Assembly: GCA_046262595.1 (NCBI GenBank)
Contig: JBHEMM010000040.1
Span: forward strand, 1 to 19,487
Direction: 5' to 3'
DNA length: 19,487 nucleotides
DNA from: Vulcanimicrobiaceae bacterium
Lineage (GTDB): Bacteria; Vulcanimicrobiota; Vulcanimicrobiia; Vulcanimicrobiales; Vulcanimicrobiaceae
The first letter of the stretch is position 1. Each line of letters starts with the position of its first letter. This document shows positions 1-19,487 of this stretch, one piece after another. Position numbers and translations under genes: made by a program. The notes beneath the pieces were generated by a model, which made no database searches, was not told the origin of the DNA, and was given only the letters and a program-made list of their open reading frames with translations.

Positions 1-370
1 CATTCACCGGAATCCACACGTGCGCGTACGTGGCAAAGGTCACTGCGACCGCGGCGATCGCTCCGCTCTGGCTTACCAGCAGCGCGGTCCACCCGGACAT
101 GAAGGCGAGCATCGGATGGAATGCATCGCGCACGTAGCCGTACATGCCTCCGACATCGGGGCGGCGCGCGGCAAGCTCGGCAAAAACGAAGCCGCCGATA
201 AGCGCGATGGCGCCGCCCAGAAGCCAAGCAAACACGATAAGACCGCCGGAGTGCAGCCGTTGAGCTACGACCGAGGGCGTCATGAAGATGCCCGAGGCGA
301 CGATACAGCTCATCACGATCAGCGTCGCGTCGAAGGCACCGAGCTGCTTGGCAAGACGAGGCCTGCTCAT
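1..370 (-). CDS. APC-family (LAT-like) amino acid/polyamine permease, N-terminal part; runs off the window
   Basis: Not in the ORF track. Manual translation from ATG at 370 gives MSRPRLAKQLGAFDATLIVMSCIVASGIFMTPSVVAQRLHSGGLIVFAWLLGGAIALIGGFVFAELAARRPDVGGMYGYVRDAFHPMLAFMSGW..., with typical APC motifs (L..LG.FDAT, SGIF, W..GG, FAELA..P..GG.Y.Y, F..GW). The frame is open to base 1. Confidence 0.93.
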   Translation of the reverse strand, partial: MSRPRLAKQLGAFDATLIVMSCIVASGIFMTPSVVAQRLHSGGLIVFAWLLGGAIALIGGFVFAELAARRPDVGGMYGYVRDAFHPMLAFMSGWTALLVSQSGAIAAVAVTFATYAHVWIPVN

Positions 371-397
371 CGTGCGACCATTGCCTGCCTGCCGGCG

Positions 398-565
398 CCT
401 TTTGTGACCTCGACCGTGGTGACATCTCGGCGGATCCCGGCGCTCATCCGACACACGCTGAACCTCGAATCCGGGCTGAACGACGGCCTCGCGCTGCCCT
501 TCGTCCTCTTCTTTTTAGTCCTCGCCCAGCCGGGAGGCGACGCCGGCACCGCAGCGGCGAAGCTG
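398..565 (+). pseudogene. Internal fragment of a CPA1/NhaP-type cation:proton antiporter gene
   Basis: Translates as PFVTSTVVTSRRIPALIRHTLNLESGLNDGLALPFVLFFLVLAQPGGDAG, containing the CPA1 ESGLNDG motif followed by a TM helix. Only about 55 codons, with no N- or C-terminal part and no RBS; antisense to the surrounding operon. Confidence 0.75.
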
Positions 566-567
566 GC

Positions 568-1215
568 TCAGCGGGGCTCGACTTCAGGCGGCAAGATCGC
601 GGATGCAGAACCGGGCGTGACGCTTAGCGCACGCGGCGCCCCGTTTGCCGCACGCCGTATTTCGTAAGCGATCGGCTTACACGAGCCGTTGTTCGTCAGT
701 TCCGACGAGCATGCGCTGATGCCGAAGACGAGGTCGGTCAGCGCTTCGATCGTAAACATGTCGCCGGTGCGGCAGGGCGGCGGATGGATCGTCACGCGGC
801 CGTCGCGGTGCACGCGTACGTCCATGAAAACGTTTATTGTAGCGACGAGCGAATCCGGATCCACGGCGAACTCGCGCAGTGCGCGGCACAAACTTGTAAA
901 ACAACTCGGGTGCGCCGGCTGCCCGCGCCGTGCGAACATTTCCATGCTGCACGGCGCGAGCAGCATATCGTGTGCACCGCAGGTGTCTTCAACGACGCGC
1001 GCGATCGGTGTACTGCGTTGTGAGTACAGCGTCGTTCCGCACGCGAGGCGTGTTGACTCGTTGTAATCGATCGTGCGCCCGGCGGAAAAGGCATCGCGCG
1101 GATCGGCGGCGTTGAAAAGCGCGATGTCGGCCACTTGTTCGCTATGGAGCGCGACGACGCGCAGCCGGGCGCCGCGCCCGAGCAGCCCGGCGGCACCGCT
1201 TTGCGCCGGTAGCAT
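568..1215 (-). CDS. DUF1989 / urea carboxylase-associated (YcgI/CgdAB-like) protein
   Basis: Motifs QVAD, FSAGRTIDY, LYS, EDTCGAHD.L..PC, HPSC, NVFM.V, GISACS, NNGSCKPI. ATG at 1215 overlaps the upstream TAA (TAATG coupling); an alternative ATG lies at 1245. Confidence 0.9.
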   Translation of the reverse strand: MLPAQSGAAGLLGRGARLRVVALHSEQVADIALFNAADPRDAFSAGRTIDYNESTRLACGTTLYSQRSTPIARVVEDTCGAHDMLLAPCSMEMFARRGQPAHPSCFTSLCRALREFAVDPDSLVATINVFMDVRVHRDGRVTIHPPPCRTGDMFTIEALTDLVFGISACSSELTNNGSCKPIAYEIRRAANGAPRALSVTPGSASAILPPEVEPR

Positions 1216-2006
1216 TACGATTGCCGGTGAAACGGGCAGCGCCATTTCTGTTCCGTTTGCCGTCCCGCGTATTGCCGGGCTTCGCTGCTTTCACCGTACG
1301 CACGCAGTTCGGGGTTGACGGAGCCCTGCAGTGCAATCTCCCGCTCACGAACGATTCGCTGGATGCGCTCGAAGTTGCCGTCCCGCTTTGCCGCAGCGAA
1401 TTGTGCGTGTGCGTTGAAGGCCAATGCGGGAACGAACAGACGCCGGGAATCGCGCGAGCTGCGCGGATGCATGCCGACCACAAAAAATGGCGATTGCGCA
1501 AAACTGAAGGCGAAATGCACGCTTTGCGGGTCGGCCGATACACCGGGCGCCCACGGGAAGTGCTTTGCGTCCTCCTCGTGAAGATATTGCAACTGCTTCC
1601 ACAGTGCGCGCTCGAACGACAACTCGTCTTCGATCGGCTGCTCGGCAAACGCGGCGACGAAAGTGGTATAACGGCTGCGCATGTACCGCTGCTCGGCAAC
1701 GAATGCCGCGAGATCGCGCGCGAGCCCTGCGGCGGAACGGCGCGCCGGAAAACCCTCGTACCACCCGAAGCGGTAACCGCCGCTTCGCACCGATGCTTTC
1801 GCCGCAACGCATGAAAAACGCGCGCTCGATAGAAACGCGCGAATCGATTTGTCCGTCATTTTTGCGTTCGCGGAGGGTTCTTTCCAATCGAGCAGACGCA
1901 CGAGGTTGCCGTCCATGACGGCGGAATAGTTGCTGGCCGCTAGGGCCGCTGCCGACGTGAACGGATTGGCCGACTCGTAAAGCGAGACCGCCTGTTGGGG
2001 CGTCAT
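1215..2006 (-). CDS. YqcI/YcgG family heme-dependent guanidino N-hydroxylase (DcsA/GntA-like)
   Basis: Motifs FSCVAAK, FE..LW.QLQ.LH..D, W...VS.DP....F.FS, FFVVGMHP.SSR.SRR, FN.H.QF, R.R...LQGS.NP, SEARQY.GR, and C-terminal WRCPF. ATG at 2006 forms an ATGA overlap with the upstream gene's stop; the ORF-track extension to 2531 overlaps the glycosyltransferase out of frame. Confidence 0.9.
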   Translation of the reverse strand: MTPQQAVSLYESANPFTSAAALAASNYSAVMDGNLVRLLDWKEPSANAKMTDKSIRAFLSSARFSCVAAKASVRSGGYRFGWYEGFPARRSAAGLARDLAAFVAEQRYMRSRYTTFVAAFAEQPIEDELSFERALWKQLQYLHEEDAKHFPWAPGVSADPQSVHFAFSFAQSPFFVVGMHPRSSRDSRRLFVPALAFNAHAQFAAAKRDGNFERIQRIVREREIALQGSVNPELRAYGESSEARQYAGRQTEQKWRCPFHRQS

Positions 2007-2989
2007 CGCTGCCACGCTCGCTGCAGCAGCCGCGTCGGCGTTGCGGCACGCGTGACCACGGTTCCGCTGTAGCGCATTCCGCCGAAGCACACGCGCGAAC
2101 CAACCGCAAGCCATGCGCAGATCGCGCGTTCGCAAACCCAGAGCGGCGCGGTAAACACCGCCGCGATCGGAAAATACTGCGCGCCGCCCGCACGCGCGAA
2201 ACCGATCCCCGCTGCCGCCATTGCCAGCCCTGCCAGCGTAACGGGGATCTGCCAGTTGTGCGCAGCGATGCATCCGGCGAGGACGGGAAGCACCGTAAGC
2301 GCTGAAGCAAGCCGCAGCGGGCGCGCGAACTCGTCGTATGCCTGGCGGATGCGCTGACTCAAAAAGTGCGCACTTGAGGGCGAAAGGCGCCGCACGTAGA
2401 TCCGGCGCGCAACGATTTCGCGTCCACCCTGCGCGCGGATCGTGCGCACGAGCTCCAGATTTTCGAACAGCACGTTCGCATCGTATCCCCGAGGCAGCGC
2501 TTGCGCACGAAACGCAAGCGTGCCGGGCCAATCGCCGTCAAGCGCACGATTGATCAGGGTGCGCGAGGTGTCCAGAATCGCGTGCCAAGGAAGCGGCTCG
2601 AAATAATTCTGCGGACGCACGACGTCAGCACGTTCGAGCGCCGCGAGCGTGCGCTCAAGCGCTGCGTTCTCGTAACGGACGTCGTCGTCGGCGACGACGA
2701 TGTACGGCTGTGTGGCGAACTGCAATCCCGTCAAAACGCCGCGCACCTTTCCGTTCGTGCCCGCGATATGGGGGTCCGGCGGCACGTGTACCGCCACGCC
2801 GTCCAACACTTTGCGGTGCTCTGCGAAAACCGAGGGCGGCGAACCATCGACGACAACGATTTGCTTCACTGCAAGCGAGCGTAAATAAGCTGCGAACTCC
2901 CCCCGAATAACGGCGCAGGAAGCGCGAAGGGGCAACAGGTAGGTCGTTTTCTCAGCGTAGGGGCCCGCCATGTTGGACACTATTCCCAC
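2003..2989 (-). CDS. Membrane-associated glycosyltransferase, GT2/GT21-like
   Basis: IVVVDGS, NGKV (compare GT21 NPK), DxD motif ADDDVRY, FENLEL, QRIRQ (QxxRW variant) and hydrophobic C-terminal helices. GTG start lies 9 nt after AGGAG. Confidence 0.85.
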   Translation of the reverse strand: MGIVSNMAGPYAEKTTYLLPLRASCAVIRGEFAAYLRSLAVKQIVVVDGSPPSVFAEHRKVLDGVAVHVPPDPHIAGTNGKVRGVLTGLQFATQPYIVVADDDVRYENAALERTLAALERADVVRPQNYFEPLPWHAILDTSRTLINRALDGDWPGTLAFRAQALPRGYDANVLFENLELVRTIRAQGGREIVARRIYVRRLSPSSAHFLSQRIRQAYDEFARPLRLASALTVLPVLAGCIAAHNWQIPVTLAGLAMAAAGIGFARAGGAQYFPIAAVFTAPLWVCERAICAWLAVGSRVCFGGMRYSGTVVTRAATPTRLLQRAWQR

Positions 2990-3983
2990 TACTGCGTACT
3001 CCTTGCGAAAAGTCGAACGCCATGCTTGCGTCGTATGCGCCGCAGTCCGCGATAACGACCGCCGCGCCGGCTTCGCATCCGCTTAGATCCACGTTGCTCG
3101 CAACGACGTCATATTCCAAACACGTCCGTCCGAGAATGCGTCCGGCGCCGGCGCGCACCGGCTCGATGCGTCCATTACGCATCAAAAAGAGCCGATGCTC
3201 GAACGTGCGGATCTGCGGCACATCGGGGTACCCGGCGTCGATTACGATGTCGTTCTCGCGCACCTCCAGAATCGGAGCGATCTGCGCTTCGACCGCCGCG
3301 GCAAGCGCTTGCCCGGGCTCCGCAAGGACAAGCTTCACCGATGCAAGCGAGCCGCTCACGGCGTCTTCAAGCCATTCAAAATCGCCTGCGCGTACCGATG
3401 CGTCAAATGTGCGCGGCTCTTTACCGCCGCCGCAATCAAATGCGGCAACGCGCGAGCCGGAGGCGCGCTCCAAGTCTTGTGCGATGCTTATGACGGATTG
3501 CGCGAGTGCGCGCCACGTGTACCGGCCGTAGTCTTCAGGACGCACGTGAAAGGACACGCCGAAGGACGCGCGACCGCTCTCGCGGATCGCCCGGGCCAGC
3601 TGCACAAGATCTTCGTGCGGCACGCCGAACCGCGATGCGATCTGCGGCGGCCGCACGCGCACGCCGCACAGCGCGCCGGCGAACCGCTGTGCGTTTTGGG
3701 TAAAAGCTTGCACCGAATCGGCGAAAACAATGCCCGGCTGCGCGCCGCAAAACGCCGCCGGGTACGGGCCGTTATACACGATCGCAGGAAGCGGCGCCCC
3801 GAAGCGGGCGGCGTGTTCCAATTCGGCGGGACTGATCACTTCCGGCCGAATTCCGTTGTCGAGCGCGGCCTGCAGCATCTCTACGCGCGGATTCGTTTTA
3901 ACGCTGTAGCAGAATTGCAGCAGGCGGCGTTCGCACTGCAACTGCGCGAGCGATTCGAACGCGCGACGTGCAACGCCGTTCAA
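2952..3983 (-). CDS. Fold-type III PLP-dependent decarboxylase (Orn/DAP/Arg decarboxylase family), divergent
   Basis: YSVKTNP (PLP lysine), EVISPAEL, YNGP, SRFG, DCGGG, EPGQ, GRTCLEYD (catalytic Cys) and GAY. The start is uncertain: TTG at 3983 or a coupled CTG at 4073. Confidence 0.85.
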   Translation of the reverse strand: MNGVARRAFESLAQLQCERRLLQFCYSVKTNPRVEMLQAALDNGIRPEVISPAELEHAARFGAPLPAIVYNGPYPAAFCGAQPGIVFADSVQAFTQNAQRFAGALCGVRVRPPQIASRFGVPHEDLVQLARAIRESGRASFGVSFHVRPEDYGRYTWRALAQSVISIAQDLERASGSRVAAFDCGGGKEPRTFDASVRAGDFEWLEDAVSGSLASVKLVLAEPGQALAAAVEAQIAPILEVRENDIVIDAGYPDVPQIRTFEHRLFLMRNGRIEPVRAGAGRILGRTCLEYDVVASNVDLSGCEAGAAVVIADCGAYDASMAFDFSQGVRSSGNSVQHGGPLR

Positions 3984-4069
3984 AAAAACGCGTTCGCGCC
4001 GGTACGGCGGCTGCGCGGCGCGCGCAGTGAGCTCCTCGAGAATCGCAGCGGCGGAGACTTCCAGGGCGT

Positions 4070-4357
4070 TCAGATGTCGTCGCGTAACTCGAACGTTTCG
4101 CCGAGATCCGCGACGGCCAGAAAATCCCGAACGCGTGCGCTCACGTGTGCCAGCACGATCGGCGTCTTGCCTGCCTCCGTGCGCGCGCGCTGGAAGCGGA
4201 CGAGCGAACGCATTGCTGCCGTGTCGATCCCGTTGACGGCTTCGAAGTCGAAAACCAGGGGTTCGGCATCACCGAACCGGTCCAGAAGCGAGTCGAGTTC
4301 GTCACGCCGGGAGATGTCGTACTCCCCCGTCAAACGCACGATGGCGGCGTCGTCCAT
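4070..4357 (-). CDS. STAS domain protein (anti-sigma factor antagonist-like)
   Basis: 95 aa; VRLTGEYDI...L, LVFDFEAVNGIDTAAMRSL (Thr at the usual phospho-Ser position), V..FLAVADL. Confidence 0.85.
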   Translation of the reverse strand: MDDAAIVRLTGEYDISRRDELDSLLDRFGDAEPLVFDFEAVNGIDTAAMRSLVRFQRARTEAGKTPIVLAHVSARVRDFLAVADLGETFELRDDI

Positions 4358-4402
4358 TGGCGATATTTCTACCCCATGCGCTTACCGTCCAATTGGCTAG
4401 AG

Positions 4403-4444
4403 CTTGAACGCTTCAAGTAGGAAATACGCGGGCCCGGCCGATAA
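4403..4444. promoter_or_regulatory. Divergent control region: inverted repeat CTTGAA-cgc-TTCAAG (4403-4417) and sigma28-like -10 GCCGATAA (4437-4444, + strand)
   Basis: Perfect 6-bp inverted repeat between the divergent STAS and S41 genes. GCCGATAA matches the FliA/SigD -10 consensus 8 nt before the S41 ATG, but the -35 match (TAGG) is weak. Confidence 0.35.
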
Positions 4445-4452
4445 ATACGGAT

Positions 4453-5772
4453 ATGCGCTTACCACGCCGGGCCGTTTCTATTGCCGTTATCTTTGCGTTG
4501 CCGCTGGCTCTGTTTGCCGCGGCCCCTCCGGCGGGCGCCGGCGAGGACCTGCGCGAGAGCTATCAGCTGCTCTCGGCAACGTATTATTCAAGGGTCGACG
4601 TACAGCACCTCATGGACAGCGTTCGCGATTCGCTTGCGGAATCGGCGCGCAAACGCGGCGTGCGTCTGACGCTTCCCGCTTTACACGACAGCGGCAACGG
4701 CGGAGCGAACGTGTCCGCACTTTCGGACGCCATCGCGCTGGCTCAAAACGCAACCCACGAATCGGGTGTCGATCTGACGTATGGCGCCATTGAGGCGATG
4801 GCGCGCTCGATCGGCGATCGCTACACCGCATTCTTTACTCCCGATGAATTTCGCAAATTTAACGCGGCGCTCGACCCCGAAAAGATCTCCGGCATCGGCG
4901 TGCTGATCGAACCCGACCCGCTTACGAAATATATCCGCGCCTATTACGTCGTGCCCGGGACGCCCGCGGAGAGAGCTGGCCTGCAGACGGGCGATGTCTT
5001 TACCGCCATTGACGGTGTGTCCACGCGCAACCACAATCAGGAGAGCGCATCCAAATTGCTGCGCGGAAACATCGGCACGGCCGTGCACGTCCAATTCGAA
5101 CGCGACGGGAAAGCGCAGCCGCCCCTATCGATTACGCGATCGGAAGTGCGTCCGCCCACCGTCATCTACAAGATGCTCGCGCAGCATGTGGCGTACATTT
5201 GGATCATGCAGTTCGGGCGGGAAACGCCGTCGGAGTTTTCCAGCGCGCTCGATCGCGCCCAGCGCAACGATGTACGCGCGTATGTGATCGATCTGCGCAA
5301 CGACGGCGGCGGATATGTGAGCTCGGCGCTCGACATCAGCTCTAAATTTGTCAATAGCGATCCGTTGTTGACGATCGAACAGCGCGGCGCCGCGAGCGAA
5401 ACGGTGGATGCTCAAGGCCACGCCTTGCCGCCGCGTCCCATGGCGCTGCTCGTCAACCGTTATACGGCTTCCGCCTCCGAGATCACGGCCGGCGCGCTTC
5501 AAGACGACGGCATAGCGGTGCTCGTCGGCGAAAAAACGTTCGGCAAAGGCGTGATGCAATCGCTCACGCAGTTGCCCGACGGCGCGGCTATCAAGATCAC
5601 GACGGCGCATTATCTCACCCCGAAGAACCGCGATATCAACCTCAAAGGCATCGAGCCCGACTATACGGTTACGGAAAACAAGGACGCGCGCTATGGCGAC
5701 GTCGAGCACGACTCGCAACTTCAAGCCGCTTTGACGATTCTCGGAAAGAAAATCGCCCAGGCGAAACCGTGA
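4453..5772 (+). CDS. ctpA: S41A carboxy-terminal processing protease with PDZ domain
   Basis: Signal peptide, D.YT, SGIG, PDZ (PA.RAGLQ.GD), DLRNDGGG, TASASE (catalytic Ser), TFGKG (catalytic Lys), TTAHYLTP, GIEPD. Confidence 0.95.
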   Translation: MRLPRRAVSIAVIFALPLALFAAAPPAGAGEDLRESYQLLSATYYSRVDVQHLMDSVRDSLAESARKRGVRLTLPALHDSGNGGANVSALSDAIALAQNATHESGVDLTYGAIEAMARSIGDRYTAFFTPDEFRKFNAALDPEKISGIGVLIEPDPLTKYIRAYYVVPGTPAERAGLQTGDVFTAIDGVSTRNHNQESASKLLRGNIGTAVHVQFERDGKAQPPLSITRSEVRPPTVIYKMLAQHVAYIWIMQFGRETPSEFSSALDRAQRNDVRAYVIDLRNDGGGYVSSALDISSKFVNSDPLLTIEQRGAASETVDAQGHALPPRPMALLVNRYTASASEITAGALQDDGIAVLVGEKTFGKGVMQSLTQLPDGAAIKITTAHYLTPKNRDINLKGIEPDYTVTENKDARYGDVEHDSQLQAALTILGKKIAQAKP

Positions 5773-5850
5773 CCGCTGTGAGGATGTGCTTCTTGGCGGG
5801 ACGCTCGCGCATGAAGATCTCGTTTCCGCCGCATGCGTTGAGCGGTCGGC

Positions 5851-5856
5851 TACAAT
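5851..5856 (+). promoter_or_regulatory. -10 element TACAAT of a probable leaderless promoter
   Basis: TACAAT lies 6 nt upstream of the ATG at 5863, and no Shine-Dalgarno sequence is present. Confidence 0.55.
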
Positions 5857-5862
5857 ACGGTC

Positions 5863-6330
5863 ATGAGTAAAGGGCCCAACACCGCAGGCGTAGTCGCCTT
5901 CCCTCCGCTGATCTACGGCATTCCGCTTTTGACCACGCTCATCGTCGACCGCGTGACCTCCAAGAAGCGGCTGCCTGCGCCGCTGCGCCTGCTCTCGATA
6001 GGGTTTTTCGCGGCCGCAGCGTCAGTCATGGCTCCATCGTTTCGCGAGTTCGGCAAAGCGCAAACGCCGGTGGATCCGTTCGAAGAAACGACGGCGCTTG
6101 TGCAATCGGGCCCGTACGCGTACACGCGCAATCCGATCTACGTGGGGTTGACCCTCGCATACGCGGGCGTTGCCTTCGCGGCGGGCAGCGGTTTATCGCT
6201 TGCTGCACTGCCCGTGATTGTGCGGTTCATGAACGCGGGCGTCATTGAACGCGAGGAGCGCTACCTCGAGCAAAAATTCGGCGAGCAATATCGCCGGTAT
6301 AAAGCGAAGGCGCCTCGCTGGCTGTATTAA
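5863..6330 (+). CDS. Isoprenylcysteine carboxyl methyltransferase / PEMT family membrane methyltransferase
   Basis: PP.IY N-terminus, TPVDP, LV.SGPYAYTRNPIYVG, EERYLEQKFGEQYRRYK...PRW. Confidence 0.92.
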   Translation: MSKGPNTAGVVAFPPLIYGIPLLTTLIVDRVTSKKRLPAPLRLLSIGFFAAAASVMAPSFREFGKAQTPVDPFEETTALVQSGPYAYTRNPIYVGLTLAYAGVAFAAGSGLSLAALPVIVRFMNAGVIEREERYLEQKFGEQYRRYKAKAPRWLY

Positions 6331-6507
6331 GCCGACACCGTTTCTTGTGCCGGACGGCAGCAACCATCGCGGGATGATCGCGCCCCATGCGGCGGCGTTT
6401 GCGAGCTGTTGCCGCAGCGAACCTACGGCAAGCCGAACGACGTGCCGGTTCGAAATCACCAGGTTAACGCTTGCCTTGCGCGAACCGTCGCCGCAAAGGA
6501 GGTTCTG

Positions 6508-6963
6508 ATGAAACCGTTTATATGTTTTCTGGCTTTTTTAATGCTGTTTCCGCCGAACGGGAACGCCGCCGGCACCGTGACGCCCCCAGCGCAAATGATG
6601 AAAAACGCGCTTGGCGCGTTCACCTGCACCACAGGTGGCGCGCGGAAGCACAGTTCGACGTTTTCCCCGCTCTTCGGCGGCAAAGCAATGGAGCTTTCGG
6701 AAGCGACCGAACGCGGTTTTGTGACCTACGATCGTTCCAAAAACAAATGGATCTATTCCTATCTTGGGGCGGACGGCTCGTATTCGCTCTTGGAAGGCAA
6801 GAGCGTCGCGGCGAACGGCATTGATTTTACATCGGTGTATCCCTCGGGAATGAACACGACGCTCAAGGTGCGCTATCAAAGCACGAAGCACTTTACGGTT
6901 CGGTTCAGTGGCGTAGTGAACGGCAAGGCGTTCGGCCAAACGGAGATTTGTTCGCGCAGCTAG
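6508..6963 (+). CDS. Secreted hypothetical protein, probably beta-rich
   Basis: Strong SD AAGGAGG 5 nt before ATG 6508. Signal-peptide-like MKPFICFLAFLMLF...NAA; Cys near each end of the mature region (FTCTT, EICSRS). Confidence 0.75.
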   Translation: MKPFICFLAFLMLFPPNGNAAGTVTPPAQMMKNALGAFTCTTGGARKHSSTFSPLFGGKAMELSEATERGFVTYDRSKNKWIYSYLGADGSYSLLEGKSVAANGIDFTSVYPSGMNTTLKVRYQSTKHFTVRFSGVVNGKAFGQTEICSRS

Positions 6964-7001
6964 CGCAGGCGCTGCTTCGTTGCAAACGTCACGCGTTTTT
7001 C

Positions 7002-7028
7002 AGCCGGGCCGCAGTCCGCGGCCCGGCT
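7002..7028. terminator. Perfect 11-bp GC-rich hairpin between convergent genes (possible terminator)
   Basis: AGCCGGGCCGC-agtcc-GCGGCCCGGCT. There is no canonical U-tract after it on either strand. Confidence 0.45.
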
Positions 7029-7117
7029 CGATCGGCAGGCGGTCCGAGCTAAGGGCGTCGTTTAGTTTAATTCCCGTGTACGAGGCTCGTCGACTTCGGT
7101 ACCGTCTGAGTCGGCGG

Positions 7118-7675
7118 TCAATCCATTGTCCATCCCGCCGGCTTCGGCTTGCGCGGCAAATTCTTGGGGTACGTGCCCTCAGGATACTTGGCCTTGAACT
7201 CGCTGGCCAGCACCGCGAGATACTCAAAGTTCTCATACACCCCTGGCCCGGCCGTAATCCGGCGAGCGAAGACGAGCGGAGCGAGTGCTTCCCATGAACC
7301 GATGACGTTGTCGCCCCATAAATCGCAGAAAATCGTCGCGTCGATGATTCGATTTTTGACCAGGCAGCCCGCATTTTCGAAAAAGTTGCCGACGACGAGC
7401 GCCGCCTCGAGCTCGGGCAATCCGTTGATCCTTGGCAAACTGACCACTTTTTGCAAGAACTCGCGTTCGTTAAGGCGTTCCGCGAGGTTGCCGTAGATTT
7501 CGCGAAGTTTCAGCTGGAAAGCCGGATTCTCGATCGTTTCACGAAGCTCGGTAAGCGCAAGAATCTGATTCGACCCGCGCATATGGCGCACTTGAGTTAT
7601 CGCCGCGAACACCGAGCCGGCGATCACAACCATGGTCACCAGGGACGAGATAGCGCCCACCCATTCCGGCGTCAT
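7118..7675 (-). CDS. DUF4760-like protein with an N-terminal TM helix
   Basis: MTPEWVGAISSLVTMVVIAGSVFAAITQVRHMR..NQ, GNFFE..G.LVK...ID, W..L.P....R, YENFEYLA. The real start is ATG 7675; the ORF-track extension runs through the MCC relic. Confidence 0.8.
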   Translation of the reverse strand: MTPEWVGAISSLVTMVVIAGSVFAAITQVRHMRGSNQILALTELRETIENPAFQLKLREIYGNLAERLNEREFLQKVVSLPRINGLPELEAALVVGNFFENAGCLVKNRIIDATIFCDLWGDNVIGSWEALAPLVFARRITAGPGVYENFEYLAVLASEFKAKYPEGTYPKNLPRKPKPAGWTMD

Positions 7676-7685
7676 TGCAGCGAGC

Positions 7686-7883
7686 TCACAGCCGAGAGAC
7701 GCCGTCGTAGATCGTCGGCAGGATGGGCGCGTGCGCGGCCGATCCAAACCCATTGCGATGATTCCGTGCGTGCCGAGCGGATCGACGATCGTCGCCCCAG
7801 GTCCGCGCCATGGAACAATACGCGCTGCCTTCGCTTTCGTACTTGTCCAGAATCGGCCGCTCGAACTCGTCCGTCGTCTCGGC
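7686..7883 (-). pseudogene. Frameshifted relic of the 3' end of a methylcrotonyl-CoA carboxylase-type carboxyltransferase beta subunit
   Basis: Stitching frames gives DEFERPILDKYESEGSAYCSMARTWGD / IVDPLGTHGIIAMGLD / AAHAPILPTIYDGVSRL*, matching the family C-terminus F..PI...YE.EG..YY.TARLWDDG.IDP..TR..L...L.AA..API..T.YGVFRM. Two frameshifts near 7790 and 7740. Confidence 0.75.
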
Positions 7884-8112
7884 TTTCGGTAGAAACGGCG
7901 CTGGCCCGGTGCATGGTGTCTGTTTTCGCCTATCACGAATGCAGAACCATCCTTTACGACGAAGCAAAATCACTGGCTCATCGCCCCGACACGCCGGTGC
8001 GCGTACACGGCGAACCGGCGCGACGCTCGGAACCGCCGGGCCAACGCGTTCCGCAAGACCTCGGCCTCAATAGAGCAGCCCGCGCTGCTAATGCCTACGC
8101 TAAGAGCGTCGG

Positions 8113-8493
8113 TTATGTTCCGTGGACGACGGAAGACAACTGAGACGCGCTTTTGATATCGAAACGCTTCACCTTGCCGCCTTCAATGCGGAAGACGTGA
8201 CGAACCGTCTCCTCAAGCAGCAGAGCACCGTTAAGATCGTGGACAATCTGGTGAACCTGCACCGCCGTCGAACCATCAGGTTCTTGGCTAATTTTGTTCG
8301 GCTGGACATGCGGACTGATTGTCGCCCACTGTTCCGTCCAATATGCTCGGACGGCTTCACGGCCATGAACATGCCCTCCATCCATCCCGTTGGCCCATTC
8401 GACATCCTCGGCGAGCGCTGCAAGAACGTCGTCAATGTTTCGCGCGTTAAAGCCGCTGTAGAGCTGTTGAACTAATTCTATATCGCTTGGCAT
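8113..8493 (-). CDS. SnoaL-like / NTF2-family protein
   Basis: LY..FN.R.ID..LA.L.EDVEW.NGMDGGHVHGREAVRAYWT.QW, V.VHQ.V.DL.G, V.H.F....G.V.RFDI; SD GGAGG upstream of the ATG. Confidence 0.92.
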   Translation of the reverse strand: MPSDIELVQQLYSGFNARNIDDVLAALAEDVEWANGMDGGHVHGREAVRAYWTEQWATISPHVQPNKISQEPDGSTAVQVHQIVHDLNGALLLEETVRHVFRIEGGKVKRFDIKSASQLSSVVHGT

Positions 8494-8898
8494 TACGTCC
8501 TCCGGCGAAGCTTCTCGAAGAAGTGAAGTGCGAGACGGTTAGCGCTAGTGTTCCGCTCTGCACCGGAAATCCGCTTTGGACGCGCCGTTCCGCGCGCTCG
8601 AAATGGATTAACGGAATTCGGTGCCGATAGGCTGATTCGCAAGAAAAAATTGCATTTCGATATTCGCGGCCGCACGTTTTCGCGTGGCAAAAAAGGATTG
8701 ACGCCCGCCCAGCCCGTGGACGGCATACATCGCGTTTCTGGGGTATGTGTTCATTCGCCAGCTCAACCAAAGTCCAGAGGCGCTACGCGGCGCCCTGCAT
8801 AAGCAAGGGTCTCTGCGTCCGAGCTGCGCGTTGGCGGCTGACAAAGGGTCAGGACAAGGGTGAAGAGCCGCTGAACGGTGTAGTGCTACGGGAATCAG

Positions 8899-8909
8899 TG
8901 ATATAAAAT
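8899..8909 (+). promoter_or_regulatory. Extended -10 promoter for the tRNA
   Basis: TGaTATAAAAT in an AT-rich patch ending 8 nt before the tRNA 5' end. Confidence 0.6.
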
Positions 8910-8917
8910 AAGATCAC

Positions 8918-8990
8918 GGGCGATTAACTCAGTTGGGAGAGTGCCTCCCTTACAAGGAGGATGTCGGCGGTTCGAGCCCGTCATCGCCCA
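8918..8990 (+). tRNA. tRNA-Val(TAC); CCA not encoded
   Basis: Cloverleaf: acceptor GGGCGAT/ATCGCCC plus discriminator A, D arm ACTC/GAGT, anticodon arm CCTCC-CTTACAA-GGAGG (TAC at 8951-8953), T arm GGCGG-TTCGAGC-CCGTC. Confidence 0.98.
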
Positions 8991-8997
8991 TATCTTT

Positions 8998-9783
8998 ATG
9001 AACCACATGAACCATGTCGCAACCGCCTTCGAAGACGACGGCGGCATCGCCGTCCTCACCATGCAGCGGCCTGACAAGCGCAACGCTCTCTCGCTCGAGC
9101 TGATGCGCGAGTTGATCGGCGCGTTTCAAAGCGTTTCGGCGCAGCAAGGCGTCTACGCCGTCGTCTTGCGAGGCGAAGGCGCCGCCTTCAGCGCCGGGCA
9201 CGATCTGCGCGAGTTGGCTTGCCGCGATGAGGAAGCATACCGCGAGATCTTCGATGTTTGCGTTGAACTCATGCAGACGATCCAGCGTATTCCTCAGCCC
9301 GTCATCGCCGAAGTGCAGACAATTGCCACGGCCGCGGGCTGCCAGCTCGTTGCAAGCTGCGATCTCGCCGTCGCCGCGGAAGGTGCGCGCTTCGCCACAC
9401 CGGGCGTGCGGATCGGTTTGTTCTGCACCACGCCGATGGTCGCGCTCACGCGCGCTATTGGGCGCAAACGCGCGATGGAGATGCTCCTCACCGGTGAATT
9501 CATCGACGCGGCCACGGCGGCGCAATGGGGGCTGGTGAACCGCGTCGTGCCCGCGGGCCGCCTGCACCACGAAGTGTTGGAGCTCGCACGGAAGATAGGG
9601 CAAGCAAGCCGCACGGTTGTCGCACTCGGCAAGCAAGCATTTTACACACAGATCGAACTCGAGCAAGGCCGCGCGTATAACTACGCCAAAGAGATCATGA
9701 CCGCGAACGCGCAGGCGGCGGACGCCCAAGAAGGCATTGCAGCTTTTGCCGAAAAGCGGCTCGCGAAGTGGAAAACAGGATGA
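8998..9783 (+). CDS. Enoyl-CoA hydratase/isomerase (crotonase, ECHDC3-like)
   Basis: KRNALS, FSAGHDL, PQPVIAEV...ATAAGCQLVASCDL, FATPGV.IGLFC.TPMV, AMEMLLTG, EGIAAF.EKR. Start is ATG 8998 or 9007; the ORF-track start at 8941 lies inside the tRNA. Confidence 0.95.
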   Translation: MNHMNHVATAFEDDGGIAVLTMQRPDKRNALSLELMRELIGAFQSVSAQQGVYAVVLRGEGAAFSAGHDLRELACRDEEAYREIFDVCVELMQTIQRIPQPVIAEVQTIATAAGCQLVASCDLAVAAEGARFATPGVRIGLFCTTPMVALTRAIGRKRAMEMLLTGEFIDAATAAQWGLVNRVVPAGRLHHEVLELARKIGQASRTVVALGKQAFYTQIELEQGRAYNYAKEIMTANAQAADAQEGIAAFAEKRLAKWKTG

Positions 9784-9797
9784 CGTTTGTTAAGATG

Positions 9798-9806
9798 TGG
9801 TAGTCT
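9798..9806 (+). promoter_or_regulatory. Extended -10 promoter TGgTAGTCT
   Basis: TGn plus TAnnnT pattern immediately upstream of the structured RNA; predicted TSS about 9812-9813. Confidence 0.5.
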
Positions 9807-9811
9807 GTAGG

Positions 9812-9977
9812 CAGACACAAGGAGTCGGCGCCCATCGGCGCCTAATCGACACCTTCGCGGCGGCGCATCTGTGGGCTTGCGTCGTCCGGTGTTTTAAAAG
9901 CGTCGCCCACACCCGGTATGCGGGCAACCGCATACGCGACGGCAGGGGGCTCGCCTACGGCGGGCCTTCCTGTTTTT
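9812..9977 (+). ncRNA. Unassigned structured RNA (cis-regulatory leader/riboswitch candidate or sRNA)
   Basis: Several stems, a GCAA tetraloop hairpin, a loop-to-downstream pseudoknot and a terminal terminator. G-U pairs favour the + strand. No family recognised. Confidence 0.65.
9943..9977 (+). terminator. Intrinsic terminator just upstream of the DUF5693 gene
   Basis: CAGGGGGCTCGCC-TAC-GGCGGGCCTTCCTG followed by TTTTT (9973-9977). Confidence 0.75.
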
Positions 9978-9996
9978 AAAGCGAAAACGCCCGTCC

Positions 9997-11994
9997 GTGA
10001 ACCGTATCGAACCGCGCACGCGCTATGCGGCGTTCGTGCTTTTGCTTGCGTTGCTCGCCTCGCTTTTTATCGCCGCGACGCGCTATCGGGTGGAGCAGCG
10101 GACGAATCGCGTCGAATTGGCGGTCGACTACAACGATCTGCTCGCGTTTGCCCGCTCGTACAACTACAACATGGACGTGCTGCTGGTAAACATGCGGCGC
10201 GCCGGGCTCACCTCGCTCGCGCTCTCCGAAGAACTCGGCGGGTCGCTGACGTCGTCGATGTCGCGTTACGGTTTCGCCATTTCCGGCACGGCGCTGCTGG
10301 ACGCGGCGCGCGTCTCGCCGCTTGCAAACCCAACGCTCGCGCGTCTGGTGCGATCGAACAGCGTGCGCGCGGACGAAGTGTTTATCCTCGCCTACGACAA
10401 ACCGAGCTTCGACCGCTATATGCAGCAGCTGCCGTTGCACTTTGAGCGCAGCGGAATCCGGGTTTTGCATCGCGGCGCCCCGTATGTGATTGCCCTGCGC
10501 ACGCAGGTCGATTACTTCAACAGCGTCGGCCTGGGGATTCCATCGGACCAAGTGTCTTTAGCACGCAAACTCGGCTTTTTCGTTGAGCCGCGTTTGCAGA
10601 ACGACGAGCGGCTGCAGGGGGCGCAGATCGGCGCGATGTTCGACGACGTCGGCGCGGGGAAGTGGCTCTCCACGGCAATTTTCTTCGGCTTGCGCAATCA
10701 AGTGCTCGGCTTTCCCGACCATCTCAAAGATACAGCGGATGCGTTTTCCGCGCACCCGCAGACGAACTTCGGAATGATCGAGACCGGCGACCCGACGCAG
10801 GCGCAAAAGGGGTACGCCGAACTGGCAAAGCTCATTCCCGGACGTACGGTGCGCGTGCAGGCGATCAGCAAACCGGAGCTCGATAAGCTGACCGTTCCGG
10901 TTATCGTTGCGCGCTACGAGCTCGGCGCGCGTGAGCGCAACGTCCGCGTGGTGTATCTGCGCCCCTTTCTGCACGCGTACAACGGCCTCTCGGGGGAGAA
11001 AACGAACGTCGAGATCGTTCGTGAGATCGCTTTGGATCTGCGCGGCCACGGTTTCCGCTTGGGGCGCGCATCGCCGGTTCCGCAAACGTACAAGGGCAAC
11101 AGTCCGCTCGCCGTCGGCATGGCCGCGCTCGCGGCTCCCTCGATGTTCGTCCTGCTCCTGGGCTGGTACGGCGCCTACCGGCGGCGATGGGCCGTTGCGG
11201 CCTACGCCCTTACCGTGCTCGTCATCGCGGGCGGCTACCTCTCGCATCACGACGTGCTTGCGCGCTCCGTTGTGGCGCTTGCCGGTGCGTTGCTGTTCGC
11301 CGCGGCTGCTTTTACGGCGCTGGACGGCGCGTTTAACGAAACGCCGAAGGCGCGTTTCGGCGCGCAGCTCGCCGTAAGTATCCGCTGGACGGTGCTCGCC
11401 ACGGTTGTGGCGCTGCTTGGAGCGCTGACCGTCGTGGGAGTGATGAGCGCACCGCTGCTGATGGAAGAAGTCGACACGTTCCGCGGCGTGAAGCTCGTGT
11501 TGGGCCTGCCGCCGCTCATCGCCCTCGCGTTGTACTTGTTTACCTCGCGTTTTAACGCGCGGCTGGGCAACGCGCGTGAAGCCTTCGCCGCGCCGATTCG
11601 CATCTATCAAATTATTGTGGCCTGCATCGTACTGGGCGCCGGCGCACTGCTGCTGATGCGCAGCGGCAACCAAAGCGACATCGCGCCCTCGAACTTCGAG
11701 CTGGCGCTGCGCCATCACCTCACCGCGCTGCTCAGCGTGCGTCCGCGCTTCAAAGAATTCGTGCTCGGTTTTCCGCTGATGATGCTCGTTCCGGCGCTCA
11801 CGCCGTCGGACCGGCGCATTTGCGGCATCTTGCTCGCGCTTGCGGCCGGAATCGGTATCGGCGACGTCATCGACACGTTCTCGCATCTGCATACGCCGCT
11901 GCTCATCTCGCTCGAACGCGTCTTCCTTGGACTCGTGCTCGGCATTCTCATCGGCGCGCTCTTCATCGCGCTCTACCGGCGTTTCCGAAAGTAG
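9997..11994 (+). CDS. DUF5693 family membrane protein (csaB-associated)
   Basis: 665 aa; N-terminal TM then R..VE.....VELAVDY, large extracytoplasmic domain with ERNVRV.YLRP, C-terminal TM bundle with FRGVK, RSGN, RPRFKEF..G.P and DTFSHLHTP; directly upstream of csaB. Confidence 0.85.
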   Translation: MNRIEPRTRYAAFVLLLALLASLFIAATRYRVEQRTNRVELAVDYNDLLAFARSYNYNMDVLLVNMRRAGLTSLALSEELGGSLTSSMSRYGFAISGTALLDAARVSPLANPTLARLVRSNSVRADEVFILAYDKPSFDRYMQQLPLHFERSGIRVLHRGAPYVIALRTQVDYFNSVGLGIPSDQVSLARKLGFFVEPRLQNDERLQGAQIGAMFDDVGAGKWLSTAIFFGLRNQVLGFPDHLKDTADAFSAHPQTNFGMIETGDPTQAQKGYAELAKLIPGRTVRVQAISKPELDKLTVPVIVARYELGARERNVRVVYLRPFLHAYNGLSGEKTNVEIVREIALDLRGHGFRLGRASPVPQTYKGNSPLAVGMAALAAPSMFVLLLGWYGAYRRRWAVAAYALTVLVIAGGYLSHHDVLARSVVALAGALLFAAAAFTALDGAFNETPKARFGAQLAVSIRWTVLATVVALLGALTVVGVMSAPLLMEEVDTFRGVKLVLGLPPLIALALYLFTSRFNARLGNAREAFAAPIRIYQIIVACIVLGAGALLLMRSGNQSDIAPSNFELALRHHLTALLSVRPRFKEFVLGFPLMMLVPALTPSDRRICGILLALAAGIGIGDVIDTFSHLHTPLLISLERVFLGLVLGILIGALFIALYRRFRK

Positions 11995-13100
11995 TGCGGT
12001 TTCTGATTTCCGGCTACTACGGCTTTGGAAATTTGGGCGATGAGGCGCTGCTCGAAGTGATCGTCTCGCAGTTGAAGACGCGCCACCCCTTTGCAGAGAT
12101 TGACGTGTTATCCGCCGCTCCAGAGCAAACCGCGCACGAGCTGCGCGTGCACGCAACGCCGCGTTGGGATGCGCGCGCGGTGCGTGAAGCTATCCACAAC
12201 GCCGACGTGGTGCTCTCCGGCGGCGGCGGTTTGCTGCAAAACGCAACGAGTTTGCGAAGCTTGATGTATTACGCGGGTATTTTACGCACGGCAACGCGCG
12301 CGAACCATAAGGCGATGATCTTCGCGCAGTCGATCGGCCCGCTGGACTTCTGGGGTAAGGCGCTGGTTAAAGAATGGTGCAAAGGCGTGCGCGCCGCGAC
12401 GGTGCGCGACTCCCGTTCAAAGGAGTTGCTTGTATCGCTGCTGCCGGACACGCGCGTTGAGCAAACCGCCGACCCGGTGTTTCTGTACGATGCGCCGGAC
12501 GATGAGGCCGATCTTTCGAGCGAAGGCATCGGCCCGCAAAGCGATCCGCTGGTGATCTTCTGCGTGCGCAAAGCGAACGGCTTAAAAGAGCGCGTCGACG
12601 TGCTCGCACATGCAGCCGACCGCTTTGCGCAGACCTACGGTGCGCGGGTTGCCTTCCTGCCGCTCGGCGGCGTGGCGGATGCGGAAGTTTCGACAATGGT
12701 GATCCGCAAATGCAAAACGGCGCCGGTGTTGTTGCCGGAGTGCACGCTCGCACGCGCGGCGGCGATCATCCGCCGCTCGAGGGCCGTCGTGGGCATGCGA
12801 CTGCATGCACTCATACTCGCGGCGCGCTACGCCGTACCGTTCTTGGCCGTGCCTTACGATCCAAAAGTGAGCGCGTTGTGCACCGATCTTGCGTATCCGC
12901 TGCCCGCGCTTTTCTCGCTCGATCCGCCCTCGGCAAAACCCCCCGCGCAAGATACGGACGCGCTCATCGAGCGGCTCTGGGCTGAGCGGGAGCAGCTGTC
13001 GCACGCGCTTGCACAGTCCGGCGAGCGTCTTCGCGCCCTTGCCTCGCGGAATTTCGAGGTTCTCGACGTCGTGGTGCGCGAAAGACCCGCAAGCCTATGA
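11994..13100 (+). CDS. csaB: Polysaccharide pyruvyl transferase CsaB
   Basis: GTG at 11994 overlaps the upstream TAG. MRFLISGYYGFGNLGDEA, SGGGGLLQN.TS.RSL.YY, AQSIGPL, TVRD..S, ADP, GMRLHALI, YDPKV. Confidence 0.93.
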   Translation: MRFLISGYYGFGNLGDEALLEVIVSQLKTRHPFAEIDVLSAAPEQTAHELRVHATPRWDARAVREAIHNADVVLSGGGGLLQNATSLRSLMYYAGILRTATRANHKAMIFAQSIGPLDFWGKALVKEWCKGVRAATVRDSRSKELLVSLLPDTRVEQTADPVFLYDAPDDEADLSSEGIGPQSDPLVIFCVRKANGLKERVDVLAHAADRFAQTYGARVAFLPLGGVADAEVSTMVIRKCKTAPVLLPECTLARAAAIIRRSRAVVGMRLHALILAARYAVPFLAVPYDPKVSALCTDLAYPLPALFSLDPPSAKPPAQDTDALIERLWAEREQLSHALAQSGERLRALASRNFEVLDVVVRERPASL

Positions 13101-15850
13101 GCGAAACCGGCGTGCGCGATTATCGCGAAACCTTGAACCTTCCCAAGACCGCGTTCCCCATGAAAGCGGATCTGCCCAAGCGCGAACCGGATCGGGTGGC
13201 GTGGTGGCGCGAGCACGCGACATACGAGCGCCGGCTGGAACACAATAAATCTGGCGGTCCCTGGATTTTGCACGACGGTCCGCCGTATGCGAACGGCAAC
13301 CTGCATATGGGCCACTTTTTGAACATGGTGCTCAAAGACGTGTTCAACAAGATCGCCTTGCTCGACGGCAAATGGGCGAAGTTTGTTCCCGGCTGGGATA
13401 TGCACGGGCTCCCGATCGAGCTCGATACGCTCAAGCATCTGAAGATCAAAGATTTCCATGCGATCGATCCGCTGGAATTGCGGGAGCTATGCCGACAGCG
13501 CGCCATCCATTGGCTGGACCGGCAGCGCGAGACGCGCATCCGTATGGGAAACTTCGGCGACTGGGAGCACCCGTACCGCACGATCGATCCGGAATTTGAA
13601 GCGACGATCGTTGAAGCGTTAGCGGAGCTGGCGCGCACGAAACAACTTTACAAAGGCCTTCGCTCGACGCTGTGGTGCATTCACGATGAGACAGCGCTTG
13701 CCGAAGCGGAGATCGAGTACAAAGAAAAAGTCTCGCCCTCAATCTTCGTGCGCTTCAGCGCCCACAGCGAGCAGCGCGACGCCTTGCTGCACGCCTTCAA
13801 CGCAAAAGATGGCGGCGGCCGCGTTTCCATTCTGATTTGGACGACCACGCCGTGGACGCTTCCCGCTAACGTCGCCGTTGCCTTGAAGGCCGAGGCGCAG
13901 TACGGCCTGTACGAGCACGCAGGTGAATTGCTTATCGTCGCGCTCGAGCGGGCACCGCATGTCCTCGGCGAGCATTTCGGCAGCATGGCGCTGCTCGGAA
14001 CGGCCGGCGGTGAAGCACTGAGCGGTCTTTCGCTGCGCCATCCGTTCCTGGACCGCGATTCGCTGGTCGTAACGGCGGAGTACGTGGAGCTCGAAACGGG
14101 AACGGGCGCGGTGCACACGGCGCCGGGTCACGGTGCCGACGACTTTGAAACCGGCATGCGCTTCAATCTGCCTGTGCTCAATCCGGTGGATGCGCGCGGC
14201 GTGTTTACCGCCGAAGCCGGTCCGTACGCCGGCATGCATATTTGGAAAGCGAACCCGCAAATCGTCGAGGACCTGCGCGCGAGCGGTGCGCTCTGGGATG
14301 CGTTTGAATTTACGCACAGCTATCCGCACTGCTGGCGCTGTCATCATCCGGTAATCTTTCGCGCGACCGCCCAGTGGTTTATCGCGATGGATCAGAACCG
14401 CTTGCGCGCGCGCACGATCGATAATATTCACAACGTGCGCTGGACACCGGAGTGGGGCGAGCAGCGCATCGAACAAATGCTGCAGAATCATCCCGAATGG
14501 TGCATCTCGCGTCAGCGCACGTGGGGAACGCCCATCCCGGCGGTGATCTGTCTGGGCTGCAACGAGTCGCTGCTCGATCCGGCCGTCGCGCTCAAAGCGG
14601 CGCAGCGCTTCCGGGAAAGCGGCGCAAACGCGTGGTGGAGCGATCCGGTCCAAACGTTCTTGCCGCCCGATTTCCACTGTCCAAAATGTCGGGGCACGGC
14701 GTTCGAAAAAGAGAAGAACATCGTCGACATCTGGTTCGAATCGGGCGTCACGAACTTGGCGGTGCTCGGAAAGAATGGCTTGCCGTGGCCGGCGGATGTG
14801 GTCGTCGAAGGAGCGGACCAGTACCGCGGGTGGTTCCGCAGTTCCATCGTCATTGCAACGGCAGTCAAAGGCGCGGCGCCCTACCGGCACGTCGTCAAAC
14901 CCGGGTGGGTGAACGACGAGCAAGGCCGCGCGATGAGCAAGTCGCTCGGCACCGGTATCGACGCCGCGGAGGCGATGCAGAAATGGGGCGCGGACGTGCT
15001 GCGTCTGTGGGTTGCTTCGACCGAGTTCGTGGACGACGTGCGCTTCGGCCCCAACGTTATCGATCAAGTCAGCCGCGTGTACCGCAACGTGCGCAACCGC
15101 CTGCGCTTCATGCTCAGCAATTTGGACGACTTACCCGCGGAAGCGGTGGTTGCGCGCAAGCAAATGCAATGGTTTGACGCGCTCGCGTGCGATGTTGCCG
15201 ATGCGTGGGCCGCGCGCGTGGCGGAGCTTTTGCGCGCGTACCGGCTGCACGATGCGTATCTGGATATCCTGCGTTTCGAAAGCGACGATCTTTCCAGTTT
15301 TTATCTCGACGCGCTCAAGGATCGCTTATACGCGCACGCCGCAGCCGATCCGCGGCGGCGAAGCGCGCAAAGCGCCGTGCTGCACATTCTTACGCGCTTT
15401 GCGACGATGCTCGCGCCGGTGCTCTCTTTTACCGCCGAAGAAGCGTGGCAGCACGTGCCGTCCGCCCTGCGGCGCGGAGCGCAAAGCGTGTTCGACCTGC
15501 CGCTGGAGGCGCGCAAGCCTGAGAGCGCCGATGCGCCGAAGACGTGGGCGATGCTGCGTTCGCTTCGGGCGCAAGTTGCCGCGAGTGAAGGAAAGCGCGA
15601 TTACGAACTGCAGGCGCGCCTGACCCTACCGCCCGAGTGGTACGAACGTCTCGCACCGCAGAGCGATGCGGTGCGCGAAGCGCTGGTCGTTTCCGCGCTA
15701 TCGCTGCAATCGGGCCAAGGCGAACCGCTTCTCACGCTGCAGCCTGCGGACGGCGAGAAGTGCGCGCGCTGTTGGAAGTATCTGCCGCTGGGTGCGGTGG
15801 CGGCACATCCTTCGCTTTGCTCGGCCTGCGCCGCTGTCGTCGGTTCGTGA
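13097..15850 (+). CDS. ileS: Isoleucine--tRNA ligase (type 1)
   Basis: Y..TLNLP.T.FPM, HDGPPYANG.LHMGH, WTTTPWTLPAN and GTGAVHTAPGHG.DD editing motifs, WCISRQR.WG.PIP, EG.DQ.RGWF, AMSKS, C-terminal zinc finger CARCW...CSAC. ATGA overlap with csaB. Confidence 0.99.
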   Translation: MSETGVRDYRETLNLPKTAFPMKADLPKREPDRVAWWREHATYERRLEHNKSGGPWILHDGPPYANGNLHMGHFLNMVLKDVFNKIALLDGKWAKFVPGWDMHGLPIELDTLKHLKIKDFHAIDPLELRELCRQRAIHWLDRQRETRIRMGNFGDWEHPYRTIDPEFEATIVEALAELARTKQLYKGLRSTLWCIHDETALAEAEIEYKEKVSPSIFVRFSAHSEQRDALLHAFNAKDGGGRVSILIWTTTPWTLPANVAVALKAEAQYGLYEHAGELLIVALERAPHVLGEHFGSMALLGTAGGEALSGLSLRHPFLDRDSLVVTAEYVELETGTGAVHTAPGHGADDFETGMRFNLPVLNPVDARGVFTAEAGPYAGMHIWKANPQIVEDLRASGALWDAFEFTHSYPHCWRCHHPVIFRATAQWFIAMDQNRLRARTIDNIHNVRWTPEWGEQRIEQMLQNHPEWCISRQRTWGTPIPAVICLGCNESLLDPAVALKAAQRFRESGANAWWSDPVQTFLPPDFHCPKCRGTAFEKEKNIVDIWFESGVTNLAVLGKNGLPWPADVVVEGADQYRGWFRSSIVIATAVKGAAPYRHVVKPGWVNDEQGRAMSKSLGTGIDAAEAMQKWGADVLRLWVASTEFVDDVRFGPNVIDQVSRVYRNVRNRLRFMLSNLDDLPAEAVVARKQMQWFDALACDVADAWAARVAELLRAYRLHDAYLDILRFESDDLSSFYLDALKDRLYAHAAADPRRRSAQSAVLHILTRFATMLAPVLSFTAEEAWQHVPSALRRGAQSVFDLPLEARKPESADAPKTWAMLRSLRAQVAASEGKRDYELQARLTLPPEWYERLAPQSDAVREALVVSALSLQSGQGEPLLTLQPADGEKCARCWKYLPLGAVAAHPSLCSACAAVVGS

Positions 15851-15919
15851 ACCAGCCCACAGCGTGCTTTTGCGCGTTAACGGTTTTTCCATCGGCGCAA
15901 CGGCTGCCGCGGCGCGCGT

Positions 15920-16195
15920 TCAGCGGCGCAGCCGGCGCTGCTTGGGGGGGCGGTCTGAAGCGCGGATGACCGTGAGCGGTTTGCCTTCGATGAGAAATTC
16001 GTTGAAGCTTGCGATCGCCGTTTGCGCCGCTGTATCGTCCGAAACGTTGACGTACGCATAGCCCTTTTTGCGGCGGCTGCGGCGGTCGCGCGGAAACGTG
16101 ATGTCTTCGTCTTTCGCGCCGTATTGGCGGAAGATCTGCAGCAGATCGTCTTTGGTTGCTTCGCGCGGATAACCGGCGACGAATAAGCGGATCAT
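15920..16195 (-). CDS. RRM (RNP-1) RNA-binding protein
   Basis: RNP2-like LFVAGY, RNP1 KGYAYVNV, A..AI...N...I.G..L.V..A and a basic tail. ATGA overlap with the tgt stop. Confidence 0.9.
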   Translation of the reverse strand: MIRLFVAGYPREATKDDLLQIFRQYGAKDEDITFPRDRRSRRKKGYAYVNVSDDTAAQTAIASFNEFLIEGKPLTVIRASDRPPKQRRLRR

Positions 16196-17298
16196 TTCAG
16201 CACGTCTCCGAGCACGCTATCGCGAAAACGCGTCCAACTCCCTTCCTCGATTGCCGCCCGCGCCTCGCGCATCAGATCGTTGAGCAGGTAGACGTTATGG
16301 TAGGACAGCAAACGCGGGCCCAGCATCTCGCCCGAGCGGAACAGATGCGCGAGATACGCCCGCGTGAACGTCGTGCAAACGAAGCAGCCGCAGGCGCCGT
16401 CCAGCGGTGAAAAGTCGCGCACGAACGCTGCGTTGCGTATCGCGAATTCTCCCGTCCGGGTCATCGCGCGGCCGTTACGCCCGCAGCGCGTCGGATAGAC
16501 GCAATCGAACATGTCGATGCCGCAGTCCACAGCCGTGAGGATATCGCGCACCGTGCCCACGCCCATCAAATAGCGTGGCTTTTCCGCGGGCAGCAGCGCG
16601 GCCGACGAACGCGCCACGCGGTACATTTCCTCGCGCGTTTCGCCGACCGACAACCCGCCGATCGCATAGCCGGGCACATCCAACTCCCCGATCGCTTGCG
16701 CGCTCTGCGCGCGCAATTCTTCGTCCAAGCCGCCTTGCATGATAGCGAACAGTGCGGTTTCGGGGCGGCTGCGCGCTTGCGCGCTGCGCGCGGCCCACCG
16801 CGCGGAGAGGTGAACCGAACGCGCAATCTGCTCGCGCGTTGCGGGCAGCTTCACGCAGACGTCGAGCTGCATAGCGATGTCAACGCCGATGCCTTCTTGG
16901 AATGCGAGCACGTTCTCGGGCGTGAAGCGGTGCCGCGTGCCGTCGAGATGCGAGGCGAACGTTACGCCGTCTTCGTCGAGCGTGCGCCGCGACTCCAAGC
17001 TGAACACTTGAAAGCCGCCGCTATCCGTAAGGATCGGCCCATCCCAGGCCATGAACGCGTGCAGGCCCCCTGCATCGCGCAGCAGATCAAGACCCGGGCG
17101 CAGCCACAGATGATACGTGTTTGCCAGCAAGATCTGCGAATGTGCCGAGCGCACTTCGTCGGGCGTGAGGCCCTTAACCGTTGCTCCGGTTCCGACCGGC
17201 ATGAACGAGGGCGTCTGCACTGCGCCGTGCGTTGTTTGCAATGTGCCGCGGCGCGCGCCGCCGTCGGTTTTATGAAGGGTGAAGAAGCTGCTTGGCAC
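16192..17298 (-). CDS. tgt: tRNA guanosine(34) transglycosylase (queuine/preQ1 tRNA-ribosyltransferase)
   Basis: TP.FMPVGT..TVKG, LANTYHL..RPG, TDSGGFQVFSL, LDVC, QGG, GGLSVGE, PRYLMGVG, DMFDCV.PTR, Zn site CGCFVC...H. GTG start at 17298. Confidence 0.98.
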   Translation of the reverse strand: MPSSFFTLHKTDGGARRGTLQTTHGAVQTPSFMPVGTGATVKGLTPDEVRSAHSQILLANTYHLWLRPGLDLLRDAGGLHAFMAWDGPILTDSGGFQVFSLESRRTLDEDGVTFASHLDGTRHRFTPENVLAFQEGIGVDIAMQLDVCVKLPATREQIARSVHLSARWAARSAQARSRPETALFAIMQGGLDEELRAQSAQAIGELDVPGYAIGGLSVGETREEMYRVARSSAALLPAEKPRYLMGVGTVRDILTAVDCGIDMFDCVYPTRCGRNGRAMTRTGEFAIRNAAFVRDFSPLDGACGCFVCTTFTRAYLAHLFRSGEMLGPRLLSYHNVYLLNDLMREARAAIEEGSWTRFRDSVLGDVLK

Positions 17299-18172
17299 TG
17301 ACGTATTCCGGGGGCGGATCGGCTTGGAACTCCATCTCGCGCGCGGTTCGCGGATGCCGGAACGCCAAACGCCATGCGTGCAGCGCTTGCCCGGGCAACT
17401 CGAAACGCCGGTCCGTTTTTCCGTAGACCGGGTCGTTGAGCACGGGGTTTCCCATCGCTGCCATATGCACGCGGATTTGATGCGTGCGTCCCGTTTCAAG
17501 CGTGAAGATCAACTCCGCTGCCTCGTTGAGGCGTTCGCGCAGCTCGTAATGCGTGACTGCGGGCTTTCCCTGTGCGGTGATCGTGTAGCGCAAACGGTTG
17601 TGCGGGTCGCGTCCGATTGCGCCGTCGATCGTGCCCTTTGGATGCGCGGGCGTGCCGGCCACCAGGCCTAAATATTCGCGCGAGATGTGCCGGCCTTTCA
17701 TCGCCTTGCCGAGCGCACTGAGGGCAGCTTCGGTCTTCGCGACGACCAGAAGCCCCGAGGTGTCGCGGTCGAGCCGGTGAACCAGGCCGGGCCGCAGCAC
17801 ATCTCCGGGCAGCGTGCGCACGTATCCCAGCAGCGCGTTGACAAGCGTGCCGCTCGTCGTGCCGTGGGCGGGATGGGTAACCATTCCTGCCGGCTTATCG
17901 ACGACGATGACGTCGTCGTCTTCGTAGACGATGGAAAGATCGATCGACTCTGCTTCGACCGCGAGGGCCGCACGTTCTTGCAATGCGTATTCGATGACGT
18001 CGCCTTCAGCGACGACGTGGCTGCCTTTCACCGTAACGCCGTTCACGCGGACATGCCCTTTGCGCACCGCGTCCGCGACCAGCGAGCGCGAGAATCCGGC
18101 GGCTTTCGCGATGAGGATGTCGGCGCGCTTGCCGGCGTCCTCAGGCGCGACGTCGTGACGCAAGGCTGGCAA
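17270..18172 (-). CDS. rluD: RluA/RluD family pseudouridine synthase with N-terminal S4 domain
   Basis: S4 domain R.D...A....SR, IVYEDDDVIVVDKPAGMVTHP, GTLVNALL, RPGLVHRLDRDTSGL (catalytic Asp), LETGRTHQIRVH, QALHA..L.F.HP. Confidence 0.95.
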   Translation of the reverse strand: MPALRHDVAPEDAGKRADILIAKAAGFSRSLVADAVRKGHVRVNGVTVKGSHVVAEGDVIEYALQERAALAVEAESIDLSIVYEDDDVIVVDKPAGMVTHPAHGTTSGTLVNALLGYVRTLPGDVLRPGLVHRLDRDTSGLLVVAKTEAALSALGKAMKGRHISREYLGLVAGTPAHPKGTIDGAIGRDPHNRLRYTITAQGKPAVTHYELRERLNEAAELIFTLETGRTHQIRVHMAAMGNPVLNDPVYGKTDRRFELPGQALHAWRLAFRHPRTAREMEFQADPPPEYVSAKQLLHPS

Positions 18173-18692
18173 CGATCAGCAGAATGACCCCGCACGTGAT
18201 GCACGCGTCGGCAACGTTAAACGTGTAAAACCACAGGTGCGGGAAGCGGTTGAAATCGATGAAGTCGATGACGTAGTGGAAGCGGACGCGATCGACGATA
18301 TTGCCGACCGCCCCGCCTAGAATCATTCCGAACGCAATGCGCACCAGCAGCGAGTGGCGCGCTTGATCCCGGAACGAATACCAAAACAGCAGCAGCACGG
18401 CCAGCGCCATCAAAACGAGCAGCACCGGATTGCCGCCGAACATGCCGAACGCGCCGTGAAAGTTCGCAACCGGCGTAACGCTCAGCCAGCCCGGCACGAT
18501 GGCTTTCGTGTTCGCGCAAAACGGCTCGCACGCCGTCACGAGGGTGACGTGTTTGAGGATCAGCCATTTGCTCCACTGATCGAGTGCGATGACCAGCGCT
18601 GCGATACCGCAGAGCTGAAACGTCTCAAAGCTTTGGCTGCGGGACGAACTGATAGAACCAGCCGGCGATTCGGAGGAACGAGTTGGTAACAA
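18141..18692 (-). CDS. lspA: Lipoprotein signal peptidase II
   Basis: DQWSK, N.HGAFG, GGAVGNIVDR, VIDFID, FNVADACI..G. The start codon is uncertain (see findings); homology begins near 18620. Confidence 0.93.
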   Translation of the reverse strand: MLPTRSSESPAGSISSSRSQSFETFQLCGIAALVIALDQWSKWLILKHVTLVTACEPFCANTKAIVPGWLSVTPVANFHGAFGMFGGNPVLLVLMALAVLLLFWYSFRDQARHSLLVRIAFGMILGGAVGNIVDRVRFHYVIDFIDFNRFPHLWFYTFNVADACITCGVILLIVASLASRRRA

Positions 18693-19356
18693 GAACGACT
18701 CCCGTGAGGACCATGAATCCGCCGGCGGCCATCTCGATCGCAGGCAAAAAGCGTTTGACGCGGCTTAGGACGGGCAGCAGCACGCCGACCGCGGCGGCGG
18801 TTGCCATAAACGGCACCGCCAACCCCATGGAATAGACGAAGAGCAGCCACGCCCCCTGCCAAACGCCATGCTCTTGCGCGGCCAGGGTTAGAATTCCGGC
18901 CAAAATCGGGCCGATGCACGGCGACCAGCCCGCCGCGAAAGCCAGGCCGACGAGCACCGACGACCACAGCGACCGCCGCCCGGTCTGCACGTGAAAGCGC
19001 TTGTCCATCGCCAAAAATTTCAGGCGAAGCACGCCGAGCATCTGCAGGCCGAGCACGATGACGACGACACCGCCGACGCGCGCGATGAGCACTTGGTTCT
19101 CGCGCAGGGCGGAGCCGACGACGCTGGCGGATGCGCCCAAAAGCACGAAAATCAGTGTGAAACCGGCGATGAATGCTGCGGCGTGGACCATAGCTCTTAG
19201 CCGTGCGTCCAGCGTCAGATCGCCGCGCAGCTCCTCCACCGTCGAGCCGGTCAGGAACGACAGATATGCGGGGACGAGCGGGAGGACGCACGGTGAAACA
19301 AAGGAAACGAGCCCCGCGAGAAAGGCGAGCCCGGCGTTTAGCTGCGCGGGTTCCAT
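18625..19356 (-). CDS. ccdA: Cytochrome c biogenesis / thiol-disulfide transporter CcdA
   Basis: [22 protein letters not shown] and [13 protein letters not shown] (two redox Cys), YS.GL..PF, about six TM helices. Confidence 0.95.
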
Positions 19357-19373
19357 GGCTGCCGTTTCATCTT

Positions 19374-19487
19374 ATGCATCATTGGTTTACGTATCCTAAT
19401 ATCGATCCCATTGCGATTCACCTTGGGCCGGTGAACATCCATTGGTACGGCATTTCGTACCTGGTCGGATTCATCGCGGTGTACTTG
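19374..19487 (+). CDS. lgt: Prolipoprotein diacylglyceryl transferase, N-terminal part; runs off the window
   Basis: Not in the ORF track. Manual translation [38 protein letters not shown] matches the Lgt N-terminal P.IDP.A..LGP..I.WYG..Y motif. Confidence 0.93.

Follow-up and report, generated by a model that had tools for sequence, protein, structure and literature searches.

The window, by which we mean the whole 19,487-nt stretch of Vulcanimicrobiaceae DNA analysed (contig JBHEMM010000040.1), carries a conserved unit of four genes, encoding a fold-III PLP decarboxylase, a membrane glycosyltransferase of family GT2 (GT), a YqcI/YcgG protein and a DUF1989 protein, whereas the neighbouring permease and STAS genes are not conserved parts of it. 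Tentatively, we read this partly fused module as likely SigB-type stress-induced and likely to turn an arginine-type guanidine into a single N-hydroxy metabolite capped with a sugar.

Conservation and layout of the four-gene unit

The first-pass annotation had tied the decarboxylase and the GT to the YqcI-DUF1989 pair, and both were found conserved beside it in relatives. Among 39 other GT loci fetched from the host phylum, which differ in their genomic surroundings, YqcI was adjacent in all 39, DUF1989 in 38 and the fold-III decarboxylase in 29. In the reverse direction, the GT was present in 29 of 31 decarboxylase-bearing genomes and adjacent in 28. The decarboxylase was missing from 9 of 38 GT genomes, and one genome (G264) carried it without the GT-YqcI-DUF1989 trio within 13 kb. 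The permease and STAS genes, cast earlier as importer and regulator of the operon, are local neighbours: the permease lay near the cassette at one of the 39 loci, there on the opposite strand (convergent), and a STAS orthologue stood beside none of the 39 cassettes (tblastn, loci of 41 relatives). Unrelated STAS genes lie immediately upstream in loci L097, L098 and L105. No conserved reductase partner was found in the cassette. A literature search yielded no paper on the decarboxylase/GT2/YqcI/DUF1989 combination, which was also new to the author of the first-pass annotation.

Features of the window and their coordinates
Feature	Position	Strand	Remarks
STAS (anti-sigma-antagonist-like) gene	4070..4357	-	PF13466 E 1e-9; local addition
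Fold-III PLP decarboxylase	2952..4073	-	PF02784 35 bits; CTG start (4073 or 4064) probable
Membrane GT2, cellulose/hyaluronan-synthase-like fold	2003..2971	-	DDD (DxD), QRxRQ, F-E-N at catalytic-base position
YqcI/YcgG thiolate-haem N-hydroxylase-family protein, GntA-like clade	1215..2006	-	PF08892 194 bits
DUF1989 zinc protein	568..1245	-	PF09347 154 bits
Cation:proton antiporter gene relic fragment, between DUF1989 and permease	~395..544	+	PF00999 E 4e-4
APC amino-acid permease, cut by contig end	1..370	-	PF13520 E 1.5e-14
SigB/SigF-type -10-like box GGGTAG	4369..4374	-	17 nt upstream of STAS start
Internal SigB-type -10-like box GGGAAT	2982..2987	-	16 nt upstream of GT ATG

All six genes first proposed here are present on the minus strand and belong to the families named. 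The decarboxylase frame continues uninterrupted across the STAS stop codon (4072-4070), and ATGA stands at 2003-2006, both as described. The letters TAATG do stand at 1213-1217, but as the start of DUF1989 they give way to ATG 1245, 31 nt inside YqcI, which appears most likely because at 38 of 39 co-oriented YqcI-DUF1989 loci (window counted) YqcI contains a start codon 19-37 nt before its end; only 3 of these 39 have an ATG where TAATG stands. Similarly, the 38-nt decarboxylase/GT overlap holds given a GTG start at 2989, but ATG 2971, downstream of its own GGGAAT box, is the more likely GT start and shortens the overlap to 20 nt. The decarboxylase frame has its first ATG, GTG or TTG at 3983 and none upstream, while the starts of relatives map to ~4073-4064, a stretch with CTG codons here (the DNA alignment is not clean); CTG 4073 and the STAS stop overlap as CTGA. 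The permease gene starts ~200 nt past DUF1989, across a gap holding the opposite-strand antiporter relic. This relic matches a cation:proton antiporter at 65% over 23 aa (E 2e-3) and had no other tblastn match in the genome at E 1e-3. A permease paralogue (67%) lies on contig C4 of the same genome.

The box before STAS is predicted to be a leaderless or short-leader stress promoter; the SigB/SigF regulon promoter is given as GTTT-N14-19-GGGTA in the available text of PMC4694148. Such a -10 box preceded the decarboxylase at 15 of 28 loci, GT at 14 of 40 (counted when 14-18 nt upstream of a GT start), YqcI at 1 of 42 and DUF1989 at 0 of 41, with controls of 1, 3, 1 and 0, respectively. Genome-wide, GGG[TA]A peaks 15-16 nt upstream of starts (37 and 20 occurrences, vs mostly 2-13 at other distances), and the genome encodes a SigB/F/G sigma factor scoring over its cut-off, beside anti-sigma and STAS genes. 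The -35 box was not enriched in this genome and had no exact copy in the window; exact copies stand in some relatives (L112, L113, L116, L069 and L082). Neighbours of stress-island type (catalase, hemerythrin, DUF4383, AI-2E, SpoIIE) were observed. The box also precedes several genes with no evident stress role. In other phyla, the box preceded none of 46 GT genes.

Active sites of the four proteins

YqcI scored over both curated cut-offs (PF08892, 193.7 vs 27; NF041366, 255 vs 145). Its C66, F175 and R188, invariant in 27 sequences, correspond to AglA C44 (the axial thiolate), F152 and R166, and the kept thiolate Cys is consistent with its earlier assignment to the haem N-hydroxylase family. 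It resembles AglA, ChmN, GntA, DcsA, AmbT and Mhr24 in family, Cys thiolate and F152/R166 equivalents, but those enzymes belong to antibiotic or toxin clusters, whereas the window protein stands with DUF1989, GT2 and a decarboxylase. The match to AglA is weak (E 5e-8). Of the distal substrate residues compared (Q177, R179, F182, K196 and R200), Q177, R179 and F182 are not clearly kept, Q177 and R179 being out of register, and the alignment stops at AglA 185, short of K196 and R200.

In DUF1989, D40, C99, H112, C115 and C179 align with D220, C285, H298, C301 and C365 of the TMAO demethylase Tdm; the three-Cys zinc site and the D220 and H298 equivalents are also shared with CgdAB, the carboxyguanidine deiminase. 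A CgdAB identity, suggested earlier by family membership, is not borne out. Scores against the CgdA and CgdB profiles were far under the cut-offs (TIGR03424, 88.8 vs 284.7; TIGR03425, 66.2 vs 206), the gene is single-copy in the 89.7%-complete genome with no adjacent CgdA/B pair, and an Rfam search of positions 1-9000 (E up to 1) returned no guanidine riboswitch, only a tRNA and a chance miRNA match. A third known-enzyme profile scored 72 vs a cut-off of 1100. Equating the protein with Tdm was also rejected: despite the kept zinc site and D220, Tdm F327 and D367 are replaced by Met141 and Ser181, and the C-terminal GcvT domain is absent from this 225-aa single-domain protein. Bacillus subtilis likewise has PF08892 and PF09347 proteins, in ycgG-ycgH-ycgI genes that we take to be adjacent, but in the window's cassette the permease is not a conserved partner.

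The decarboxylase has a barrel-plus-sheet fold, as do fold-III PLP decarboxylases, and keeps their residues K58, H175, G214-216, E251, C317 and Y346 (numbering from 4070), with Gln254 where a phosphate-binding Arg is expected and with motifs of its own (EPGQ, C-L-E-Y-D and HVRPxD). Right after the catalytic Cys comes Leu318, which 90% or more of the 119 sequences share. According to the available text of PMC7857480, a side-chain-binding acid follows this Cys in ODC, ADC and DAPDC, and FigC has Met. The acid is absent here in comparison with the Arg, Orn, Lys and DAP decarboxylases (ADC, ODC, LDC and LysA), and the lysA profile score was 66 vs a cut-off of 298. By sequence, the best matches are fold-III enzymes for conjugated amino acids (FslC/FigC, SbnH and BtrK), the closest PDB entry being the N-citrylornithine decarboxylase FslC/FigC (E 5e-31), which shares a hydrophobic residue after the catalytic Cys; however, the window lacks an NIS synthetase or ACP, and its enzyme has its own EPGQ and HVRPxD motifs and scored 41 bits vs the FslC cut-off of 500. 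Foldseek placed viral arginine decarboxylase on top, marginally above the ODC/DAPDC rows, with TM ~0.7 throughout, and the nearest Atlas fold (TM 0.90) is fused to an ATP-grasp domain. Named members of the subfamily are almost all from Eremiobacterota. A stronger PF02784 gene lies elsewhere in the genome, on contig C7.

In the GT, a GT-A fold is accompanied by interface and membrane helices, as in cellulose-synthase-like inverting GT2 enzymes. It matched PcManGT, hyaluronan synthase and cellulose synthase (Z 20.8, 18.5 and 17.9), the Z of 20.8 covering 284 residues, with rmsd 3.0 to hyaluronan synthase, and its look-alikes include the lipid-acceptor enzymes GT21 and CrtQ-like. D95-D97 (DxD) and Q206-R209-Q210 (QxxRW-like) were identified. 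In GT2 enzymes, the catalytic-base Asp sits at the start of the finger helix (xED/xDD). Here the helix begins at 170, and F169-E170-N171, invariant in 45 sequences, aligns with A-D-D of PcManGT (a weak profile match, E 6e-4), with Asn at the position of the base. The family appears, from its residues, to be a GT2 subfamily without a catalytic base, although E170 or E173 could still act as one.

Fusions and partner exchange in other phyla

Fusions join the module's parts elsewhere. GT-YqcI fusions without DUF1989 made up 11 of 18 longer GT homologues, one further member of the 18 being a fusion to an HDO, a diiron N-oxygenase-like protein (P0130, Microbispora), and YqcI-DUF1989 fusions made up 19 of 24 longer YqcI homologues. 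One GT-DUF2231-Rieske fusion was also seen. At 47 GT loci outside the host phylum, YqcI plus DUF1989 occurred at 21, an HDO at 16 and both at none, DUF1989 being absent from all 16 HDO-linked loci; at 10 of the 47, no oxygenase of either kind lay within 3 kb, 5 of these 10 loci being clear of contig edges. Within one actinomycete family (101 genomes), all 10 GT genes adjoin an HDO. The nearest solved relatives of the HDO are HrmI, SznF and RohS. Use of YqcI in place of the SznF HDO for guanidine N-oxygenation has been proposed in the available text of bioRxiv 10.1101/2024.01.24.577118; in chalkophomycin vs streptozotocin, the haem YqcI protein ChmN stands for the diiron HDO SznF, the same interchange as beside the GT, but the present loci have a membrane GT and no SznF cupin, NRPS or N-N step. 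HDO-linked and YqcI-linked enzymes fall on opposite sides of one branch of the GT tree (SH-aLRT 96, quick tree), and the swap may therefore be a single event; each decarboxylase type was recruited once, and kin are not independent cases.

The decarboxylase is exchanged as well. Gemmatimonadaceae have as substitute a dedicated fold-I enzyme, unrelated to the fold-III one and closer to aromatic amino-acid decarboxylases (AADC; E 2.5e-108) than to Lys/Orn ones. Among 121 genomes of the family of locus L059, this AADC-like clade (at least 62% identity) was present in 14, with the GT in 13 of the 14 and adjacent in 12, and 8 of these genomes had an additional separate paralogue at 54% or less.

Proposed pathway and rival explanations

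In our tentative pathway, YqcI, whose haem ligand is placed by alignment, would add OH to a guanidine nitrogen; a guanidine is the presumed substrate because of all characterised family members, which act on soluble guanidines in the available text of PMC12866846. The zinc protein DUF1989 would act directly on the YqcI product, a coupling shown by the fusions, and most likely carry out a CgdAB-like deamination (C=NH to C=O), giving a neutral N-hydroxyurea (hydroxycitrulline-like) side chain. The membrane GT, with Asn for the catalytic Asp, might then glycosylate the already acidic N-OH, and the decarboxylase would act late, on a modified, uncharged amino acid and not on free Arg, as its active site suggests. 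Hydroxamate siderophore biosynthesis combines a decarboxylase, an N-hydroxylase and acylation. The likeness lies in decarboxylase, N-hydroxylase and capping transferase; the module differs in a haem or diiron and not flavin oxygenase, a sugar and not acyl cap, a predicted promoter of stress and not iron type, and the lack of a synthetase. More broadly, and doubtfully, at least five phyla of soil bacteria may share unrecognised stress metabolites, N-O-glycosides of N-hydroxyguanidine or N-hydroxyurea amines, made by the base-less GT2, a haem or diiron N-oxygenase and either of two unrelated decarboxylases. If so, cells could store these compounds to scavenge radicals, bind metal or supply NO.

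An unlikely alternative is that the product is a membrane lipid for envelope remodelling under stress, the GT adding its sugar to, for instance, an aminolipid whose head group the other enzymes N-hydroxylate and decarboxylate. The synthase-like membrane fold and the GT21/CrtQ-like look-alikes point in this direction, as does an acyltransferase-3 gene flanking 5 Gemmatimonadaceae loci, and an acidic lipid acceptor would likewise need no base; however, no acyltransferase is conserved in the host-phylum cassette, and soluble guanidines are the substrates of the characterised YqcI enzymes. We also consider it improbable that these are co-regulated stress genes without a common substrate, with YqcI and DUF1989 working as a two-step pair while the GT and the decarboxylase have unrelated functions. 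Such an arrangement would fit the separate -10 boxes of decarboxylase and GT, the stress-island-type neighbours and the YqcI-DUF1989 pairs found without this GT on plasmids of Deinococcus, Comamonas and Skermanella, and the Rieske fusion indicates that fusions can be incidental, but the repeated GT-YqcI fusions, the mutual exclusion of YqcI and HDO and the GT-tracking AADC paralogue exceed what clustering predicts.

Catabolism or detoxification as by Tmm/Tdm, with the decarboxylase amine N-oxygenated, the zinc DUF1989 cleaving N-C to an aldehyde and a smaller amine or guanidine, and a reactive by-product capped by the GT, seems quite unlikely. The loss of the F327 and D367 equivalents, the absence of DUF1989 from HDO-linked GT loci and the lack of a conserved aldehyde dehydrogenase at the loci weigh against it, although the three zinc cysteines, D220 and H298 are kept, an N-oxide oxygen is bound to the equivalent Tdm zinc in the available text of PMC13619132, and the AADC-like partner makes amines. 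The scheme of the first-pass annotation, in which a STAS-controlled operon takes up Arg through the permease, converts it to agmatine, N-hydroxylates this and ends with glycosylation or hydrolysis, is very unlikely. It can draw on the fold-III decarboxylase and its marginal viral arginine decarboxylase rows, but permease and STAS are not conserved, an antiporter relic lies ahead of the permease, and an Arg-to-agmatine first step is disfavoured because Leu318 replaces the acid that binds Arg, Orn and Lys side chains, the nearest solved relative being an N-citrylornithine decarboxylase.

The analysis adds the set of swappable decarboxylases and oxygenases, the apparently base-less GT and the putative stress-type promoter. 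The soil phyla Eremiobacterota and Gemmatimonadota are abundant and have few cultures, and the module offers a lead on their stress chemistry, a direct test of the function of the common YqcI-DUF1989 pair and a candidate for a third type of DUF1989 reaction. The YqcI/YcgG family has >4,000 members (available text of bioRxiv 10.1101/2024.01.24.577118), about six of them characterised and all of these from specialised antibiotic or toxin clusters (available text of PMC12866846). The NCBI label 'guanitoxin GntA' for these widespread homologues is misleading here; gntA or YqcI appeared in the names of 17 of the 19 plasmid matches.

Gene content and conservation of the cassette

The window is the complete contig C40 of a 2.4-Mb genome that is 89.7% complete; homologues with a named source indicate Eremiobacterota/Vulcanimicrobiota. 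All six minus-strand genes proposed in the first-pass annotation were confirmed as real, and the gene overlaps it quoted are present as sequence letters, but three start codons need revising. DUF1989 most likely starts at ATG 1245; the TAATG read earlier as its junction with YqcI is probably wrong, as a start codon lay 19 to 37 nt inside YqcI in 38 of 39 co-oriented YqcI-DUF1989 loci (the window counted), with an ATG at the TAATG position in 3 of the 39. For the membrane GT2 glycosyltransferase (GT), the likely start is ATG 2971, preceded by a GGGAAT box whose position is kept in seven close relatives. In the window, the frame of the fold-III PLP decarboxylase has no canonical start codon before 3983; alignments with relatives' decarboxylases, however, begin at query residue 5-28, and the start codons of these relatives correspond to positions of about 4073-4064. 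The window carries CTG there; the DNA alignment is unclear.

Features discussed in the text, with their locations
Feature	Location	Strand	Remark
STAS gene	window 4070-4357	minus	
Fold-III decarboxylase	window 2952-4073	minus	
GT	window 2003-2971	minus	
YqcI	window 1215-2006	minus	
DUF1989	window 568-1245	minus	
Cation:proton antiporter gene relic	window 395-544	plus	short; between DUF1989 and permease
Permease	window 1-370	minus	cut by contig end
PEMT/ICMT-type membrane methyltransferase gene	window 5863-6330	plus	
Region of lower GC	window 5863-8990		GC 0.56-0.60
tRNA	window 8918-8990		at end of the region
Diverged fold-III decarboxylase copy	G264:C3:590573-591580 (L127)		38-39%
Sigma operon of the host	G000:C1:120510-122074 (L130)		
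AADC-like paralogue	L059:5487-6938		divergent from GT

YqcI was found in 12 of 61 relatives; 10 of these had GT adjacent and 7 the decarboxylase. Phylum-wide, 38 of 301 genomes carried GT and 31 carried the decarboxylase. We fetched 41 loci: 11 around YqcI and another 30 around GT. This neighbourhood check upheld the proposal that decarboxylase and GT are conserved beside YqcI/DUF1989: the 39 GT-bearing loci carried YqcI in 39, DUF1989 in 38 (the sole locus without it ends at a contig edge) and the decarboxylase in 29, in window order in 26 and divergent in 3. Excluding L036, L039 and L040, whose genomes (G048, G023 and G031) are unpublished, the counts were 36/36, 36/36 and 26/36. In the reverse direction, GT was present in 29 of the 31 decarboxylase genomes and adjacent in 28. 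The cassette is split at contig ends in G267, and G182 holds a fragment at a contig end; G264 has a diverged decarboxylase copy, with GT, YqcI and DUF1989 all absent within the 13 kb fetched.

The flanks of the cassette differ widely among loci (rpsL cluster, galactose genes, transporters), and the cassette therefore moves as a unit. In one genus it lies directly upstream of, and co-oriented with, rpsL-rpsG-fusA-tuf, names read from translations (L110, L111, L113-L115, L117, L119, L120). Two genes previously counted in the pathway were rejected: the permease query matched 1/39 loci, where it was convergent, and the STAS query matched 0/39, with unrelated STAS genes directly upstream in 3 of the 39. 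In the window, the permease lies ~200 nt downstream, past the opposite-strand antiporter relic. Because of this relic and the last ~25 residues of DUF1989, which differ from relatives' sequences, the sequence suggests that the cassette was inserted within a broken antiporter gene or next to one. Elsewhere in the window, the region of lower GC holds small accessory genes (DUF4760, SnoaL, unknown) and is possibly a small integrated island.

Partner exchange in other phyla

Scanning GTDB for GT, with matches restricted to those sharing an exact 8-residue word, gave a sample of 47 loci. Within 3 kb of GT, YqcI and DUF1989 occurred in 21 (Gemmatimonadota, Acidobacteriota, Chloroflexota, Rubrobacter), a haem-oxygenase-like diiron protein (HDO) in 16 (Actinomycetota; 9 with CDGSH), both in none and neither oxygenase in 10, of which 5 lie at contig edges. 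The structures nearest to HDO were HrmI, SznF and RohS, of which HrmI and RohS are N-oxygenases. SznF is described as an N-oxygenase in a preprint (bioRxiv 10.1101/2024.01.24.577118). In one actinomycete family (101 genomes), all 10 GT genes adjoined HDO and 10 further genomes had HDO alone; YqcI with DUF1989 also occurs without GT. Thus, GT is nearly always found with an N-oxygenase candidate but the reverse does not hold, a pattern expected if GT performs a later tailoring reaction. Four loci depart from this oxygenase rule: L063, where a CYP152 lies beside a Micromonospora GT, and L068, L072 and L090, the loci with a methyltransferase.

Actinomycete CDGSH-HDO-GT2 operons with this GT family were seen at L044, L056, L061, L062, L065, L069, L070 and L073, and further at L075, L077-L080, L082, L083 and L085; exact SigF-type promoters were present at L069 and L082.

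Longer homologues also joined these domains. Among 18 of GT, 11 were GT-YqcI fusions, one was HDO-GT (P0130) and one GT-DUF2231-Rieske, and the N-termini of P0124 and P0134 matched no recognised family; 19 of 24 longer YqcI homologues were YqcI-DUF1989 fusions. The triple fusion P0136, the methyltransferase fusion P0137, and P0138 were set aside for out-of-frame stretches, likely assembly errors. In P0159, a YqcI domain is joined to an NRPS condensation domain (PF00668), and a Rahnella plasmid (NZ_CP019065, L123) carries a YqcI homologue in a small cluster of another kind, with SDR, 2Fe-2S, LysE, PheT-like and MOSC genes and without DUF1989.

Furthermore, an AADC-like (aromatic amino-acid decarboxylase, fold I) gene was divergent from GT in 18 of the 47 loci. 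In the family of L059 (121 genomes; one row, G323, unpublished), 93 genomes had AADC-like genes, and a clade at >=62% identity was limited to 14, of which 13 had GT (12 adjacent); GT genomes in this family total 14. A second paralogue at <=54% was kept in 8 of the 14 clade genomes. The dedicated paralogue and its relatives occur in Gemmatimonadaceae and some Acidobacteriota, and an acyltransferase-3 gene borders five loci of this type. In a quick tree of 79 GTs (8 rows with a best match of <260 residues excluded), a single branch separated the HDO-linked from the YqcI-linked group, and the two decarboxylase types were each confined to one subtree; few independent events are therefore indicated. 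In five loci of Gemmatimonadaceae (L059, L067, L081, L086, L089), a homologue of the window's methyltransferase adjoins the fold-I decarboxylase, probably a coincidence within a large family.

A probable SigB-like regulon

Genome-wide, GGG[TA]A peaked 15-16 nt upstream of start codons, and in most cases the final T that a housekeeping -10 box has was lacking. The 32 GGGTA genes with this spacing were all scanned: 10 had no family, and the others included ferritin-like, hemerythrin, BON, two AI-2E, SpoIIE, formate/nitrite, aldo-keto reductase and Nramp genes, as well as L25 and RsmD-like genes. The consensus resembles that described for mycobacterial SigF (PMC4694148). The genome has a SigB/F/G sigma gene beside anti-sigma and STAS genes, the three forming one operon. 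At this spacing, the GGGTA/GGGAA box probably marks a leaderless SigB-like regulon in this lineage, and the STAS gene of the window is best read as another member, placed at the operon head. In the window, the box precedes STAS and GT; across loci it preceded the decarboxylase in 15/28 and GT in 14/40, and the inner genes YqcI and DUF1989 in 1/42 and 0/41. A -35 box was not enriched in this genome, nor were EcfG and Crp motifs; a sigma-70 promoter scan found none, and terminator-like sites numbered 8 against 6.9 expected.

Active sites and a candidate route

The four-gene module is real, akin to N-hydroxylase tailoring clusters, and uncharacterised. By sequence, every part belongs to a known family; our search of the main texts of open-access papers found none describing the combination, and these neighbourhoods may appear in the supplementary family surveys that accompany PMC12866846 and the ChmN preprint. 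The genes, linkage, fusions, partner exchange and residues are observations; for the substrate and all reaction steps, we infer what follows. It is probable that the module genes share one pathway, and unlikely that they are merely clustered as one regulon.

The favoured but tentative route would begin with a guanidine-type substrate, suggested by family parsimony, which YqcI would N-hydroxylate. YqcI scores above the NF041366 cut-off and keeps C66, F175 and R188, aligned with C44 (the haem thiolate), F152 and R166 of the characterised N-hydroxylase AglA (PMC12866846); more distal AglA residues gave no clear alignment. A zinc step by DUF1989, most likely deimination, would then give a neutral hydroxyurea. 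DUF1989 retains D220, C285, H298, C301 and C365 of Tdm and lacks F327 and D367 (residues from PMC13619132, PMC12560246), and Tdm-like cleavage is doubtful. Its earlier comparison with CgdAB was not supported: DUF1989 is single-copy in the genome, far under the CgdA/B cut-offs, and no riboswitch was found near it, an Rfam search giving nothing relevant. Orthology to CgdAB, Tdm, LysA, ADC and FslC was rejected on cut-offs or residues.

GT would glycosylate the N-OH. Its model (pLDDT 95.7) has the hyaluronan/cellulose-synthase/PcManGT architecture and keeps DxD and QxxRQ; an invariant F-E-N aligns with A-D-D of PcManGT, so that Asn lies at the expected base position, and a neighbouring Glu could substitute as base. 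A lipid as the module product seems unlikely. Decarboxylation would come late in the guanidine route; a side chain made neutral by then would account for Leu318 of the decarboxylase as well as for the AADC-like enzyme employed elsewhere. The agmatine route proposed earlier, with decarboxylation before N-hydroxylation, appears improbable: Leu318 directly follows the catalytic Cys, where an acid binds the side-chain amine in ODC, ADC and DAPDC (PMC7857480), and on sequence grounds membership of the basic-amino-acid decarboxylases fails. The core PLP residues are complete save the phosphate Arg, replaced by Gln254. The best sequence match was FigC/FslC, decarboxylases of conjugated amino acids, and FigC has Met at the position of Leu318; fold ranks did not discriminate, and the nearest Atlas fold carries a fused ATP-grasp domain.
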